A DNA stretch of 57,985 bases from NCBI GenBank assembly GCA_038044925.1, contig JBBSZC010000006.1, positions 1 through 57,985 on the forward strand, read 5' to 3'. The notes below the pieces were generated by a model. The model was not told the DNA's origin and made no database searches. It worked only from the letters and a program-made list of their open reading frames with translations. Source of the stretch: Nanobdellota archaeon (lineage in GTDB: Archaea > Nanobdellota > Nanobdellia > Pacearchaeales > GW2011-AR1). Below, in pieces: positions 1 to 57,985 of the stretch (position 1 is the first letter of the stretch; the number at the start of each line of letters is the position of its first letter). The translations under genes and the position numbers were made by a program.

Positions 1-107
1 GCCTTGACTATTGAGGGAAAGTCATACAATTTTGGTCAATTATTTACGACTTTCACTATAGTTAATTTATTTATGCAGTTATTTATTTTTAGTTATTTTA
101 TATATTA

Positions 108-1316
108 TTAACTTGAAGAAATTATCTTGTAAACTTCATCGTTTTTTCTTGCTTGTTTTGGAAGTTTTATCCCTATTTCCTGGCCTTTAATGGCTTTTTC
201 AACTGGCTTGTTTTTTATTTCCATTGAAGTTATCTCTGTATTGATGATTCCTGTTTTATCTCCTATAATGCAGATTTTTTCTCCTTTTTTTATAGAATTA
301 TTTAATTGAATCGTTGCAACACTTATTTTTGGAAAGAAATGTCTTATTTTTCCTATGAATTCTTTTTTCTCTATTGCTGAAGAGTGTTCTATTTTTGAAA
401 AATCATCTGAAGTTGGAACACCAAGGTAAAACCCAGAAGAAAAACCCTTGTTATAGACTTTTTTTAATTCGTTTAAAGATTCATGTATTTCTTGTTTTGT
501 TAGTTTTTTGTCAAGGGATTTTCTATAGATTCTTACAACAATATCAACATATCTCGCATCTCTCCCTCTTCCTTCAATTTTAAAAGCTTTAATCCCTGCT
601 TGTTTTAATTTCTCTATAAAAGGCAGGGTGCAAAGGTCTTTGGCTGAAAATATTTTATTATTTTCTATTTCTAGTTCATAGTCTTCTTGCTTGTCTCTTG
701 CTTTAAAGACTTGATAAGATCTTCTGCATGGATGCAGACATTCTCCTCTATTTGCAGATTTATTAAATAGGAATTGAGAAGTAAAGCATCTTCCTGAAAG
801 TGCAATGCACATTGCTCCATGAATAAAAGTTTCAACCTCTATTATTTTTGATATCTTTTTTATCTGTTTTAGATTTAATTCTCTAGCGAGTATTATTCTC
901 TTGGCTCCGAATTTTTTGTAGAATTCTGCTGTTTTAGAATTTGCAACAGAAGCCTGTGTGGATATGAAAAATGGAATTTTGTTTTTCTTGCATAATTCAG
1001 CAACAGACAAATCCCAGCAAATTACCGCATCAACTTTATTTTTTACTTGTTTAAGGATTTTTTCTATTTTCCTTATTTCCTCGTCGTAAATTATAGTATT
1101 AAGAGTGAGATAGATTTTTACTTTTCTTCCATTTAAGCCCCTATTGCAGGTGTTTCTTATTTCTTTTAAGTCTGAAATTTTGAAATTTTTAGCATTTGCA
1201 CGCATTGAAAATTCCCCTAATCCAAGATAAACTGCATCTGCTCCTGCATTTACAGCTGCTGCTAACATTGAGAAATTTCCCGCAGGCGCTAATAATTCGT
1301 ATTTTTGTTTTGCCAT
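108..1316 (-). CDS. Peptidase U32 family (collagenase-like) protein
   Basis: N-terminus MAKQKYELLAPAGN..AAVNAGADAVYLG and a Cys-rich central region match the U32 pattern. The ORF-track extension to 1367 translates the upstream repeat element, so the start is set at ATG 1316. Confidence 0.8.
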   Translation of the reverse strand: MAKQKYELLAPAGNFSMLAAAVNAGADAVYLGLGEFSMRANAKNFKISDLKEIRNTCNRGLNGRKVKIYLTLNTIIYDEEIRKIEKILKQVKNKVDAVICWDLSVAELCKKNKIPFFISTQASVANSKTAEFYKKFGAKRIILARELNLKQIKKISKIIEVETFIHGAMCIALSGRCFTSQFLFNKSANRGECLHPCRRSYQVFKARDKQEDYELEIENNKIFSAKDLCTLPFIEKLKQAGIKAFKIEGRGRDARYVDIVVRIYRKSLDKKLTKQEIHESLNELKKVYNKGFSSGFYLGVPTSDDFSKIEHSSAIEKKEFIGKIRHFFPKISVATIQLNNSIKKGEKICIIGDKTGIINTEITSMEIKNKPVEKAIKGQEIGIKLPKQARKNDEVYKIISSS

Positions 1317-1319
1317 AAT

Positions 1320-1449
1320 GTCAAGAATCACCAATCTTTGATTGGTGGTATGAAGATGGCCACCCAATCATTTTGGTTCTTGAGCACATTCAGAATTCCA
1401 CGAGTGGTTTAACCACTCGTCAATAGACAAGTGGAATTCTGATGTTTAA
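1320..1449 (+). repeat. Structured intergenic repeat, type A, copy 1
   Basis: gtcaagaat-hairpin(caccaatc/gattggtg)-linker-ggttcttgagcac-att-cagaattccacgagtgg..gtggaattctg-atgtttaa. Homologous to the copies at 31529-31655 and 37590-37724. Confidence 0.8.
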
Positions 1450-1583
1450 GAAGAATGGGTTTTGAGTTTAAAAAACTTACAAAAATGGCTCATGATAGAT
1501 TTAAAAAGCCAAAAAACATAAAAATTTTAGCATATAGGAATTTAACTATTTCTGATGCGTAATTAAATTGAAGGAGTTCAAAA

Positions 1584-1760
1584 ATGAACAACGATGGCGG
1601 CTTCAGAAGAGGCCCAAGAAGGGACTTTGGTCCTAGAGAAATGCACAAGGCAGTTTGTTCCGAATGTAAGCAAGAATGCGAGGTTCCATTCAAGCCTACA
1701 GAAGGAAAACCAGTTTATTGCAAAGATTGTTATGCGAAGAAAAAGCCTAGAAGATTTTAA
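1584..1760 (+). CDS. Small CxxC-x17-CxxC zinc-ribbon protein (58 aa)
   Basis: Not in the ORF track because it is under 60 aa. Sequence MNNDGGFRRGPRRDFGPREMHKAVCSECKQECEVPFKPTEGKPVYCKDCYAKKKPRRF. An aaggag lies about 8 nt upstream. The spacing is exactly CxxC-17-CxxC, as in the known CxxC-x17-CxxC domain family. Confidence 0.65.
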   Translation: MNNDGGFRRGPRRDFGPREMHKAVCSECKQECEVPFKPTEGKPVYCKDCYAKKKPRRF

Positions 1761-1807
1761 TTAAAGGCATTATTTTAGTATAAGCACTATTATTCTTTTT
1801 TTATATT

Positions 1808-3010
1808 TTATTTATTATTTTTTCTCTTTTCAACTATGTTCTTAACTTTAAAAGAAGTTAGGAAAAAGAAGAACATAAAAAATGCAAAAATTAAGAAAAT
1901 GTACCTGAAGGGTAGGAAAATTAAAAGAGTTGCTGAGAGTATTCTTCCTGTAAAATGATTAGTTTCTATTGCAGTATTGTAAGGGGGGTAAAATCTGACT
2001 TCATCTTTTCCTTTAACAATATGAAAGAAATAAGCTTCTACTGTTGATTCTATCATTGATAATCCCACACTTGCAAGCACTAACAAACCCATAACAAAAA
2101 AGATATTATTTGTAAAAAAACAAGCTAGAGACAATACAGCCGGAATTAAAAAACCTATTTTGAATACTTTCTTAAACCCATGTTTGCCTGTATATTTTGA
2201 AGCAGAATATGTAAATAATATTAATGGGATAGAAACTGCAAAAAGGAAAAATCCTATCCATTTTTCATGCAAACCGCTTTTTATTATATATAATGGCATG
2301 AATAAATAAATTAATGTCCACCAGAAGCTTACACCTCCCCCAACTATATATGCGATTACTCTCTCTTTTTTTCTAAAGAAATCTATAAAATTTTTTATTG
2401 GATTTTCATCTGCCTTCTTTTTAATATTTATATCTTTTATATTTGAAATTTTAAACAAAAATAAAGAGCATAATATAAACACAGCAGCAATCAAGAATAT
2501 GCTGCTTATGCCTATTTCTTCTGAAATATAGCCGGCAATCAAGGGCCCTACAACCCAGGAAATATTCATAAAAGTGTAATTTAATCCTTCATTTCTAGAT
2601 AAGTATTTTTCGTTTGATTTATCCCTTATTATTATTCCAAAAGAAGTTATTCTAAATGTAAAAAGGATTGTCGTTATTAATGCAAGTAAAATAAAAATAT
2701 ATAGGTTTTTATTTATCGCAAATAAGACATAAGAAATTGCAAATAAAATCAAGCTAATTGCATATATTTTAGATTTGCTTATCCTTTCTATTACAGGTAT
2801 AATTGTGAAATATGAGATAAAAGAAACTAGAGTTAAAAATGCTGAAAAATAACCCACCAAAACTATGCTATTAAAAAAACTATTCATATAAACTGACCAT
2901 ATAGTGTCTACTATAGAAGACGCTAAAGAAGTTATGAGTGTAATAACCGCTAGTTTTCCTACGCCGGTTAAGTGCAGATATTCCCCTTTTTTTCTAAGCA
3001 AAACGCTCAT
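1808..3010 (-). CDS. MFS-type transporter
   Basis: 400 aa with about 12 hydrophobic segments and a basic central loop; typical major facilitator layout. Confidence 0.7.
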   Translation of the reverse strand: MSVLLRKKGEYLHLTGVGKLAVITLITSLASSIVDTIWSVYMNSFFNSIVLVGYFSAFLTLVSFISYFTIIPVIERISKSKIYAISLILFAISYVLFAINKNLYIFILLALITTILFTFRITSFGIIIRDKSNEKYLSRNEGLNYTFMNISWVVGPLIAGYISEEIGISSIFLIAAVFILCSLFLFKISNIKDINIKKKADENPIKNFIDFFRKKERVIAYIVGGGVSFWWTLIYLFMPLYIIKSGLHEKWIGFFLFAVSIPLILFTYSASKYTGKHGFKKVFKIGFLIPAVLSLACFFTNNIFFVMGLLVLASVGLSMIESTVEAYFFHIVKGKDEVRFYPPYNTAIETNHFTGRILSATLLIFLPFRYIFLIFAFFMFFFFLTSFKVKNIVEKRKNNK

Positions 3011-3124
3011 AATAGATATAGGTTAGATAAGTTTAAAAATCTTGTTTAACGAGTATTTTTATGACAGCTAAAATTTGTCGGCATTTTTTCAAATAAGCAA
3101 TATTTTTTTAGCTGTGCGAATTCT

Positions 3125-3141
3125 GGAAAGGCTTTTAAGTA
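3125..3141 (+). promoter_or_regulatory. Putative archaeal BRE/TATA promoter for tRNA-His
   Basis: ggaaaggcttttaagta lies about 30 nt upstream of the tRNA 5' end. Confidence 0.4.
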
Positions 3142-3169
3142 TTGTTTTTCTATATTAAATTATAAATAT

Positions 3170-3241
3170 GGCGATTGTAGTTTAACGGTAGAACGTGTGA
3201 CTGTGGCTCGCAAGACGAGGGTTCAACTCCCTCCTTTCGCC
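3170..3241 (+). tRNA. tRNA-His (GUG) with encoded G-1
   Basis: Hand fold: G-1, acceptor gcgattg/ctttcgc, D arm gttt-aacggta-gaac, anticodon arm tgtga-ctGTGgc-tcgca, T arm gaggg-ttcaact-ccctc, discriminator C. Two U-U mismatches in the acceptor stem lower confidence. Confidence 0.7.
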
Positions 3242-3272
3242 CTCAATAGTTTAAAAAAAAGAGATTAAGATT

Positions 3273-3677
3273 ATGAGAGTTTTATTTGTATGCAAACACA
3301 ATAGATTTAGAAGCAAAATAGCTGAAGCTGCTTTTAAAAAGATAAATAAGAATAAAAATCTTAAAGTTTCAAGTGCTGGTGTTTTTAAGGGATTTCCCAC
3401 AGAAAATATAGTAGTTAAAATAGGGAATAAATTTGGATTAAAAATACCAAAAAAAACTAAAGGATTAATAGAGAAAGAAATTTATAAGGTTGATTTACTA
3501 ATTATAACTGCAAATGATGTTCCTGCATCTTTATTTAAAAATAAAGTCAAAAAAATCATTGTTTGGAAAATTCCAGACACTAGTCAAAATAATATAAGGA
3601 AGATAGAAGAAATAATCAGAATAATAATTAAAAAGGTTGATAAATTGGTTTATCAATTAAATAGGAGGAGAAAATAA
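3273..3677 (+). CDS. Low-molecular-weight phosphotyrosine phosphatase / ArsC-family protein
   Basis: N-terminal VLFVCKHNRFRS gives the CX5R(S) P-loop; size is 134 aa. Confidence 0.75.
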   Translation: MRVLFVCKHNRFRSKIAEAAFKKINKNKNLKVSSAGVFKGFPTENIVVKIGNKFGLKIPKKTKGLIEKEIYKVDLLIITANDVPASLFKNKVKKIIVWKIPDTSQNNIRKIEEIIRIIIKKVDKLVYQLNRRRK

Positions 3678-3798
3678 TGCAATTGCAAAACATAGGCTGT
3701 ATCTTCACACAGAATAGTAATAATATTTTGCAAACAAAGAAAATTTCTAAAAGAAATTTTCTAGCATTAAATTTCCAAAAATATGGAGGAAATTTAAT

Positions 3799-4998
3799 AT
3801 GATAGAATTAGTAAAAGGATTTAGAGATGTTTTGCCTCCAGAATCATTGAAGAGGGCAAAAATCAGAGAAGTAATTGAAAAGAACTTTAAGTTATTTGGA
3901 TTTATCCCTATTGAGACTCCTAGCTTAGAGTATGAAAGTTTTGCTAAAGGAGATAATGAAAAAGATTCTGCTGTCTCTGATATGTTTAAACTAAAAGACA
4001 GAGGAAACAGAGAACTTGCATTGAGATATGAATTCACTTTCCAATTGCAGAGATTATTCAAAGAAAATCCCAATATAAAACTCCCTTTTAGAAGATACCA
4101 GATTGGATATGTTTTCAGAGACGAGCCAGTTGAAAAAGATAGATACAGAGAGTTTATCCAGTGTGATGCGGACATAATGGGGGATGCAAGCATAAATGCA
4201 GAGGCAGAGTTCCTGGCTTTGGCTGATAAAATATGCAAAGAATTAAAGATAAAATATGCTCTTAAAATAAATAATAGAAAGATTTTAGACGAGATATTTG
4301 AAAATTTAGAGATAATTGATAAAAATAATGTTTTGAGAGAGATAGACAAACTTGGAAAAATCGGAGAAGATGAGGTTAAGAAAAATCTGACAAAATATGC
4401 TGATAAAGAGCAGATTATTAAATTGTTTAAATTGCTTGGAGGAGATTTAAAGTTTTTTCTTGAACAGGAATATGCTGGAGCAAAAGAATTAGATGAACTT
4501 TTAAAATTATTAAAAATCTATAATATAAAAGCAGAGTTTTCTCCTTTTTTGGCGAGAGGATTTTCGTATTATACTGGAATTGTATTTGAAGCTTATTCAG
4601 AAGAAATAAAAGGCTCTATTTTTGCCGGAGGAAGATTTGATAATTTGGTTGGAAAATATATCAACAGGCAGGTTTCTGCTGTTGGAATTTCTTTAGGAAG
4701 AATTTTGGATTACCCTATAGAGAATCCTGAAAGTGCAAAATATCTTTTAATTTCAATAAATCAAGATAAGAAAACTGTTGAATTGATGAAAAACTTAAGA
4801 GAAAAAGGAATTTCTTGCTTGATGACAGATAAAATCAGCAGAGGTTTGGACTTTGCAAATAGCTATAATATTCCCTATGTTATTTTTGTTGGAGACGAAG
4901 AAGCAAGAAAGGGGAAGTTCAAATTGAAAAATATGAAATCAGGCAGAGAGAAGTTAGTTAGGGAGAAGGAATTAATAAAGTTAGAGAAAAATATATAA
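3799..4998 (+). CDS. hisS: Histidyl-tRNA synthetase
   Basis: GFRDVLPPE, RYEFTFQLQR and FRDEPVEKDRYREFIQCDADIMG are class II HisRS motifs. A ggagg lies 10 nt upstream. Confidence 0.9.
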   Translation: MIELVKGFRDVLPPESLKRAKIREVIEKNFKLFGFIPIETPSLEYESFAKGDNEKDSAVSDMFKLKDRGNRELALRYEFTFQLQRLFKENPNIKLPFRRYQIGYVFRDEPVEKDRYREFIQCDADIMGDASINAEAEFLALADKICKELKIKYALKINNRKILDEIFENLEIIDKNNVLREIDKLGKIGEDEVKKNLTKYADKEQIIKLFKLLGGDLKFFLEQEYAGAKELDELLKLLKIYNIKAEFSPFLARGFSYYTGIVFEAYSEEIKGSIFAGGRFDNLVGKYINRQVSAVGISLGRILDYPIENPESAKYLLISINQDKKTVELMKNLREKGISCLMTDKISRGLDFANSYNIPYVIFVGDEEARKGKFKLKNMKSGREKLVREKELIKLEKNI

Positions 4999-5020
4999 GT
5001 AATAATACCTTTGAAAAATT

Positions 5021-5293
5021 ATGAAAAAGAGGATGAGCTTTTGGGATATTCTTGCATGGATTGTTCTATTTTTGATATTAATATGGTTGATATTGAAAGG
5101 TTTTGGATTGATAAAAACTCCTATTTTAATTGAATACGCCCCTTATTTTGGAGCTGTATATTTAGTAGGATGGGCTATGCATAAACTTGACATTGCTGTT
5201 GAAGATATAAAAGATTTAAAGACCTTTAAAAAAGAGACTATAGATGAAATAAATAGCATAAAAATGAATTGTGTAAAAAATCATAAAAAATAG
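5021..5293 (+). CDS. Hypothetical small membrane protein
   Basis: Two hydrophobic helices followed by a charged tail; no recognisable family. Confidence 0.45.
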   Translation: MKKRMSFWDILAWIVLFLILIWLILKGFGLIKTPILIEYAPYFGAVYLVGWAMHKLDIAVEDIKDLKTFKKETIDEINSIKMNCVKNHKK

Positions 5294-5971
5294 CTATTCT
5301 ACTTTAATCTCCATTTTCCAGGAATGTTTTTCCCCTGAGATTTTAAAACCTTTAAGTTTTAATGGCTTTTTGAATAAAGGGCAATTTAATACAAATGTTT
5401 CAAACTCTCCACCCTCTCCTGCAGGATGGATGTTGTATTTTTCCTTTAGAACTTTTACATTTTCTATAAAAGTTTTGTCTATTTTTTTGCCCAGCCATTT
5501 TTCATCTAAAGGGTATGCAAAAACTCCTATGATAATTATATCAAATTTGTTTTTTATTAATTCTTCAAGATATTCTATTTCATTTCTATGCCATAAGGGA
5601 TTAAAGCATGCTAATTTTAATTCTTCGCAGATTTTTTGTATCCGCGATGCCTGATAAATAGAGTGCAGGGCTCCTGTAACAATCCCTTGGATTTTATATT
5701 TCTTTTTTGCTCTCTCTATCGCTTCTTTCAAGTCTTTGAGTTCTTCTTCTTTTTTTCCTTCAGTTTTATGAAACATTATTGGAATATCCATAACTCTGGC
5801 CTGTTTTTTTGTTTTTTCTATAGAGGGTGTGTGAAACATGTAAGATTCTGGATTTTTTGAGAGGATTGAGATTAAACAAGTTAATTCGTGTTTCTGCTTT
5901 TTAGCAAGATAAGCAGAATAAGTTGAATCTTTTCCGCCTGAAAATAAAACTCCGAGCTTCATTTTATTCAA
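5294..5971 (-). CDS. Dph6-like ATP-binding (PP-loop) protein, MJ0570 family (diphthine-ammonia ligase-like)
   Basis: LFSGGKDST PP-loop and the C-terminal GEGGEFETFV motif. Confidence 0.75.
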   Translation of the reverse strand: MNKMKLGVLFSGGKDSTYSAYLAKKQKHELTCLISILSKNPESYMFHTPSIEKTKKQARVMDIPIMFHKTEGKKEEELKDLKEAIERAKKKYKIQGIVTGALHSIYQASRIQKICEELKLACFNPLWHRNEIEYLEELIKNKFDIIIIGVFAYPLDEKWLGKKIDKTFIENVKVLKEKYNIHPAGEGGEFETFVLNCPLFKKPLKLKGFKISGEKHSWKMEIKVE

Positions 5972-6914
5972 ACATTTCTGCTAAAGGATTTTCAAAATCT
6001 TTGCTTAATTTTTTAATTCTTTTTTCTATTTCTTTACTGTCTTTTGAGTTTTCTTGATTCTCCTCAAATTCTTCTGCTCCTTCTAGTTCTTCCAATTCTC
6101 TTTCAATTTCATGCCTTAAGCCAGCGAATGGGTCTGGATTATTTTGAAAATAAACGTCTTTTAACCAGATATAAATTTCATGAAAATGAGCTTCTTGGTC
6201 AAGCCATATTTTTTTCTGACTTTCCAGCTGAAGGAGAGGAAGAAAGGAGATTATTTTTTCTTCTCGGTCTGTTCCTATTAAATCTGTATAAGAAACTTTT
6301 TGTTTTTTCTTTTCATCTAAATGAGTTGTTAATCTTAAGTATATTTCTTTTATTTTGTTTTTTATACTGAATTTTCCTTTAGGCATGGAAATTGCTGTTT
6401 CTCTTAAAGCATTTTGATTTATTATTTCTTTTTTTATTCTTCTGTTTTCTGTGGATATTGCCTGATTTAAGGAATCCATGAGTTCTTTTATAGTAACTTT
6501 CCTCATACGAGGAATAGGGCTTCTTGGTATTAATTCTGGGATTTCTTCATCTAGCTCTATTCTTTCTAAGATTCTTTTTGGATCAGGGGCTTTTTTTCCA
6601 AATAAAATCTCATCTATGCTTCTTATGTATTTATTCAATAAAATTTCTGATTTTAGTCTTAATAATAATGCTGCTGCAAGTAGGACTTTACTAGAAACAA
6701 AGAAATCTGCTTCTTCTAATTCCTGTATTTTCTTTAAATACCTGTCACTTAGAACTATGATATTAATATCCCATGGGTCTAATTGTTCTGTGTTGATTAA
6801 ATCATAAATTATTTCCTGCCAGCCTAGTTCTCTGCTGAAGAGCAAATCATGAATCTGCTCCTGTTTTACATTGTTTTTTGGTTTTCCCTCATTTTTTATA
6901 TTTTCATCTGTCAT
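5964..6914 (-). CDS. scpA: Segregation and condensation protein A (kleisin)
   Basis: LDPWDINIIVLSDRYLKKI..ADFFVSSKVLLAAALLLRLKSE is the typical ScpA N-terminal domain. Overlaps the downstream gene by 8 nt. Confidence 0.75.
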   Translation of the reverse strand: MTDENIKNEGKPKNNVKQEQIHDLLFSRELGWQEIIYDLINTEQLDPWDINIIVLSDRYLKKIQELEEADFFVSSKVLLAAALLLRLKSEILLNKYIRSIDEILFGKKAPDPKRILERIELDEEIPELIPRSPIPRMRKVTIKELMDSLNQAISTENRRIKKEIINQNALRETAISMPKGKFSIKNKIKEIYLRLTTHLDEKKKQKVSYTDLIGTDREEKIISFLPLLQLESQKKIWLDQEAHFHEIYIWLKDVYFQNNPDPFAGLRHEIERELEELEGAEEFEENQENSKDSKEIEKRIKKLSKDFENPLAEMFE

Positions 6915-7125
6915 GCATCTTTAAACGAATTGATGTTTATAAAATATTTTAAGTTATATATTTATAATTTAAATGTAGTTGGTAAATAAGGTTATATGTA
7001 GTGGGTAAAAAGATATATTTATATAATTGGGATTTAAAGTATACCTGTAACTTTATAGTTAAGAGTCAAGGATTTATTACTACTTTTAACTAAATATCTT
7101 ACGTCATTTTCGAAGAGTAACATAA

Positions 7126-7142
7126 ACGAAAGGTTTAAATAG
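7126..7142 (+). promoter_or_regulatory. Strong BRE/TATA-like element (acgaaaggtttaaatag) with no downstream ORF
   Basis: Near-consensus archaeal promoter. An imperfect 20-bp hairpin (7177-7229) ending in a T-run follows. Confidence 0.35.
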
Positions 7143-7448
7143 TTGAGGGTTCTATATATATTATCACCTCTTTTTACCCAGGAGAGGCTTCAGGTTAACT
7201 GTTTTTTTGACTTGAATCCTCCCCCAGGGTTTTATCATTAAAGAGAATATTTACAATAAGTAAAAAAGTCGTGGAATAAGCATTTATTTTTTAGTACTTG
7301 CTCCCACGCATTATATTTTTATAATTTTTAAATAAGCTAGTAATTTATCAGAAAATTATTTCTTGCTTTCAAATAGTTGTTTAGCGTAATTCGGGCTGGC
7401 TCGTAGATAGCTTCAACTAAACTTGAAATCATAAAAAGAATTATATAG

Positions 7449-7775
7449 ATGGGAGATAATTCTAATACTATGAATTGGAAAGAATTTTTTAAACCAGATT
7501 TATTGAAAATTATTATTTTCTTAATATTATTGGTAGTATTATTGTTTATGCCGATAATACAAGGGATAAGTGTATCTCCATGCCAAATCCCCCCATGTCC
7601 CGAAGAAAAAATAGCTTACACTATGTTTCAATTATTGTTCCAAAGAAGTGGGTATGATCTATTTTATCAGTATACTTTAATTAATTCTTTAGTGTATATT
7701 TCTTTAATTATTATGTCATGTATTATTTCTTGCAGTGTTTACCGAATTTTAAAAAATAAAAAATTCTTTCCCTAA
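7449..7775 (+). CDS. Hypothetical membrane protein
   Basis: Hydrophobic segments only; no recognised family. Confidence 0.4.
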   Translation: MGDNSNTMNWKEFFKPDLLKIIIFLILLVVLLFMPIIQGISVSPCQIPPCPEEKIAYTMFQLLFQRSGYDLFYQYTLINSLVYISLIIMSCIISCSVYRILKNKKFFP

Positions 7776-7853
7776 CTAGTGAATCTCCTCTGTCATACTT
7801 TCTCAGCCCGCGGGCTTCTAACTTCTACCTATTTAATCTATTATTATTCATTA

Positions 7854-8066
7854 CTATTTGCTAGATATATTAAACTCGGAATAATGACATTTGCCGCAGT
7901 ATTTCCTGTCTTTAGATTCCATTAAAAAGACTCCTGGACCGCATCTCGGGCAGAATAAAGCAGTTCTCTTGATATTGTCACCTTCAATTTTATATTTAGA
8001 ATATTTCCTGCTAGTCTTTTTATTCCTATGGGGTTTTTTCCCCTGTTTTTCTCCTTTTTTTGCCAT
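7854..8066 (-). CDS. rps27ae: Ribosomal protein S27ae (eS31)
   Basis: CPRCGPGVFLMESKDRKYCGKCHY zinc ribbon with a basic N-terminus. Confidence 0.85.
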   Translation of the reverse strand: MAKKGEKQGKKPHRNKKTSRKYSKYKIEGDNIKRTALFCPRCGPGVFLMESKDRKYCGKCHYSEFNISSK

Positions 8067-8071
8067 TTTAT

Positions 8072-8293
8072 TTACGATACTATTTTATCATGGGGGATAT
8101 ATATAACTTTAATACCTCTTTTGTTACAATATTCCTCGTAGCTTATTGAAGTTAATACTCTTTCTTCCATATCCCATAAGATATCACATATTGCTTCATA
8201 ATATCCTTGAATATACTCTTTAGAATTATTTCTATTTTTTAATTCTCTTTCAATTCTTTCAAAGCAGACTTTTGCTAAATCTTTTTCTTCCAT
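8072..8293 (-). CDS. Hypothetical protein (73 aa) inserted between rps24e and rps27ae
   Basis: Tightly packed on the same strand (5-nt and 30-nt gaps); no recognisable family. Confidence 0.5.
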   Translation of the reverse strand: MEEKDLAKVCFERIERELKNRNNSKEYIQGYYEAICDILWDMEERVLTSISYEEYCNKRGIKVIYIPHDKIVS

Positions 8294-8323
8294 TTTAATC
8301 TGTTGCTAAACTTTCTATCTGTT

Positions 8324-8623
8324 TTATTTATTCTCCTTTTTTTCTTCTATTTTTTCTTTATCTTCTTGTTTATAAGTATTATCATATTTTTCTCTTGCTT
8401 CTTTTGTTTTGTATATATCAGCAGTTATTAAAAAACTATTTCTTCCAAATTTTCCTTTTATTTTATGAATTCTTATTTTTTCAGGAGTTGAGGAAAATTT
8501 TTCAGAGATTATTTCTATAGAATTTGAAATAGTCGGGGTATTGGACGATTCGATTAAAAATTTTATTTCTTTTCTTTCAAATAGGGGATTTTCCTTATTC
8601 TGTATTATTTTTATTTCAGTCAT
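8324..8623 (-). CDS. rps24e: Ribosomal protein S24e
   Basis: NPLFERKEIKF...TPS...KFGRNSFLITADIYKT pattern of eS24. Confidence 0.85.
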   Translation of the reverse strand: MTEIKIIQNKENPLFERKEIKFLIESSNTPTISNSIEIISEKFSSTPEKIRIHKIKGKFGRNSFLITADIYKTKEAREKYDNTYKQEDKEKIEEKKENK

Positions 8624-8630
8624 ATTAGGA

Positions 8631-8819
8631 TTATCTATTTTTAATTGCGAAATTTCCTTTTTTTGTCAGTTTTATTTTTTGCGCTATTTCTGATTTTTCT
8701 GGGTTCAAGACTATTATTCTTCCTTTGAAATTGTCTATTGATTCCTTGGAATCACAGTTAGGGCATTTGCTTCCTTCATATATCATCTTGCATATTTTAC
8801 ATGCTTTTTGTTTTGACAT
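8631..8819 (-). CDS. spt4: Transcription elongation factor Spt4 (RpoE2)
   Basis: 62 aa with a CKIC..CPNC zinc ribbon, located in the rpoE neighbourhood. Confidence 0.85.
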   Translation of the reverse strand: MSKQKACKICKMIYEGSKCPNCDSKESIDNFKGRIIVLNPEKSEIAQKIKLTKKGNFAIKNR

Positions 8820-8831
8820 TTTAATAATATT

Positions 8832-9071
8832 TTAGTTATCTGGGATCCTTGTCCTCTTAAAACCTTCATTAATATAATCTGACTTATTCAAAATTCTCCC
8901 TATACCTAAATAAATAACTCCTATAGCCCTCTCTGTTAAATCTTCAATTTGTTTTCTCTCTGAATGAGAATTAGGTAGGATATATCTAACTGGTTGGAGA
9001 GTTAGGTAAATTAAAGATCCGCCGATAAGTTCTAATGCTCCAATACCTATTCTTATTCCTATCTTTCTCAT
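8832..9071 (-). CDS. Hypothetical small membrane protein (79 aa) inserted between rpoE and spt4
   Basis: Its start overlaps the rpoE stop (ATGA-type 4-nt overlap). Two Gly-rich hydrophobic segments. Confidence 0.5.
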   Translation of the reverse strand: MRKIGIRIGIGALELIGGSLIYLTLQPVRYILPNSHSERKQIEDLTERAIGVIYLGIGRILNKSDYINEGFKRTRIPDN

Positions 9072-9679
9072 TTTTCTTTCTTCTCCTTTTTAGGTTTGTT
9101 TTCTCCTGCTTCTATTTTAGCAGCCTTTTTTGCTTCAATATCTTTCCTCTTTTGATCCTCTTTAATCCACTCTAATTTTCCCAGTCCTGGCTGCCTCATT
9201 GTTAATCCTATTTTTAATTCATCTCCTTTATGGCTTATTGCTACAACTCTTGCAAGAACATTGTCTCCTTTTTTTAATGCCCTTTTAGTTGTTTTTCCCA
9301 ATAGAGAGTTTGTTTTGCTGAATGAAACATAATCTTCCATTGTCTGGCTTATATGAACCATTCCCTGCATTACCCCTAAATCAATAAAAGCACCGAAAGT
9401 TGTTATTTCTGAAACTACTCCATAAATTATTTCTTGCAGTTCCGGCTTCCATATTAATAATTTGAAATTTGATTTGTAATATGCAGCGCCGTCTCCTGGG
9501 ATTAATACTCCTTCTCCAACACTTAAAACTTCAATAACAGCGACGACTTTTCCTAATTCCTTGTCATAGTAATCGGTATATGTTTCTCTTAGCTGTTTAT
9601 CAACAGCTTCTACAGTAGGAAAACCGAATAATTTCGGCTCTACTCTGACATGATCTTCAACTTCTGCTAAATAGAACAT
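9068..9679 (-). CDS. rpoE: DNA-directed RNA polymerase subunit E (Rpo7) with S1 domain
   Basis: MFYLAEVEDHVRVEPKLFG N-terminus and an S1-like GVVSEITTFGAFIDLG segment. Start moved to ATG 9679 by homology with Rpo7 N-termini. Confidence 0.85.
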   Translation of the reverse strand: MFYLAEVEDHVRVEPKLFGFPTVEAVDKQLRETYTDYYDKELGKVVAVIEVLSVGEGVLIPGDGAAYYKSNFKLLIWKPELQEIIYGVVSEITTFGAFIDLGVMQGMVHISQTMEDYVSFSKTNSLLGKTTKRALKKGDNVLARVVAISHKGDELKIGLTMRQPGLGKLEWIKEDQKRKDIEAKKAAKIEAGENKPKKEKKEK

Positions 9680-9817
9680 TTTAAATAAATCTATAAAAAA
9701 CATAATAAAAATCGGTTTAAAAAGCTTGTTGTGTACAGTATTTGTTCTTAAAACTGCAGGGTAAAGTATATTTTAGTAGATAATTAAGTTTTAAAATAGA
9801 TAAATTATAAGAAAATT

Positions 9818-10099
9818 ATGTTATTTACTATTTATAGAACAAGAGAATACACAGATGGTTGTTTAATACCTTCTTGGACTTTAACATACGACGAAGATAA
9901 ACAAAAGAGATTTCTTAAAGATGCAAAACTTAAAGGACTTGCAGAAAAAGCATTTAAGCAAACACAAATACCTCATCATGAAATTAGCCTTACTACATTA
10001 GGAGCAATGATTTTAGGTTCTAGACAAACTGATGAACCTGCTAGGTTACGGGATTTAAATAATTTTAGAAGGGATTATTATAAGTTTAGCGAGGATTAA
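9818..10099 (+). CDS. Hypothetical protein
   Basis: ORF only; no family recognised. Confidence 0.4.
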   Translation: MLFTIYRTREYTDGCLIPSWTLTYDEDKQKRFLKDAKLKGLAEKAFKQTQIPHHEISLTTLGAMILGSRQTDEPARLRDLNNFRRDYYKFSED

Positions 10100-10132
10100 A
10101 TCAATATACAATAAATTTAAAATAAATCTAAA

Positions 10133-10501
10133 TTATATAACTTCAAGCTTCTTTTTTCCTCTGATAACAAGTTTCTTGTTTTTGGTTTTGGATTTTATTT
10201 CTTTGTCAAGAGAGGCAATTATTATTTCTGGGTGAAATTTTGCATAGTTTATTATGGAATTATCTGTATTTTTTCCGGTTAATTTAATTATTTTTATCTT
10301 ATTGTTGTTTATTTTTATAAATGCCAATACTAGCTTTGCATTAATATGACTCTCTGCTAATCCATGCAGTTCATTAATTACTTTTTTTGGAATCAGGATG
10401 GAATATCCTTCTAAGTAGAGATAGTTCATAAAATCTATTTTTTGCTTTACACATGTTAAGATGAACGAGGTATCTAATAATGCTTTTTTATCTGAATTCA
10501 T
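10133..10501 (-). CDS. PIN-domain protein, Fcf1-like
   Basis: LLDTSFIL (Asp1), VINEL and ASLDKEI acidic positions in about 120 aa. The neighbourhood with rpoE/spt4 is typical of the archaeal Fcf1-like PIN protein. Confidence 0.6.
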   Translation of the reverse strand: MNSDKKALLDTSFILTCVKQKIDFMNYLYLEGYSILIPKKVINELHGLAESHINAKLVLAFIKINNNKIKIIKLTGKNTDNSIINYAKFHPEIIIASLDKEIKSKTKNKKLVIRGKKKLEVI

Positions 10502-10551
10502 GCCAATACTAAAATATCAAGCTTTAAATAATCTTTTTTCCTTGATATTTT

Positions 10552-11115
10552 ATGCAGGAAAAGGGGAATATTCTTAGGATACTGACTGAAGCAAAAACGG
10601 CGATAAAGGGGAATGACACTTTTAAACTCAAAGAGCTAAGCAACCAGACCATTCATACAGCATCAATAGCACAAGATCCTGATAATATTGCTATAGCTGT
10701 TATTATTTATTCTTTAAGCAAAATAATTGAGAGAGGATATGACGGAACAAAAAATAAATGCTCTAAACTCTGCAAAGATGTTATTTTTTCAATGAATGGG
10801 ATTATTGAAGGAATAAAAGAAAAGAATGATGTAAAGCTGAGAAATTCCATGGAGAGTTTAAGGAAAAAATTATTTAAGGTTTCCAGCAAAATGAAAGCAT
10901 ATATCCAAGATGTTTTTACCAAGGCTTCGATAAACAAGGCTTCCAAAATTTATGAACATGGTATTTCAATAGAGCAGACTGCTAAATTATTGGGGATAAC
11001 CATGTTTGAATTAGCCGGTTATGCTGGACAAAAGGGCGAACTTTCAGAAGAAAGATTTGGAGAAAAAACCAATGTTAAAGCCAGACTTAAACTTGCAATG
11101 GAGATGTTTGCATGA
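10552..11115 (+). CDS. Hypothetical protein with C-terminal UPF0175-like HTH
   Basis: The C-terminal ASKIYEHGISIEQTAKLLGITMFELAGYAG resembles the UPF0175 antitoxin-like fold. The N-terminal 120 aa is unassigned. Overlaps the next gene by 4 nt. Confidence 0.45.
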   Translation: MQEKGNILRILTEAKTAIKGNDTFKLKELSNQTIHTASIAQDPDNIAIAVIIYSLSKIIERGYDGTKNKCSKLCKDVIFSMNGIIEGIKEKNDVKLRNSMESLRKKLFKVSSKMKAYIQDVFTKASINKASKIYEHGISIEQTAKLLGITMFELAGYAGQKGELSEERFGEKTNVKARLKLAMEMFA

Positions 11116-11798
11116 AAGCAATAATTTTTGATTCTTCAACTTTGATAAGTTTTTCAATGAATGGGATGTTTGAAGAGTTGAGAAAATTGAAAAAGATGTT
11201 TGACGGAAAATTTTTAATAACTCTTGAGGTTAAAGGAGAAATTATTGACAAGCCTGTAACTATAAAAAAATATGAATTAGAAGCTTTAATGTTAAATCAG
11301 CTTTTAGAAGAAAAAGTTTTGGAGATGCCAGATTCTGTTGGAGTTGACAACAAGCAAATCTCAATAAAAACCAGGGAAATTTCTAATATCGCAAATAATA
11401 TTTTTATTGCTAATGGAAAGCCAATGACTTTGATAAGCGATGGTGAAACTTCTTGTCTGGCTTTGAGCAATATTCTGAATGATAAAAAAATAACAAATGT
11501 TATTGCAGTAGATGAGAGGACAACCAGGCTATTATGCGAAGACCCTATAGCTTTAAAGAAACTTTTTCAAAAAAGGTTTCATACAGGAATAAACTATAAA
11601 AAAGAAAATCAAAAGTTTTTAGGGAATTTCAAATTTATCAGGTCTGCTGAGCTGGTTTATGTTATTAATCAAAAAGAGCTGACATCTTTAAAAGATCCAA
11701 GGACATTGGACGCAATGATTTGGGCGGTTAGATTTAAAGGATGTTATATTTCTGATGATGAAATCAGAGAGATTGTAAGTTTAGGCAGAAAACATTAA
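11112..11798 (+). CDS. PIN-like domain protein (COG2405-like)
   Basis: IIFDSSTLI, EVKGEI, SDGETSCLAL and AVDERTTR give the four acidic positions in PIN order. Confidence 0.5.
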   Translation: MKAIIFDSSTLISFSMNGMFEELRKLKKMFDGKFLITLEVKGEIIDKPVTIKKYELEALMLNQLLEEKVLEMPDSVGVDNKQISIKTREISNIANNIFIANGKPMTLISDGETSCLALSNILNDKKITNVIAVDERTTRLLCEDPIALKKLFQKRFHTGINYKKENQKFLGNFKFIRSAELVYVINQKELTSLKDPRTLDAMIWAVRFKGCYISDDEIREIVSLGRKH

Positions 11799-11824
11799 AA
11801 ACACAATATTTCTTGATACTTTAT

Positions 11825-11895
11825 GGGTGCGTAGGCTAGTGGTAGACTATCTGGCTCCAGCCCAGAAGATGGGGGTTCGATTCCCTCCGTGCCCA
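11825..11895 (+). tRNA. tRNA-Trp (CCA), no intron
   Basis: Hand fold: acceptor gggtgcg/cgtgccc (two G-U pairs), anticodon arm tctgg-ctCCAgc-ccaga, T arm ggggg-ttcgatt-ccctc, discriminator A. The D stem has one mismatch. Confidence 0.8.
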
Positions 11896-11900
11896 TTTTT

Positions 11901-12467
11901 ATGATTGGAAAAGCAAATTATGAATTAATGGAAAGAATAGCCCGAGGAGATAGAGAAGCTTTTAGCGAATTTAGTGAACAATATCGTCAGGAGGTATATA
12001 AAAATGCCTTAAGATTTTGCCCTGAATATGCAGAGGATGTTACTCAAAGAGTATTTACTAAAATATGGATAAAAAGAAATTTTCCTCCTAAAGAAGAAAT
12101 ACTTTCATGGCTTTATGTAATAACTAAGAATGAATCTATAAGTGAGAAAAAGAGGTATTGGAATAAAAATGTTCTTTTAGAAAGTTCTGATGAAGAAATT
12201 GGAAAGATTCTAGAAAATCATCCCTCTAATCTTGATAATCCTAGAGAATATGCAATATCTCAAGAACAACACGAGTTCTTAGGGGATTCTTTTAATGAAT
12301 TAAAGCCTGAATTTAGAGCTGTTTTAATTGGATCTATAGAGGGAAAAAAATATCAGGAAATTGCAGAAGAACAAAAAATATCTATTAGAACAGTTAGGAG
12401 CAGATTAAACAGGGGAAAAATAGAATTAAAAAGAAAAATTAATAAAAGAAAAGATTTATTCGCTTAA
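11901..12467 (+). CDS. Bacterial-type ECF sigma-70 family protein
   Basis: Region 2-like RGDREAFSEFSEQYRQEVYKNALRF..AEDVTQRVFTKIW...WLYVITKNESI. Region 4-like LKPEFRAVLIGSIEGKKYQEIAEEQKISIRTVRSRLNRGKIELKRKI. The track start GTG 11889 lies inside the tRNA, so ATG 11901 is used. Confidence 0.75.
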   Translation: MIGKANYELMERIARGDREAFSEFSEQYRQEVYKNALRFCPEYAEDVTQRVFTKIWIKRNFPPKEEILSWLYVITKNESISEKKRYWNKNVLLESSDEEIGKILENHPSNLDNPREYAISQEQHEFLGDSFNELKPEFRAVLIGSIEGKKYQEIAEEQKISIRTVRSRLNRGKIELKRKINKRKDLFA

Positions 12468-12469
12468 AT

Positions 12470-13003
12470 TTATCTCTTTTTCTTTTTCCCTTTGGATTTT
12501 TTAGAAGTAACTCTTAATTTTACGTTAACTTTTTTGTTAGTCCAAGCCAAAAATCCTAAAACTACTAAATAAGCTATTATTATTATTCCCCCTATATTTG
12601 GGATAAATACCCCTAATAACAAAAGACTCAAGGCTCCTGGATAATGAAGTTTATCAAAAATTTTCCATGAAGAAATTATAATTAATATCCAAAGAGCAGC
12701 CCATCCAAATATAGGAACTAAAATTAAAAATGTTAAAGCCCAGTGAAATCCCCCTAAAATTAACACAAGAGAAATATTTGCTATAGGTATCCATGCAAGC
12801 CACGATTTTTTATAATTAAGCTTCTTTGCTATTTTACTCCAGACTAATGCTAAATAAACATATCCAATTATAGAAATAATTATTGCTATTATTAAAAATG
12901 CGGCTATAAATGCCATTGCAGCAGCAGGAATAGGCATATCTTTAAAAGAAGTAAAATTTTCCAAATAATTAATATTTCCCAATTTCTCTAAAAATATCCC
13001 CAA
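12470..13003 (-). CDS. Hypothetical integral membrane protein with poly-Lys tail
   Basis: Four hydrophobic helices; C-terminal KKSKGKKKKR. Confidence 0.5.
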   Translation of the reverse strand: MGIFLEKLGNINYLENFTSFKDMPIPAAAMAFIAAFLIIAIIISIIGYVYLALVWSKIAKKLNYKKSWLAWIPIANISLVLILGGFHWALTFLILVPIFGWAALWILIIISSWKIFDKLHYPGALSLLLLGVFIPNIGGIIIIAYLVVLGFLAWTNKKVNVKLRVTSKKSKGKKKKR

Positions 13004-13051
13004 TATTTCAACCTCTTTAATAGATGCTTTAAGATATTTTTATTTATAAAT

Positions 13052-13792
13052 CTATCTCAAATTCTTGATTTTTCCGAATTTTAAAATTTCCCTGTTTTCA
13101 ACAACAAAAACTTCAAAATTCCTGAGTTCTTTTTTTGGAAGAATAGAAAAAAAATTTTTATATTCATATTCTAGATTATTTATTGTTTGGCCTTCTATTG
13201 TTGTCAGGAAACTCGGAAGAATTATTATTTTTTTTGATTTGTATTTTCCAATTAAATAGCATTTGTATTTTTCTTTTCTCGAAGTGTGCTTGTCTATTAA
13301 AATTATTGAGGGGTGCAAATGGCCTAAAACAAGAGTTTTTATTTTATTGTCAAATATCTCTGGGAAAGATTCGTGTCCATGAAGAAAAGCAATGTCTTCT
13401 TTAATGTAATAATTTTTCATTTTTCCATAGGAGAAATCAATTGTATCATGATTCCCTTTTATGAATATAATTTTTGTGTTCGGAAGTTTTTCTTTTATGA
13501 ATTTTAAAATCTCATTAAAAGAATGCTTTTCTTTCCACTCAAAACCAAAAGAATGTTTTATATCCCCTAAAAAAACCAGTATTTTTATTTGAAGTTTTCT
13601 CTTTTCTATTTCCTTAAAAAGATTTTCAAATCCCTCTTTGAGTTCTTTTTTTTCTTTTAATGGAAAATCTACCCCTAAATTTTTAAGCATATGTTCATAA
13701 CCTAAATGAAGATCTCCGACTGCAAGAATTCCTTTTTCCTTAAAAAATATACATTTATCTATTAATAGGTATTTTGGTTTTGAATTTTGCAT
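13052..13792 (-). CDS. Calcineurin-like metallophosphoesterase
   Basis: GDLHLG, GDIKH, GNHD and GHLHP motifs in canonical order. Confidence 0.8.
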   Translation of the reverse strand: MQNSKPKYLLIDKCIFFKEKGILAVGDLHLGYEHMLKNLGVDFPLKEKKELKEGFENLFKEIEKRKLQIKILVFLGDIKHSFGFEWKEKHSFNEILKFIKEKLPNTKIIFIKGNHDTIDFSYGKMKNYYIKEDIAFLHGHESFPEIFDNKIKTLVLGHLHPSIILIDKHTSRKEKYKCYLIGKYKSKKIIILPSFLTTIEGQTINNLEYEYKNFFSILPKKELRNFEVFVVENREILKFGKIKNLR

Positions 13793-14282
13793 TAATGGAA
13801 GAGGAGAAAGGGGTATTTATAAATTGTATTTTTTTAAAAATATAATGGGGAGATAAAATCAGTAATAATAACTTCTATACTCCTAATTGCTGGTATATTA
13901 TCTGTATATTTTTTACCTTTTTTTCAGAGTTTAATTTTTATAATCAGAAAAATTTATATATATCAAAGTCTTGATTGTTTAATAAAAAAGAGATGGACAA
14001 TTCGGTTGCCTTGAAAATGGCATGACTATCAAAGCCTATGTCAGGTGTTCAGCTATTAATTTTGCGTCTGGACTATAACTCGCAAAACGAAATCTGCATC
14101 TGTTAAGCTTCGGAGGATGGCATGAAGAAGATAACCTTTAAAATATGTTGATAGGTTAAGATTGATTCAACAATTATTTAAGGAACTTTCTTCACCGAGT
14201 CCAGTTCTCTTTTTTATACAGAAAACAAACAGCATCCTTTTAGGGTGGGGTAGAACTCAGGGATTTTTTATATTCAGACAAA

Positions 14283-14453
14283 ATGAAAAAGAAAAGAAAA
14301 AAGAAGGCAGTAAAGAAGATAACAAAGAGCAGAGGAAGAAGAAAAAGCAGAGGTTCAAAGATATCTAAAGTAAAAAAACTAATAGCTCTTTCTAGAAAAA
14401 GAAAGAAAAAAGGCAATAAAAAAACAAAAGGAAAAAGGGGAAAGAGGCGCTGA
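14283..14453 (+). CDS. Possible very basic 56-aa protein (MKKKRKKKAVKKITKSRGRRKSRG...)
   Basis: ATG-initiated ORF below the track cutoff. It competes with the TTG-started track ORF 14162-14368 in another frame. Low complexity means neither is secure. Confidence 0.25.
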   Translation: MKKKRKKKAVKKITKSRGRRKSRGSKISKVKKLIALSRKRKKKGNKKTKGKRGKRR

Positions 14454-14877
14454 AAAATTAAATATTTCTAATACATTAATATTTTATGGTAGGTGGATGA
14501 ATTAAATTATTTATAATTGGAGAGGGGCAGAATATTTAAATGGAACTTATAGGCGGGATTGTTATAATAGATCTGTTAAAAATGAATTATTAAAACCTAT
14601 TTCTAAAGAAGAAAACATAATGGCAAAACCTTCTGACCTTGAGAAGAAGAAGTTAAGAGAGTAATTTAATATGGTCCTTTAATATAGAGAAAAAATAAAA
14701 AAGAAGCAAGGTGGAAAAAATATCCTGGAAAAGACAAATTAGAGAAACCCGTATCAAAATATGATTTTAGACTTTTTAATGAAGCAAAGACAAAAACCTT
14801 GGTCGAAGGGAACTACAATAAGGTATTAAAGAGATTCAGACAGATTGAGTGGTTTAAGTATAGAAAAGGTTAAAAAT

Positions 14878-15447
14878 ATGGTATTCTTGAGGCGATTTAT
14901 GAATGACAATAATGAAAAAATAAGAGAATCTGTTTTTGATTTAAAAAATAAGTATGGGAAGCATCTGGAAATAGCACAGAGTGTTGCTGAAAATCACCAT
15001 GACGCCTTTGCCTGGAATAAGTATGCTAGAAAAGCTGAAGAGATAAGAGAGAAAATGTTGAAAAAGATTAAAGGTTCTACAAATGAGGAGCTTGAAGAAA
15101 TTTTATGCAGTTATACAAAACAGCCAACTTCTGGAGATTATGCTGGATATGGGGATTTTAATGAAAGAGGAGCCAATTATATGTGGAATGGGCCAGAGAT
15201 TATGGTTCCAAATTATGAAGATAGCTTGAGACAAGGAGCATTAAAAGAAATAAAAAAAAGAATAAGGAAATCCAAGGATTCTGAATCCAGGGAACATTAT
15301 AAAGAAAGAATAAGATTTGCAAAAGAAAACATTCCTACAGAAAATCAACATCTTAAAGGGCTTTTGCTTAAGGTTGCTTTGATTGGAGCTACAATTGTCA
15401 GCTCAGTTGCAGGATGCGAGGCTTTGAAAAGGTATTTGGAAAATTAA
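14878..15447 (+). CDS. Hypothetical protein with C-terminal membrane anchor
   Basis: The first ATG in the ORF is at 14878; the track start at 14845 is TTG. Confidence 0.45.
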   Translation: MVFLRRFMNDNNEKIRESVFDLKNKYGKHLEIAQSVAENHHDAFAWNKYARKAEEIREKMLKKIKGSTNEELEEILCSYTKQPTSGDYAGYGDFNERGANYMWNGPEIMVPNYEDSLRQGALKEIKKRIRKSKDSESREHYKERIRFAKENIPTENQHLKGLLLKVALIGATIVSSVAGCEALKRYLEN

Positions 15448-15489
15448 GATGAAGATTAGGTTTTTATATGGAGAGTTCTTAGAATTTGA

Positions 15490-15705
15490 ATGGGGCATTC
15501 AAATTATCACCCGAGTTCGCTGTCTTTAATGAAAGAATGTCCGAGATGTTTCTGGCTTGCACAGCATAATGTATGGCAAAGACCTGCTGGAATATTCCCA
15601 AGTCTTCCTTCTGGAATGGATGCTATATTAAAGAAACACTTTGATAAATTCATGGAAAAGGTAATAATTATAAAACTTAAAAATCCATCTAATAAGACCA
15701 ATTAA
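15490..15705 (+). pseudogene. Probable N-terminal fragment of a PD-(D/E)XK (Cas4/RecB-like) nuclease
   Basis: HPSSLSLMKECPRCFWL..GIFPSLPSGMD resembles the N-terminal Cys-containing region of such nucleases. The ORF stops after 71 aa without the catalytic core. Confidence 0.3.
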
Positions 15706-15793
15706 TGTTACAAAGATATAGGAAAGTAACATTTAAATAACAAACTCTCTTATTTTTATAAAAGAGGGGCGAATGAGTATTTAATCATAAATC

Positions 15794-16084
15794 ATGGACG
15801 ATATAATTTGGGCTGGACTTCTTGGTGGTGTTGGGGGATTGACAAGAGGGGTTGTTGGCTTGCTGAAAGCTCTTTCTTTGAGAAGAAGAATTTTATGGGG
15901 ATATTATGCTCTGACTGTTGCTATTGCAATCATTATAGGAATCTTTACTGGAGTCATATTTAATTTTGATTCAAGACTCTCTTTATTAGCCGGTTATGCT
16001 GGAACAGATATTTTAGAAGGAATTTATAAGAGCTTTGCTGTTCAGAAAACATATGTAACAACAGCAAAAATTAGTAAAAAGTAG
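15794..16084 (+). CDS. Hypothetical Gly-rich membrane protein
   Basis: GLLGGVGGLTRGVVGLL plus a second hydrophobic helix. Confidence 0.45.
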   Translation: MDDIIWAGLLGGVGGLTRGVVGLLKALSLRRRILWGYYALTVAIAIIIGIFTGVIFNFDSRLSLLAGYAGTDILEGIYKSFAVQKTYVTTAKISKK

Positions 16085-16326
16085 AAAATTAAATCTATTA
16101 ACTAACTATGGATAAAAAATAATTGAAGGACGTTTTAGACCTGAATTTATCATGGAGCTTTTAGAAGCACAAAATGAGAAAACTATTAAAGTAGAAAACT
16201 TTGAGAGACATTATAAATAAACTTTAACACATCTAAACTAGAGTTAACATAAATTCGCGAATTATAATTAACACTTTTTCTTTAATCAAAAGCTTTATAA
16301 ACTTAAGTTTACATATATAAACTAAT

Positions 16327-16866
16327 ATGGATATATATAAACTAATATGGACACGATTGCAAAGCGAGATTTTTTCATTGCTTTGCTTAAGAGCGGGAGA
16401 AAAATTAAGCCAAAGAGAAATTGCAAAAATCCTTAATGTATCGCCAACTGCTGTGGCTAATTCTATAAAAAAACTAAAAGAAGATAATCTTATCAAAATT
16501 GAAAAAACAAAGACAATCAATTTTATTTCCCTTAATAGAGATGAGCAAAAAGCAATTGAATTAAAGAGGGCTGAAAACCTAAAAAATATCTATTTATCTG
16601 GATTGTCAGATTTTATCGAAAAAGAATTTGGAGGAGGAACTATAATTTTATTTGGAAGCTATTCAAATGGAAGTGATACTAATACATCAGATATAGACAT
16701 TGCCATAATAGGAAGAAAAGACAAGTTAATTGATTTAGAAAAATATGAAAAAATGTTAAACAGAAGGATAAATATAAACTTTTATAATTCGTTTAAAGCT
16801 ATACATAAATACCTAAAAAATAATATTTTAAATGGAATTTTAATCCATGGGGGTGTAGAATTATGA
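16327..16866 (+). CDS. wHTH-fused minimal nucleotidyltransferase (MNT-type antitoxin-like)
   Basis: N-terminal LSQREIAKILNVSPTAVANSIKKL HTH, then LFGSYSNGSDTNTSDIDIAI (GSx10-12DxD NTase motif). Confidence 0.75.
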   Translation: MDIYKLIWTRLQSEIFSLLCLRAGEKLSQREIAKILNVSPTAVANSIKKLKEDNLIKIEKTKTINFISLNRDEQKAIELKRAENLKNIYLSGLSDFIEKEFGGGTIILFGSYSNGSDTNTSDIDIAIIGRKDKLIDLEKYEKMLNRRININFYNSFKAIHKYLKNNILNGILIHGGVEL

Positions 16867-17315
16867 ATCTACTAAATAGTTTTGAATATTTTTTAGATAT
16901 GGGGATAGTAAGAAAAATAAGCAAAGATAAGTCAAGAGCTAGCTTCTTAGTAAAAGAATCCGGGAGTTCGTTAGAAGGATTAAAGGAGAGAATAAAGATT
17001 ATAGGTATAAATGATAAAAATGCAAATTCTATAATTAAAGATTGTTATGATATCATAATGGAGCTTATAAGAGCAAAACTTCTTTTGGACGGATATTATG
17101 CTTCTGGAAATTATGCCCATGAAGCAGAAATTTCTTATCTTAAAAAATTGAATTTTCTTGAAAAAGAAATTTTATTCTTAAACCAGTTAAGATCTTTTAG
17201 AAATTCAATTACTTATCGTGGAGAGATTTTTGACAAAGAATATGCTGAGAAAGTGTTTGACTTCTTAATTAAAATTATGCCTAAATTTAAAAACTTAAAA
17301 GATTTGAGTAGATAA
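16863..17315 (+). CDS. HEPN-domain protein (toxin-like partner of MNT)
   Basis: 4-nt overlap with the MNT gene, about 150 aa all-helical, with YAHEAE and LRSFRNSITY segments. The canonical Rx4-6H is not clear: Tyr sits where His is expected. Confidence 0.6.
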   Translation: MNLLNSFEYFLDMGIVRKISKDKSRASFLVKESGSSLEGLKERIKIIGINDKNANSIIKDCYDIIMELIRAKLLLDGYYASGNYAHEAEISYLKKLNFLEKEILFLNQLRSFRNSITYRGEIFDKEYAEKVFDFLIKIMPKFKNLKDLSR

Positions 17316-17337
17316 TAAAAGAGGTAAAAAATAAATC

Positions 17338-17682
17338 ATGGCAAACCCAAGACTTGTAAAATTTATTAAAGAAGCGAGAGGAAGAGGATTTGATGATTTT
17401 CAAATTAGAGAACCTTTACTTAGGTATGGATGGTCAGAAGAAGAAGTTGATTCTGCTTTTGAATCCTTGAAACCAAGGTTTAAATCTAAAAATGAGGTAA
17501 AGATATTTTTAAGTGATGAATTGATGGCTAAGATTCAGAAAAGAGCTGATAAAAACATGCTCACACTTCACGAGCAGGTTGAAGATATCTTGAGGAGAAG
17601 TTCTCTTAACATGAGAAAAAGGACTCCTGCTGAAGAAAAAGTTGATGATAAATTTATAACCCTTTTTTCTAGGAAGAAGTAA
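17338..17682 (+). CDS. Hypothetical protein
   Basis: The N-terminal KFIKEARGRGFDDFQIREPLLRYGWSEEEVDSAF motif recurs in small archaeal and CPR proteins; function unknown. Confidence 0.45.
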   Translation: MANPRLVKFIKEARGRGFDDFQIREPLLRYGWSEEEVDSAFESLKPRFKSKNEVKIFLSDELMAKIQKRADKNMLTLHEQVEDILRRSSLNMRKRTPAEEKVDDKFITLFSRKK

Positions 17683-17712
17683 TTTAATCTTCCATTTCAT
17701 TTTTTAATACAT

Positions 17713-17880
17713 CAAGATTTGCGTTTTATGTAAACTCCTTACTTTAGTTTGTGAGAAAGGAAAAGCAAATCTTGAGTGTGCTCAAGAACTATAAGAACAC
17801 ACTATACATCTCAAAAATCAAAGATTTTTGATGACTGTCAGGAATTTACATTCCTGAAGCTTTAGGGTATAGTTCTTGAC
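17713..17880 (-). repeat. Structured intergenic repeat, type B, expanded copy
   Basis: The reverse complement reads gtcaagaact-[~80-nt insert with two hairpins]-agttcttgagcac-act-caagatttgc..gcaaatcttg. Confidence 0.75.
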
Positions 17881-17986
17881 ATATGGGAAGACTAGGGGGT
17901 TAAAAAAACTTGATTATTCATGGGCCAAAAAAGCTGAAAAATCCAAATATAATAATATTTATAAAGAGAAGTGATTTAGACAAATT

Positions 17987-18145
17987 ATGGTAAAAATTTT
18001 AGAAGGTTCAATTGCTGAAATTCCATACATTGCGAAACAAAGAATTTCTGATGAAGAATTAAAATATGAACAAAGTTCAGCGGGATATTCTTGTGATTGC
18101 GATGGATTTGGGGGAGGAGATCCTCCTTGCGATTGCAATAAATAA
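17987..18145 (+). CDS. Candidate precursor peptide (52 aa) with C-terminal CDCDGFGGGDPPCDC core
   Basis: ATG ORF below the track cutoff: MVKILEGSIAEIPYIAKQRISDEELKYEQSSAGYSCDCDGFGGGDPPCDCNK. Lies directly upstream of the HExxH and radical-SAM-like genes. Confidence 0.45.
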   Translation: MVKILEGSIAEIPYIAKQRISDEELKYEQSSAGYSCDCDGFGGGDPPCDCNK

Positions 18146-18179
18146 AATATAATTCTAAGAGTTTTAACGATTTATTAAA

Positions 18180-18860
18180 ATGGAATTTCCAAAAGTAAAT
18201 TTTAAATTTAATAAAGAAGAAGATTTAAGAAATATCTGGGAAACTTGTAACAACACTTCTTCTTGGTATGATTATAAAAAAACAATTCATTCTTCATTCC
18301 TAGAAATTTGTCAAGGAAAAAATTTTGAAGAATGTAGAGATTTACTAGAAAAGCGTAGAATCAAAATGTATGATTCTGGAATAATAGAAATTTTCACAGA
18401 ATCTATTCAAAAAGCCTGGAATATCATAAATAACGAATTTTTTGCGAGATTAGAAAAACTTATGAAAAATAAAATTTATACAAAAGAATTTACTGCTTAT
18501 ATAACAACAGTTCTTAGATGCCCATATAATCTTGAAGAGTCCTGGTTTATGGTTTCTTTTTTTAGAGATATTTCTAATGCATTAAAAACAGCAGGGCATG
18601 AATTAATGCATTTGCAATTTCATAACACTTATTGGCCAAAAATAGAAATGAAAATAGGAGAAGAAAAAACAGCTGATTTAAAAGAAGCTCTCACAATATT
18701 ACTAAATTTGGAATTTAAGGATTTGTGGTTTGTAGAAGATCAAGGATATGAAAAACACACAGAATTAAGAAATTTTATAAAAGAACAATGGGAAAAAGAA
18801 AAAGATTTTGATATTTTAATGGAGAGGTGTGTTGAATTTCTCCAAAAAAATGATAATTAA
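18180..18860 (+). CDS. HExxH-motif protein (putative metallopeptidase or modifying enzyme)
   Basis: TAGHELMHLQFH is the only recognisable motif; no family assigned. Confidence 0.55.
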   Translation: MEFPKVNFKFNKEEDLRNIWETCNNTSSWYDYKKTIHSSFLEICQGKNFEECRDLLEKRRIKMYDSGIIEIFTESIQKAWNIINNEFFARLEKLMKNKIYTKEFTAYITTVLRCPYNLEESWFMVSFFRDISNALKTAGHELMHLQFHNTYWPKIEMKIGEEKTADLKEALTILLNLEFKDLWFVEDQGYEKHTELRNFIKEQWEKEKDFDILMERCVEFLQKNDN

Positions 18861-19461
18861 ACCATATTTTGTACAATTAGAATTAACTGAAGATTGCCCT
18901 GGAAGGTGCATACATTGTTATAATTCTTATTCGCAAAACAGAGGTTCTTCTTCTGCAGGAATAGAAGTTGTTAATGCAATTGCTGAATGTGATTTTTTTA
19001 ATATTACTATAACTGGAGGAGAACCATTAACTAAAAAACAAGAATTATTTTCTGCAATAAAAAGATTTAAACAAGAACAAATGGATGTGTCTATTAATAC
19101 TAACCTTTATTTGCTTGAAAAAGACGATGCACAAAGAATTAAAGGATTAGAAACAGATTATATTTTAACATCTGTTCTTGGACCTAATGAAAAAATTATT
19201 CAAGAAGATTTTAATCCTAGGGATTGTAAGATTGCTGAAGGAAAAATAAAATATAGAGAAGAAAGAAATTTTAAAACAGTTTATATAAATCCTGATAAAA
19301 ATGCTACTTTAACAAAGCTGGAATTTGTAATCTTACAAAGAATTTTAGCAGGACAAAATTATAATCAAATCTCAGATGAACTAAAAAATATAGAACTTGT
19401 CAAGAAAACCTTCAAAAAACTATTTCAGAGAAAAATTTTAATAAAAAATAATAAAAAATAA
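18850..19461 (+). CDS. Chimeric protein: radical-SAM N-terminal segment plus LuxR/GerE-type HTH
   Basis: LELTEDCPGRCIHCYN (Cx3Cx2C) and ITITGGEPL, then LTKLEFVILQRILAGQNYNQISDELKNIELVKKTFKKLFQRKIL (GerE-like). Too short for a full radical SAM barrel, and no SPASM cysteines. ATG 18850 is preferred over GTG 18829. Confidence 0.55.
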   Translation: MIIKPYFVQLELTEDCPGRCIHCYNSYSQNRGSSSAGIEVVNAIAECDFFNITITGGEPLTKKQELFSAIKRFKQEQMDVSINTNLYLLEKDDAQRIKGLETDYILTSVLGPNEKIIQEDFNPRDCKIAEGKIKYREERNFKTVYINPDKNATLTKLEFVILQRILAGQNYNQISDELKNIELVKKTFKKLFQRKILIKNNKK

Positions 19462-19483
19462 ACAAAAAAATTAAGAAGAAAAT

Positions 19484-19792
19484 TTAAAACCTTCTTCTAT
19501 TATCATCTCTGTCGCCAAAACTTCTTCTATGGAAGTCTCTTTTCGGTCTTTCTTCCATTGGTCTGGCTTCAGAAACTTTAAGTTCTCTTCCTGCAACGTC
19601 TTTTCCATTAAGCTCTGAAATTACTTTTTTAGCAATTTCTTCGTCTTCAATGGTTACAAATCCAAATCCCTTGGATCTTCCTGAAAACTTGTCTTTGATA
19701 AGAGTAATATCCTGTGCATTGAATCCTGAAAAAAGCTCTTTGAAAGCTTCTTCATCAATACTAAAAGGCAAATTACCTATATGTAGCTTCAT
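19484..19792 (-). CDS. RRM-type RNA-binding protein (bacterial/eukaryal type) with RG-rich tail
   Basis: KLHIGNLPF (RNP2) and KGFGFVTI (RNP1). A ggagg lies upstream of ATG 19792. The track N-terminal extension is rejected. Confidence 0.85.
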   Translation of the reverse strand: MKLHIGNLPFSIDEEAFKELFSGFNAQDITLIKDKFSGRSKGFGFVTIEDEEIAKKVISELNGKDVAGRELKVSEARPMEERPKRDFHRRSFGDRDDNRRRF

Positions 19793-19895
19793 TTTATCCT
19801 CCTTACATTTACTTGAGCATAAAATTAGAATTGACTCTAACACTGCAATTATATTTAACTAACATATAATTTCTTAATTAATAGGGTATTTAAAT

Positions 19896-22499
19896 CTACC
19901 CCCCTTCAATCCTCTTTAATCCTTCAATATGCAGTTTATGCATTCTCTTCAAGAATGCTTGTTTATCCTCAATCCTTATTAAATCTGTATGGCCCTGGAT
20001 AATAAGATTCAATGCAAATGGCGATGGGATTGCTGTGTCAGTAATTTTTATCTTTACTGACTTGTTTTTTATCCAGCTTATTACTAATTTTGTAGATTCA
20101 ATATCCATTAAATCTTCCAAAACTTCTCTTCTGGCTTCTCTTAGAATTGGAAACTCAGAAGTTATTTTTTTTACTGCATTAATCAAGAAGTGGCTCTTTA
20201 ATTGTTGCTTGCCTACTGATTTCTGCTGTCCCTTGTAATTTCTCAAAATCATCAGAGAACGTGTAGCACAATGCCTAAATCTTCTAGCGAGAACATCGCT
20301 TTTATTTATAGCTTCTTTTAAAATTTCTGTGATATTTTTTTCTGTTACAAAATTAAGAACTTTTTCTATTTTCATGTTTTCTCCTGCGAGATAAAAGCCA
20401 TTGTCATTTATTCCTATCTCTACATCTCTGCCTCCTGCTCTTCCTATCATAAATCCTATTGCTCTTGACAAAGCATCATTGACTCTTCTTCCATACATGC
20501 TATGAAATAACAAATAATTTTTTTCTGATTTGTATCTTTCAATGAGAAGTGTTGAAGAATCTGGAATTTCAAGAAATTTGTGCTGTTCTAAAAAATAAGT
20601 ATAAATTGCATTTGCTGTATTTTCGTGAATATAGAGATAATCTTGCAGGAATTTTATTATTTCTTGATTTGTTGTTTTTTTCTTTTCCAACTGCTCTATT
20701 TTTTCTTTTAATAATTTTCTGAATTTGTTTATTTCCAAGGCAGAGTCAAAACTTAAAGGAAGCATTTCTGAAAACCAGGATGGAATTGTAGGGGGCCTGT
20801 CTATTGCTCCTTTAACATAAAGATTCATCCCCCTTGTATAGAGATATAGGTATTTTTTTCCCCCTAAAACAAAGACGTCTCCTTTTTTCATTCTTTCCAT
20901 AAATCCCTCATCTATAAACCCAATTTGTTCTCCTGCAGGAGCTAGTTTAACCCTTATAAAAGATTCTTCTGGGATTGTCCCTATATTAGTAAGATATAGC
21001 ATTCTAGCGAGTTTTCCTTTTTTTCCTATTTCTTTTGTTATTGGATCATACCAGATTTTTCCATAAACATAATTTTTCTCTAAGTCATACTCTCCTGATA
21101 AATAGCTGATTACATCAAGAAAATCTGATCTTGAAAGTTCATGATAACAATAGCTTTTCTTGATTAAACCAAAGAGTTCATCGAATTTCCAGATTTTGTA
21201 AATTGCCATTCCGTATATTTGCTGGCTTAAGACATCTAAGCAGTTTTTTGGAAAATATATTCTGTTTATTTTTCCTTCTAGCATTTCTTTTTGTATTACA
21301 CAGCATTCTACTAAATCGTCTCTGTCCATAACAATGAATCTTCCTTTTGCAGTATCATGGAGTTTATGGCCTGCTCTTCCAAGTCTTTGTAGAGCTTTAG
21401 CAGAAGATTTTGGACTTCCCAACATTAAAACCAAATCAATAAAACCTATATCAATTCCTAATTCCAAAGATGTAGAGCAAACAACAACTTTTAATTTTCC
21501 TTCTCTTAATCTTTTTTCTATATCAAATCTGTGTTCTTTGCTTAAAGAGGAATGGTGGGCCGCAATTGTATCATCTCCGTAAATTGTTGGGAATTTTTCT
21601 TTAAGATAACTGACCATTCTTTCTGTTGCTGAACGAGTGTTTGTAAAGATTAGAGTTGTCTTATGCTCCTGGATTAATTTAGATATTAAATTGTACATTT
21701 CTGGCCTTAAATTCTCGTCCTCTACTAAATCTTCAACAGGAGTTAAAACGTCTATGTCTAATTTCTTTATTAAAGGAACTTTTGCTATATGAACGCTCCT
21801 TTCTTTATCCATGCCTATTAAAAATTTAGCAACTTCTTCTAATGGCTCTATTGTTGCTGACAAGCCAATTTTTACAGGATAAATATTGCTCAATTCATTT
21901 AATCTTTCTAATGTAATGCTCAGATAAGTTCCTCTTTTATTATCTAATGCATGTATTTCATCAACAATGCAGAATTCTGTAAATTTTAAATTTTCTACGA
22001 ACTTTTTTGTTGTTAAAACTATTGCTAAAGATTCAGGAGTTGTTATTAATATATGCGGAGATTTTTTAGACATTTTTGCTCTTTCTGAAGCACTAGTGTC
22101 TCCTGTTCTCAGACCCACACGGATTTTTTGGAGTTTGATGTTCTTTTTTTCTGCAAGGATTTGTATTTCTTCTAATGGCTCTATGAGATTTTTGTGAATA
22201 TCATTTGTTAAAGCCTTAAGCGGAGAAGAATAAACTGCATAAATCCTGTCTTCTAATTCGTTTTTTTCTGCAAGAAATACTAAATAATTTAATATTGAGA
22301 GAAAAGCTGTGAGGGTTTTTGTTCCTCCTGTTGGTGCTGAAATAAGAATATCTTTTCTTTCCCAGATATTCATAACTCCGTATTTTTGTGTTAAAGAGAA
22401 ATCTTTGAATTTTGAGAAAAACCATTCTTTAATAAGAGAGTGCATAATTTCAATTATCTCTTCTGATTTTCTCTCTTTGGCTTGATTTATTTGGATCAT
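19896..22499 (-). CDS. lhr: Lhr-family ATP-dependent DEAD/DEAH helicase
   Basis: APTGGTKT (motif I), VDEIH (motif II), SATI, and a C-terminal DEAD-associated region; 867 aa. Confidence 0.85.
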   Translation of the reverse strand: MIQINQAKERKSEEIIEIMHSLIKEWFFSKFKDFSLTQKYGVMNIWERKDILISAPTGGTKTLTAFLSILNYLVFLAEKNELEDRIYAVYSSPLKALTNDIHKNLIEPLEEIQILAEKKNIKLQKIRVGLRTGDTSASERAKMSKKSPHILITTPESLAIVLTTKKFVENLKFTEFCIVDEIHALDNKRGTYLSITLERLNELSNIYPVKIGLSATIEPLEEVAKFLIGMDKERSVHIAKVPLIKKLDIDVLTPVEDLVEDENLRPEMYNLISKLIQEHKTTLIFTNTRSATERMVSYLKEKFPTIYGDDTIAAHHSSLSKEHRFDIEKRLREGKLKVVVCSTSLELGIDIGFIDLVLMLGSPKSSAKALQRLGRAGHKLHDTAKGRFIVMDRDDLVECCVIQKEMLEGKINRIYFPKNCLDVLSQQIYGMAIYKIWKFDELFGLIKKSYCYHELSRSDFLDVISYLSGEYDLEKNYVYGKIWYDPITKEIGKKGKLARMLYLTNIGTIPEESFIRVKLAPAGEQIGFIDEGFMERMKKGDVFVLGGKKYLYLYTRGMNLYVKGAIDRPPTIPSWFSEMLPLSFDSALEINKFRKLLKEKIEQLEKKKTTNQEIIKFLQDYLYIHENTANAIYTYFLEQHKFLEIPDSSTLLIERYKSEKNYLLFHSMYGRRVNDALSRAIGFMIGRAGGRDVEIGINDNGFYLAGENMKIEKVLNFVTEKNITEILKEAINKSDVLARRFRHCATRSLMILRNYKGQQKSVGKQQLKSHFLINAVKKITSEFPILREARREVLEDLMDIESTKLVISWIKNKSVKIKITDTAIPSPFALNLIIQGHTDLIRIEDKQAFLKRMHKLHIEGLKRIEGG

Positions 22500-22620
22500 T
22501 TTAAAGAAAAATTCATTACTTAGTCTAAGTGAAATTAGGATTTATTAAGTTATCGGAAGAAAGATAAACTAGGAAAAAATTGAGATTAGATAAGTTTATA
22601 TATATATTCTTGATAATCTT

Positions 22621-23301
22621 ATGAAGAAAGGAATAATTATAATAAGCTCTTTGTTAATACTTGTTAGTTTAGGATTTTTGGTTTCTGCGATGATTTATGA
22701 TATAACATCTTATAATGCAGAATTAGACGAAACAACAATTCAAATAGAAGAGGGTTGGAACCTTATCCCCCTAAGTGGATATAGGAGTGAAACAACTTGT
22801 GATATTAGTGATTCTACACTAAGGAAAAATGCATTTATTTACTCTCCAACAGAAAAAAGATATTTAAAATGGTTAAATCAAAATGATAATGATGTTGTAA
22901 AAAGAGATCAAAATTTAAAATATAGATATATTTCTAGCGATGGGGGTGCATTTTTATATTCAAAAACTAAATGTAAAATAATTACACATGTTTCTTTTTC
23001 AGAAAATCATAAAATTGCAGAAGGATGGAATTTTATTGTGTTAGAACCAAGAATGATTGGGGAAAAAGTTAAAAAAGCTTTGTCTACTGGAGATTGTAGT
23101 CTTGTGACAAAGGTAGCTGCATGGGATTCAACAAATCAAAAATGGATATTTGAAGAAGGAGAAAATAGAGAAAAACTTGGAGAAGCAATTATAAGTAAAG
23201 ATCAGGTAGGATTAGTCTTTGCTGTAAAATATGGTGAAGAGTGTAGTTTATTTTTACCATCTGATTCAGATAATGAAATTGAACCCCCACAATTAGAATA
23301 A
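22621..23301 (+). CDS. Hypothetical secreted or anchored protein with duplicated EGWN(L/F)I motif
   Basis: N-terminal signal/anchor IIISSLLILVSLGFLVSA. Two copies of the EGWNxI(P/V)L motif. Confidence 0.45.
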   Translation: MKKGIIIISSLLILVSLGFLVSAMIYDITSYNAELDETTIQIEEGWNLIPLSGYRSETTCDISDSTLRKNAFIYSPTEKRYLKWLNQNDNDVVKRDQNLKYRYISSDGGAFLYSKTKCKIITHVSFSENHKIAEGWNFIVLEPRMIGEKVKKALSTGDCSLVTKVAAWDSTNQKWIFEEGENREKLGEAIISKDQVGLVFAVKYGEECSLFLPSDSDNEIEPPQLE

Positions 23302-23320
23302 ATTTAAAAATAAACTAAAA

Positions 23321-23491
23321 ATGATAAAACAAAAAAGAGGTTTAAGCACACTTGGTTGGATTTTGATAATTGCTGCTATTGTTGTAGTTGGTGTTGGACT
23401 TTACTTTTTATTAATGGGTGGTAGCGATGGAGTAACTTCAATTTTTGGTGGTGGAAACTTAATACCTTCTCCTCCTGCATTGCCAGATTAA
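23321..23491 (+). CDS. Possible archaeal type IV pilin-like protein (56 aa)
   Basis: MIKQKRGLSTLGWILIIAAIVVVGVGLY resembles a class III signal peptide: basic residues, Gly, then a hydrophobic helix. Below the track cutoff. Confidence 0.4.
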   Translation: MIKQKRGLSTLGWILIIAAIVVVGVGLYFLLMGGSDGVTSIFGGGNLIPSPPALPD

Positions 23492-23597
23492 ATTGAAATT
23501 TTACTTTATTTATAGAAACTTCCTTATTTCTTTTCTCAAAAGATATTTAAATTAAAATTACAATAGATTCTTTGAGTAAATATCTTTAACTATAATT

Positions 23598-25001
23598 ATG
23601 AAAAATACAAAAGAGGAGGGAAAAATTGAATTAGCTAAAGAGAGGACAAAAAAAATATCCATACAAGAAGGCTCTGCGACATCAATCATGTCAGGAGCAG
23701 GAGACTCGTACATTGTCCCCTTTGCTTTGGCTTTGAATGCAAACAATGCACAAATAGGTTTTTTGACGAGTTTTGTAAGTTTATTTGGAGCAGCTTCGCA
23801 GATTTTTGGCGGAAAATTACTTTATAAATATACTACAAGAAGAATAATTTTAGCCACTGTTTTTTTGCAGGCTACAATGTGGGTTGCTATACTTGGATTA
23901 GGTATTTTAGTGTTAAAAGGAGTTATAAATGGATATGCTGCTGGAATTTTAATTGTTTTTTATATTATATATGCTATATTTAGTGGATTAGGGAATCCTC
24001 CTTGGTTCAATTTAATGGGAGATATAGTTAAAGAAGGAGAAAGAGACAGATATTTTTCAAGAAGAAATAGAATAACCGCATTTATAGCCTTACTAACCAC
24101 ACTTTTAGCAGCTTTTATTCTTGATTATTTCAAAGACTTAGGGATTGTTTTATGGGGTTTTGTAATTATTTTTTCAGTTGCAGCTCTTGGGAGGTATTTT
24201 GCCACTTATCTTTTTACTAAACATTATTATCCAAAAAGAGAGTTTAAAAAAGAAAAATATTTTAGTTTTTTTCAGTTTGTAAAAAAAGCTCCTCAGACTA
24301 ATTTTGGAAGGTTTTCTATTTTTCTTGGATTGGTAAATCTTGCAACAAACTTTGCAGCTCCATTTTTTGCTGTATATATGCTTAAAGAATTAAATTTTAG
24401 CTATACTTTATTTATTATAGTCGCTTTTTCTTCAGTCGTATTTACAATTTTCAGTATGCCTGTATGGGGAAAAATTGGAGATAAATATGGAAATAGATAT
24501 TTAATGAAAATAGGGGGAATAATGATTCCTTTTGCGGCTTTATTCTGGCTTGTTTCTAAAAATCCATTAGTGTTAATATTTACTGCTCAATTAGCTGCTG
24601 GAATTGGATGGGCTGCTTTTAATCTTGGGGCTTCTAATTTTATCTATGATGCTGTCTCGCCTCAAAGAAGAGCTATATGCGTTGCTTATTACAGCACTAT
24701 ATCCGGCATTGGAGTTTTTATAGGGGCAATTGCAGGTGGTTTATTTGCACAGTATGTTCATGTAAACTTCATGAATACATTTTTGCTTATATTTTTAATC
24801 TCTGGATTTTTAAGGGCATTAGTTATTTTCTCATTTTTACCTGAAATTAAAGAAGTGAGAAAAGTACAAGACAGCAAGAATATAAATCTTATAAAATATT
24901 TTGCTCATGAGATGCCAAAGCCCCTTTATGGATTATTTAGAGGAGTTTTCTTTGTGGCAAATGATTTTATGAGTATTGGAAAAGGCGTTACTAAAAAGTA
25001 G
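23598..25001 (+). CDS. MFS-type transporter
   Basis: 467 aa with about 12 TM segments. Confidence 0.7.
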   Translation: MKNTKEEGKIELAKERTKKISIQEGSATSIMSGAGDSYIVPFALALNANNAQIGFLTSFVSLFGAASQIFGGKLLYKYTTRRIILATVFLQATMWVAILGLGILVLKGVINGYAAGILIVFYIIYAIFSGLGNPPWFNLMGDIVKEGERDRYFSRRNRITAFIALLTTLLAAFILDYFKDLGIVLWGFVIIFSVAALGRYFATYLFTKHYYPKREFKKEKYFSFFQFVKKAPQTNFGRFSIFLGLVNLATNFAAPFFAVYMLKELNFSYTLFIIVAFSSVVFTIFSMPVWGKIGDKYGNRYLMKIGGIMIPFAALFWLVSKNPLVLIFTAQLAAGIGWAAFNLGASNFIYDAVSPQRRAICVAYYSTISGIGVFIGAIAGGLFAQYVHVNFMNTFLLIFLISGFLRALVIFSFLPEIKEVRKVQDSKNINLIKYFAHEMPKPLYGLFRGVFFVANDFMSIGKGVTKK

Positions 25002-25040
25002 AAAGAAAGATTTATATAGTTTATATGAATTTAATTTCAT

Positions 25041-25472
25041 ATGAAAGACTTGACATATAAAGATATAAACCCTTTCATGGATCATCAGTCATATCATATT
25101 TTTTTTACAAATCTTGCGAATCCGTTAAAGATTGGAATAATGCTAAGTTTGATAAAAACAGAGAAAAATGTAACTAAAATATCAAAAGAGTTGAATGTGG
25201 AGCAGAGCAAGGTTTCACATGCTTTAACTTCTCTAAAAAAGTGTAATATTGTTGAAGCAAAACAAAAAGGCAAAGAGAGGATTTATTCCTTAAATAAAAA
25301 AACAATTGTCCCTATATTAAAAATCTTAAACAAACATTCAAACTTTTATTGCAACTACAAATGCTGTGCAAATGATTGCGAAAATAAAAAGGAAAAAAGT
25401 GGAGAAATAAAACAAGAAATTTTTAAAATCAAAATGGAGAGAAAAAAGAATGAAAGAAATATATCTGGATAA
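25041..25472 (+). CDS. ArsR-family wHTH regulator with Cys-rich C-terminus
   Basis: LANPLKIGIMLSLIKTEKNVTKISKELNVEQSKVSHALTSLKKCNIVE, followed by CNYKCCANDC. Confidence 0.7.
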   Translation: MKDLTYKDINPFMDHQSYHIFFTNLANPLKIGIMLSLIKTEKNVTKISKELNVEQSKVSHALTSLKKCNIVEAKQKGKERIYSLNKKTIVPILKILNKHSNFYCNYKCCANDCENKKEKSGEIKQEIFKIKMERKKNERNISG

Positions 25473-26610
25473 TGCCGCAACAACAAAAGTTGATGAGAAA
25501 GTCGTAAAAGATATGCTTCCTTATTTCACAGAATATTATGGAAATGCTTCTTCACAGCATTTGAAGGGAAACGTAGCGAGAAAAGCTTTAGAAGACAGCA
25601 GAAGAATAATTGCAAGCTCGATAAATGCAAGGCTAGATGAAATAATCTTTACATCAGGGGGAACAGAATCAAATAATCTTGCAATTAAAGGATTATTCTT
25701 TTACCATAAAGAAAATAAAACAGGAAAAAAACATATTATAACTACCAAAATAGAACATGATTGTGTGTTGAATACCTGCAAATGGCTGGAAAAACATGGA
25801 GCAGAAGTAACTTATCTTGATGTTAATTCAGATGGCTTTATTGATTTAAATAAACTGAAAAAATCAATTAAAGGAGATACTCTGATTGTTTCTATAATTC
25901 ATGGAAACAATGAAATAGGAACAATACAGGATTTAGAGGCAATAGGAAAGATATGCAAAGAAAAAGGAGTTTATTTTCATACAGATGCTTGTCAGAGCTA
26001 TACAAAAACTCTAATCAACGTCAAGAAACAGAATTTGGATTTTGTTACACTGAACTCTCATAAAATTCATGGGCCTAAAGGGGCTGGAGCTCTTTATATA
26101 AAAGAAGGCATAAAAATTATTCCAATGGCACATGGGGGAGGGCATGAAAGGAGTTTGAGAAGCGGGACAGAAAATATCCCTGGAATTGTTGGGTTTGCAA
26201 GTGCTGTGAAAAACTTTAATCCAGAGAATATTAAAAAAATGGAAAGGCTCCGAAATTATCTAATTAATGAGCTTTTGAAGATTCCAAATGTCAGTTTAAA
26301 TGGTTCAAGAGAAAATAGATTGTGTAATAATGTTAATGTATCTTTTAATGATATTGAAGGAGAATCAATTGGAGGATTATTGCAAGCTTATGGAATTTAT
26401 ACTTCTACCGGCTCTGCATGTATGTCTCATTCTTTAGAAACTAGCCATGTTTTGAAAGCTCTTGGATTAAGTGCATTACAGTCTAACAGCTCCTTAAGAA
26501 TAAGCATAAGCAAATACACAACAGAAGAAGAGATTAAATTTTTTTTAGAAATTATTCCAAAAGTAGTGGAAAGATTAAGAAAAATAAGTCCGCTCTCTAA
26601 AATTAATTAG
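25450..26610 (+). CDS. iscS: Cysteine desulfurase (NifS/IscS class)
   Basis: FTSGGTESNN, SHKIHGPKG (PLP Lys) and STGSAC (active-site Cys). Confidence 0.9.
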   Translation: MKEIYLDNAATTKVDEKVVKDMLPYFTEYYGNASSQHLKGNVARKALEDSRRIIASSINARLDEIIFTSGGTESNNLAIKGLFFYHKENKTGKKHIITTKIEHDCVLNTCKWLEKHGAEVTYLDVNSDGFIDLNKLKKSIKGDTLIVSIIHGNNEIGTIQDLEAIGKICKEKGVYFHTDACQSYTKTLINVKKQNLDFVTLNSHKIHGPKGAGALYIKEGIKIIPMAHGGGHERSLRSGTENIPGIVGFASAVKNFNPENIKKMERLRNYLINELLKIPNVSLNGSRENRLCNNVNVSFNDIEGESIGGLLQAYGIYTSTGSACMSHSLETSHVLKALGLSALQSNSSLRISISKYTTEEEIKFFLEIIPKVVERLRKISPLSKIN

Positions 26611-26624
26611 GAAAAAACAATAAA

Positions 26625-26729
26625 ATGAAAAATAAAAAAAAGTTTGATGATTGTGCATGTTGCGATGAAGAGAAAGGAATTTGCGAACCATGTGACTGTG
26701 AAGACTTAACAGATGTAGAAAATGAGTAG
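26625..26729 (+). CDS. Possible 34-aa acidic Cys-rich micro-protein
   Basis: MKNKKKFDDCACCDEEKGICEPCDCEDLTDVENE. ATG ORF not in the track. Confidence 0.3.
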   Translation: MKNKKKFDDCACCDEEKGICEPCDCEDLTDVENE

Positions 26730-26841
26730 ACATTTTAAAGAACACTCATGTGGGTTAAAGAATGAAGAAGAATGTGAAGATGAATTAGTAGAGGATGGAG
26801 TTAGTTTAGAGGAAGAAGAAGCTGATGAATACGGAGAATAA
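26722..26841 (+). CDS. Possible 39-aa acidic micro-protein
   Basis: MSRHFKEHSCGLKNEEECEDELVEDGVSLEEEEADEYGE. Overlaps the previous micro-ORF by 8 nt in another frame. Confidence 0.3.
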   Translation: MSRHFKEHSCGLKNEEECEDELVEDGVSLEEEEADEYGE

Positions 26842-26958
26842 AGAAATTAGGAAATACCAAAAACTATAGATTTTTTGACGCCATAAAAATCATAAATTTT
26901 TGCTGATTTCCAATCCCCAATTTTCAAGGAATTAGTTAATCAAAAAACTTAAAATAAA

Positions 26959-27180
26959 ATGAAAAAAATAACACCCAAAACAAAGCTAAATGAAATTGTA
27001 TCTGGCGACGAGAAAGCAGCAGAGATTCTTTTTGAATCCGGCATGATGTGCATAGGATGCCCTATGGGAATGCAGGAAACTTTAGAACAGGGATGCAAAG
27101 CGCATGGAATGAGCAATAAGGAAATTAAAAAAATAATTGAAACATTAAATAAAAAAAATAAAACAGGAAAAAAATTTTAA
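26959..27180 (+). CDS. DUF1858 (hybrid-cluster-protein-associated redox disulfide) domain protein
   Basis: AEILFESGMMCIGCPMGMQETLEQGCKAHGM is the characteristic core. Confidence 0.7.
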   Translation: MKKITPKTKLNEIVSGDEKAAEILFESGMMCIGCPMGMQETLEQGCKAHGMSNKEIKKIIETLNKKNKTGKKF

Positions 27181-27181
27181 A

Positions 27182-27604
27182 ATGGCGTTAAATTATTCGA
27201 AAGAAGTTATGCAAAATTTTATGAACCCAAAGAATATGGGGGAGATAAAAAATGCAGATGGAATTGGGAAAGTTGGAAATCCTACTTGCGGAGATATAAT
27301 GTGGGTTTATATTAAAGTTGAGAGGAATAAAAAAGGAAAGGAATTTCTGAAAGATGTAAAATTCAAAACATTTGGGTGCGCTGCAGCAATAGCTACTTCT
27401 TCTATGATTACACAGCTTGCTAAAGGAAAGAGCTTGAAAGATGCTGAAAAAATAACACGAAATGATGTAGCTAAATCCCTGAATGGACTTCCTGCAATAA
27501 AAATGCATTGTTCTAATCTTGCAGATGAAGCTTTAAGAAAGGCAATTGAAAATTATAGGAAAGGGGCATTTAGAAAAGATGGAATGTCAAAAATAAATAA
27601 TTAA
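27182..27604 (+). CDS. iscU: Fe-S cluster scaffold NifU/IscU
   Basis: GNPTCGD, FGCAAAIA and HCSNLA supply the three conserved Cys. Confidence 0.9.
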   Translation: MALNYSKEVMQNFMNPKNMGEIKNADGIGKVGNPTCGDIMWVYIKVERNKKGKEFLKDVKFKTFGCAAAIATSSMITQLAKGKSLKDAEKITRNDVAKSLNGLPAIKMHCSNLADEALRKAIENYRKGAFRKDGMSKINN

Positions 27605-27626
27605 AAAACAATAAGTAAAAAGAAGA

Positions 27627-28271
27627 ATGGTATATCAATTAAAAAAACTTGAGTATGATTATGATAGTTTAGAGCCGTATATAGATGAGCAGACAATGAA
27701 AGTTCATCATGATAAGCATCATCAGGCTTATGTAGACAAGTATAATGCTGCTATTGAAAAATTTCCTGAATTACAGAAAAAAACCCCTGAAAAAGTTATT
27801 GAAAATTTAGATAAAATTCATGAAGATATAAAAATAATTGTGAAAAACAATGGCGGAGGAGTTGTTAATCATAATTTCTTCTGGACAATTTTAAAAAAAG
27901 ATGTTGAAATAGAAGGAGACATTTTAGATGCGATTAACAAGGAATTTGAAAGCTTTATAGAGTTTAAGAAAAAATTCTCTGAAATAGCTCTGAGTGTTTT
28001 TGGAAGCGGGTGGGCTTGGCTTATTATAGATAAGAAAACTAAAAAACTGCAAATTATTAAAACACTGAATCAGGACTCTCCTTTGAGTATTGAAAAAATA
28101 CCCCTGCTTTGCATAGATATATGGGAGCATGCTTATTATTTGAAATACCAGAACAGAAGAGCAGAGTATATTGAAAATTTTTTTAATGTGATAAATTGGG
28201 AAAAGGTGAATGAAAATTATATTTCAGTAAATTCAGCAAAGGTGAAAGGAGGTAAGACCTTTAAAAAATGA
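27627..28271 (+). CDS. sod: Fe/Mn superoxide dismutase
   Basis: HHDKHH and DIWEHAYYL motifs. Confidence 0.9.
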   Translation: MVYQLKKLEYDYDSLEPYIDEQTMKVHHDKHHQAYVDKYNAAIEKFPELQKKTPEKVIENLDKIHEDIKIIVKNNGGGVVNHNFFWTILKKDVEIEGDILDAINKEFESFIEFKKKFSEIALSVFGSGWAWLIIDKKTKKLQIIKTLNQDSPLSIEKIPLLCIDIWEHAYYLKYQNRRAEYIENFFNVINWEKVNENYISVNSAKVKGGKTFKK

Positions 28272-28281
28272 AAACAAGAAA

Positions 28282-28836
28282 ATGGTATTAATAAACACAA
28301 GGGCTCCGGATTTTGAGCTCAAGGGATTTTATGAAGGAAAGATAAAGGAATTTGATTTATTTAAATATAGAGGGAAGTGGGTTGTTTTGTTTTTTTACCC
28401 TGCTGATTTCAGCTTTATATGCCCAACTGAGCTTGGAGAGCTTGCAGATAGATACGAAGAGTTAAAAAATATGAATGTTGAGATTTTCAGCATAAGCACC
28501 GATACAGCATTTGTTCACAGGGCTTGGCATACTTTTACCCCAATAATAAATAAAGTTAAATTTCCTATGCTTGCAGATCCTACAGGGAAAGTTTCTATAG
28601 ACTATGGGGCTTATATTGAAGAAGAAGGTGTAAGCACTAGGGCAACCTTTATAATTGATCCGTTTGGAATGATAAAAACTTTTGAAATACACGATAATAA
28701 AGTAGGAAGAAACATTGACGAATTAATGAGAAAAATAAAAGCTCTTCAATTTTTGGACAAGAACCAGGATTATTTATGCCCTGTAAACTGGAATGAAGGG
28801 AAAGAGATTATAAGTGTTAAGAGGGTTTTTGAGTGA
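28282..28836 (+). CDS. Peroxiredoxin (AhpC/TSA family)
   Basis: FYPADFSFICPTEL peroxidatic Cys motif. Confidence 0.9.
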   Translation: MVLINTRAPDFELKGFYEGKIKEFDLFKYRGKWVVLFFYPADFSFICPTELGELADRYEELKNMNVEIFSISTDTAFVHRAWHTFTPIINKVKFPMLADPTGKVSIDYGAYIEEEGVSTRATFIIDPFGMIKTFEIHDNKVGRNIDELMRKIKALQFLDKNQDYLCPVNWNEGKEIISVKRVFE

Positions 28837-28852
28837 AAAATAAATAAAGAAA

Positions 28853-29389
28853 ATGGAAAAAACTATTCGTATTTTAGTGGACGAACACAAGAACATACTT
28901 GCTATAGCAGATGTTATTGAAAAAGAATGCAATGAAATTGATAAAGGTAAAAAAGTGGATGAAGAATTTTTTAGAAAAGTTATAGATTTTATAAGAAATT
29001 ATGCAGACAAATTTCATCACGCAAAAGAAGAGGATATTTTATTTAAGGAATTCTGTAAGACTGCAGAAAAAGGAGGTTTGCATTGCAATCCTGTTGAGCA
29101 GATGCTTTACGAGCATGATTCTGGAAGAAATTTTGTAAAAGGAATTGAAGATAGAATGAAAGAAAAGAATCGGAAAAAGGTTATTGAAAATGCTTTGTGT
29201 TATGTTCAGTTAATTAGAGAGCATATTTTCAAAGAGGATAATATTTTATACCCAATGGCTGAAGAAGCACTAAGCATGAAAACGCAAAAAGAAATGTTAA
29301 GCAAATTTGAAAAAATTGGGAAAGATAAGAAAAAAGAGATTAAGAGTTATTTGGCTTTTATTAAAAAAATTGTTGAAAATAAAAAATGA
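28853..29389 (+). CDS. Hemerythrin-like HHE cation-binding domain protein
   Basis: DEHK.., FHHAKEEDILF, YEHD and HIFKEDNILYP His/Glu ligand pattern. Confidence 0.7.
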   Translation: MEKTIRILVDEHKNILAIADVIEKECNEIDKGKKVDEEFFRKVIDFIRNYADKFHHAKEEDILFKEFCKTAEKGGLHCNPVEQMLYEHDSGRNFVKGIEDRMKEKNRKKVIENALCYVQLIREHIFKEDNILYPMAEEALSMKTQKEMLSKFEKIGKDKKKEIKSYLAFIKKIVENKK

Positions 29390-30225
29390 TTGCAGGTTTT
29401 ATAATAACTTTTAGGGAGACTTTAGAAGCTGCTTTAATAGTAGGAATAATTCTAAGTTATTTAGTTAGGACAAAACAGACAAAATACAATAATATTGTTT
29501 ATATTGGAATAGTTTCTGGTCTAATGGCAAGCATTATTGGAGCTTTATTATTTATTAATATAGCTGGTGGATTTACCGGGAGAACAGAAGAAATTTTTGA
29601 AGGAGTAACTATGCTAATTGGGGCTATATTATTAACTACTATGATACTGTGGATGATGAAGCAGAGACATATCGCCTTAGAGTTAGAGAAAAAAGTTGAA
29701 AGAGAGGTTGTTAAAGCCCATAAGTTTGGCTTATTTCTATTGGTATTTATAGCTGTTTTAAGAGAAGGGATAGAAACAGTTATTTTTTTAGGGGCAGCGA
29801 GTTTTGTTTCAGTAGGCAATACTCTAATTTTAGGAATAGCAGGAGTTATAGCAGCTGTTTTTTTAGGTTACCTTATATTTGTTAGCTCAATGAAAATTGA
29901 TATAAAAAAGTTTTTTGCCATTACTAATATTATATTAATTTTGTTTGCTGCTGGTTTAGTTGCTCATAGTATTCATGAGCTTCAAGAAGCTAAAGTTATT
30001 CCTTTTGTAGTTGAGGAGATTTGGGATATTAACCCCTCTGCACCTCAAGCAGAAGAAGGGATTTATCCTTTATTGCATGAAAAAGGATATATTGGAAGCA
30101 TTTTAAAAGGATTGTTTGGATATAATGGGAATCCGTCATTAACTGAAGTTTTAGCATATCTTGCTTATCTGTTGTTTGTCTTTATATTATGGAAAAATAT
30201 TAAAAAAGTTCATAGAATTATTTAA
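29386..30225 (+). CDS. FTR1/EfeU-family iron permease
   Basis: Two RExxE motifs (FRETLEA, LREGIET) within a 7-TM layout. Confidence 0.85.
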   Translation: MIAGFIITFRETLEAALIVGIILSYLVRTKQTKYNNIVYIGIVSGLMASIIGALLFINIAGGFTGRTEEIFEGVTMLIGAILLTTMILWMMKQRHIALELEKKVEREVVKAHKFGLFLLVFIAVLREGIETVIFLGAASFVSVGNTLILGIAGVIAAVFLGYLIFVSSMKIDIKKFFAITNIILILFAAGLVAHSIHELQEAKVIPFVVEEIWDINPSAPQAEEGIYPLLHEKGYIGSILKGLFGYNGNPSLTEVLAYLAYLLFVFILWKNIKKVHRII

Positions 30226-30373
30226 ACTTCAGAATTCCACTCATTTTTAATAAAAAATTTTCAGGTTCTTTTTTAACCAAAAATGGTTAGTTTTAAATAC
30301 TAATAAACTGAGATAAATTAGATAATATGGAAAAATTTTTAATCCTGCATTTTCATGGATTTAGCTGAAGAAA

Positions 30374-30868
30374 ATGGAGAACAAAAACGTTGGATGGTTG
30401 ATTATTGGAATTGCAGTCGTGCTCTTAGTAATTGTAATTATGTTTAATTCTGTTTTAAAAAGTGCTATTGGAGCAACTTGCACTCATGGACCGAGCTGTG
30501 GGATGTATAAAAATTTAAACATTCAGACATGGTTGAGTATTGCAGTCGTAGGAATTATATTTATGATTGGGATTGTATTAATATTTTCAAAACCTAAAGA
30601 AAAATTAGTAGAAAAAACAATAATTAAAACAAAAATAATTAAAGAGAAGAAAAAACAATTAGATTTATCCGGATTAGACAGCAAAGAGAAAGAAGTTGTT
30701 AAATTACTTCAAGAAGAAAATGCAGTAATTTTCCAGGCAACTTTAATGGAGAAATTAGGCATAGGAAAAGTTGGAATTACAAGACTGCTTGATAAATTAG
30801 AAGCTAAGCAGATTATTGAGAGAAAAAGAAGAGGAATGAATAATATTGTTGTGCTGAAAAATTATTAA
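30374..30868 (+). CDS. Membrane-anchored wHTH regulator-like protein
   Basis: Two TM helices, then EKEVVKLLQEENAVIFQATLMEKLGIGKVGITRLLDKLEAKQIIERK. Confidence 0.55.
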   Translation: MENKNVGWLIIGIAVVLLVIVIMFNSVLKSAIGATCTHGPSCGMYKNLNIQTWLSIAVVGIIFMIGIVLIFSKPKEKLVEKTIIKTKIIKEKKKQLDLSGLDSKEKEVVKLLQEENAVIFQATLMEKLGIGKVGITRLLDKLEAKQIIERKRRGMNNIVVLKNY

Positions 30869-30921
30869 GATAGTAAAATTTATATATTTATATTAATTAA
30901 AATAAGTGAAAGGAGGTAAAA

Positions 30922-31107
30922 ATGAAAACTGTAAATTTAATAGTAAGTGTAATTCTCTTAATAGCAGGGGTATTTTATGCGCTTCTGCCTCATTCAATGC
31001 ATATATCTTCTGGATTGGATTTCGGACTGTCGCATAATTACCATATTGTGATTGGAGTTATATTGTTGATTCTTGGGATTTTGCTGATATTAATTAAAAA
31101 GAAATAA
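30922..31107 (+). CDS. Hypothetical small membrane protein
   Basis: Two hydrophobic helices; aggagg upstream. Confidence 0.4.
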   Translation: MKTVNLIVSVILLIAGVFYALLPHSMHISSGLDFGLSHNYHIVIGVILLILGILLILIKKK

Positions 31108-31124
31108 CCAGAATTTAATTAAAT

Positions 31125-31523
31125 ATGAAAGAAAAGAAGCCTGATAGAAGGAAAGATAGGAATCTAGATTCTAATAGATTGTTTAAGATTTTTGTAATTG
31201 CATTATTGATAATCCTTATTTTCACTTTTATTGATGCTCTTATTCATAGTTTGGGAGAAGAATATGCTGTTCCTGATTATTATTTCAGGAATAAAATTAT
31301 TTTTGGGGCATTAATTGGTTTTTTTGCCTTATTATTTATTGAAAAGAAAAAAATCTGGAAGAAAGCCGTTATCTTTTCTATTGTTGTTAGTATATTATTG
31401 CAGATAAGATATTTCTTAGAAGGTTATGCTATTAAATTTGTGCTGGAGTTTTTATTAATCCATTTTGTCATATTATTTCTTGTTTCTTTAATTGTATTTA
31501 AGCTGATGAATAAGCGGATCTGA
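31125..31523 (+). CDS. Hypothetical membrane protein
   Basis: Four hydrophobic helices. Confidence 0.45.
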   Translation: MKEKKPDRRKDRNLDSNRLFKIFVIALLIILIFTFIDALIHSLGEEYAVPDYYFRNKIIFGALIGFFALLFIEKKKIWKKAVIFSIVVSILLQIRYFLEGYAIKFVLEFLLIHFVILFLVSLIVFKLMNKRI

Positions 31524-31528
31524 GAAAT

Positions 31529-31655
31529 TTAAACATCAGAATTCCACTCATCACAGACGAGTGGTTTGAATCACTCGTGGAATTCTGAGTGTGCTCAAGA
31601 ACCACACGAAGCTTGGCATTTTCATGCCACCAGTCAAAGACTGGTGGTTCTTGAC
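31529..31655 (-). repeat. Structured intergenic repeat, type A, copy 2 (inverted orientation)
   Basis: The reverse complement reads gtcaagaacc-accagtc/gactggt hairpin-ggcatg..-ggttcttgagcac-act-cagaattccacgagtg..gagtggaattctg-atgtttaa. Confidence 0.85.
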
Positions 31656-31698
31656 AAATTATAGAAAAGAATAAAAAGAAGAGTTTATTATATTTTAT

Positions 31699-32142
31699 AT
31701 GTGGCTGGAGATATTTAATTTTTTACATTTTATTGGATTATCTTTCGGATTAGGAGGAGTGACAATAGCAACTATAATCTCTTTAAAAGCCGATAAAGAC
31801 AAAGATGTTGCAAAGGCTTTTATAAAAATAATGCCAGCAATGGTTAAGATTATATGGATTGGATTGGTATTTTTAATAATTTCCGGAATCGCTTTGCCTT
31901 ATTTTATAACGTGGCATCTTGATAAAAATATGCTTCTTGTTAAACACGTTCTCTTTATCTGGATAGTAATCTTTGGCATTACTATTGGGTTAAATTCAAG
32001 AAAAATGAAAAAACTTATGATAATTGGAGAGAAAGAAAAGCCTTCTTTGGAATTTTTAAGAGCTAAAAAAAGAGCAAAAGCTTTTAGTATTGTTAATTTA
32101 ATTTTATGGTATTTAGTGGCTATTATTTCTGTTTTTATTTAA
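31699..32142 (+). CDS. Hypothetical membrane protein
   Basis: Four TM helices; located next to the copper module. Confidence 0.45.
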   Translation: MWLEIFNFLHFIGLSFGLGGVTIATIISLKADKDKDVAKAFIKIMPAMVKIIWIGLVFLIISGIALPYFITWHLDKNMLLVKHVLFIWIVIFGITIGLNSRKMKKLMIIGEKEKPSLEFLRAKKRAKAFSIVNLILWYLVAIISVFI

Positions 32143-32241
32143 TTCATGTAATTAGTTTCTCCAAATTAAATGCAAAAAATGTGAAAACAAAAATAAGGGA
32201 AAAAATTTAAATAATCTAATTAAAATATAGGATGGAATAAA

Positions 32242-32460
32242 ATGAAAAAGATAAAGATGGAAATACATGGAATGCACTGCGCTTCGTGCGCTGCAAACAT
32301 AGAGAGAAGCCTTTCAAAAGTAAGAGGAGTTAAAAATCCCAGAGTTTCTCTTCTTTTGAAAAAAGGAACAGCAGAAATAGATGAAAGTGTAAGAGAAGAA
32401 GAGCTGAAAAATGCAGTAAAGAGAACAGGGTATGAAGTTAAAAGAATTGAATATGAATAG
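32242..32460 (+). CDS. copZ: Heavy-metal-associated copper chaperone
   Basis: GMHCASCAANIE (MxCxxC) in a 72-aa ferredoxin-like size. Confidence 0.85.
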   Translation: MKKIKMEIHGMHCASCAANIERSLSKVRGVKNPRVSLLLKKGTAEIDESVREEELKNAVKRTGYEVKRIEYE

Positions 32461-32507
32461 TAAAAAGAACCTAAAAAATAAATATAAGATGAAATGTCAA
32501 GAACCAT

Positions 32508-34487
32508 ATGGACCACAAACACGAAAATAACGAACATCATCATGATGCTCCTATAGAAGATGAAGAAATTATAGAATGGAGAGAAAAATTAATTGGAGCA
32601 TGGATATTTGCAATTCCAATTGCTATACTTATGCTAGCAGACAGGCTTTTTGGATTTAATATTTTTATGATGCTCAATATGCCAGACTGGTTTATGACTC
32701 CTGCCTTATTAATAATTGCTTTTCCAGTAATTTTTGTTTTTGGATTCAGCACTATTAGAAGCGGTTTGAGGGGATTTACCAGCTTGTATTTTAACATGGA
32801 TTCTTTAATAGCGTTAGGAACAGTAATCGCCTATGTTACAGGAATTTTAACTTTTTTTATGGATGTTCAGGATTATTCTGGTGTTTCTGCAATGATAATG
32901 GCTTTTTTTATAACAGGAAAATATATAGAAGCTAAAGCAAGAGGAAGGGCTTCACAAGAGATAAGGAAATTATTAGAATTAGGGGCAAAAAAAGCAAGAA
33001 TCCTTAAGGGCAAAGAAGAAATAGAAATAGAGATATCTGAAGTAAAAATAGGAGATATAATAATTGTAAAGCCAGGGGAAAAAATTCCTACAGATGGAGT
33101 TGTTTTCAAAGGAGAAAGTTCTGTAGATGAGTCAATGGTTACAGGAGAGAGTCTTCCTGTTGAGAAGAGAAAAAACAGCAATGTTATTGGGGCTACAATA
33201 AACCAGGATGGAATTTTATATATTAAGGCAACTAAAATAGGAAAAGATACTTTCTTATCCCATATTATAAAACTAGTTGAAGAAGCACAGAGCGAGAAAG
33301 TTCCTATACAAAAATTAGCAGATAAGATTACAAGTATTTTTGTACCCGCAATTCTAATTCTCTCTATTTTAACTTTTGGAGGATGGCTTTATTTTTCTCA
33401 GAATTTATCCAAATCTCTGGAATCCGCAATTGCTGTTCTTGTTATAGCTTGTCCTTGTGCTTTAGGGCTTGCAACTCCTACTGCTTTAATGGTAGGATCA
33501 GGAATGGGAGCTAAAAAAGGAATTTTAATCAGAAAGGGGGAGGCAATTCAAACAATGAAGGAAGTAAAATTTGTTTTGTTTGACAAAACAGGAACAATAA
33601 CAAAGGGAAAGCCAGAAGTTACAGATATTTATCCTATTAAAGTAAAGGAAAATTATTTAATGGAATTTGCCGGAAGCTTGGAAAAATTATCAGAGCATCC
33701 TATTGCAAAAGCAATTGTTGAAAGAGCAGGATTAAAAAAATATAAGGATGTTAAAAAATTTAAGATTTTAAGAGGGAGGGGCCTGGAAGGAAAAATTGGA
33801 AGCAAGAATTTTATTATAGGAAATAAAACTCTAATGCAAGAAAGAAAAATCTCTTTAAATAAGTTTGAATCAAGAATAGAAGAGTTTGAATTAGAGGGAA
33901 AGACTACTATGATTATTTCTGAAAATGAAGAAATTATTGGAGTTATAGCTGTTGCAGATGCAGTTAAGGATGATTCAAGAAAAGCAATCTCAATTTTAAA
34001 TTCTAGCGGATATAAGACAGTCATGATTACAGGAGATAATGAGAATACTGCTAGAGCAATTGCAAAAAAAGTAGGAATTACCGAGGTAATAGCAAATGTG
34101 CTTCCTGAAGACAAAGCAAAAAAAGTAAGAGAGTTGCAGAAAAGAGGGATGGTTGCTTTTGTTGGTGATGGAATTAACGATGCTCCTGCCTTGAAACAGG
34201 CTAATGTTGGAATTGCTATTGGAACAGGAACAGATATTGCCATAGAAGCAGGGGATATTGTTCTTGCAAGAGGTTCTTTAAGAGGAGTTGTTGCGGGAAT
34301 AAATCTTTCTAAGGCTACATTTTCAAAAATAAAACAGAATTTGTTCTGGGCATTTGCATATAATGTTATTGCTATTCCTGCAGCTGTCGCGGGTTTATTG
34401 CATCCTATTATTGCAGAGATTGCAATGGCTTTTTCATCAATAACTGTTGTTACAAATGCGAATTTGTTAAGAAGAAAAAAAATATAA
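32508..34487 (+). CDS. copA: Copper-translocating P1B-type ATPase
   Basis: CPC in the TM helix, DKTGTIT, TGDN and GDGINDAP motifs. Has a His-rich N-terminus ([13 protein letters not shown]) instead of a fused HMA domain. Confidence 0.9.
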
Positions 34488-34561
34488 AAATAAAAAATTA
34501 AGAAATTTAAGAAAAATTTCTAATTCTCCATTTTCAAGGAATCAGTTAAGAAAATGAAGAA

Positions 34562-35299
34562 TTATCTTAGTTTGTAAGTTGCAGTTACACTTGCATAAAT
34601 ATCCTGATTTCCTGGCTGGATGTTTGTTGTTGCTTGTTTTGCTTCTGCTGCATCCATTGCTACTCCTCCTTGAGCTTCATATAATCTCCATGGGGAGTAA
34701 TTGAAATCGCTGTCTGATGTAGATACTAAACTTCCTAGTCTTTTGCCTAAACCTTCTGCAATTGACTGAGCTTTTATTTTAGCGTCTTCTGCTGCAGCTT
34801 TTAATGCTTGTGCTTTATACTCATTCTGCTTTTCTTGGCTTAGCTCAAAATTAATATAAGAAATTCCCGCACCTGCGTCTACTCCTGCATCTATGACCTC
34901 GCCAATCTCAGATGCATCACTTGTTGACATTTGAACTTTTATGCTATGAGTTGCTTTATATCCTTTAATAGTCTGTAATCCAGAATTCCAATTATATTCA
35001 GGATAAACATTAAAGTTTGTAGTTTGAATATCCTTTCTTTCAAATCCTTGTTTTACTAGTTCAGTTATTAAATTGTCTACAATTTCAGAGTTTTTATCTG
35101 TAGCAATCTCGCTAGTAGAACCAGTTGTTTGAACATTGAAATAAACTCCAACTAAATCTGGAACAGCTTTTATATTTGCTTGTCCATTTCCTGTAACTGT
35201 ATTACTTGGAGAGATATTCGAGAATCCTGAAAAGATTAATAATCCGAGGATTACTATCCCTGCAACAATTATTAGTGTTATTTGCACTGATTTGTCCAT
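34562..35299 (-). CDS. SIMPL (DUF541) domain protein
   Basis: N-terminal anchor. The overall pattern VTGNGQA...GY.ATHS..V......IG.VIDA... resembles the SIMPL family. Confidence 0.7.
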   Translation of the reverse strand: MDKSVQITLIIVAGIVILGLLIFSGFSNISPSNTVTGNGQANIKAVPDLVGVYFNVQTTGSTSEIATDKNSEIVDNLITELVKQGFERKDIQTTNFNVYPEYNWNSGLQTIKGYKATHSIKVQMSTSDASEIGEVIDAGVDAGAGISYINFELSQEKQNEYKAQALKAAAEDAKIKAQSIAEGLGKRLGSLVSTSDSDFNYSPWRLYEAQGGVAMDAAEAKQATTNIQPGNQDIYASVTATYKLR

Positions 35300-35300
35300 T

Positions 35301-35585
35301 TTACTTTTTCCTCCTTTCAGCTCTAGTTAAAGATTTAATTAATAAATATATAAGATAAATAAATATTGTTAAAATTAAAACATCTCCTGCAAGATACGAA
35401 TATTGATTAGGTGCTGTTATGCATGTTTGTATGCATGTTTTTGGACTTCCTATCCCCAATGGATTTATGAAACGATAGACACTACACTGACTTGCACATC
35501 TATCTATAAATACAAAGTAAAGGGATAAAAATACAATTAATTCTATTATTATCAATCCTATAAAAATTTTGCCTGTTTTTTTCAT
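35301..35585 (-). CDS. Hypothetical Cys-containing small membrane protein
   Basis: Start set at MKKTGKIF (ATG 35585, ggagg upstream, overlapping the upstream gene's stop). The track extension to 35651 is rejected. Confidence 0.5.
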   Translation of the reverse strand: MKKTGKIFIGLIIIELIVFLSLYFVFIDRCASQCSVYRFINPLGIGSPKTCIQTCITAPNQYSYLAGDVLILTIFIYLIYLLIKSLTRAERRKK

Positions 35586-36187
35586 TATAATTTCCTCCAA
35601 TTTAAAATTGCGAATATGATTATTGTTATTCCTGCTCCTAATGCAAACCATGCCCAGTTTGGGTATAAGGAAATCCAGTCTCCGGAATTTTGAATTACAC
35701 TTGCAGGAGTGCTTTCAGCTGCTTTTTCTGCTCCAGCCATTATAGATGATTCTGCTGTATCTTGCACTCCTTTATAAAAATTATTAGATGCTGTTAATGC
35801 TAGCGTGAAACTTCTTAATGTTAAAGTAATCAAAGCAGAAATTCCTAAAACTGCTAAAAGAGATTTTATCTTAGAGCTTAATCTGCTGTTTTTTGGAGAA
35901 ATTATTATTGATTTATTTGAAAGTTTGTAAAGCACTATTTTTTTTCCTTTTCTGCTCCAGAAATGATTTTTGGCTTTTTCAATTAAACCTGCCTGCAAAA
36001 GTTTTTTTAAATTATATTCCGTCGTATTCATTGGAATATGCAGTGCATCTGAAATATCTTTTTCACTTGCTTCTTTTGTTTCTGCAAAAAAATCAATAAT
36101 CTTATTGCAGGTTTTATTTCCCAATACTTCTGCGAGCTGTTTTACTCCTTCATCTTCCATTGACACCAACAAGTACTTTTTTTCCAT
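35585..36187 (-). CDS. ArsR-like wHTH protein with C-terminal TM segments
   Basis: LAEVLGNKTCNKIIDFFAETKEASEKDISDALHIPMNTTEYNLKKLLQAGLIE, then hydrophobic helices. Confidence 0.55.
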   Translation of the reverse strand: MEKKYLLVSMEDEGVKQLAEVLGNKTCNKIIDFFAETKEASEKDISDALHIPMNTTEYNLKKLLQAGLIEKAKNHFWSRKGKKIVLYKLSNKSIIISPKNSRLSSKIKSLLAVLGISALITLTLRSFTLALTASNNFYKGVQDTAESSIMAGAEKAAESTPASVIQNSGDWISLYPNWAWFALGAGITIIIFAILNWRKL

Positions 36188-36245
36188 GAATTATGTAGGA
36201 AATTATCATTTATAAATAAAACTATAGGTTCAATTATAATTGAAG

Positions 36246-36917
36246 TCATTTTGTTTCTTCCACTAATTTCTTTAAAACATCAAAAGCTCTTGAAATATCT
36301 TCTGTTTTAAGGATTATTGTTAATTCCCTGGTAGTTGAAACAATTTCCTCAATATTAATATTTTCCCAAGTCAAAGCACGAGTTACAAGATAAAAAAATC
36401 CCTGGGTTTTTGCAAAAGAAATCGGAATTGTCAAAGTCAGCGCAGAAAGATTTTGTTCAATAGCAATAATTTCTTTTTTGTCAAAACTTTTTTTAACCCA
36501 CTGATTATTTTTTTTATTTGTAATAATTGTTACTTCATATATGCCCTGGCTTTTTGTCAAAAAATCTCCTTTAGAATAATCAACTTCATTAAAAAGGTTT
36601 TTTATTTTATTAAGAGTTTTATCGCTTTTGACAACAGTAACTTCTATTAAACCATCTCTCACTAAAAGATTTGACTCTTCATTAAATTTCAGTTCATTAA
36701 TATTTATTTTTTCAATTTTTTCGGAAAGTCTTCTCAAAGCCATCATAACTGCAGACGTTTTAATTTGTTTTTTATCAAAATTGCTTAATTCTTTTTCTAT
36801 TTCGGGAGTTAGTTCTTCAGCCAAAGCATAATAATTAACTATTCCTTTTCTCAATGCCTCTTGCAAAAAAGGCCTTTTTAAAATTATTTTTTCAACAACC
36901 CGGGATATACTTGTCAT
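36246..36917 (-). CDS. Hypothetical protein, possibly ACT-like regulatory domain
   Basis: The C-terminal GFFYLVTRALTWENINIEEIVSTTRELTIIL resembles ACT-type folds; weak call. Confidence 0.35.
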   Translation of the reverse strand: MTSISRVVEKIILKRPFLQEALRKGIVNYYALAEELTPEIEKELSNFDKKQIKTSAVMMALRRLSEKIEKININELKFNEESNLLVRDGLIEVTVVKSDKTLNKIKNLFNEVDYSKGDFLTKSQGIYEVTIITNKKNNQWVKKSFDKKEIIAIEQNLSALTLTIPISFAKTQGFFYLVTRALTWENINIEEIVSTTRELTIILKTEDISRAFDVLKKLVEETK

Positions 36918-37000
36918 AAAAATATACAGAATAACAAGTTTTAAACTTTTTGTTATTATAATAACATTAAGTTTTAATAGATTTATGATTAATTAAATCA

Positions 37001-37336
37001 ATGTTTGTTGGTAGTTTAAGAGAAATAAAAATAGAAAGAGATTTAGAACATTATGTTAGGTTTTTTTATTCTGGAAATTGCAAATCCAGTGAAGTGGAAA
37101 AAGTTGAAAATAGAGATATATTAGAAACAATGGAAAACGCTCCTGAAAACTGCGTTAGTTTTTGTTTTTTTGACAGACTAATAGTGAAAAATAAAAAAAG
37201 AATAGGATTTGTAGAACACAGAACAACCCTTAAAGGCGAAGAGAAAAATTACTCTGGAATGTTTTACTTAAAACCCCCAAAACATCTAGAAAACCTTTTT
37301 CCTAATGATGTTATATTAAAAAATTATAATTTTTAA
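37001..37336 (+). CDS. Hypothetical protein
   Basis: ORF only. Confidence 0.4.
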   Translation: MFVGSLREIKIERDLEHYVRFFYSGNCKSSEVEKVENRDILETMENAPENCVSFCFFDRLIVKNKKRIGFVEHRTTLKGEEKNYSGMFYLKPPKHLENLFPNDVILKNYNF

Positions 37337-37338
37337 GA

Positions 37339-37578
37339 ATGATAGAAGAAAAATTAAAATATATTGGTGTGGTGGTTTGTAGTGATGAATCTATATTAAG
37401 AAAAATTAGGGGTGCAGAAGTAAGAATTGCAAGAAGAATTAGAAATGAAGAAATAACACAAAGTGATTATAAAATTGAAGGTGAACGGCTTTATTGCCCT
37501 AGGAAAATTAGTGAAGGAAGTTTAAGAGACTTTAAACATAAAAAGAATAAAATTCCTAAATGGTATACTTTAGAATAA
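37339..37578 (+). CDS. Hypothetical protein
   Basis: ORF only; 2-nt gap to the previous ORF. Confidence 0.4.
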   Translation: MIEEKLKYIGVVVCSDESILRKIRGAEVRIARRIRNEEITQSDYKIEGERLYCPRKISEGSLRDFKHKKNKIPKWYTLE

Positions 37579-37589
37579 AAAATCCATAT

Positions 37590-37724
37590 GTCAAGAACCA
37601 TCAGTCACAGACTGATGGCATGTTATTTCTGATATATTAATTAATGGTTCTTGAGCACTGCCAGAATTCCACGAGTGGTTATTCAACCACTCGTCAATAG
37701 ACGAGTGGAATTCTGGAGTTTAAA
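37590..37724 (+). repeat. Structured intergenic repeat, type A, copy 3 (archetype)
   Basis: gtcaagaacc-atcagtc/gactgat hairpin-ggcatg..-ggttcttgagcac-tgc-cagaattccacgagtggtt..aaccactcgt..gagtggaattctg-gagtttaaac. Confidence 0.85.
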
Positions 37725-37798
37725 CAGATAAGAATTCTTTTAGACAAATTTTAAAGATAAAAATATATAAATTAAAATATTTTTCCTTAAAAATAATA

Positions 37799-38197
37799 AT
37801 GGAAATAGATATGAGGCCGTATTTTAAATTGAATGTTTCAGAGAACTTTGAAAATGAAAAATTGATAGTTGTAGATAAATTTCATCCAAGATGGAAAGAA
37901 GCTGCGAAAATATTAATTAATGATAGGAGTATAGAAACACTTATGAAATGGCATGTTGAATGGATAGGTAGTTGGAGCGATATCCCGATTCATTTAGACT
38001 TTGATAAAGAATATGGGCTGACACGTATCAAGTTATATGATAATGCAATACCAATAAAGAAACTTGAACTTATAGTGATAAAAGAAGAATATAGTTCATA
38101 TAGCATTAAGACTCTTGAAGAATTAAAGGTTTTAAGCTCTGCAATAGAACAATACCTAGCTTGGATAAGAAATACTCTTCTCGGAATGAATGCGTGA
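37799..38197 (+). CDS. Hypothetical protein
   Basis: ORF only. Confidence 0.4.
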   Translation: MEIDMRPYFKLNVSENFENEKLIVVDKFHPRWKEAAKILINDRSIETLMKWHVEWIGSWSDIPIHLDFDKEYGLTRIKLYDNAIPIKKLELIVIKEEYSSYSIKTLEELKVLSSAIEQYLAWIRNTLLGMNA

Positions 38198-38270
38198 AGA
38201 GAGAGTCCTTTATATTAATAGGTCATCAAAAAATATGAAGAATAGAATTTATATATTGAATTAATTCTTT

Positions 38271-39104
38271 ATGTTTATGAAATCTGTAAACATTGAACAA
38301 ATAATTAAGAAAACCATTAAACAAATAAAAATTCCAAAAAATAAAAAAATACTTATAGCTTTATCAGGCGGAAAAGATTCTGCTTTAGTTGCGTATTTTC
38401 TGAAGAAATTTGAATATAAAATAGAGGGATTTCATATTAATTTAGGAATGGGAAAATATAGCCAAGATTGTTTGAAGAGTGTGCAGGAATTAGGCGAATT
38501 GCTAGGAATTAAAATTTATTATTATAATATCAAAGATGAAATGGGAAGCTCTATGTGTTATATCAGGAGCGCAGTTCAGGAAAAACACTCGACAAGGGGG
38601 TTGAAGAACTGCGCTATCTGCGGGGTTATTAAAAAATGGATTTTGAATAAAGAGGCAAAAAAAATCAAGGACGTTTCTCTTATTGCAACAGGGCATAATT
38701 TAGATGATGAATGCCAGACATTTTTGATGAATATTTTTAAGGGCTCTCCTGAATTAAGCGCAAATACAGGAGTTATAACAAGAAATATTGAAAATGAGAA
38801 ATTTATCCCAAGAATAAAACCTTTGTTTTATGTTCCTGAAGACAAAATAAGAGAATATACTAAAGAAAAAAAACTCCCTGTTGTTTATGAAAAATGTCCG
38901 TGTGCAATAGATTCTTATAGAATACAAGTCAGAAAATTCATGAATACCCTGAAAACAGGGAAAAAATTAAATCTTATTAAAAATTTTGAAAAACTCTACC
39001 CTTTAATTGAGAGGAAAAAAGATTCTAGAATGAAATTCTGCAAAATATGCAACGAGCCTTCAAGAAAAAATATCTGCAAGAAATGCGAGTTGGTGGAGGT
39101 TTAA
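38271..39104 (+). CDS. tRNA 2-thiolation PP-loop ATPase (TtcA/TtuA/Ncs6 family)
   Basis: ALSGGKDSA PP-loop, GHNLDD, and CxxC pairs (CAICG, CPCA, CKIC..CKKC). Confidence 0.8.
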   Translation: MFMKSVNIEQIIKKTIKQIKIPKNKKILIALSGGKDSALVAYFLKKFEYKIEGFHINLGMGKYSQDCLKSVQELGELLGIKIYYYNIKDEMGSSMCYIRSAVQEKHSTRGLKNCAICGVIKKWILNKEAKKIKDVSLIATGHNLDDECQTFLMNIFKGSPELSANTGVITRNIENEKFIPRIKPLFYVPEDKIREYTKEKKLPVVYEKCPCAIDSYRIQVRKFMNTLKTGKKLNLIKNFEKLYPLIERKKDSRMKFCKICNEPSRKNICKKCELVEV

Positions 39105-39194
39105 AAGAATTTCTATGGTAAATTAAATAAATCCAGCGATATTTAGCTTGAACAAATATTAAAAATATAATCTAATAAAATATAACTTACTCTT

Positions 39195-39304
39195 GTCAAG
39201 AACCATACACTAAAGTGTATGGCGTGTCTGGTTCTTGAGCACCCCAAAATTTGATTTGCTTACTCACGAGTTAAAACAGGGAGTTTGCGCAAATACAAAT
39301 TTTG
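39195..39304 (+). repeat. Structured intergenic repeat, type B, compact copy
   Basis: gtcaagaacc-atacac/gtgtat hairpin-ggcgtgtct-ggttcttgagcac-ccc-aaaatttgatttgc..gcaaatacaaatttt. Confidence 0.8.
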
Positions 39305-39428
39305 CTGTATCAATTAAATTCTATTTTTCACTTTTAACTAAATAAACACTTTAAAGTGAAAAAAATATATTGTATGTATATTTCAGCACAATAAGATTTA
39401 AATAGGATTTAGTTTTAAAAAATTCTGA

Positions 39429-39475
39429 ATACTATTCATAGTATAAAATTAAAATAAAAATACAATATATTGTAT
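39429..39475 (+). promoter_or_regulatory. Tandem NrdR-box-like palindromes upstream of nrdR-nrdJ
   Basis: atactattcatagtat (39429-39444) and the perfect 16-bp palindrome atacaatatattgtat (39460-39475). Their centres are 31 bp apart, the classic tandem NrdR-box arrangement. Confidence 0.55.
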
Positions 39476-39498
39476 AAAATATAGGGTGATTAAATAAA

Positions 39499-39948
39499 AT
39501 GAGGTGTTTATTTTGCGGGCATGCTGAAACAAAAGTTACTGACAAAAGAGATATTAAAGGTAAAGTAAGGCGAAGGAGAGAGTGTTTAAATCCAAGATGC
39601 AAGAAAAGATTTACAACATACGAACAAGTTGAGGGTATTGATTTATATGTCATAAAAAAAGATGGAAGAAGGGAAAAATTTGAGAGAAGAAAACTTGAAG
39701 ATGGAATTGAAAAAGCTCTTGAAAAAAGGCCTATTTCAAAAGAAGATGTGGAAAAAATGATTAATGAAATTGAAGAGAGTTTGAAAAAAAATACAAAGGG
39801 AAAAGAAGTGAATAGCTCTGTTATTGGAGAATTAGTTATGAAAAAATTAAAAAAATTAGATGGGGTTGCTTATGTGAGGTTTGCTTCTGTTTACAGAGAT
39901 TTTAAAGATGTAAATGATTTTAAACGGGAAATAAAAAATTTAGGATAA
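39499..39948 (+). CDS. nrdR: Transcriptional repressor NrdR (zinc ribbon plus ATP-cone)
   Basis: MRCLFCGHAETKVTDKR...RRRECLNPRCKKRFTTYE, then the ATP-cone (VIKKDGRREKFERRKL). Confidence 0.9.
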   Translation: MRCLFCGHAETKVTDKRDIKGKVRRRRECLNPRCKKRFTTYEQVEGIDLYVIKKDGRREKFERRKLEDGIEKALEKRPISKEDVEKMINEIEESLKKNTKGKEVNSSVIGELVMKKLKKLDGVAYVRFASVYRDFKDVNDFKREIKNLG

Positions 39949-39956
39949 AATAAAAA

Positions 39957-42737
39957 ATGGCATTAAATATTGACAGATATTTTACTGAAGAAGGAAAAAA
40001 TGTCTATGATATGTTTGGCTGGAAAAAAACAGATGTAGATATAATTGATGATAATAATGTTGTTTTATTTAAACAAAAAAACGTGGAACATCCGTCAAAA
40101 TGGTCTCCTCTGGCTGTAAAAATGTCTGCATCAAAATATTTTTATGGAAACCAAGAAACTCCAAAAAGAGAGGGTTCTGTTAAACAATTAGTTGGAAGAG
40201 TAAGTGAAACTTTTGGAAAATGGGCAAAAAAACAAAATTATTTTGAAAATCCCCTGGGGGCTGAAATATTCAAGGATGAAATTGCTTATTTAGCTTTAGA
40301 CCAAAGGATGGCTTTTAATTCTCCTGTATGGTTTAATGTTGGAGCACGAAGAGAAGAAAGTTTAGATGGACAGCAAAAAGAAGCATATATAATAAATGAT
40401 TCTGGAAAAGCAGAATTAATTCCAATAGGAAGAGAAAATGAATATCCACAAACTTCTGCATGTTTTATTCTAAAAGTAGGAGATTCAATGGAATCTATAA
40501 TGGATTTAGCAAAAAAAGAGGCGTTATTATTTAAATATGGCTCTGGAACAGGATCAAATATTTCAACTTTGCGTTCGTCTAGAGAAAGACTTTCTGGCGG
40601 AGGAGTTCCTTCAGGACCTTTGGCGTATTGGGCTTTTTGGGATAAAGTTGCAGGAATTGTCAAGTCAGGAGGCAAGACAAGAAGAGCTGCAAAAATGGAT
40701 ATTCTTAATGTATTTCATCCGGATATAATGGAATTTATAACTTCAAAAAGAAAAGAAGAAGAAAAATTACATATACTGACTAATTATGGTATACCTTTTA
40801 AAGATGCGCAAGAAAGTGTAAATTATCAAAATACAAATATTTCTACAAGAGCCAATGATGAATTTATGTATGGTGTTGAAGGGGATTTAGAATTGAGAAC
40901 AATACCTGTTCATAATAAAGAGATGGCTGATAAAATGCCTGTATATAAGGCAAGAGAATTACTTAAAAAAATTGCAGAAAATGCTCATGCTTGTGGAGAT
41001 CCTGGAATGCAATATGATACCACAATAAATAAATGGCATACTTGCCCTAATTCAGGAAGAATAAATGCCTCTAATCCGTGTTCAGAATATATGTTTATTG
41101 ATGATAGTTCTTGCAATTTGGCTTCATTAAATTTAATAAAATTTATTGGTGGAAATAATGAATTTAAGATTGATGATTTTGAACATGCTATAGAGATAAC
41201 TGCAAGAGCACAAGATTTAGAATTTAATAATTCTAGTTTTCCTACTAAAGAAATAGCAGAAAATTCCTATAGATTTAGGCCTTTAGGAATGGGTTATGCA
41301 AATTTAGGGGCTATGCTAATGTTCTTAGGAATGCCTTATGATTCTGATGAAGGGAGAGCAACTGCAGCTGCAGTTACTGCTTTGCTAACAAGCAGGGTTT
41401 ATGAAACTTCTGCTGAAATGGCTGGTAAATTAGGAGTTTTTGAAGAGTTTGAGAAAAATAAAGAACCAATGCTAAATGTTATGAAAATGCATAGAGATGC
41501 TCTTAATAACATTGATTGGAAAAAATTGCCTAGGGGTTTTTCAGGATTAGAAGAAAGAGTAAGAAAAAAGTGGGATAGAGTAATTGAACTCGGAGAAATG
41601 AATGGTTTTAGAAATTCTCAGGCAAGTGTACTTGCTCCTACAGGAACAATTGGATTTATGATGGACGCTGACACAAAAGGAGCAGAACCAGAAATTGGAT
41701 TAGTTCAAATAAAAACTATGTCAGATGGAGGAAAATTAACTTTAGTTAACAGCACTGTAGAGCCTGCATTGAAAAGATTAGGCTACTCTAATGAAGATGT
41801 AGAGTCTATGAAAAAATATATCTTAGAGCATCAAACAATTGAAGGAGCTCCTGGATTAAAAGAAGAACATCTTCCAATATTTGATTGTGCTTTAAAACCA
41901 AGCGGAAAGGGCAAGAGAACAATTTCTTATCAAGGGCATTTGAAAATGATGGCTGCTATCCAGCCTTTTTTATCTGGAGCAATTTCAAAAACAGTAAATC
42001 TTTCAAAAGAAACAACTGTTGAGGAGATATATAATATTTATTTAGATGCTTGGAAAATGGGGTTAAAATCTGTTGCTCTTTACAGAGATGGAAGCAAAGA
42101 AAATCAGCCATTGAGTTTTGTAAAAAAAGAAAAAAATTTAGAGGGGAAATTTGAGGAAAGGCCGTTAAGAAAAAAACTTCCTACAACTAGAGATGGAAAA
42201 ATCCATAAATTCGATATTTCTGGGCACGAGGGCTATATGATTATTGGCAAGTATCTAGATGGAACTCCTGGAGAACTTTTTGTTACTATGAGTAAAGAGG
42301 GCAGTACTGTTGGCGGGTTAATGGATACTATTGGAACTCTTACATCTTTATGTTTGCAATATGGAGTTCCTTTAGAAGCTCTTGTTAATAAGTTTAAGGA
42401 GCAGAAATTTGAACCAAGCGGAATAGTTTATGAGGGACATCCTGAAATAAAAACAGCAACATCAATTATAGATTATATATTCAGGTTCTTAGGAAAAGCT
42501 TTTGTTCCAAATAATAAAAAAAATAATCCTGAAAAAATAGAAACATTAAATGCAGAAGCAAAATATGAAAATAGGGAAAAAAAGGATGAAGAAGATAAAA
42601 TAAGTTTTTCTGAAGAGGAAATGACTGAATCATTTTGTGCTATTTGCAGTTCAAGGATGGTAAAAAGAGGGTATTGCATGTTTGTCTGCTCGAATAAGGA
42701 TTGTGGTTGGGAAAATCCAAAAGGCTGTGGTGGTTGA
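39957..42737 (+). CDS. nrdJ: Class II (adenosylcobalamin-dependent) ribonucleotide reductase
   Basis: ASNPCSEYMFIDDSSCNLASLNL, APTGTIGF and VALYRDGSK. The C-terminal CxxC..C..C zinc ribbon tail is unusual. Confidence 0.9.
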   Translation: MALNIDRYFTEEGKNVYDMFGWKKTDVDIIDDNNVVLFKQKNVEHPSKWSPLAVKMSASKYFYGNQETPKREGSVKQLVGRVSETFGKWAKKQNYFENPLGAEIFKDEIAYLALDQRMAFNSPVWFNVGARREESLDGQQKEAYIINDSGKAELIPIGRENEYPQTSACFILKVGDSMESIMDLAKKEALLFKYGSGTGSNISTLRSSRERLSGGGVPSGPLAYWAFWDKVAGIVKSGGKTRRAAKMDILNVFHPDIMEFITSKRKEEEKLHILTNYGIPFKDAQESVNYQNTNISTRANDEFMYGVEGDLELRTIPVHNKEMADKMPVYKARELLKKIAENAHACGDPGMQYDTTINKWHTCPNSGRINASNPCSEYMFIDDSSCNLASLNLIKFIGGNNEFKIDDFEHAIEITARAQDLEFNNSSFPTKEIAENSYRFRPLGMGYANLGAMLMFLGMPYDSDEGRATAAAVTALLTSRVYETSAEMAGKLGVFEEFEKNKEPMLNVMKMHRDALNNIDWKKLPRGFSGLEERVRKKWDRVIELGEMNGFRNSQASVLAPTGTIGFMMDADTKGAEPEIGLVQIKTMSDGGKLTLVNSTVEPALKRLGYSNEDVESMKKYILEHQTIEGAPGLKEEHLPIFDCALKPSGKGKRTISYQGHLKMMAAIQPFLSGAISKTVNLSKETTVEEIYNIYLDAWKMGLKSVALYRDGSKENQPLSFVKKEKNLEGKFEERPLRKKLPTTRDGKIHKFDISGHEGYMIIGKYLDGTPGELFVTMSKEGSTVGGLMDTIGTLTSLCLQYGVPLEALVNKFKEQKFEPSGIVYEGHPEIKTATSIIDYIFRFLGKAFVPNNKKNNPEKIETLNAEAKYENREKKDEEDKISFSEEEMTESFCAICSSRMVKRGYCMFVCSNKDCGWENPKGCGG

Positions 42738-42746
42738 AAATAAAAA

Positions 42747-43175
42747 ATGATTTCTATAAAAATTAAAAAACTAAATCCAGATGCAATTATTCCTTGTTAT
42801 GCTCATAAAGGAGATGCTGGCATGGATATTTTTTCATGTGAGAATTGTATATTGAAGGCAGGTGAAAGAAAAGGAATTTTAACAGGAATTTCTATGGAAT
42901 TGCCTTTAGGCTATGTTGCTCTTGTATGGGATAAGTCAGGATTAGCATTAAATAAAGGAATTAAAACAATGGCAGGAGTTTGTGATGCGGGTTATAGGGG
43001 GGAATACAAGATCGTTTTATTTAATACATCTAGAGAAGAAAATATTAATATAAATAAAGGAGATAAAATTGCGCAAATTCTAATTCAGAAAGTAGAACAA
43101 TGTGAAATTAAAGAGGTTTCTGAATTGGAAAATAGTTCTCGTGGAGAAAATGGATTTGGAAGCACTGGGAAATAA
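42747..43175 (+). CDS. dut: dUTP diphosphatase (trimeric dUTPase)
   Basis: GDAGMDI, GVCDAGYRGE and SSRGENGFGSTG motifs. Confidence 0.9.
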   Translation: MISIKIKKLNPDAIIPCYAHKGDAGMDIFSCENCILKAGERKGILTGISMELPLGYVALVWDKSGLALNKGIKTMAGVCDAGYRGEYKIVLFNTSREENININKGDKIAQILIQKVEQCEIKEVSELENSSRGENGFGSTGK

Positions 43176-43263
43176 TAAAAAGATTATATCTATTGAAAGA
43201 TAGGAATATATTTAAAGAAAAAAGAGAAAAATAAAATATGATGATGAAAAATAGTGGTGAAAC

Positions 43264-44946
43264 ATGACTAGAAAATTTAAAGACCAAGATTTTTTGACTG
43301 ACAATGATTTAAGTGTAAGTGTTCTTGGATTTTGGCCTGGAAGAAAAATAAAAAATCTAGAATTGCTTAATAGTTTTCAGGAAAAATATAGCAGAGATTT
43401 TTTGGGTGGAGATGAATTTGTTGCATATGCTCAATCTTTAGTTTCTAATGGAATGGATTTTGATGCACTTGAAGAAGAAATGTTAAAAGATATAAGAGAT
43501 CCAGAAAAAGGAGATATTGGAGAGATTATATTTAAAAAAACTGCATCTGGAATTGGAAGAGGGCATTCTTTAGGAGGGTTATCTGGAGTTGCATTTGGAA
43601 TTCATGGAACAAAAATGATTGATTCTGGATTGACTGGATTATGTATGTCAAGGTCTTTAGTAACTAGCAGTAGAAGAAGAGAGACAACAACAGAAGAAAT
43701 TGCAATTCCTGAAGTTTTATTTGATAGAGAAGATTTGCTTAAAGAATATCTTGAAATCTCTAGAGATGTTTTAAGAATGTCATCTGATTTTAAAGATAAA
43801 TTTGGAAAACTCGGAGGAGTTGAAACTTTTAATAAAGTAATTCCGTATAATAATCCTGCAGATTTGTTTATTGTTCTTCCTTTAGATACACTTTCAACTA
43901 TTGTTTCTGAAACAAGAGCAGATAATTTAAATCCAAACGGAAGGTTTATTCCCCGAGAGGTTCATACATTAGCAGAAAAATTAGCTGAAATTGAAGAAAG
44001 TGTTGGACAAGGAACTATGTTTAGACAAAGAATAGAGGTTCCAAGAGACACTTATTTGCATTATTGTGTTTTTAAGGATCCATCTTCTCCAAATTATTCT
44101 TTAGAAAAAGGAATAAAAAATAAAATGAGCATTGATCCTATTGTTATTGAGTGTTTTAAGGATTTTACCTCTGGATTTTATGAGAATTTGAAAATTGTTA
44201 TTGGGGCTTTTAAAAGAGCAGGGAAAACTAATGATCCTGAAGAGTTACATAAAAGGGCTTTGGAAAGCATGTATGCCTTGAGAAATTTTTCTAATGAATA
44301 TAATGAAGCAGTAAGGATTAAAATTGCTGATACCTTATCATGGAGAGTTTGGTCTGAACAAAAAAGACACTCTACTTTAAGACAGAATGTAGAGTCAGTT
44401 TATTCTGCTGTATATAGGGCAGAAGCAAGAACTAGGGGGTTTTGGGAATTAATAGAAAAAGCGTATAAGGAGAATAATTTTGAAATTATTGAAGGAAAAT
44501 TAGATGAACTTGAAAAATATATTGTTATTGATGAAAGAATGAAAAAATCTCCTGAATTGATTATTCCTTATATTTATCATACTGCAAGGCAATTAAAATT
44601 TTATGATAAACTCTTAGAAGAAGGAATTGAAGAAAGAGATGCTTTGTATATTGCTCCTAAAAATATAAGAGTTAGGACTTTAGAGAATTATGATTTAGCG
44701 AATTTAGTTGATTTAGAATTGCCTTTGAGACTATGTGATACATGTGAGCCAGAGAGAAAAGCAAGTTCGTGGAAAAAAAGAGAGAAAATTTTAGAAATTG
44801 TTCCGGAATTAGAAAGGCTTATTCAGCCAAAATGCAATATTGGATATTGCACAGAAGGAAAATATTGTGGAAATGTTTTGAGATTTAGAGACGACTATAA
44901 TCAAGAATTACATAAAGAAGTTAAAACAGCTATGTTGGGAAGATAA
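43264..44946 (+). CDS. Large hypothetical protein, possibly a divergent ThyX-like flavin-dependent thymidylate synthase
   Basis: EQKRHSTLRQNVESVY loosely resembles the ThyX RHRxxSxxxxSxRY signature. Its position between dut and thioredoxin supports the call, but the motif is non-canonical. Confidence 0.3.
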   Translation: MTRKFKDQDFLTDNDLSVSVLGFWPGRKIKNLELLNSFQEKYSRDFLGGDEFVAYAQSLVSNGMDFDALEEEMLKDIRDPEKGDIGEIIFKKTASGIGRGHSLGGLSGVAFGIHGTKMIDSGLTGLCMSRSLVTSSRRRETTTEEIAIPEVLFDREDLLKEYLEISRDVLRMSSDFKDKFGKLGGVETFNKVIPYNNPADLFIVLPLDTLSTIVSETRADNLNPNGRFIPREVHTLAEKLAEIEESVGQGTMFRQRIEVPRDTYLHYCVFKDPSSPNYSLEKGIKNKMSIDPIVIECFKDFTSGFYENLKIVIGAFKRAGKTNDPEELHKRALESMYALRNFSNEYNEAVRIKIADTLSWRVWSEQKRHSTLRQNVESVYSAVYRAEARTRGFWELIEKAYKENNFEIIEGKLDELEKYIVIDERMKKSPELIIPYIYHTARQLKFYDKLLEEGIEERDALYIAPKNIRVRTLENYDLANLVDLELPLRLCDTCEPERKASSWKKREKILEIVPELERLIQPKCNIGYCTEGKYCGNVLRFRDDYNQELHKEVKTAMLGR

Positions 44947-45008
44947 GAAAACTTTTATAAACACGTCTTTTTCTAATAAGTATATATGAGAGGAATTATC
45001 AGATTAAA

Positions 45009-45332
45009 ATGCCAGAGCAAAATATTAAAGAGCTTACAAATGGAGAATTTGAGAAATATATTGAAAAAGGAATTGTAGTCATTGATTTCTTTGCAGAGTG
45101 GTGTATGCCTTGTCTGATGATGGAGCCAATTATTGAGGATTTGGCAGAAACATTCACTGGAAAAGTAAAATTCGGAAAAGTGAATGTTGGAGATAATCAA
45201 ACTCTTGCACAAAAGTTCAAAATAATTTCTATACCTAATTTTATTATTTTTAAAAATGGAAAACAAGCAGGCCAGTTTATTGGCTCTATGTCTGCTGAAG
45301 ATTTTGGGGAAAAATTGAAGGGGTATTTGTAG
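45009..45332 (+). CDS. trxA: Thioredoxin
   Basis: FFAEWCMPC (WCxPC) in 107 aa. Confidence 0.9.
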   Translation: MPEQNIKELTNGEFEKYIEKGIVVIDFFAEWCMPCLMMEPIIEDLAETFTGKVKFGKVNVGDNQTLAQKFKIISIPNFIIFKNGKQAGQFIGSMSAEDFGEKLKGYL

Positions 45333-45503
45333 AGAAGCTTTTTGATTAATTAGGGGGTTTACATTGGCAGTCGATTGGAGAGCAATTAGAAATGAAGTAT
45401 ATTTGAAGGCAATTGCCTATAATTTAAGACTTAGTTCAATTGAGATCTTCAACAGAGCCATTTAATAGCAAATATTTAAATAGGAACATCTCTAAAATAA
45501 ATA

Positions 45504-45773
45504 ATGGTAAAAGCTTATTTAATAGCAAATTATGTTTCAGATGGGCAATTTTCCGGTGAATTCGCAATTGGAGTAACGAATTATCGGGGCGAAAGAACAA
45601 GTGGGTTTTTTCCAGCATCTTCTGTAAAAGATGGGAAATTGGAAGTTAAAGTTTTAATGAAGCAAGGAGATAAAGTTAGTGTTAAAGTCCCAGGAAGATT
45701 TATTGAAGGTAGAGAAGAAGCAGGTACAGGAGATAATATTATTGTTAAAACAAACTCTCTTTCTTTTGAATAA
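45504..45773 (+). CDS. Hypothetical protein
   Basis: ORF only. Confidence 0.4.
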   Translation: MVKAYLIANYVSDGQFSGEFAIGVTNYRGERTSGFFPASSVKDGKLEVKVLMKQGDKVSVKVPGRFIEGREEAGTGDNIIVKTNSLSFE

Positions 45774-45814
45774 ATCAACACTTTTTTAAACATAGTTCTA
45801 TATTACTTTTATAT

Positions 45815-45957
45815 GGCTTCGTAGCTCAGCCTGGTTAGAGCACTAGCCTTTTAATTCGTATGAGGAACCTAGGTTCCTCCTAACAAGTCACCACCTCCTC
45901 TAAGAGAAGGTGATAAAGGACAGCTAGGTGTCGGGGGTTCAAATCCCCTCGAGGCCA
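45815..45957 (+). tRNA. tRNA-Lys (UUU) with a ~68-nt intron at the canonical 37/38 position
   Basis: Acceptor ggcttcg/cgaggcc, D arm gctc-agcctggtta-gagc, anticodon stem ctagc(45843-47)/gctag(45923-27), loop ctTTTa, T arm ggggg-ttcaaat-cccct. The intron (~45854-45921) holds the perfect palindrome gaggaacctaggttcctc. Confidence 0.85.
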
Positions 45958-46140
45958 TATTAATTAATTCCCCTATATCTGATTCTTTGTCCAAATTGCA
46001 AATCTATTTATTGGAATAAACCAAAGAGAAAGAGCAATTAATTTTTTAAGTCAAATAACTCCCGCTTACGTTACAACGCATTAAAAGCGTATGGGGGTTC
46101 ATGACATATGTCCTGATCTTATACACAACGCATTAAAGGC

Positions 46141-46198
46141 GGCTTTGCACAATAACTAGATGACTTTTTGTGCAAGAATGACTTTATTGTGCAAAGCC
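46141..46198. repeat. 15-bp perfect inverted repeat ggctttgcacaataa / ttattgtgcaaagcc
   Basis: Arms at 46141-46155 and 46184-46198. Flanked by three CATTAAA(A/G)GCG copies. Confidence 0.7.
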
Positions 46199-46287
46199 AT
46201 TAAAAGCGAAAGGTTTTTAAATTAAATTTTGATAATTTTTAGTATTGTAAAGTTGTTAAATTGCTATTAAAATTTATGCCTCATAGC

Positions 46288-46304
46288 AGAAAATTTTAAA
46301 TACC
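46288..46304 (+). promoter_or_regulatory. Putative BRE/TATA for the rpoH operon
   Basis: agaaaattttaaatacc lies about 70 nt upstream of the rpoH ATG. Confidence 0.3.
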
Positions 46305-46376
46305 TAAAAATTCACAACTTTGTGCTAATAAATTTCATGCCTTCCATCCCCTAAAACTATTTAAAAATTATATAAA

Positions 46377-46583
46377 ATGCATATTCTTCAACCAAAACAT
46401 TCAAAAACGAGCGAGAAAGAAGTTCATGAAATTTTAGTAAAATTAAATGTTTCTAAATCGCAATTGCCAAAAATTCTTTTAACAGATCCTGCACTTCCTG
46501 AAGGGTGCAATGTTGGAGATATAATTAAAGTAGAAAGGAAAGAAGATAGTAAAGTTTTCTTTTATTATCGTGTTGTTGTTTAA
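46377..46583 (+). CDS. rpoH: RNA polymerase subunit H (Rpo5)
   Basis: HILQPKHSK..SQLPKILLTDPA..GDIIKVER pattern; position before rpoB. Confidence 0.85.
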   Translation: MHILQPKHSKTSEKEVHEILVKLNVSKSQLPKILLTDPALPEGCNVGDIIKVERKEDSKVFFYYRVVV

Positions 46584-46591
46584 TTTCTGAA

Positions 46592-49500
46592 ATGGATAAA
46601 CACTTAATCGTAAAAAAATATCTTGAGGAACATTCTCTTGTAGAATCAAACATAATTTCTTTCAATGAATTTATAGATAAAAAAATTAAGGAGATTGTTG
46701 AAGATCTCTCTGGAAACATGAACTCAGAAGACTTTGAAATAACATTTGGAAAAATTGAAATAGGAAGACCACAAGTTATTGAAGCAGATGGAAGCACTTC
46801 CCTAATAACTCCTGCTGAAGCAAGACTAAGAAATTTAACTTATTCTGCCCCGATTCATCTTGAAATAAGCGTTAGAAAAGGAGAACAGACTGATTCTCAA
46901 ATTGTTGAAATAGGAAAAATTCCTATATTAGTGAAAAGCAAAAACTGCAACACCCATGGAATGTCAAAAGAAGAATTGATAAAAAACTACAATGATCCAT
47001 TGGATACAGGCGGATATTTTATAATTAATGGAAATGAAAGAGTAATGATAATGGTAGAAGATTTGGCTGAAAACCAGGCTTTTATTGAAAATGATTCTAA
47101 AGGAAATTTGATGTTGAGAATGTTCTCGTTAAAAGGAACTTATAGGATTCCTGTTTCAATAACAGAAAATAAAGAAGGACTTTTTGAAATCTCTTTCAGC
47201 AGATTCAAAAATATTCCTGCAATAATTATCCTAAAATCTCTTGGATTAATAAAAGAATCAGAAATATCCAAGCTGATAGGAAAGGAAACAGACAGCGTTA
47301 TTGTAAATCTCTACGAATTTGCAAATATAGCAACTTCTGAAGACGCAATGATGTATATTGCAGAGAAAACTGCATTGCAAGGAACAAAAAAAGAAATTCT
47401 TGATAGAGTTAAACAGAGGATTGATTCATATTTATTCCCCCATATGGGACAGAAAAAAGAGGATAGAATTAAAAAAGCAATAACATTATGCAAACTTATA
47501 AAACAATTTTTAATTGCAAAAGATAATCCTCAATTAAGGACAGATAAAGACCATTATGCGAATAAAAGAGTGAGGCTTTCCGGGGATTTACTTTCAAGTT
47601 TATTCAGGGTTAATTTAAGCATTTTAATGAGAGATGTCCAATATTCTCTTCAGAAAGCATCAAAAAGAAAAAAATTTTTCTCGATAAGAACTATAGCAAA
47701 ATCAACTTTATTCTCACATAGAATTGAATCAGCAATAGCAACAGGAAGCTGGACAGGAGAAAGGTCTGGAATTACACAAAATATGGATAAGACAAATTAT
47801 CTCGCTACAATTTCACAGTTACAAAGAGTTTCTTCTATGCTTCCAGGAGAGCAGGAGAATTTTAAAGCAAGAACCCTTCATCCAACCCACTATGGCAGAT
47901 TCTGCCCAATTGAAACACCAGAAGGAACAGAGATCGGACTTAGAAAAAATCTTGGAATTTTGGCTAAAGTTTCCACAATAGTGGATTTAGATTTAAATAA
48001 ATTTATGAAAATGCTAGAATCAATTGGATTAAATAAAGAAATAAGCGGTACAGAAGTTTTCTTTAATGGAATATTTATCGGAAGTGTGCTTAAACCTAAA
48101 GAATTTGTTGAAGTTATTAAATATAAAAGAAGAAACAATGAACTTCCTATACAAATGAATTTCAGAAACGATGAAACTCTGCAGACAGTTGTTATTTCTA
48201 CTGAACCAGGAAGAGTTTTAAGGCCTTTGATAATTGTAGAAAATGGAATTTCAAAACTTACAAATGAACATTTAGTTGAATTAGAGCAGGGAAATTTGAA
48301 ATGGAATAATCTTGTAGAAAAAGGAATAATTGAATATCTCGATGCTGGTGAGGAAGAAAATTGTTTGGTTTCATTATATAAAGAAGAAGTAACTCCTGAA
48401 CACACTCATCTTGAAATTGATCCTATGGACTTGCTTGGAGTTGTTACAAGCTTAGTTCCTTATGGAAATCACGACCAGAGTTCAAGGCTTAACAGAGGAA
48501 GCAAGACACAAAAGCAGGCTTTAGGTTTGTATGCTGCAAATTATCCCTGCAGATTAGATACAGATGTAAGCATTTTAGAATATCCGCAAAAACCAGTTGT
48601 TAGAAGTTTTGTTTATGATACTTTGAATACATATCCTGCAGGACAAAATCTTGTTGTTGCTATAATGACTTATGAGGGATATAATATGGAAGATGCACTT
48701 GTATTAAATAAAGGAAGTCTTGATAGGGGAGTTGGAAGAAGCTATTATTTCAGGCCTTATTCTGCAGTTGAAATGAATTATGCAGGAGGATTAAAAGACG
48801 AAATATTAATCCCAGACAAAGATACTTCTGGATATAAAATGGAATCTAGTTATAGATTGTTAGAGAATGATGGTATAATTTTCCCTGAAGCAGAAGTTAA
48901 TGAAGGAGATGTATTAATTGGCAAGATTTCTCCGCCAAAATTCTTGTCTGAAGCAAGAGAAATTTCAATCAAAACAAAAAAAGAAGCCAGTGTTTCTATG
49001 AGGCAGGAAGAAAGCGGAGTTATAGACGCTGTTTTTATCACAGAAGATGGAGAAGGAAATAAAATTATTCATGTAAGAACAAGAGATCAGAGAATTCCGG
49101 AATTAGGAGATAAGTTTGCTACTGCTCATGGTCAGAAAGGAGTTATTGGTGCAATTATTCCTGAAGAAGATATTCCTTTTACCGCAAGCGGAATCAAGCC
49201 AGATGTAATTTTCAATCCTCATGGTCTTCCAAGCCGTATGACTGTTGGTTATCTTTTAGAATTAATGGCGGGAAAGGTTGGATGTTTGAAGGGAGAGGTT
49301 ATGGATGGAACTTCATTTTCAGGGGTAAGTAAAAAAGAATTAGAAGAGAAAATGAAAGAATTAGGATTTAGATATGATGGTAAAGAAACAATGTATAATG
49401 GCATTACAGGAAAAAGAATGGAAGCTAAAATATTTGTTGGAAATTTATATTATTTAAAATTAAAATATATGGTAAGAAACAAAATCCATGGAAGAGCTTC

Positions 49501-49840
49501 TGGAAAAGTTGCATTGCTTACAAGACAGCCTGTAGAAGGAAGGTCAAGAGGAGGAGCCTTAAGATTAGGGGAAATGGAGCAACAGGCATTAGTTGCACAT
49601 GGAGCATCATTATTATTAAAAGAAAGATATGATTCTGATAAAGTAACCCTGCATATATGTTCAGAATGCGGAAGCATTGGAATAAATGACACAATAAGAA
49701 ACAGAATTATCTGTCCATTGTGCGGAAGCGAGCATGTCGAGCCAGTGGAAATATCTTATGCTTTCAAATTATTAATAGAAGAATTACAAGGATTGCATAT
49801 ACACACATCATTCAATTTAAAGAATAAATATGATAAGTAA
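46592..49840 (+). CDS. rpoB: RNA polymerase subunit B (unsplit)
   Basis: GYFIINGNERV, HYGRFCPIETPEG, GYNMEDA, GQKGV and GEMEQQA, plus the C-terminal CSECG..CPLCG zinc ribbon. Confidence 0.95.
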   Translation: MDKHLIVKKYLEEHSLVESNIISFNEFIDKKIKEIVEDLSGNMNSEDFEITFGKIEIGRPQVIEADGSTSLITPAEARLRNLTYSAPIHLEISVRKGEQTDSQIVEIGKIPILVKSKNCNTHGMSKEELIKNYNDPLDTGGYFIINGNERVMIMVEDLAENQAFIENDSKGNLMLRMFSLKGTYRIPVSITENKEGLFEISFSRFKNIPAIIILKSLGLIKESEISKLIGKETDSVIVNLYEFANIATSEDAMMYIAEKTALQGTKKEILDRVKQRIDSYLFPHMGQKKEDRIKKAITLCKLIKQFLIAKDNPQLRTDKDHYANKRVRLSGDLLSSLFRVNLSILMRDVQYSLQKASKRKKFFSIRTIAKSTLFSHRIESAIATGSWTGERSGITQNMDKTNYLATISQLQRVSSMLPGEQENFKARTLHPTHYGRFCPIETPEGTEIGLRKNLGILAKVSTIVDLDLNKFMKMLESIGLNKEISGTEVFFNGIFIGSVLKPKEFVEVIKYKRRNNELPIQMNFRNDETLQTVVISTEPGRVLRPLIIVENGISKLTNEHLVELEQGNLKWNNLVEKGIIEYLDAGEEENCLVSLYKEEVTPEHTHLEIDPMDLLGVVTSLVPYGNHDQSSRLNRGSKTQKQALGLYAANYPCRLDTDVSILEYPQKPVVRSFVYDTLNTYPAGQNLVVAIMTYEGYNMEDALVLNKGSLDRGVGRSYYFRPYSAVEMNYAGGLKDEILIPDKDTSGYKMESSYRLLENDGIIFPEAEVNEGDVLIGKISPPKFLSEAREISIKTKKEASVSMRQEESGVIDAVFITEDGEGNKIIHVRTRDQRIPELGDKFATAHGQKGVIGAIIPEEDIPFTASGIKPDVIFNPHGLPSRMTVGYLLELMAGKVGCLKGEVMDGTSFSGVSKKELEEKMKELGFRYDGKETMYNGITGKRMEAKIFVGNLYYLKLKYMVRNKIHGRASGKVALLTRQPVEGRSRGGALRLGEMEQQALVAHGASLLLKERYDSDKVTLHICSECGSIGINDTIRNRIICPLCGSEHVEPVEISYAFKLLIEELQGLHIHTSFNLKNKYDK

Positions 49841-50102
49841 GATGGAAAAAAGAAAATTTGTTAAAAAAAATTTGTTTGAATTAATTGGATTAGCAATATG
49901 TGCATGGAATATTAGTTACTTTGGATATGCAGATTATAAAATAACTAAAAATTTAATTGATAGCGCTTATGTAACTGAAACTATAGTTCCTGAAACACCG
50001 AGATTATCTTCAGATAAAATATATTCAATTCACCCTATTCCTGGGACAGATAGATTAGAAATAAATGTAACTCCTATAAATAAAAATTTAGAAAACAAAT
50101 AA
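49830..50102 (+). CDS. Hypothetical single-TM protein inserted between rpoB and rpoA
   Basis: Overlaps the rpoB stop by 11 nt and ends 3 nt before rpoA. One hydrophobic helix. Confidence 0.45.
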   Translation: MISKMEKRKFVKKNLFELIGLAICAWNISYFGYADYKITKNLIDSAYVTETIVPETPRLSSDKIYSIHPIPGTDRLEINVTPINKNLENK

Positions 50103-50105
50103 AAA

Positions 50106-53100
50106 ATGGTAGAAAAACCAATAAGAAAACAAATTAAGGAAATAAGCTTTGTTTTGCTTAATCCTGAGCAGATTAGAAAATTATCAGTTGCAAAAATTGT
50201 AACTCCTGAGCTCTATGATATCGACGGATATCCTGTTGATGGCGGATTAATGGATCTAAAGCTTGGAGCTATTGATCCTGGAGTAAGATGCAGAACTTGC
50301 GGCGGAAGATTAAAGGAGTGTTTAGGACATCCTGGAGGTATAGATTTAGCAAGAGCTGTAATTCATTTGAAATATGTTCCTATAATAGAAATGGGATTGA
50401 AATGTTTCTGTGTAGAGTGTGGAAAATTATTAATTAAAGATAAAGATATGAATAAATATACTCCTGCTCAAAAAGCAAAAAAGGCAAAAGATGCAAGCAA
50501 GTGCCCGTACTGCGGAGCTGAACACGAAAAAATAAAATTAGACAAACCTACTAACTTCTATGTTGGAAAGAAGAGATTATTTCCTACTGAAATAAGAGAA
50601 ATGCTGGTAAAGGTTCCTGATGAGGAATTGAAAAAAATAGGAATTAATGTAAAAACTTGCAGGCCAGAGTGGGCTGTTTTAACTTCCCTATTAGTTCCTC
50701 CTGTAACAGTAAGGCCAAGCATTATTCTTGAAACAGGTGAAAGAAGTGAAGATGATTTAACGCATAAACTCTCTGATATAATAAGAGCTAATCAAAGACT
50801 TTGGGAAAACTTAAATGCTGGTGCCCCGGAAGTTATTATTGAAGATTTATGGGATTTATTGCAATTTCATATAACAACTTTCTTTGATAACACAGTTTCT
50901 AGAATTCCTCCTGCAAGGCATAGAAGCGGACAGCCATTAAAAACAATCACAGAAAGAATTAAGGGCAAGGAAGGAAGAATAAGAAAAAACCTTGCTGGCA
51001 AGAGAGTAAACTATTCCGGAAGAACAGTGATTTCTCCTGATCCTTATTTGAATATAAATGAAATTGGTGTCCCTATTGAAATTGCAAAAACTGTTACTGT
51101 CAGCGAGACTGCTACTGATTTGAATATAAAAAGATTAAAAAAACTTATAGAATCAGAGGATTATCCTGGAGCTAATTACATAATAAGGCCAGATGGAAAA
51201 AGAAAGAAAATTACTCCTGATTTAAAAGAAGAAATTTTAAATGAGTTAGTTACTGGTTATAAAGTTGAGAGGCATTTACAGGATGGGGATATTGTTTTAT
51301 TTAATAGACACCCGAGCCTTCACAGAGGAAGTTTAATGGCTCATTATGTAAAAGTTCTTCCAGGAAGAACTTTCAGACTGCATCCTGCTGTAGCTTTCCC
51401 ATACAATGCAGACTTTGATGGTGATGAGATGAATATTCACTCTCCTCAAACAGAAGAAGCAAGAGCAGAAGCAAAAATACTTTTAGATGTAAAGAATAAT
51501 TTGATTTCCCCTAAGAATAATACCAACATGATTGGTACTATTTCAGACGCTGTTACTGGAAATTATCTTTTAGGTTTAAGAAAATTGACAAAAGAAGATG
51601 CAGATCAGATTTTATTTGGATCAGGAATAATTCCCTCATTCAGCAAAAAAATAATAGATGGAAAAGAAATAATTTCTGCTGTGCTCCCTAATAAAGTCAA
51701 CTATGGCGATAAATCAAAGAATTGTTTAGGAAAAGACTGCAAACATTATGAAAATTGCAGAAAAACAAAATGTGAAGATAATGCTTATGTCAAAATTGAG
51801 GATGGGGTGTTTATAAGCGGAAATGTGGATAAAAATACTTTCTGTGTTGAAGATGGCTTGTTAATTAAAGTAATGGATAAGCAGGTTGGGAGAGTAGAAA
51901 CAATGCGTACTATAAAAGATATATTTGCTTTAGGGACAAATTATCTTTCTAATATTGGAATCACAATATCGGTTGAAGATTTAGATTTGAATGAAGAAGT
52001 AATAAAACAAGGAGAGGAAATTGTCAAGAAAGCAGAAGAAAAAACAAACGAGCTGATAGAAGCGTGGAGAAATAAAACTCTTGAAATTATTCCAGGAAAA
52101 AACGAGGAAGAATCAAGAGAAATAAAAATCCTTCAGGTTTTGAATGAAGTTAGAACAAAAATAGGTAAGATAGTCAAGCAAGAATTTCCTGACAATAATC
52201 CTGTTAGTTATATGATTAAATCTGGTGGCGGAGGAAATATACTTAATGTAACCCAGATGGCATGTTGTGTTGGACAGCAGGCGATGAATGGAAAAAGAAT
52301 TGATATTGGATATACAGGAAGAACTTTATCATTCTTCAAGAACGGAGATTTATCTCCAAGAGCAAGAGGCTTCATAAATTCTCCTTTTATAAAAGGATTA
52401 AGGCCTGATGAATTTTTCTTTGGAGCAATAACAGGAAGAGATTCATTGATGGATACTGCATTGAGAACTCCAAAATCTGGTTATTTGTATAGGAGATTAG
52501 CAAGTGCATTGCAAGATTTGAGAGTAGAATATGATAAAACAGTAAGAGACGGAAACAACAATATTATACAATTCAAATATGGTGATGATGGTTTGGATGT
52601 AGCAACACAGCATCTTGAAGAAGAAATACAGCCGGGAGAGGCAATAGGAATAGTAACTGCCCAGAGCTTTGGTGAACCGTCAACACAAATGGCTCTTAAT
52701 GTATTCCACTTTGCCGGAGTAGCCGAGATGCAGATAACTACAGGACTTCCAAGACTTATAGAAATATTTGACACAAGGAAAAAACCTTCTTCACCTAAAA
52801 TGGAAATTTATCTTGAAAAAGATTATAATGACGATAAAAACGCCAGAATATTTGCCGAGAAGATAAAAGAAGTCATTTTAAAGGAAATTTCATCTCAAGT
52901 AAGCATAGACTTTAGTGACAAGAAAATTGAAATAAAAATAGATGATAAATCATTAAGGCAGATTCATATGTCTATGAAAAAAGTGGTTGAAAGATTAATT
53001 GACAGTGGATTTAAAGTTAGAGAAAAATCAGATTCAGTTGTTCTTGATGTAAAAGACTCAAACTTCAAAGAAATTTACAGGCTAAAAGAGAAAATAAAAT

Positions 53101-53669
53101 CAACATCCATTTCTGGAGTAAAAGGAGTAAAACAAATTCTAATAGTAAAGAGAGGAAAAGACTTTGTTATACAGACTCTTGGAACAAATCTTAAAGATAT
53201 GCTTAAAATGAAAGAAATTGACAAAGAAAGAATAATTTCCAATGATTTATTTGAAGTTGCTGAAGTATTTGGGATAGAGGCTGGAAGGCAATTAATTATT
53301 AATGAAATAAAAAATGTAATTGAAACTCAAGGACTTGATATTGATATCAAACATTTGAAGTTAGTTGCTGATTCAATGTGCAATAGTGGAGTGATAAGGG
53401 GGGTTACGAGAATGGGGATTATTGCACAAAAATCTTCTATACTTGCAAGAGCAACATTTGAGACTCCTGTAAAACAATTCGTAAATTCAACTGTCAAGGG
53501 AACAAAGGATAAATTAGCAAGTGTAATTGAAAATATTATATTAAATCAGCCTGTCCCTATTGGTACAGGGCTGCCTGGTCTTCTTGTAAAAGTTATCGGC
53601 CCTTTAATTAAAGAAGAGAAAGATAAAAAAATAGCCAGCAAAAAAATAGTTGAGAGAGCAAACAAATAA
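50106..53669 (+). CDS. rpoA: RNA polymerase subunit A, A' and A'' encoded as one polypeptide
   Basis: N-terminal Zn motifs, NADFDGDEMN, and the bridge helix (GRDSLMDTALRTPKSGYLYRRL), followed in frame by the A''-type trigger loop (SFGEPSTQMALNVFHFAG). 1187 aa with no internal stop. Confidence 0.95.
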   Translation: MVEKPIRKQIKEISFVLLNPEQIRKLSVAKIVTPELYDIDGYPVDGGLMDLKLGAIDPGVRCRTCGGRLKECLGHPGGIDLARAVIHLKYVPIIEMGLKCFCVECGKLLIKDKDMNKYTPAQKAKKAKDASKCPYCGAEHEKIKLDKPTNFYVGKKRLFPTEIREMLVKVPDEELKKIGINVKTCRPEWAVLTSLLVPPVTVRPSIILETGERSEDDLTHKLSDIIRANQRLWENLNAGAPEVIIEDLWDLLQFHITTFFDNTVSRIPPARHRSGQPLKTITERIKGKEGRIRKNLAGKRVNYSGRTVISPDPYLNINEIGVPIEIAKTVTVSETATDLNIKRLKKLIESEDYPGANYIIRPDGKRKKITPDLKEEILNELVTGYKVERHLQDGDIVLFNRHPSLHRGSLMAHYVKVLPGRTFRLHPAVAFPYNADFDGDEMNIHSPQTEEARAEAKILLDVKNNLISPKNNTNMIGTISDAVTGNYLLGLRKLTKEDADQILFGSGIIPSFSKKIIDGKEIISAVLPNKVNYGDKSKNCLGKDCKHYENCRKTKCEDNAYVKIEDGVFISGNVDKNTFCVEDGLLIKVMDKQVGRVETMRTIKDIFALGTNYLSNIGITISVEDLDLNEEVIKQGEEIVKKAEEKTNELIEAWRNKTLEIIPGKNEEESREIKILQVLNEVRTKIGKIVKQEFPDNNPVSYMIKSGGGGNILNVTQMACCVGQQAMNGKRIDIGYTGRTLSFFKNGDLSPRARGFINSPFIKGLRPDEFFFGAITGRDSLMDTALRTPKSGYLYRRLASALQDLRVEYDKTVRDGNNNIIQFKYGDDGLDVATQHLEEEIQPGEAIGIVTAQSFGEPSTQMALNVFHFAGVAEMQITTGLPRLIEIFDTRKKPSSPKMEIYLEKDYNDDKNARIFAEKIKEVILKEISSQVSIDFSDKKIEIKIDDKSLRQIHMSMKKVVERLIDSGFKVREKSDSVVLDVKDSNFKEIYRLKEKIKSTSISGVKGVKQILIVKRGKDFVIQTLGTNLKDMLKMKEIDKERIISNDLFEVAEVFGIEAGRQLIINEIKNVIETQGLDIDIKHLKLVADSMCNSGVIRGVTRMGIIAQKSSILARATFETPVKQFVNSTVKGTKDKLASVIENIILNQPVPIGTGLPGLLVKVIGPLIKEEKDKKIASKKIVERANK

Positions 53670-53692
53670 GAGTATTAAAAAGATATAACAAT

Positions 53693-54151
53693 ATGGAATG
53701 TAATGTTAGAATTCATCTTTGGCATTCATCAGATAAAAAATTTGGGGGTTATCACTATTATGAATCAGAAAGATTTTGTGATTTTCAGATAGAAATTCCA
53801 AAAGAATTTTATCCTGTAGGAGAAATTAAATCACTAACATTGGGGCCATTTGCTATTCAAGACGTACAAGGAGGAAATAGAAATTTTTCTTTGCCTTTAG
53901 GAAATGTTGAGAGAGTTGAATACCCCTTAAATAAAAATCCTCTCATACATACTAAATTGCTTGGTTCTAGCGTTGTTATGAGTTTGTATCCACTATTTCA
54001 TTGCAGTGGAAGTAAGGAAGATGAAGATAAATTAACTTTTGAAATATATAGAAGGATATTACAAAAAATAAAAAAGTCTAGATTAGTCCCCCATAATAAT
54101 CAATTAGAAATTTCGTTGGGGGATATAAATCCATTATTGACTTTACATTAA
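53693..54151 (+). CDS. Hypothetical protein occupying the slot where rpl30e usually lies
   Basis: 152 aa with no resemblance to L30e/L7Ae motifs. Confidence 0.45.
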   Translation: MECNVRIHLWHSSDKKFGGYHYYESERFCDFQIEIPKEFYPVGEIKSLTLGPFAIQDVQGGNRNFSLPLGNVERVEYPLNKNPLIHTKLLGSSVVMSLYPLFHCSGSKEDEDKLTFEIYRRILQKIKKSRLVPHNNQLEISLGDINPLLTLH

Positions 54152-54202
54152 AAAACAAACAAATAACAATACGTTTATAAATAAATTAAAACTCAAAAAG
54201 AA

Positions 54203-54619
54203 ATGGGGAATACAATTGATATGCAGGATATGAGGTACATAAATCTCTTTGGAAAAATTACTCAGGTGAATACAAGATTCTGCTTCAAATATAATGATAT
54301 GATAATATTTGCTGTTCCGGAAAAATTAATTTCCAAGGCAATTGGACTTGGCGGAAAAAACATAAAAAAAATAAGCGGGACACTAAATAGGAAAATAAAA
54401 GTCATAAAAAGTTTGAATGGGGAAGAGGATGCAAGAAGATTTATTGCAGATATTGTCAGCCCTGTAACTTTTAGGGATTTAGAGATTAGAGAAAATGAAA
54501 TAATAATTGCTGCAGGAAGCCAGAATAAGGCTGCTTTAATAGGAAGAAATAGAAGAAGATTTATTGAACTGCAGAAGATTGTTAAAAATTATTTCAGCAA
54601 AGACTTAAAGATTATTTAG
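54203..54619 (+). CDS. nusA: Archaeal NusA-like termination factor (two KH domains)
   Basis: GLGGKNIKKI and LIGRNRRRF GXXG-type KH loops; operon position. Confidence 0.85.
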   Translation: MGNTIDMQDMRYINLFGKITQVNTRFCFKYNDMIIFAVPEKLISKAIGLGGKNIKKISGTLNRKIKVIKSLNGEEDARRFIADIVSPVTFRDLEIRENEIIIAAGSQNKAALIGRNRRRFIELQKIVKNYFSKDLKII

Positions 54620-54720
54620 GGATAAATTTAAAAACCGAATTTGTTAATTTAACCTATTCATAATTGTTGAATTTAAATTCAAAATAAAACTGCGCCTACG
54701 CGCAGAGTATATTAAATATT

Positions 54721-55215
54721 TTGAATACAACGAAAATCTTTTCAAGATTTTCGAGCTTTCAAATTTCAGGGAAACCGAAGAGGAAATTCAAAGTGGGATT
54801 AAAAAATGCTAAAAAATTTATAAAGAATAGAAAAAAATCTAGATGGAAAGATAGAAAATTCACAGTGAGAACTCTAAATCTTTATGCAAAATCAGACCCA
54901 TTAGAAGGGGCGAATCAAGCAAAGGGGATAGTTCTTCAAAAAGTTCAAAAAGAAGCTAAACAGCCGAACTCAGCGATGAGAAAATGCTGCAAAGTTCAGC
55001 TTACAAAAAATGGAAGATCAATCACTGCATTTATCCCTGGAAATCTCGCTCAAAGATTCATCGATGAGCACGATGAAGTTTTAGTGCAAAGAATTGGAGG
55101 AAAACAGGGAAGAAGCAAGGGAGATATTCCTGGAGTCAGGTATCAAGTTATTAAAGTAAATGATCAGCCATTACACAGGCTTGTTAATGGGCAGATAGAA
55201 AAGGGTAGACGTTGA
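54721..55215 (+). CDS. rps12: Ribosomal protein S12 (uS12)
   Basis: [49 protein letters not shown]. There is no in-frame ATG: TTG 54721, ATT 54763 or GTG 54793 are the candidates, so the start is uncertain. Confidence 0.9.
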
Positions 55216-55268
55216 AAATGAAACATTTTCAGGCATTTAAATTTCAGGATAAATTAAAATAAGATAAA

Positions 55269-55622
55269 ATGACAATAGGATATGAATCTGTTAATTTAGA
55301 AAAAGAATTGGAACTGCTTAGTTGGAATTCTCACGATATTAAAAGAAGCACTGCTTCTGAATCTGCACATCCAAATTTAAGTTTTAGTTTAGATATTTAT
55401 TGTTTGAATGGGACATATAAAGCAAGAGTGAATCTATTAGAGGATTTAGTTGCTTCAAAAAGAATTATTACAAAATTAATTAAAAGAAAAGAAACTCTTT
55501 ATTTTTTTGATAATGGCGGAGTTGTAAGAGCAGATAATGAAACTGAAGTGATATCCTTAACTGCGAATGTCAGACCATCAGATAGAGTTAAACTTGAGAG
55601 CAGTATAACTTTAGGTGTTTAA
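55269..55622 (+). CDS. Hypothetical protein (117 aa), first of three ORFs inserted between rps12 and rps7
   Basis: ORF only; overlaps the next ORF by 8 nt. Confidence 0.45.
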   Translation: MTIGYESVNLEKELELLSWNSHDIKRSTASESAHPNLSFSLDIYCLNGTYKARVNLLEDLVASKRIITKLIKRKETLYFFDNGGVVRADNETEVISLTANVRPSDRVKLESSITLGV

Positions 55623-55938
55623 AATGGATGAACAAATACCATATGTTGAAGTAACTGAGACAAGATCATTAAAAACTAATAGAATCATACGTACAAAGAA
55701 AATCACTGCCAAAACTAAAGAATCATTTGAAGAAGTTAAAGATTACCTTAGAACAATTTCAAGAGATTGCACAGAAGAAAAAGAGAAAGGTTTTACTTAT
55801 TATATAATTAACCAACAAAAAAATTGTGTTGGAATTGCTAAGGATAATGATTTAAGTTTATTATTAACAGATAGTCTTGATCAAGAAACAATTGATGTTT
55901 TAGAAGAATATGCAGGAGGAAAATTAGAAGAGAGATAA
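55615..55938 (+). CDS. Hypothetical protein (107 aa), second inserted ORF
   Basis: ORF only; 4-nt gap to the next ORF. Confidence 0.45.
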   Translation: MFKMDEQIPYVEVTETRSLKTNRIIRTKKITAKTKESFEEVKDYLRTISRDCTEEKEKGFTYYIINQQKNCVGIAKDNDLSLLLTDSLDQETIDVLEEYAGGKLEER

Positions 55939-55942
55939 TAAA

Positions 55943-56200
55943 ATGGCAACAAAAAATTACAAAGTTGATACAGAAACATATTCAGATATTATAAGATATC
56001 TGATGAATAAATATGGTGGAGAAATAAAACAAAAAGAAGAGGGGAATATATTAATATGTCAAACACCTCAAGGAAATATGAAAGCAAATGTGCCATTAAT
56101 TAGAAAAGAGGGAAGATGCATCGAGATGGTGTTTGATGATTTAGATAAGGAACTTTTTTTAGAATTAAATGAAAGATTTAGATTAGAAGATACAAAATAA
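55943..56200 (+). CDS. Hypothetical protein (85 aa), third inserted ORF
   Basis: ORF only; ends 2 nt before rps7. Confidence 0.45.
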   Translation: MATKNYKVDTETYSDIIRYLMNKYGGEIKQKEEGNILICQTPQGNMKANVPLIRKEGRCIEMVFDDLDKELFLELNERFRLEDTK

Positions 56201-56202
56201 AA

Positions 56203-56811
56203 ATGGAAGAACAAAAAATTAAATTCAAGATTTTTGATTTATATGATTTAAGCGAAATTAAAGTAGCTGACGATGGGTTGCAACCTATGATTAATTTAGA
56301 TCAAAGGTTAATTCTCAAAAGCCATGGAAGAAACATGCAAAAGATGGGAAAAGCCAAAATAAATATTGTTGAGAGATTAATGAATAAAATTGGTGTTGCT
56401 GGACATAGAGGGAAAAAGCACAAGATTGAAATGGGAAGTTCGACAGGAAAATATACTACCAATATGAAACTAGTTTTAGATGCTTTAGAAATAGTTGCAA
56501 AAAAAACAGGAAAAAATCCTGTTGAAGTTTTGGTCAAGGCAATAGAGAATGCTGCTCCTAGAGATGAAATTACAGTTATAGAATATGGTGGAGCTCGTTA
56601 CCCGCAGGCAGTTGATGTTTCACCTATGAGAAGAGTTAATCTTTCTTTGAAATTTTTAATTCATGGAGCCGGAGACAAATCTTTTGGAAAAAAGAAACCA
56701 TTTGCGCAGGCATTGGCCGAAGAAATAATTATGACTTATGAGAGAAATGGAGAAAGTTTTGCCTTGAAAAAAAAGAATGAATCAGAGAAGCAAGCTGATA
56801 GTGCGAGATAA
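56203..56811 (+). CDS. rps7: Ribosomal protein S7 (uS7)
   Basis: Length, position and conserved VIEYGGARYPQAVDVSPMRR and KKKNESEKQADSAR-type segments. Confidence 0.9.
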   Translation: MEEQKIKFKIFDLYDLSEIKVADDGLQPMINLDQRLILKSHGRNMQKMGKAKINIVERLMNKIGVAGHRGKKHKIEMGSSTGKYTTNMKLVLDALEIVAKKTGKNPVEVLVKAIENAAPRDEITVIEYGGARYPQAVDVSPMRRVNLSLKFLIHGAGDKSFGKKKPFAQALAEEIIMTYERNGESFALKKKNESEKQADSAR

Positions 56812-56820
56812 AAATTAATC

Positions 56821-57471
56821 TCACCCAACATTAAATACTGTATGTTCTTTTATATGGGACCTTACATCTATTGTTGTTTTAAGGATAACTAAAAACATTA
56901 TAATTGCTGATGGGGCTTTAAAAAAACCAATTAAAAATGCACCAAATATTATCGTGAAATGCATTACAACTATTCTTGAATAAGGTTGTGTAAATAATTG
57001 ATTTATAGAAATTTTATCGTATTCTCTATTCTTTAAAAAATTATTATAATATGAAAATCCATGGCTTATAAACAAGGAAATAATTCCAATAGAAACTGAA
57101 AATATTATATCTGAGATATTTAAAGCTAATTTATCTTGAAAAAGAGAACTTATAGCAAAAATAAAAATAAGATGGCCAAACATGAAACCCCCAAAATGAA
57201 TTATAAAAAATATTTTAAAATAATGGGTTAAATTTGTTGTAGGGTTAAAATTAAGATATGCATTGGCTTTGGAATTTTCATTTATAGATTTATTAGTTTT
57301 TATCATTTTTAGTATATTATAAAACCCGATTATAGCACTTTCAATCCAGTATAAAATTAAAATCATAAAAATATTCCAATTAAAAAATAAAACTCCCATC
57401 AATGGGATTGAATTCGCAATAATTAATACTGTTATTGAATATTTAAGTGATGGTATTGTATTTTTTTGCAT
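56821..57471 (-). CDS. Hypothetical polytopic membrane protein
   Basis: Six hydrophobic helices; family not assigned. Confidence 0.5.
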   Translation of the reverse strand: MQKNTIPSLKYSITVLIIANSIPLMGVLFFNWNIFMILILYWIESAIIGFYNILKMIKTNKSINENSKANAYLNFNPTTNLTHYFKIFFIIHFGGFMFGHLIFIFAISSLFQDKLALNISDIIFSVSIGIISLFISHGFSYYNNFLKNREYDKISINQLFTQPYSRIVVMHFTIIFGAFLIGFFKAPSAIIMFLVILKTTIDVRSHIKEHTVFNVG

Positions 57472-57856
57472 AGAGGTAATAATTTAAGGAAGTTTTTAAT
57501 CTTTTCTAGAGTGTTAAGTAAACTCTGAATCTTAACATAAAAAATTATCTTAAAATATACTGCTCCTTCGTCGCAAATCGATAAAATCAAGATAATAAAA
57601 GAAACATCCTTGATAATTATAATTAAAAGTGGTTTTTTTGATTATCAATCTAAGAAATATCACGAGTGAAAACGAGTGCAAAATGTTAAGTTATAGACTG
57701 GACTTAACATAGAGAAAACATTTAAAAAGCAAATTTTACAATAAATTTTATTCTATTATAGTCAAGGACATTAATTTTTACCAATTTCGTCGTTGACTAT
57801 TTAGGGAAAGACATAAATCTTTCAATATAGTTTATAAATAGAGACTATTTATTATA

Positions 57857-57985
57857 TAAAATGGCGGTAAACAAAATCAAAGATTTTGAACTTCCATTTT
57901 ATATAAAGGAATGTAAACAATAAAATGGCAGTAAACAAAATCAAAGATTTTGAACTTCCATTTTATATAAAGGAATGTAAACAAT
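57857..57985 (+). repeat. 64-nt tandem direct repeat (at least 2 units, truncated by the window end)
   Basis: Units at 57857-57920 and 57921-57984 differ at one position (ggcGgt vs ggcAgt). Each unit contains the nested inverted repeats aaaatgg..ccatttt and aaaatc-aaa-gatttt. Confidence 0.85.

Follow-up and report, generated by a model that had tools for sequence, protein, structure and literature searches.

A probable ranthipeptide-like gene cluster conserved in DPANN archaea, with an internally deleted radical SAM/SPASM maturase in one Pacearchaeales genome

Three adjoining genes and a promoter-like element lie on the forward strand of the window, by which we mean the whole stretch of DNA analysed here (57,985 nucleotides from a Nanobdellota archaeon of the order Pacearchaeales). 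An ORF for a 52-aa peptide (17987–18145) is followed 34 nt downstream by the gene for a 226-aa protein with an HExxH motif (18180–18860), which overlaps by 11 nt a third ORF (ATG at 18850, end at 19461) for a 203-aa protein that opens as a radical SAM (rSAM) enzyme. Judged from sequence, none of the three components falls in a curated family. About 22–30 nt upstream of the peptide ATG stands a TATA-box-like element, atatTTATAAAg (17955–17966, forward strand), which we recognise by its motif as a putative archaeal promoter, from which the transcript would be leaderless or near-leaderless. A similar element (TTTATAAA, TTTAAATA or CTTAAAAA) lies equally spaced upstream of each of the 16 peptide genes compared.

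The 52-aa ORF encodes a genuine precursor peptide and is conserved. Its product has a leader beginning MVKILEGSIAEIP and a core, SCDCDGFGGGDPPCDCNK, with four Cys and five Asp residues, and ends in YSCDCDGFGGGDPPCDCNK. Relatives carry a homologous peptide gene at the equivalent position, and their peptides share the leader start MV(K/E)TL and have cores rich in Cys and Asp; the core most similar to that of the window reads CDCDSFGGGDAPCDCNR, against CDCDGFGGGDPPCDCNK in the window. The peptide of locus L007, which ends in MCDCDSFGGGDAPCDCNR, matches that of the window by tblastn with E = 1.5e-10, and further homologous peptides occur at L001, L008, L016, L019, L023–25, L035, L037, L041, L050 and L168. 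No Pfam or NCBIfam family, SCIFF and other peptide families included, matched the peptides. The small Cys-rich ORF of the original prediction is thus present and conserved in relatives far beyond chance.

The second gene, also found where it had been placed, encodes a member of a conserved but unannotated DPANN family with >230 homologues (48–68% identity) in Pacearchaeota, Woesearchaeota and Nanoarchaeota and distant copies in CPR bacteria. The HELMH motif corresponds to H140–H144; residues H140, E141, H144, H148, D166, E169, C114 and Y116 are invariant, and mean column identity is 65%. In the AlphaFold2 (AF2) model (pLDDT 96), strands precede the HExxH helix (131–150), and the following helix (152–170) carries E169 (in DLKEALT) as the downstream Glu. 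All top 40 Foldseek matches in the PDB were M4/M1 gluzincins, among them EryP, a leader peptidase of lanthipeptides, with statistically weak scores throughout (E from 0.086 to 1, TM about 0.3). Scans of Pfam and NCBIfam at E ≤ 1 gave no family match, just an irrelevant HMG-CoA lyase, and left the mod_HExxH model TIGR04267 unmatched, while the family profile found nothing among PDB sequences. The protein resembles the M4 (thermolysin/LasB) and M1 (APN/EryP) gluzincins in combining HExxH with a downstream Glu on the next helix, and the TIGR04267 mod_HExxH/FxsB systems in being encoded beside an rSAM/SPASM enzyme, but it differs from both in being minimal and single-domain, with no TIGR04267 match and with fold E-values that are not significant. 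On its invariant motif residues and modelled fold we regard it as a putative gluzincin-like metallopeptidase, probably acting as a leader peptidase or as a leader-recognising partner.

The 203-aa protein consists of two parts joined across a deletion junction zone (19195–19245) that is marked by gaps in the family alignment. The N-terminal part, residues 1 to ~122 (18850–19215), is delimited by PF04055 and alignment and retains the CxxxCxxC cluster loop, GGEPL and strands beta1–beta4 of the barrel. PF04055 (Radical_SAM) recognises residues 18–131 with E = 6e-13 and 49.6 bits, above its cut-off of 29.5, over just profile positions 2–122 of 166, and C16/C20/C23 and G56-G57-E58-P59-L60 are intact, in agreement with the rSAM opening originally described. 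The C-terminal part, residues ~128–203 (19231–19461), reads by alignment, AF2 and Foldseek as a winged-helix domain of the RiPP recognition element (RRE) type. When the 203-aa protein was used in a word-index search for homologues, it retrieved itself alone, and the family was reached through loci of the neighbouring genes and then by profile. Both ends align with rSAM/SPASM maturases of 418–445 aa, with ~220 central residues missing: against the 420-aa enzyme of L007, one BLASTP segment pairs residues 1–116 with 1–116 (49% identity) and another pairs 109–198 with 335–420 (37% identity, E = 2e-15). Two family alignments (A2 and A3) agree with BLASTP on an internal deletion, the gaps in A3 running over columns 153–324 and 332–398 (about 172 and 67 columns) and flanking a 7-aa island, DFNPRDC, which aligns with the invariant IPxEC that opens the second SPASM cluster motif.

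The lost residues take in the second half of the barrel and nearly all of the SPASM cysteines. The barrel core is incomplete, the near-invariant columns 180–210 (LNMVV..N...T...G..F.AT) lying within the gap, as do all near-invariant family Cys and Gly columns between 258 and 344; the SPASM Cys columns 258, 278, 296, 334, 340 and 344 are deleted, leaving of the seven just C126, the Cys of IPxEC. SPASM PF13186 gave no match in the window protein and was detected in the enzymes of L007 (25.2 bits) and L017 (28.9 bits; cut-off 21.5) and also of L044. The best 120 family members are all 390–479 aa long save the window protein, an exhaustive search of 1.84 billion representative proteins returned no other short form combining the N- and C-terminal parts, and an 84-aa database protein (P0330) matches the C-terminal domain alone. 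By these alignments the 203-aa protein is best described as an internally deleted derivative of an rSAM/SPASM maturase, with no new fusion, and it is almost certainly incapable of radical cross-linking. Because ~220 codons have been lost from its maturase, the cluster here is a decaying or re-purposed copy. Of the two fates originally offered for this protein, a decayed enzyme is therefore the correct one; the suspicion that it might be a non-functional fragment effectively holds for the protein itself and does not extend to the peptide and HExxH genes, which are intact.

Several trivial explanations for the short ORF were rejected. The cluster sequence is 100% identical in two independent assemblies, the MAG contig L004 and the ENA contig L005 from a single sample, which rules out an assembly artefact. 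Nor is the gene split or duplicated within the window: tblastn with the missing middle segments, the type-A rSAM and the peptides gave no match elsewhere in it. A frameshifted pseudogene running on downstream is rejected because the C-terminal domain is in frame and the ORF stops 22 nt short of a convergent RRM gene. In a relative-rate test the two retained parts had diverged no more than expected from the HExxH distance; with no accelerated divergence, the test cannot date the deletion. This result and the intact CxxxCxxC, GGEPL and reading frame fit either a very recent deletion or selection still acting on the remnant.

The C-terminal domain had been read as a bacterial GerE/LuxR-type HTH, making the protein a chimera and possibly a sensor-regulator in which an Fe-S N-terminus and a DNA-binding domain would control transcription. 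PF00196 (GerE) does align with it, but at 14.7 bits it stays below the profile's cut-off of 23.5 (E = 0.024 with the whole protein as query and 0.004 with the domain alone); the alignment covers profile positions 2–28 of 57, and just 1 of 26 family members gives a match. The AF2 model of the domain (pLDDT 86) has the order beta-beta-beta-alpha-alpha-alpha (strands 8–11, 15–21 and 24–29; helices 30–40, 45–52 and 55–67), and its whole-domain Foldseek matches are RREs: TbiB1 (5v1u), a lasso B1 (6jx3, TM 0.72) and CteB (5wgg, TM 0.62, rmsd 2.3 Å), with ThcOx, McbB and LynD/TruD also among them; the top RRE matches have TM scores of 0.57–0.72 but E ≥ 0.35. These matches span 66–83 columns and fit all three strands and three helices, whereas the LuxR-type effector domains among the matches (DosR, RcsB, DesR and EsrB) span 42–50 and cover the helical part. 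The PqqD-like profile PF05402 gave no sequence match to the domain. Since the domain is constant in the full-length rSAM/SPASM enzymes, there has been no switch to a foreign domain, and the architecture arose by deletion rather than fusion. The domain models as an RRE native to this rSAM/SPASM subfamily; the chimera reading is accordingly not supported, and a LuxR/GerE sensor-regulator is scarcely credible.

The neighbourhood is conserved well beyond this genome. In 30 of 56 archaeal(-type) loci an rSAM gene is found no more than 3 kb from the HExxH gene, mostly as its immediate neighbour, and a Cys/acid-rich small ORF lies within 300 nt in 20 of these 30 rSAM-linked loci, compared with 0 of the 26 without rSAM and with a background of 0.02 such ORFs per kb. 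Counted over all 80 loci, rSAM is by far the commonest neighbour of HExxH (39 loci), no other being comparably frequent. L007 has the same layout as the window (peptide at 1475–1648 of that locus, HExxH at 1678–2340, rSAM at 2342–3604), but its enzyme is full-length (420 aa); its core is almost identical. The trio of peptide, HExxH protein and rSAM enzyme put forward in the original prediction as a RiPP-type neighbourhood is thus conserved in DPANN archaea, and a general lack of conservation of the small ORF or of the trio in relatives, which would have counted against it, was not observed. A scan of metagenome contigs with the rSAM alignment was dominated by generic rSAM patterns, with a best identity of 36% among the matches listed, and L094 was the only locus with an HExxH homologue among those matches. 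The literature covered by our searches holds no earlier description of the trio in DPANN archaea.

Among known systems, the closest parallels are with ranthipeptides. PapB forms Cys-Asp thioethers in freyrasin (PMC8326336, PMC9413430, PMC10739248), and the present family resembles PapA/PapB and the SCIFF pair CteA/CteB in its short precursor, which joins a leader to a core rich in Cys and in Asp/Asn, and in an rSAM enzyme that has a 7-Cys SPASM domain (in intact relatives) and an RRE, that of CteB being among the fold matches given above. The Cys/Asp-rich composition of the core is consistent with the ranthipeptide type. The family differs from these systems in its C-terminal rather than N-terminal RRE, its DPANN hosts, its HExxH zincin partner, the score of the L007 enzyme on the PapB model NF047865 (65.5 bits, cut-off 340) and, in the window, an enzyme without SPASM and without half of the barrel. 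Sactipeptide maturases (AlbA, StsB, RumMC) likewise combine rSAM/SPASM and RRE with Cys-donor peptides, and L007 weakly matches the AlbA (E = 3e-20, 72 against a cut-off of 850) and StsB (E = 2e-18, 66 against 625) models, but domain order differs and the present cores do not show the sactipeptide hairpin, in which the donor Cys residues are N-terminal and the acceptors C-terminal. Proteusin rSAM epimerases of the PoyD/OspD type, for which a C-terminal RRE has been reported (PMC8326336), share that domain position but lack the auxiliary clusters of SPASM enzymes and work on precursors with long leaders of the nitrile-hydratase-like kind, and no sequence similarity specific to them was detected. 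The resemblance to lasso B1/B2 systems is confined to the domain level: TbiB1 and the 6jx3 B1, both leader-bound structures, are the best matches of the C-terminal domain, and a hand-over of the leader from RRE to peptidase could apply to the remnant and the HExxH protein, but there is no lasso cyclase or B2 transglutaminase-type protease here and the candidate peptidase is a zincin. A viperin or defence reading was rejected: on NF038283, whose cut-off is 180, the window protein scores 41.1 bits and the L007 enzyme 57.9, PADLOC pVip matches cover the generic rSAM core alone, and the relatives have SPASM and an adjacent precursor peptide. The best curated-family match of the full-length rSAM is NirJ2/GeoRSP, at about 88 bits against cut-offs of 400–500, and no curated rSAM family cut-off was reached.

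We consider it reasonably probable that the locus is a conserved ranthipeptide-like DPANN RiPP cluster whose maturase has here lost ~220 codons and been inactivated. In intact relatives, the RRE of the maturase would bind the leader, and the rSAM core, aided by the two auxiliary clusters of its SPASM domain, would cross-link the core cysteines, most plausibly as ranthipeptide-type thioethers from Cys sulfur to Asp/Asn side chains. The small, cytoplasmic HExxH protein would then most likely recognise and/or remove the leader and release the core. In the window genome, one or more in-frame internal deletions have taken beta5–beta6 and six of the seven SPASM cysteines, leaving an Fe-S loop half-barrel joined to an RRE. 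The analyses demonstrate the homology, the deletion, the conserved trio and, by modelling, the RRE fold; thioether formation, peptidase action by the HExxH protein and the inactivity of the remnant are inferred.

Two alternatives would assign the parts differently. The HExxH protein could be a housekeeping or otherwise independent protein of DPANN archaea and CPR bacteria, the functional unit being peptide and rSAM enzyme only, with such modules happening to sit or insert beside it. Because many loci have no rSAM or peptide gene nearby (26 of 56 archaeal and 22 of 24 distant, CPR-type loci), the protein may indeed act independently of the peptide; its column identity is unusually high, more like that of a core gene than of a RiPP accessory, and its gene also sits beside RtcB/archease (7 loci) and methyltransferases (10 loci, with one fusion, P0074). 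These RtcB/archease and methyltransferase partners, and the kinase partners of relatives, are absent from the window. Against this independence, at least four rSAM subfamilies (347 aa; 420–445 aa with a C-terminal RRE; 363 aa; 442 aa with an N-terminal RRE) co-localise with the one HExxH family, upstream, downstream or divergently and often with overlapping start and stop codons; no neighbour rivals rSAM in frequency, and the MV(K/E)TL leader start is found on the peptides of all arrangements, tracking the one protein that these have in common. We therefore judge an independent HExxH protein quite unlikely.

The other alternative concerns the remnant, which could be a selected product whose RRE binds the leader and, acting as adaptor or chaperone, hands the peptide on to the HExxH peptidase, by analogy with the lasso-peptide B1 RRE that serves the B2 protease; the retained Fe-S loop would be inert or a redox-sensitive module, and the product an unmodified, leader-trimmed Cys/Asp-rich peptide, perhaps metal-binding. 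Its frame has been kept across what look like two separate deletions, although each event would keep frame by chance at about 1/3, and the 7-aa island, on which the count of two events depends, may stem from misalignment. The intact CxxxCxxC and GGEPL, the intact peptide and HExxH genes with a core conserved relative to L007, and the leader-bound lasso B1 RREs as best fold matches also favour an adaptor, as does the lack of accelerated divergence relative to HExxH, which a recent deletion explains equally well. P0330 might be a precedent for a free-standing domain but may be a contig-end fragment, and, because the short form is unique among the 1.84 billion representatives, there is no sign of evolutionary persistence. 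An adaptor is thus unlikely, and we give even less credence to the joint proposition that the module is a distinct DPANN-wide RiPP class with an HExxH hub and that the 203-aa protein is a selected RRE adaptor. If that were true, the class would comprise an MVxTL-leader Cys/Asp-rich peptide, a minimal HExxH zincin and an rSAM/SPASM enzyme and would reach CPR bacteria, HExxH would be a universal leader-recognising hub for several unrelated rSAM subfamilies, and the product of this organism would be a Cys/Asp peptide trimmed of its leader but not cross-linked, serving for example as a metal-binding or host-interaction factor.

On the preferred reading, that of a ranthipeptide-like cluster with an inactivated maturase, many ultra-small DPANN archaea share a ranthipeptide-like RiPP family that is conserved but as yet uncharacterised. 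To our knowledge, no DPANN rSAM-type RiPP cluster has been characterised. Surveys flag such clusters in DPANN by automated counts only (PMC12144867). L007, the intact twin of the window locus, offers a defined precursor and enzyme set; the family adds an rSAM-SPASM enzyme of unusual architecture, its RRE being C-terminal, and a minimal zincin family, itself new, with which several rSAM subfamilies all seem to be partnered, while the window locus is a natural experiment in which the cross-linker has been lost and the peptide and putative peptidase kept. Given the tiny genomes of DPANN archaea and their dependence on hosts, a peptide-maturation module retained by dozens of lineages of Pacearchaeota, Woesearchaeota and Nanoarchaeota probably matters for their biology, with host interaction, competition and metal handling as candidate roles.

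Three genes on the forward strand make up the cluster: a 52-aa peptide ORF (17987-18145; MVKILEGSIAEIPYIAKQRISDEELKYEQSSAGYSCDCDGFGGGDPPCDCNK), a 226-aa ORF (18180-18860) with HELMH at residues 140-144, and a 203-aa ORF running from an ATG at 18850 to 19461 and overlapping the 226-aa gene by 11 nt (an alternative 210-aa reading from a GTG at 18829 is possible). ORF calls matched the positions of the original prediction exactly. Neither the peptide nor the HExxH protein of the window matched Pfam or NCBIfam, and the 203-aa protein matched Radical_SAM clearly, though over part of the profile only (residues 18-131, profile 2-122 of 166, E=6e-13), and scored 14.7 bits with Pfam GerE, below the cut-off of 23.5.

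The 203-aa protein, previously described as a radical SAM (rSAM)/LuxR-HTH chimera, is an internally deleted maturase. It shares homology with the 420-441-aa rSAM/SPASM proteins encoded at the type-B loci described below (phmmer E=8e-49 to the enzyme of L007, an intact relative), and BLASTP against the L007 enzyme gives two collinear segments, 1-116 versus 1-116 (49% identity) and 109-198 versus 335-420 (37%). In family alignments (A2; A3, n=38 members) it lacks ~172 and ~67 columns; the 7-aa island DFNPRDC between both gaps falls on the family-invariant IPxEC, and near-invariant barrel motifs and six of seven SPASM cysteines sit in the missing part. SPASM (PF13186) was detected in L007, L017 and L044 and not in the window protein. 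A profile search returned family members in the hundreds, 390-479 aa long, the window protein being the sole short one among the best 120. When HMMER was run exhaustively against 1.84 billion representatives, the same N- plus C-terminal composite turned up in no other protein. Within the 58-kb window, neither the missing segment nor a second rSAM/SPASM gene or peptide paralogue was found. A frameshifted continuation of the enzyme gene was ruled out because there is no space for it: a convergent gene (19484-19843, reverse strand) for a small RRM_1-domain protein (E=4e-18) with an Arg/Asp/Gly-rich tail ends 22 nt downstream. RRM proteins are atypical among archaeal genes. Since two independent assemblies are 100% identical across the cluster, the short maturase is a real allele. 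Divergence of its retained parts does not exceed expectation from the HExxH distance (N-terminal ratio 0.76-0.87 versus 0.81-0.90 in intact pairs of similar distance); thus, either the deletion happened recently or the remnant remains under constraint. The window copy of the cluster is a decayed member of a conserved family.

The C-terminal domain is constant in the full-length rSAM/SPASM family. Pfam searches of 26 members gave only scattered weak winged-helix matches (MarR, HTH_24 and others), and a sequence profile of the domain likewise gave weak winged-helix matches in the PDB, for example cullin WH-B and Lrs14. Its AlphaFold2 model (pLDDT 86) has three strands followed by three helices, a predicted order that is that of PqqD-like RiPP recognition elements (RREs). 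Foldseek matches spanning the whole domain are RREs, namely leader-bound TbiB1 (5v1u, TM 0.57-0.68), lasso B1 (6jx3, TM 0.72), the RRE of the thioether-forming rSAM enzyme CteB (5wgg, TM 0.62, rmsd 2.3 A), ThcOx, McbB and LynD/TruD; their E-values are all poor, as expected for a query of 77 residues. LuxR-type effector domains aligned over only 42-50 columns. Topology and coherent matches make the assignment of this modelled domain as an RRE well supported, not proven. The predicted GerE/LuxR-type HTH is not sustained: the GerE match is sub-threshold and occurs in the window member alone (1/26), and the domain is native to full-length enzymes and RRE-like in fold. An 84-aa metagenomic protein (P0330) matches only this domain (query residues 122-201, E=1e-10); it is an RRE on its own or else a fragment from the end of a contig.

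Homologue searches with the 226-aa protein returned >230 proteins of 217-238 aa (48-68% identity), from Pacearchaeota, Nanoarchaeota and Woesearchaeota where named and every one annotated 'hypothetical'. H140, E141, H144, H148, D166, E169, C114 and Y116 are invariant in the family alignment. The AlphaFold2 model is very confident (pLDDT 96), and its top Foldseek PDB matches are weak (E at least 0.086, TM ~0.3) and every one a gluzincin: LasB, vibriolysin, LTA4 hydrolase, aminopeptidase N, ERAP and the lanthipeptide peptidase EryP. The family sequence profile found no match in the PDB. We interpret the 226-aa protein as zincin-like, novel and minimal, with putative peptidase activity. A scan covering a single genome for each species gave 80 loci that encode the family, in DPANN archaea (40-66% identity) and CPR/Patescibacteria (28-45%); archaea and bacteria of ultra-small size thus have it in common. 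The distant homologues on CPR/Patescibacteria contigs (L063-L085; Patescibacteria, Saccharibacteria and Paceibacterota, 28-45% identity) nearly always stand without an adjoining rSAM or peptide gene.

Neighbours in the 80 loci were assigned by ORF calling followed by phmmer and hmmsearch. rSAM was by far the commonest (39/80), followed by methyltransferase (10 loci) and RtcB (7 loci). Type A loci (L001, L008, L010, L016, L019, L020, L022-25, L027, L035, L041, L050, L168 and others) have the order peptide, ~347-aa rSAM, HExxH, with the rSAM stop overlapping the HExxH start. Type B1 (L007, and the window in layout) runs peptide, HExxH, 420-aa rSAM; in type B2 (L017, L044, L169-171), a divergent peptide gene and an APH/EcKL-type kinase gene lie opposite HExxH and a 421-441-aa rSAM; and L003 and L166 show other divergent or convergent arrangements. 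Thirty of 56 archaeal-type loci have an rSAM within 3 kb of HExxH, and 20 of these 30 carry a Cys/acid-rich small ORF within 300 nt, against 0 of the 26 others and a background density of 0.02 per kb. This recurrence of the trio and small ORF in relatives supports the proposed RiPP grammar. At nearly all rSAM-linked loci, the small ORF product has MV(K/E)TL at its start and a Cys/Asp-rich core at its end (MCDCDSFGGGDAPCDCNR in L007, SCDCDGFGGGDPPCDCNK in the window); a tblastn query with the L007 peptide matched the window at E=1.5e-10. A TATA-like element lies 22-30 nt upstream of the ATG in 16/16 peptide genes examined, a spacing compatible with archaeal promoters that give leaderless transcripts. 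Homologous peptides, rSAM-linked counts and TATA-like elements therefore mark the 52-aa ORF as a real gene, as predicted.

Several loci carry additional genes. CYS-repeat cores (for example GCYSTGCYSPSSCIDCYSVD) occur in precursors of L017 (1282-1500), L044 (1072-1359), L169 (1590-1769), L170 (1570-1773) and L171 (1599-1790), all on the reverse strand and divergent from HExxH-rSAM; the kinase gene follows, which hints at a possible extra phosphorylation step. L003 holds a second, different RiPP-like cluster (4666-7351, reverse), convergent with the HExxH gene, with a 60-aa peptide ending in SARSCRCYPCKC, a 442-aa rSAM/SPASM protein with an N-terminal PqqD-like RRE, a 261-aa AEEILH-motif protein and a 75-aa Cys-containing ORF. 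RtcB RNA ligase and archease adjoin the HExxH gene in L002/L003 (1230-3999), L168 (2993-5416) and L001 (1-564), and in L002/L003 a LAGLIDADG homing-endonuclease-like ORF immediately precedes RtcB; neither RtcB nor archease is present in the window. The neighbouring methyltransferase genes (for example in L026/L028/L166) sometimes lie between the rSAM and HExxH genes, and a 394-aa metagenomic protein (P0074) fuses a SAM-dependent methyltransferase (TehB/Methyltransf_25) to the HExxH protein. Just upstream of the window cluster (16327-17315, forward), genes for a winged-HTH plus nucleotidyltransferase (NTP_transf_2/Polbeta) protein and a 150-aa ORF without a Pfam match overlap by 4 nt; the pair looks like an MNT/HEPN-type toxin-antitoxin, and a similar HTH-NTase ORF recurs in five related loci. 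Rfam also places a 143-nt tRNA at 45815-45957 (forward; 53 bits), unreported by ARAGORN and probably an intron-containing archaeal tRNA.

In intact relatives, the RRE would bind the MVxTL leader, the rSAM core with two auxiliary clusters would cross-link core cysteines, and the zincin would trim the leader. In their Cys plus Asp/Asn content, the cores most resemble the peptides modified by PapB-type ranthipeptide maturases, enzymes that form Cys-Asp thioethers (PMC8326336, PMC9413430, PMC10739248); no curated maturase model came near cut-off for family enzymes, and we therefore do not claim membership in a known maturase family. Across at least four rSAM subfamilies, two elements stay constant, the MVxTL leader start and the HExxH protein, and this suggests that the latter may recognise that leader. 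The HExxH protein may alternatively function independently of the peptide, since about half of HExxH loci have neither rSAM nor peptide; we consider this improbable.

The window maturase is without beta5-beta6 and the auxiliary clusters, and radical cross-linking has therefore very probably been lost; the peptide and HExxH genes are intact. The remnant retains the RRE-like domain and is singular in its composite, and a functional RRE adaptor is an unlikely role, if slightly less so than HExxH independence. Far less credible is a LuxR-type sensor-regulator.

Automated mining has counted rSAM-type RiPP clusters in DPANN genomes (PMC12144867). In the literature that we searched, no earlier description of the peptide, HExxH and rSAM trio was found. 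To our knowledge, DPANN clusters of the rSAM type have never been characterised. At family level, the cluster is of the rSAM/SPASM RiPP kind, its RRE being C-terminal and its zincin partner new. What made the window stand out is the remnant of a deletion; experimental work on the conserved family would be worthwhile, using L007 as its intact model.

Follow-up and report, generated by a model that had tools for sequence, protein, structure and literature searches.

A hairpin element of a Nanobdellota archaeon belongs to a modular repeat family whose stems covary as DNA palindromes

What is the folded element near position 37,600 of this contig, and does the compensatory change in its stems mean that it acts as an RNA? 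The window, by which we mean the whole 57,985-nt stretch analysed here, was described in an earlier note as carrying several structured intergenic copies that could be either an ncRNA family or a MITE-like mobile element. Our analysis favours the mobile side of that choice, although not a classical MITE. With a probability of about 0.6, the studied copy (A3) is one of a widespread group of modular, non-autonomous hairpin DNA repeats, to be read as mobile repeats of the REP/BIME or PATE kind. A functional RNA or an exapted role, taken jointly, is a putative reading that we consider possible, though rather unlikely.

The three type A copies, with the order of parts that had been described for them, are present where the earlier note had placed them, and types A and B have a common 5' module and a different 3' hairpin (P3). 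The previous bounds of A3, 37590-37724, located it correctly and needed adjustment at both ends, as the start is now T37589 and the end 37718. The features are as follows.

37589..37718, + strand: type A copy A3, the studied element, 130 nt (from sequence and fold)
37589-37599 paired with 37646-37657: P1 of A3, with G37655 bulged (outer pairs and bulge from RNAalifold and the covariance model (CM) alignment)
37600-37616: P2 hairpin of A3
37617-37645: linker of A3, GGCATG...
37661-37716: P3 of A3, a three-way hairpin with outer stem CCAGAATTCCAC/GTGGAATTCTGG (from the fold)
37673-37692 and 37693-37702: inner hairpins of P3 of A3
37717-37718: terminal AG of A3 (3' boundary by analogy with a filled/empty site)
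37719..37725, + strand: TTTAAAC motif directly 3' of A3 (from the flank profile and the empty-site comparison)
1319..1444, + strand: type A copy A1 (from sequence)
31534..31657, - strand: type A copy A2 (from sequence and CM)
39194..39306, + strand: type B copy B1 (CM score 73.4 bits, the best of the window)
17710..17882, - strand: type B copy B2 (from sequence)
30221..30242, - strand: remnant of a type A 3' end, 22 nt, the reverse complement of GAGTGGAATTCTGAAGTTTAAA

T37589 pairs with the A of GCAC across the bulged G, and this pair covaries from T-A to C-G in relatives. We count it as the first base of the element because variants that start with CGTC end in GCGC instead of GCAC. The 3' end is placed 2 nt past the P3 foot by analogy with the filled and empty sites described below, and the TTTAAAC that follows is a member of the consensus T(T/C)T(C/T/A)AAA found after most copies. 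The P2 pairs that had been quoted for the copies (caccaatc/gattggtg, accagtc/gactggt, atcagtc/gactgat and atacac/gtgtat) are correct, and the two CGAGTGG segments do compete for CCACTCG, so that an alternative hairpin of 9 bp, CCACTCGTC/GACGAGTGG, can form. B1 has a short 5' module, with P2 CATACAC-TAAA-GTGTATG and linker GGCGTGTC, and its P3 (CAAAATTTGATTTGC...GCAAATACAAATTTTG) is unlike that of type A, while the P2 loop of B2 houses two added mini-hairpins, TCAGGAAT..ATTCCTGA and TCAAAAATC..GATTTTTGA. Shuffling confirms the repetition: with up to two mismatches GGTTCTTGAGCAC occurs five times in the window against 0.72 expected (0 of 100 shuffles reach this), and with up to one mismatch CAGAATTCCAC occurs nine times against 0.78 expected, a count that no shuffle reaches.

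In the public gene calls every window copy is intergenic, so that the earlier statement that they never lie within real genes stands. By the same calls a divergent U32 peptidase gene has its start codon at 1316, only 2 nt from where A1 begins; the 22-nt remnant overlaps the stop codon of an FTR1 gene. The elements had also been described as richer in G+C than their surroundings, and this is true of four of the five copies (0.39-0.44 against 0.22-0.35 in the flanks), whereas B2 is nearly equal to its flank (0.32 against 0.30). A3 folds with an energy of -53.5 kcal/mol (z = -6.4), and its reverse strand with -53.0 kcal/mol (z = -8.1). CM scores are about 75 bits for the forward and about 22 bits for the reverse strand.

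The building block of the family is a hairpin of roughly 25-30 nt whose conserved foot is 5'-YGTCARRA...TYYTGA-G-CR-3', in which the G is bulged; the smallest units, of 25-30 nt, consist of this hairpin alone, for instance TGTCAAGAACT-TTC-AGTTCTTGAGCAC. Types A and B are built from a 5' module, that is P1 around a variable P2 hairpin and a linker, and the long P3 hairpin after it. P1 can reach 12 bp, starting with T-A and G-C pairs, followed by the bulged G and TCAAGAACC/GGTTCTTGA; in the fold of A3 it has 9 bp, and further compensated variants have TCAAAAAC/GTTTTTGA or the TCAGGAAT/ATTCCTGA pairing. In the common short module P2 has 6-8 bp of free sequence and the linker is GGCGTGY; the P2 loop of this module is TAAA in 55 modules and TTTA in none. 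Type A carries a long module, with GGCATGA..ATGCC in place of the linker. P3 begins 1-3 nt after GCAC and has the foot TCA[AG][AG]A...T[CT][CT]TGA, above which the distal stem is free to vary, with 53 different 12-nt arms among 73 hairpins. Units are also strung into arrays, as at L030 3350-3830 with at least 12 hairpins, and larger composites inside further stems were seen in C20_maxbin.123. Given these minimal units, arrays and composites, and the nested units described below, the term modular, which had been proposed from the window alone, is apt.

How widespread is this architecture? The exact 5'-module pattern was searched in species-representative genomes and in metagenome contigs, and was found in more than 111 stretches of the former and more than 119 of the latter; the conservation of P1 among these matches is partly forced by the search pattern. 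There are at least 228 instances in at least 217 loci; between them they show 184 distinct 5' modules and 171 distinct versions of P3. The matched loci come nearly all from Woese-, Pace- or Nanoarchaeota MAGs or from groundwater, lake and sediment metagenomes, the exceptions among the genome matches being about nine chance matches in bacteria and one Methanoregula. The same 5'-module search of IMG/VR viral contigs gave zero matches. The family appears to be specific to DPANN archaea (Woese-, Pace- and Nanoarchaeota), and genomes with the element often carry many copies each. Same-population assemblies, identified by exact protein matches (CAYIHG010000002.1 of GCA_964363295.1; Hainich groundwater well H43), all carry the window copies, and contigs of these assemblies start or stop inside elements, at window positions 37595, 37686 and 17811 (the last in B2), which is repeat-like behaviour. 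In the literature that we searched, no paper containing the motif and no description of REP/BIME-like repeats in DPANN was found; on DPANN repeats, a general census of MITEs and a survey of genomes were all that turned up.

The compensatory stem changes are real. Among 99 CM-aligned 5' modules, 96.4% of cells pair, compared with 86.8% in shuffled ones. The covariation score of 0.180 was reached by 0 of 500 shuffled alignments, which give 0.065, and sliding the partners gives at most 0.044; all five P2 pairs have changed on both sides. In P3 the arms are complementary at 98% of the foot and 81% of the distal part, values that drop to 48% and 36% if the arms of different copies are swapped. The view that these stems show covariation rather than simple conservation is thus borne out, as are the structural description and the modularity that accompanied it. 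It is the type of covariation that departs from RNA. The 1825 P3 pairs divide into 1782 Watson-Crick, 17 G·T and 26 A·C, and the 904 P2 pairs into 834, 36 and 34. In the stems, Watson-Crick pairs make up about 97%, and G·T pairs are no more frequent than A·C. An RNA made from one strand is expected to tolerate G·U and to avoid A·C. In addition, hairpin loops are inverted between some copies (AAA vs TTT), and one inner P3 segment is inverted between loci L021 and L106. Hence the stems covary as DNA palindromes and not in the manner of RNA.

Comparison within a single genome adds a second test. The MAG H32-bin099_1 holds 14 near-identical type B copies, in which the 80 stem columns show 25 substitutions and the 43 unpaired columns 14; none of those substitutions is compensated, and the 3' arm of P2 has been deleted in four of the 14. 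Within one genome the copies decay neutrally, stems and loops equally. The family is a cautionary case, since compensatory stem changes alone do not prove that an RNA is at work; how often G·U occurs relative to A·C, and the mode of decay within a genome, are what tell the RNA and the DNA readings apart.

These results bear directly on the proposal that the copies form a multi-copy structured ncRNA family, each being a small RNA gene or RNA domain whose conserved fold, loop and linker would serve the cell, a putative reading that we regard as improbable. In its favour one can cite the strong folds (z = -6.4 for A3), the significant covariation in both the 5' modules and P3, a G+C content above background, the forward CM score far above the reverse, and the unpaired motifs, loop TAAA and linker GGCGTG, that are kept in one orientation. 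Yet G·U is not in excess over A·C, folding is as good on the reverse strand as on the forward one, and within a genome stems mutate as fast as loops and P2 can be lost. The flanks are unrelated, with no common upstream sequence at promoter distance and no conserved promoter position, the orientation to genes is random, and copies are nested and in one case carry an inverted inner segment. Nor do the elements match a known RNA family, in agreement with the earlier failure to recognise a familiar class: at gathering or permissive thresholds Rfam 15 gives only three tRNAs in the window, and its best local scores were 22.6 bits for a family whose threshold is 80 and 21 bits for one with a threshold of 86.

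Two observations do count against the mobile reading and in favour of a function. Between species-level genomes, type A copies share 76-89% identity (up to 89% for L084, from another continent), where the coding genes common to such genomes have only 64-75% DNA identity; within the window itself the type A copies are only 76-83% alike. The other is the fixed orientation of the TAAA loop and the GGCGTGY linker, which would fit a functional molecule and a recognition site for transposition equally well. Together, the cross-genome identity and the oriented loop and linker point to constraint. This constraint could be transposition competence in active lineages, which we prefer, or a cellular role, and horizontal spread could be another option.

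Evidence on how copies arise comes from a two-hairpin repeat of 96 nt ("type C"), which is unbroken in L063 and L057, two loci of the same genome, and in L007. In L091 the repeat contains a 48-nt two-hairpin insert, CGTCAAGAACAAAGTTCTTGAACGC + TTCGAGAATTAAAATTCTCGATG, between GGACAAT and TCTTAAAA. There is no duplication at the junctions; the first base of the insert is the Y of YGTC and the last lies 2 nt past the foot of the second hairpin. TCTTAAAA is already there in the empty sites and is similar to the T(T/C)T(N)AAA after most copies, and the apparent 3' tail of the element is thus probably a preferred target or flank. The exact form of this motif is subfamily-specific, for example TTTCAA after 10 of the 14 H32 copies, and the target motifs of IS200/IS605 elements are specific in the same manner. 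Read on the opposite strand it is TTGAAA, TTTAAA or TTTAGA, stop codons included, which may explain why about 12 convergent genes end inside it. Nested copies were found in L023 (a copy within a copy), in B2 of the window, and in L002 and L068 as compared with L098. Following the suggestions of the earlier note, target-site duplications were sought in the flanks, where those of 5 nt or more were not above chance (7 of 87 sites, with 5.3 expected in shuffles). The empty sites it called for are available for the L091 insert; for the window copies no orthologous empty site was obtained, as the gene order shared with L106 and L015 is lost at the spacer in question. The family gains new copies through precise insertion that leaves the target unduplicated, and these often fall within A/T-rich stretches, inside the loops of other units or at the borders of genes.

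The idea of a classical MITE, an internally deleted DDE transposon with terminal inverted repeats (TIRs) that moves by cut-and-paste with target-site duplication, is largely refuted, and we consider it very improbable. Like the archaeal MITEs of Sulfolobus and haloarchaea (PMC11602168), the elements are small (50-180 nt), non-coding, intergenic, multi-copy and nested, and break assemblies; P1 starts with TG and ends with CA, like many DDE transposon ends, and the same census found a Woesearchaeon with 105 MITEs per Mb. However, the filled/empty junction carries no duplication, and the outer ends are not mutual inverted repeats, the 5' TGTCAAGAAC and the 3' ...TCTTGA+NG having only an internal TCAAGA core in common; what inverted repeats there are form local hairpins within the element. 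No transposase-bearing relative was found in about 1.5 Mb of loci.

Do the elements serve the genes that they adjoin? Flanking-gene arrangements number 20 (++), 19 (--), 16 (-+) and 14 (+-), which is a random orientation, and no bias to gene 3' ends or downstream sites was seen in these four counts. About seven elements adjoin a divergent start codon within 2 nt. An internal promoter for adjoining genes was considered and rejected by eye, as the sole TATA-like run, in the P2 loop, lies near -20 and is too close. The window itself carries archaeal RNA polymerase genes and a tRNA with a 69-nt intron, the marks of an archaeon with about 30% G+C. A relation to tRNA introns or the BHB motif was likewise rejected; the intron of this tRNA is unrelated, and the P1 bulge is 1 nt compared with the two 3-nt bulges of a BHB. 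ORFs of at least 100 aa, clustered around 100 and then 210 loci, revealed no recurrent transposase or conserved protein partner. The neighbours are ordinary (Fic, TrmB, RNase Z, S8e and others), the commonest being a wHTH-nucleotidyltransferase, often with a HEPN-like partner, at 13 of the 210 loci, with one such pair beside B2. Between inverted element pairs we found a putative toxin-antitoxin-like pair, ribosomal proteins and a thioredoxin-like ORF, and no transposase.

From this context one might argue that the repeats, selfish in origin, are now used by the host in cis and in either orientation, as RNA hairpins by which transcripts of the neighbouring genes are ended, stabilised or processed, or as folded or cruciform DNA sites to which a host protein binds, a use that has been proposed for bacterial REP/BIME. 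Selection on both strands would explain stems that are Watson-Crick only, the elements lie exactly at gene boundaries (the start codons within 2 nt and the convergent stops inside the motif), and they have persisted for long across DPANN lineages. Against this stand the lack of stem selection within a genome and the equal frequency of all four gene arrangements, divergent pairs included, and tight abutment is also what very short spacers combined with an A/T target preference would produce. Such putative cis use is, in our estimate, as doubtful as the ncRNA reading.

The reading of A3 as a mobile repeat is favoured by the combination of no G·T excess, strands that fold alike, random orientation, neutral decay and precise insertion. 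Mechanistically, single-stranded DNA with folded hairpins would be the transposition intermediate, and hairpin integrity would be selected only in lineages that are still transposing. Selection so limited would yield perfect Watson-Crick covariation between subfamilies with no excess of G·U. The mobilising enzyme would act in trans and may resemble a HUH/Y1 (IS200/RAYT-like) transposase.

The search for such an enzyme gave one case. A scan for HUH/Y1 motifs over 1.57 Mb of element-bearing loci found none beside elements except in L057, where tblastn identified a single Y1 gene (IS200-type; Pfam Y1_Tnp E = 5e-30). It comes from the MAG with the type B burst and directly adjoins a type C member of the family. 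It has at least 965 homologues at E <1e-20, about 145 aa long and mostly on contigs of less than 2 kb, several of them named Pace- or Nanoarchaeota. One member of this Y1 family occurs in at least 24 different contexts and has classical IS200 features, namely the target TTGAT and the end hairpins CCCTAAGG-TCTTG-CCTTAGGG and CCACGAGG-TCTTG-CCTCGTGG. K07491 is reported to be the only transposase KO with strict matches in 256 Nanobdellota proteomes (preprint 10.64898/2026.05.13.725050). Clearly, single-strand, hairpin-directed transposition is at home in these archaea. That a Y1 enzyme also serves the present family is a tentative and putative link. The DPANN IS200 end hairpins are unlike the TCAAGA-foot hairpins, which counts against it, and none of 17 IS200 loci searched with the CM holds a 5' module. 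A search for an autonomous parent with distant P1 half-sites returned chance matches only.

How does the family compare with known systems? The attC-like folded recombination sites of archaeal integrons are an already disfavoured explanation that we hold to be extremely unlikely. The resemblance lies in an imperfect palindrome that folds as a single strand, with the invariant AAC...GTT, an extrahelical G and a centre of very variable length; Nanoarchaeota do have integrons (PMC9668308), and L102 looks like a 1031-nt circle with one small ORF and one element. But the R-box consensus is missed, with RRRAAC/GTTYYY (CAAGAAC/GTTCTTG) in place of RYYYAAC/GTTRRRY, the sites are single, scattered among housekeeping genes in random orientation instead of forming cassette arrays, and no integron integrase was found nearby in the ORF clustering of 210 loci.

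Archaeal MITEs differ in having what the elements lack, namely TIRs across the ends, a target-site duplication and an identified parent IS. Nearer are the PATEs, which are derived from IS200/IS605 elements in haloarchaea (PMC3119063), and the IS200 elements of DPANN (L241-L250). As in these, there is no target-site duplication and a hairpin lies at each end, a short motif flanks one end only and is already present in the empty site, and Y1 transposases are abundant in the same archaea. The differences are that no element copy contains tnpA or tnpB, and that the local IS200 end hairpins, with their loop TCTTG, target TTGAT and terminal GGTTCAC, are unrelated to those with a TCAAGA foot. IS608-type TnpA uses a guide tetranucleotide, and with 0-2 nt between hairpin foot and element end there is no room for one of that type here.

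The likeness to REP/BIME/REPIN sequences is closer. These too are short, intergenic, imperfect palindromes in high copy whose subfamilies differ by complementary stem changes and whose target is not duplicated; the present family has units of 25-30 nt, with five copies and a remnant in 58 kb, and forms mosaic, BIME-like clusters in the L030 array, the C20_maxbin.123 composites and the extra units of B2. The REPs tagged with CGTC or TGTC show a 5' TGTC/CGTC tag, a stem that opens with A·T pairs and a short conserved 3' tail. In our units the tag is TGTC in nearly all and CGTC in variants, and the stem AAGAAC(C)/(G)GTTCTT likewise starts with two A·T pairs. CGTC REPs have no dedicated transposase gene nearby (PMC3733652, Di Nocera et al. 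2013), and the ORF clustering around 210 loci gave none here. There are nevertheless several differences. The tag of such a REP (CGTC, or else TGTC or CCTC) is unpaired, whereas the four tag bases of the element can pair with GA-G-CA/CG (TG with CA and TC with GA, across the bulged G), the first of them covarying. The 3' tail is GAGCAC and not the 3-nt CCA, and loop length varies from 3 nt to over 80 nt, compared with a loop of 4-5 nt on a stem of 8-9 bp. Moreover, composites of fixed make-up, 113-173 nt long, are copied as a whole, the elements show no bias to gene 3' ends, G·T is not enriched, and the host is archaeal; REP/RAYT systems have been described as bacterial, with only IS200-type Y1 proteins reported from Archaea (PMC6006769).

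A more speculative extension, which we think unlikely, would be a long-lived, largely vertical REPIN-RAYT-like system with an unrecognised enzyme, or composites exapted as a folded module, putatively as processing or insulating hairpins at gene boundaries or as a scaffold RNA. This would explain the conservation across continents and species, the fixed TAAA and GGCGTG and the exact abutment on start and stop codons, and if the elements have been exapted at boundaries, they would bear on how transcripts start, end or are processed in genomes with almost no intergenic space. On the preferred reading of mobile repeats, the family marks transposition activity that is probably single-strand and hairpin-directed. 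Either way it matters for DPANN genomes, which are tiny and gene-dense, because the repeats break metagenome assemblies and, as their stems covary, can be mistaken for ncRNA genes. By analogy, the closest known systems are the REP/BIME/REPIN repeats of the CGTC/TGTC superfamily, followed by the PATEs, and the element is best filed as an archaeal modular variant of these.

Elements of the repeat family, the hairpin-built intergenic repeats found in DPANN archaea as types A and B, can lie immediately against genes. At window 1316-1319 and at about six other loci outside the window (L025, L032, L042, L052, L086 and L090), only 0-2 nt separate the start codon of a divergent gene from the element's first base. 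Neither a ribosome-binding site nor a promoter at its usual distance can fit into such a gap. Two further sets of neighbours lie in the window:

16327-17315 (+), gene for a wHTH-nucleotidyltransferase (MNT-like) and then one for a 150-aa protein, beside the type B copy B2
27182-30225 (+), iron and oxidative-stress gene cluster: NifU, Fe-SOD, peroxiredoxin, hemerythrin and FTR1 permease

The nucleotidyltransferase belongs to the family that is the commonest repeat neighbour elsewhere (13 of 210 loci), where it is often accompanied by a HEPN-like partner; the 150-aa protein had no match in Pfam. The FTR1 permease gene is the last of its cluster, and its stop codon falls within the type A remnant at 30221-30242.

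Comparison of L021 (4174-4240) with L106 revealed that the inner segment of the long 3' hairpin P3 of type B lies in opposite orientations in these two otherwise similar copies, the DNA enclosed by the inverted arms having flipped. Elements can also enclose a gene: at both L166 and L174, two inverted elements flank a thioredoxin-like ORF of 125 aa that resembles the one in L102. The locus L102 is a whole contig of 1172 nt (MAG C20_maxbin.123) whose terminal 141 nt are identical at both ends, thus defining a cycle of 1031 nt that contains a single thioredoxin-like ORF (129 aa) and a single composite repeat. L102 is a small circle or, alternatively, a gene with identical repeats on its two sides.

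Two other kinds of element were encountered outside the window:

L057 2024-2124, L063 1676-1771, L091 5569-5716 and L007 3779-3873, type C repeat
L241-L250, IS200-type element, gene at about 2501-2944 in most

Type C is a separate repeat of 96 nt, present at no fewer than eight further loci, with two hairpins, TAGAGAATTCTGG..CCAGAATTCTCT followed by ATGGACAATTCT..AGAATTGTCCATA. Comparison of several genomes shows covariation in its stems, and at L057 the repeat lies directly against a Y1 transposase gene, on the 5' side of that gene. In aquifer metagenomes the IS200-type element was met in no fewer than 24 different contexts, each time encoding the identical TnpA of 147 aa. Its left flank is TTGAT, its right end is GGTTCAC, and its end hairpins are CCCTAAGG-TCTTG-CCTTAGGG and CCACGAGG-TCTTG-CCTCGTGG.

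Three other genes of the window deserve mention:

45815-45957 (+), tRNA gene interrupted by an intron of 69 nt (53.4 bits for Rfam tRNA)
11889-12467 (+), 192-aa protein with matches to Sigma70_r2 (3e-7) and Sigma70_r4_2 (4e-9)
19484-19792 (-), protein of 102 aa in which the RNA-recognition motif RRM_1 is clear (E = 2.7e-18)

The tRNA gene, absent from the ARAGORN output, has the anticodon loop CUUUUAA and is therefore read as probably tRNA-Lys(UUU). Kinship of its intron to the repeat family was considered and rejected, the two being unrelated. The RRM_1 gene adjoins that of an Lhr-type helicase; this domain is unusual in archaea. Judged by its domains, the 192-aa protein has a sigma-factor architecture of bacterial type within an archaeal genome.

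Follow-up and report, generated by a model that had tools for sequence, protein, structure and literature searches.

Three seemingly orphan genes between rps12 and rps7 of a Nanobdellota archaeon are probably local representatives of fast-evolving genes resident at this junction

In this study, we analysed a 57,985-nucleotide stretch of DNA from a Nanobdellota archaeon (the window), in which three small open reading frames, ORF1, ORF2 and ORF3, separate the genes of ribosomal proteins S12 and S7. In our judgement they are probably local representatives of lineage-specific, fast-evolving small genes found at the rps12|rps7 junction of most Woesearchaeota/Pacearchaeota-type Nanoarchaeota. Few gene adjacencies of cellular life are as conserved as the S12–S7 pair. 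In most members of this large DPANN lineage it is broken, by genes which standard searches call orphans.

Both flanking genes were identified by Pfam: rps12 (uS12; positions 54793–55215, plus strand) matches PF00164 with E=1.9e-39, and rps7 (uS7; 56203–56811, plus strand; 202 aa) matches PF00177 with E=3.9e-34. S12 read from GTG 54793 has 140 aa, as it has in public assemblies as well; the mechanically delimited ORF runs further upstream, to TTG 54721. The 987 nt from S12 to S7 consist of a 53-nt spacer followed by three packed co-directional ORFs on the plus strand, ORF1 (55269–55622, 117 aa), ORF2 (55624–55938, 104 aa) and ORF3 (55943–56200, 85 aa), which confirms the three genes of the initial annotation. 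The lengths given there for ORF1 and ORF3 hold. In case of ORF2, 107 aa from GTG 55615 and an 8-nt overlap with ORF1 had been proposed; the start at ATG 55624 is preferred by gene callers and has AGGTG 9 nt upstream, and with it the ORF1/ORF2 junction becomes TAA-A-ATG, with a 1-nt gap. The statement that the ORFs fill the space almost exactly is correct as regards their tight packing, but not at the S12 side, where the non-coding spacer intervenes. Their location inside the S12–S7 unit stands, and the stop-start junctions TAA(A)AATG, at which each ORF has its own start, would permit the suggested translational coupling. ORF1, ORF2 and ORF3 lie in three different reading frames.

ORF1–3 are genuine protein-coding genes. 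Their three longest open stretches sum up to 316 codons, compared to a mean of 126 and a maximum of 225 in 5000 dinucleotide-preserving shuffles, and the longest open stretch on the minus strand of the region does not exceed 47 codons. Read in frame, ORF1, ORF2 and ORF3 have codon log-likelihoods of 0.36, 0.43 and 0.48, respectively, with all their other frames at 0.18 or less; for confident genes of the window the value is 0.39 +/- 0.09. The comparison of codon usage and GC, which had been recommended as a check, found all three native in both. The same DNA is present at 100% in five independent Hainich H43 groundwater assemblies, with one SNP, located outside the ORFs.

The earlier remark that no motif could be assigned to these proteins was borne out, as no known family was recognized in Pfam, NCBIfam, PHROGs, PADLOC or PDB. 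A word-indexed search of ORF1–3 against 5.8 billion protein clusters gave self-matches only. When the concatenated ORFs were compared by full HMMER search with 1.84 billion representatives, the output consisted of the ORFs themselves and one other match, P0004, a 583-aa repeat protein (E=8e-6). It was set aside because its best stretch crosses the artificial ORF2/ORF3 joint and the similarity comes down to a short helical motif, QE(A/T)(V/I)D(I/V)LE.YA.G.L. No Pfam family matched ORF1 or ORF3, and the best one for ORF2, Epsilon-antitoxin (E=0.047), is far below the gathering score; NCBIfam, PHROGs and PADLOC contained nothing significant for any of the three, the best PADLOC match, PDC-S18 (E=0.009), being far below threshold. 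Of 67 gap ORFs of relatives, only two had a Pfam match at E<=0.01, to Ocnus in one case and to NitrOD5 in the other. The profile of gap family A, described below, found RNase R as its best PDB sequence, with E of 0.054. Neither a ribosomal family nor a PDB ribosome chain was matched by Pfam, the family A profile or Foldseek, and Rfam recognized no family in the region. Our literature searches brought up no description of archaeal genes between rps12 and rps7.

The same junction was surveyed in 145 related Woese-/Pacearchaeota-type loci (DPANN). The gap is 40 nt or shorter (empty) in 40 of them and at least 150 nt long in 93, within a range of 1 to 816 nt. Filled gaps nearly always hold one to three small ORFs (45–150 aa), which are co-directional and tightly coupled; where the gap measures 120 nt or more, plus-strand ORFs cover more than 80% of it in 79% of cases, a coverage which the minus strand reaches in 5%. 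An ATG lies within 3 nt of the S12 stop, or overlaps it, in 125 of 132 non-redundant relatives, be it rps7 or a gap ORF that comes next. Gap ORFs begin where rps7 otherwise would, typically as TAAAATG directly on the S12 stop codon. The initial annotation had named uninterrupted relatives lacking any homologues of the ORFs, together with absent expression, as evidence against its proposal; instead, the synteny comparison it called for revealed one to three ORFs at the junction in about two thirds of relatives, and remote homologues among them. Occupied and empty states are interspersed on the S12+S7 tree. Since 28% of relatives have no gap gene at all, the function must be dispensable. The window and all relatives examined agree in the order RpoA, NusA-KH, S12, S7, EF-2. 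The other junctions of this cluster are also variable in the lineage, hence the S12–S7 site is not uniquely special.

A local collection of 5389 ORFs, 2.8% of which are S12–S7 gap ORFs, served for the homology searches, and positional confinement was assessed within 4–6 kb of rps7. In this set, the best non-self matches of ORF1, ORF2 and ORF3 are all S12–S7 gap ORFs of other genomes, namely L019/L136 for ORF1 (E=0.014), and L157 (E=0.0013) and L162a (E=0.013) for ORF2. An iterated profile converged at 20 members, all of them gap ORFs, as are all of its top 28 matches; the seed alignment of family A (alignment A2) was chosen by eye. Against a profile built from relatives only, ORF3 is the top non-training match among the 5389 ORFs, with E=3e-5 after ten relatives were realigned from scratch and E=1e-7 to 3e-8 when alignment rows were removed; one alternative realignment gave E=0.089, and ORF2 was then outside the top ten. 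These scores place ORF3 in family A. ORF2 obtained E=0.082 with independent realignment, and 3.6e-3 and 1.2e-6 with rows removed, which more weakly suggests that it belongs to the gap family as a divergent member, the profile E (1.2e-6 to 0.082) being alignment-dependent. ORF1, composed of a ~45-aa N-terminal extension and a domain weakly similar to the L019/L136 and L071 gap proteins, scores E=39 against the family A profile directly. Its tie to the family appears to be transitive only and to run through L071, which is found at E=0.0069 by the ORF1+L019 profile and at 3.2e-8 by the family A profile made without it. With this bridging sequence left out, hhalign aligned the ORF1 family with family A in the expected register, at 8% probability and P=0.004. 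In locus L162, an ORF2-like gene precedes an ORF3-like one, matching the order of the window. The proposal that the genes are lineage-specific is supported.

No single seed expanded in jackhmmer (E<=1e-3), and BLASTP among ORF1, ORF2 and ORF3 gave no significant match. The 122 gap ORFs fall into ~75 sequence clusters, which hhalign fails to unite; most are not linkable to family A, so the gap content may have more than one origin. Random-set controls of the profile test were uninformative, as the sets held sequences with true orthologues in the database. The family alignment has no stretch conserved enough to serve in a scan for further loci, and a scan with a three-member subfamily detected only the already known L009. 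An ORF drawn in by an early iteration (L034:12231-12500) proved to be a MazE/AbrB protein and was discarded as a false positive. The ~115-aa proteins encoded in S7–EF2 gaps have no significant similarity to family A, and their winged-helix matches are weak and sub-threshold.

According to the initial annotation none of the three ORFs resembles the others. This is contradicted by ORF2 and ORF3, which both score against one profile of relatives' gap proteins and share a 59-nt direct repeat. Copy 1 of the repeat (55898–55956, plus strand) comprises the 3' end of ORF2 and the start of ORF3, and copy 2 (56157–56215, plus strand) the 3' end of ORF3 and the start of rps7. The copies are identical at 42 of 59 positions, a value reached in none of 100 shuffles (maximum 40), and their spacing of 259 nt equals one ORF3 unit. 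The repeat is best read as the DNA trace of an ORF2/ORF3 tandem duplication.

Selection on gap genes is purifying but relaxed, and their divergence far outpaces that of S12 and S7. In genome pairs with 78–98% identical S12/S7, gap ORFs are 27–77% identical; in L048 and L072, the gap ORF has 36% identity and S12 and S7 97% each. Measured on pairs of relatives' gap ORFs (the nearest metagenome relative of the window has 77% S7 identity), dN/dS is 0.10–0.69 vs 0.01–0.20 for S12/S7, and below 1 in every pair tested. It is probably because of this very fast evolution that the ORFs of the window appear as orphans. Their products have pI of 6.1, 4.9 and 5.2 (ORF1–3, respectively) and the family A median is 5.3, compared with 9.7–10.7 for S7 and S12, the net charge of which is +11 and +22, respectively. 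The only conserved positions in gap proteins are core hydrophobic residues, Gly and Tyr.

For ORF3, single-sequence AlphaFold2 (mean pLDDT 79.5, pTM 0.68) predicts a compact beta-alpha-beta4-alpha fold; in a model of the concatenated ORFs, the ORF1 and ORF2 parts were of low confidence. With the ORF3 model as query, Foldseek found no significant match in PDB or BFVD. Among the best matches were two-layer alpha/beta domains, the KA1 domains 4yom_A and 2zfd_B (TM 0.51–0.56) and domain 4 of PMM/PGM (C-terminal, TBP-like), to be compared with the predicted beta-alpha-beta-beta-beta-beta-alpha order of ORF3. As these and the other matches remain at E>=0.077 and TM<=0.56, no function can be transferred.

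Roughly 29 nt ahead of the ATG of ORF1, the spacer between S12 and ORF1 (55216–55268, plus strand) contains a TATA-like GCATTTAAAT. The spacer is nearly identical in two loci with ~74–77% protein identity to the window over S12+S7 (distance 0.23–0.26), L066 and L073; it is followed directly by rps7 in the former and by a 71-aa gap ORF in the latter. A paralogous copy of its motif, the promoter-like ATTTTCGAGCTTTCAAATTTCAGGGAAA, is located upstream of rps12 (54741–54774, plus strand), and the two form direct repeat D1, with 74% identity over 34 nt. Two exact matches of AAATTTCAGGRWAA occur in the 58-kb window, both 17–19 nt before a start codon. Probably, the spacer acts as an internal promoter or leader. 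A sigma-70 promoter and terminator scan was uninformative, the host being an archaeon.

Putting these observations together, we propose that an ancestral gap gene has been vertically inherited, its departure from an essential operon being difficult, and that it may have undergone tandem duplication, precise loss and divergence past pairwise recognition, the last of which would make the ORFs of the window seem orphans. In this genome, the conserved TATA-like spacer would drive joint transcription of ORF1–3 and rps7, and translation would proceed by termination-reinitiation at each TAA(A)AATG junction. The gene products would be soluble, acidic, non-catalytic alpha/beta proteins, made beside the very basic S12 and S7. 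As a speculation, their most likely role is that of a dispensable binding partner of S12/S7 or of the small subunit, i.e. an escort, an assembly helper or a protective factor.

The variability of the locus may also be read in another way, which we regard as unlikely: the junction could be a nursery where any insert is transcribed and re-initiated (TAAAATG), so that unrelated young or de novo ORFs turn over, the weak similarities reflecting shared composition or convergence on simple alpha/beta folds and not common descent. Such turnover agrees with the ~75 clusters among 122 gap ORFs, most of them unlinkable by hhalign, with gap lengths from 1 to 816 nt and empty and occupied states interspersed on the tree, with a conserved spacer which precedes no ORF (L066), one (L073) or three (the window), and with the variability of the remaining operon junctions. 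It does not agree with ORFs of a length improbable by chance at 30% GC, with dN/dS below 1 in all pairs tested, or with profile matches that are exclusive to the gap while small proteins of the same composition from those genomes are not matched; ORF3 moreover has a confident, well-packed fold, and the gene order is conserved in L162. Rather unlikely, too, is a bolder version, in which the junction is a dedicated expression slot with a strong promoter and automatic TAAAATG re-initiation, where small proteins are born, duplicated and replaced fast. They would form a hypervariable, highly expressed acidic set modulating or protecting the decoding centre (S12, S7, EF-2) in symbiotic archaea, e.g. 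against ribosome-targeting toxins of hosts or competitors.

Considering their position within the S12–S7 unit, the coupling junctions and the occupancy of about two thirds of relatives, the gap proteins might be new lineage-specific ribosomal proteins or stoichiometric small-subunit components near S12 and S7, encoded in the operon for balanced synthesis. We find this improbable for acidic proteins, ribosomal proteins having pI near 10, and for ones which, unlike core ribosomal proteins, evolve very fast, vary in copy number from none to three and are missing in 28% of relatives; neither a ribosomal family nor a PDB ribosome chain was matched. The initial annotation had considered a selfish or conflict cassette (toxin-antitoxin, defence/anti-defence, mobile element) sheltering in an essential operon, and in its favour one may quote that immunity and anti-defence genes typically encode small acidic proteins which evolve fast, together with the weak PDC-S18 (E=0.009) and Epsilon-antitoxin (E=0.047) matches, both far below thresholds. 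The region has, however, no integrase and no flanking inverted or direct repeats of the insertion type, its codon usage and GC are native, and no toxin-antitoxin, defence or phage family is significantly matched; within the DNA examined detectable relatives occur only at the same junction, with no further copies in the 58-kb window and no structural match among viral proteins, all of which makes such a cassette very improbable. Finally, spurious ORFs, decayed-gene fragments or an assembly artefact, to which the lack of database homologues in standard searches and the three different frames, as expected of frameshifted fragments, might point, are hardly credible and already largely refuted by the strong coding statistics, the agreement of five independent assemblies, the own start of each ORF at TAA(A)AATG, the confident fold of ORF3 alone, the remote homologues at the same position in other genomes and the failure of the 306-aa concatenated query to retrieve any longer homologue.

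If resident genes are the correct explanation, one class of DPANN "dark matter" would consist of fast-evolving genes which keep their position, and not of foreign insertions. Synteny-anchored local profile searches can rescue homology missed in billions of sequences. Family A is absent from the curated libraries searched, and should be abundantly expressed in ultra-small archaea; it offers a concrete target for proteomics and interaction work on S12, S7 and small-subunit biology.

The canonical archaeal str/rpo cluster, as in Methanococcus and Sulfolobus, has the order rpoA, rpl30e, nusA, rps12, rps7, fusA/EF-2, tuf. The window and its relatives keep the order of RpoA, NusA-KH, S12, S7 and EF-2; the window differs by its three extra ORFs between S12 and S7, a 152-aa orphan at the usual position of L30e and a minus-strand DUF6498 gene between S7 and EF-2. 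In E. coli, the rpsL-rpsG intercistronic region, through which S7 represses translation of its own mRNA, is a spacer without ORFs. The window likewise has a conserved non-coding element (55216–55268) directly upstream of the S7 unit, which could be regulatory; unlike the E. coli region, it looks like a TATA promoter of archaea and recurs as a paralogous copy ahead of rps12, and no Rfam family matches it. Eukaryotes possess conserved dedicated chaperones of ribosomal proteins, such as Yar1 (uS3), Tsr2 (eS26) and Acl4 (uL4). The gap proteins differ from them in being fast-evolving and often lost, and in having no sequence or fold similarity to them, but like these chaperones they would be small acidic proteins produced with very basic ribosomal proteins, and the comparison may serve as a working analogy for their function.

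An archaeal transcription/translation cluster occupies the plus strand of the window, in which the genes of RpoB (46592-49840) and RpoA (50106-53669) have a 90-aa ORF (49830-50102) between them. RpoA is a single 1187-aa ORF containing Rpb1 domains 1-5; in most archaea RNA polymerase subunit A is encoded by split A'/A'' genes. Between RpoA and the KH-domain protein NusA (54203-54619), where archaea usually carry L30e, lies an orphan 152-aa ORF (53693-54151, plus strand), with no Pfam or NCBIfam match and no relative in the 160 loci fetched. In relatives the median RpoA-NusA gap is just 80 nt, thus L30e is absent from that position in the lineage. S12 (54793-55215; PF00164, E=1.9e-39), the small genes ORF1 (55269-55622), ORF2 (55624-55938) and ORF3 (55943-56200), and S7 (56203-56811; PF00177, E=3.9e-34) follow on the same strand, and a minus-strand DUF6498 membrane-protein gene (56821-57471; PF20108, E=9e-51) stands between rps7 and the EF-2 gene, which comes next. 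In one relative (L082) the DUF6498 gene is also found on the opposite strand of the rps7-EF-2 interval. From 57856 to 57985, the end of the window, runs a direct tandem repeat of ~64-nt period (98.5% identity in BLAST self-matches).

Each of the three ORFs is a real gene. Added together, the three longest open stretches of the 987-nt S12-S7 gap come to 316 codons, against a mean of 126 and a maximum of 225 for the same sum in 5000 dinucleotide-preserving shuffles, and on the minus strand open stretches never exceed 47 codons. Codon-usage log-likelihoods trained on 26 confident window genes (0.39 ± 0.09 for these genes) were 0.36, 0.43 and 0.48 for the annotated frames of ORF1, ORF2 and ORF3, and at most 0.18 for all their other frames. 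The comparison of codon usage and GC proposed in the initial annotation gave GC1 > GC2 > GC3, as in the genome's genes, and a native overall GC of 27-30%. Five independent assemblies of Hainich H43 groundwater samples contain the same DNA. At each of the three internal junctions the sequence reads TAA(A)AATG. The initially annotated coordinates were right, with two refinements: for ORF2, described as 107 aa long, ATG 55624 (104 aa) is preferred on public gene calls and AGGTG 9 nt upstream, and S12 and ORF1 are kept apart by a 53-nt non-coding spacer. The ORF2 start (55621-55636, AAAATGGATGAACAAA, MDEQ) matches the rps7 start (56200-56215, AAAATGGAAGAACAAA, MEEQ) at 15 of 16 nt, which could be a duplication-boundary trace or a shared initiation context, and alone is not significant.

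S7-anchored retrieval provided 80 loci each from GTDB species representatives and from metagenomes, all of Woesearchaeota/Pacearchaeota/Nanoarchaeota type (S7 identity 66-77%), 145 of them with both S12 and S7. For the synteny check proposed in the initial annotation, 40 of the 145 loci have an S12-S7 gap of ≤40 nt, 12 have one of 40-150 nt and 93 one of ≥150 nt, reaching 816 nt, so that the window's is the longest seen. Co-directional ORFs fill more than 80% of the length in 79% of the 96 gaps that measure at least 120 nt (opposite strand, 5%); one ORF of at least 44 aa is present in 58 gaps, two in 26 and three in four. An ATG overlaps the S12 stop or follows it within 3 nt in 125 of 132 non-redundant loci, regardless of whether S7 or a gap ORF comes next, most commonly as TAAAATG (68/132). 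Empty and occupied junctions are intermingled on a crude S12+S7 tree. The feature is more than a one-off: small genes occupy the S12|S7 junction lineage-wide, for which we found no description in the literature searched.

Neighbouring junctions are also variable, with gaps above 150 nt in 32% (RpoA-NusA), 49% (NusA-S12), 64% (S12-S7) and 73% (S7-EF2, the most variable; median 424 nt, maximum 3.7 kb), thus the whole cluster is permissive in this lineage. A ~115-aa protein recurs in the S7-EF2 gap (L023:6946-7296, L045:7453-7797, L039:6984-7328, L033:6938-7279, L150:5423-5773), giving weak, sub-threshold winged-helix matches (DUF7342, Penicillinase_R, RuvB_C); it is not significantly similar to the family of the S12-S7 gap. 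A ~106-aa family is found inside the S12-S7 gap in L080 (5426-5746) and directly after rps7 in four other genomes (L026:6845-7165, L073:6674-7000, L061:6648-6980, L006:6932-7249), so some small genes do move between operon junctions.

The S12-ORF1 spacer (55216-55268, ATTTTCAGGCATTTAAATTTCAGGATAAATTAAAATAAGATAAA, then ATG) recurs almost unchanged directly 5' of rps7 in L066 and 5' of a 71-aa gap ORF in L073, two loci whose S12+S7 proteins are clearly diverged from those of the window (distance 0.23-0.26). It has a TATA-like box ~29 nt before the ATG. A motif resembling the spacer lies 19 nt 5' of the start of rps12, and within the 58-kb window AAATTTCAGGRWAA has exact matches in these two places only. 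We infer from sequence a putative internal archaeal promoter or leader; if so, the rps7 transcription unit would begin with ORF1-3. The AT-rich NusA-S12 spacer carries a GC-rich perfect hairpin (54690-54705, CTGCGC-CTAC-GCGCAG), and L020 has CTGTGC-CTAC-GCACAG at the equivalent place upstream of rps12. This compensatory double change suggests a conserved RNA or DNA stem, e.g. a terminator or processing site.

ORF1-3 gave no significant match in Pfam, NCBIfam, PHROGs or PADLOC, and each matched only itself among 5.8 billion protein clusters. Exhaustive HMMER with the concatenated ORFs against 1.84 billion representatives returned self-matches and one metagenomic repeat protein (P0004, 583 aa, units of ~70 aa), rejected as a homologue since its best match crosses the artificial joint of the query. 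It contains LSQEAVDILERYATGELKD, which resembles LDQETIDVLEEYAGGKLEE, the C-terminal helix of ORF2; the likeness is probably due to chance or to a short helical motif common to both.

Among 5389 ORFs compiled locally from the window and every locus in six frames, of which S12-S7 gap ORFs make up 2.8%, the best non-self matches were gap ORFs, every one: L019/L136 for ORF1 (E=0.014), L157 (0.0013) and L162a (0.013) for ORF2, and L152, L058a and L162b for ORF3. In L162 an ORF2-like gene precedes an ORF3-like one, as in the window. A profile seeded with an alignment of visually similar gap proteins and iterated at E≤1e-3 converged on 20 members, all in the S12-S7 gap (family A), and the 28 best matches to the final profile are gap ORFs without exception. 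With a realigned profile of ten relatives only, ORF3 was the top new match (3e-5) and ORF2 the fourth (0.082); row-removed alignments gave 1e-7 to 3e-8 and 3.6e-3 to 1.2e-6, respectively, and L071, when left out, scored 3.2e-8. Single-sequence jackhmmer did not grow at all and one alternative realignment was weaker (ORF3 at 0.089), which places family A at the limit of detection, its definition hanging on a hand-picked seed. ORF1 is linked to it only transitively: an ORF1+L019 profile finds L071 at 0.0069, and hhalign of the ORF1 family against family A without L071 gave 8% probability (P=0.004) in the expected register. A DNA repeat with copies one ORF3 unit apart independently supports the paralogy of ORF2 and ORF3: 55898-55956 (ORF2 end and ORF3 start) and 56157-56215 (ORF3 end and S7 start) agree at 42 of 59 positions, a count that no shuffle out of 100 equalled (maximum 40).

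When the same two genomes are compared, gap ORFs have diverged far more quickly than the genes flanking them: 36% identity between L048 and L072 (S12 and S7 97% each), 60% between L037 and L039 (98% and 92%), and 77% and 37% for the two gap ORFs of L009 and L101 (96% and 83%). In relatives' pairs, gap ORFs have a Nei-Gojobori dN/dS of 0.10-0.69, and S12 and S7 one of 0.01-0.20, so the gap genes are constrained, loosely. The nearest sequenced relative has an S7 identity of only 77%, a distance at which homologues of the window's gap genes should retain about 20% identity or less. ORF1-3 look like orphans because of this fast divergence; gap genes evolve too fast for standard homology searches. 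Resident genes, vertically inherited, fixed at the S12|S7 junction, evolving fast and tandemly duplicated here, fit the evidence best, the positional part applying within 4-6 kb of rps7. Most other gap ORFs (~75 sequence clusters among 122) could not be joined to family A, and for these many ORFs a de novo nursery at the junction is possible, which as an explanation fares less well than resident genes.

The products are acidic (pI 6.1, 4.9 and 5.2 for ORF1, ORF2 and ORF3; family A median 5.3, 83% of members acidic), S12 and S7 having pI of 10.7 and 9.7, and none is markedly hydrophobic (GRAVY -0.22 to -0.80). That they are core ribosomal proteins, as their place between rps12 and rps7 might suggest, is at odds with this charge, with how fast they evolve and with how often they are lost. 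Conservation in the family A alignment is limited to a first helix rich in Tyr and Leu, a Gly turn, hydrophobic positions in the strands and an acidic helix at the C terminus that ends in LEE, with no catalytic-looking conserved residues. AlphaFold2 on ORF3 alone (mean pLDDT 79.5, pTM 0.68) predicts a beta-alpha-beta-beta-beta-beta-alpha topology, and the low-confidence ORF2 model has the same alpha-beta3-alpha core. The selfish cassette considered in the initial annotation, sheltering in an essential operon, lacks every expected hallmark and fares less well than resident genes. The gap-gene products might be dispensable acidic binding partners of S12, S7 or the small subunit, a working hypothesis of low confidence. 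Foldseek with the ORF3 model returned no significant match among viral structures or in the PDB (best E=0.077), where the likeness to KA1 and PMM/PGM domain 4 (TM≤0.56) was not significant. The family is new, and adds another form to a well-known pattern in which conserved operons harbour accessory genes specific to a lineage.
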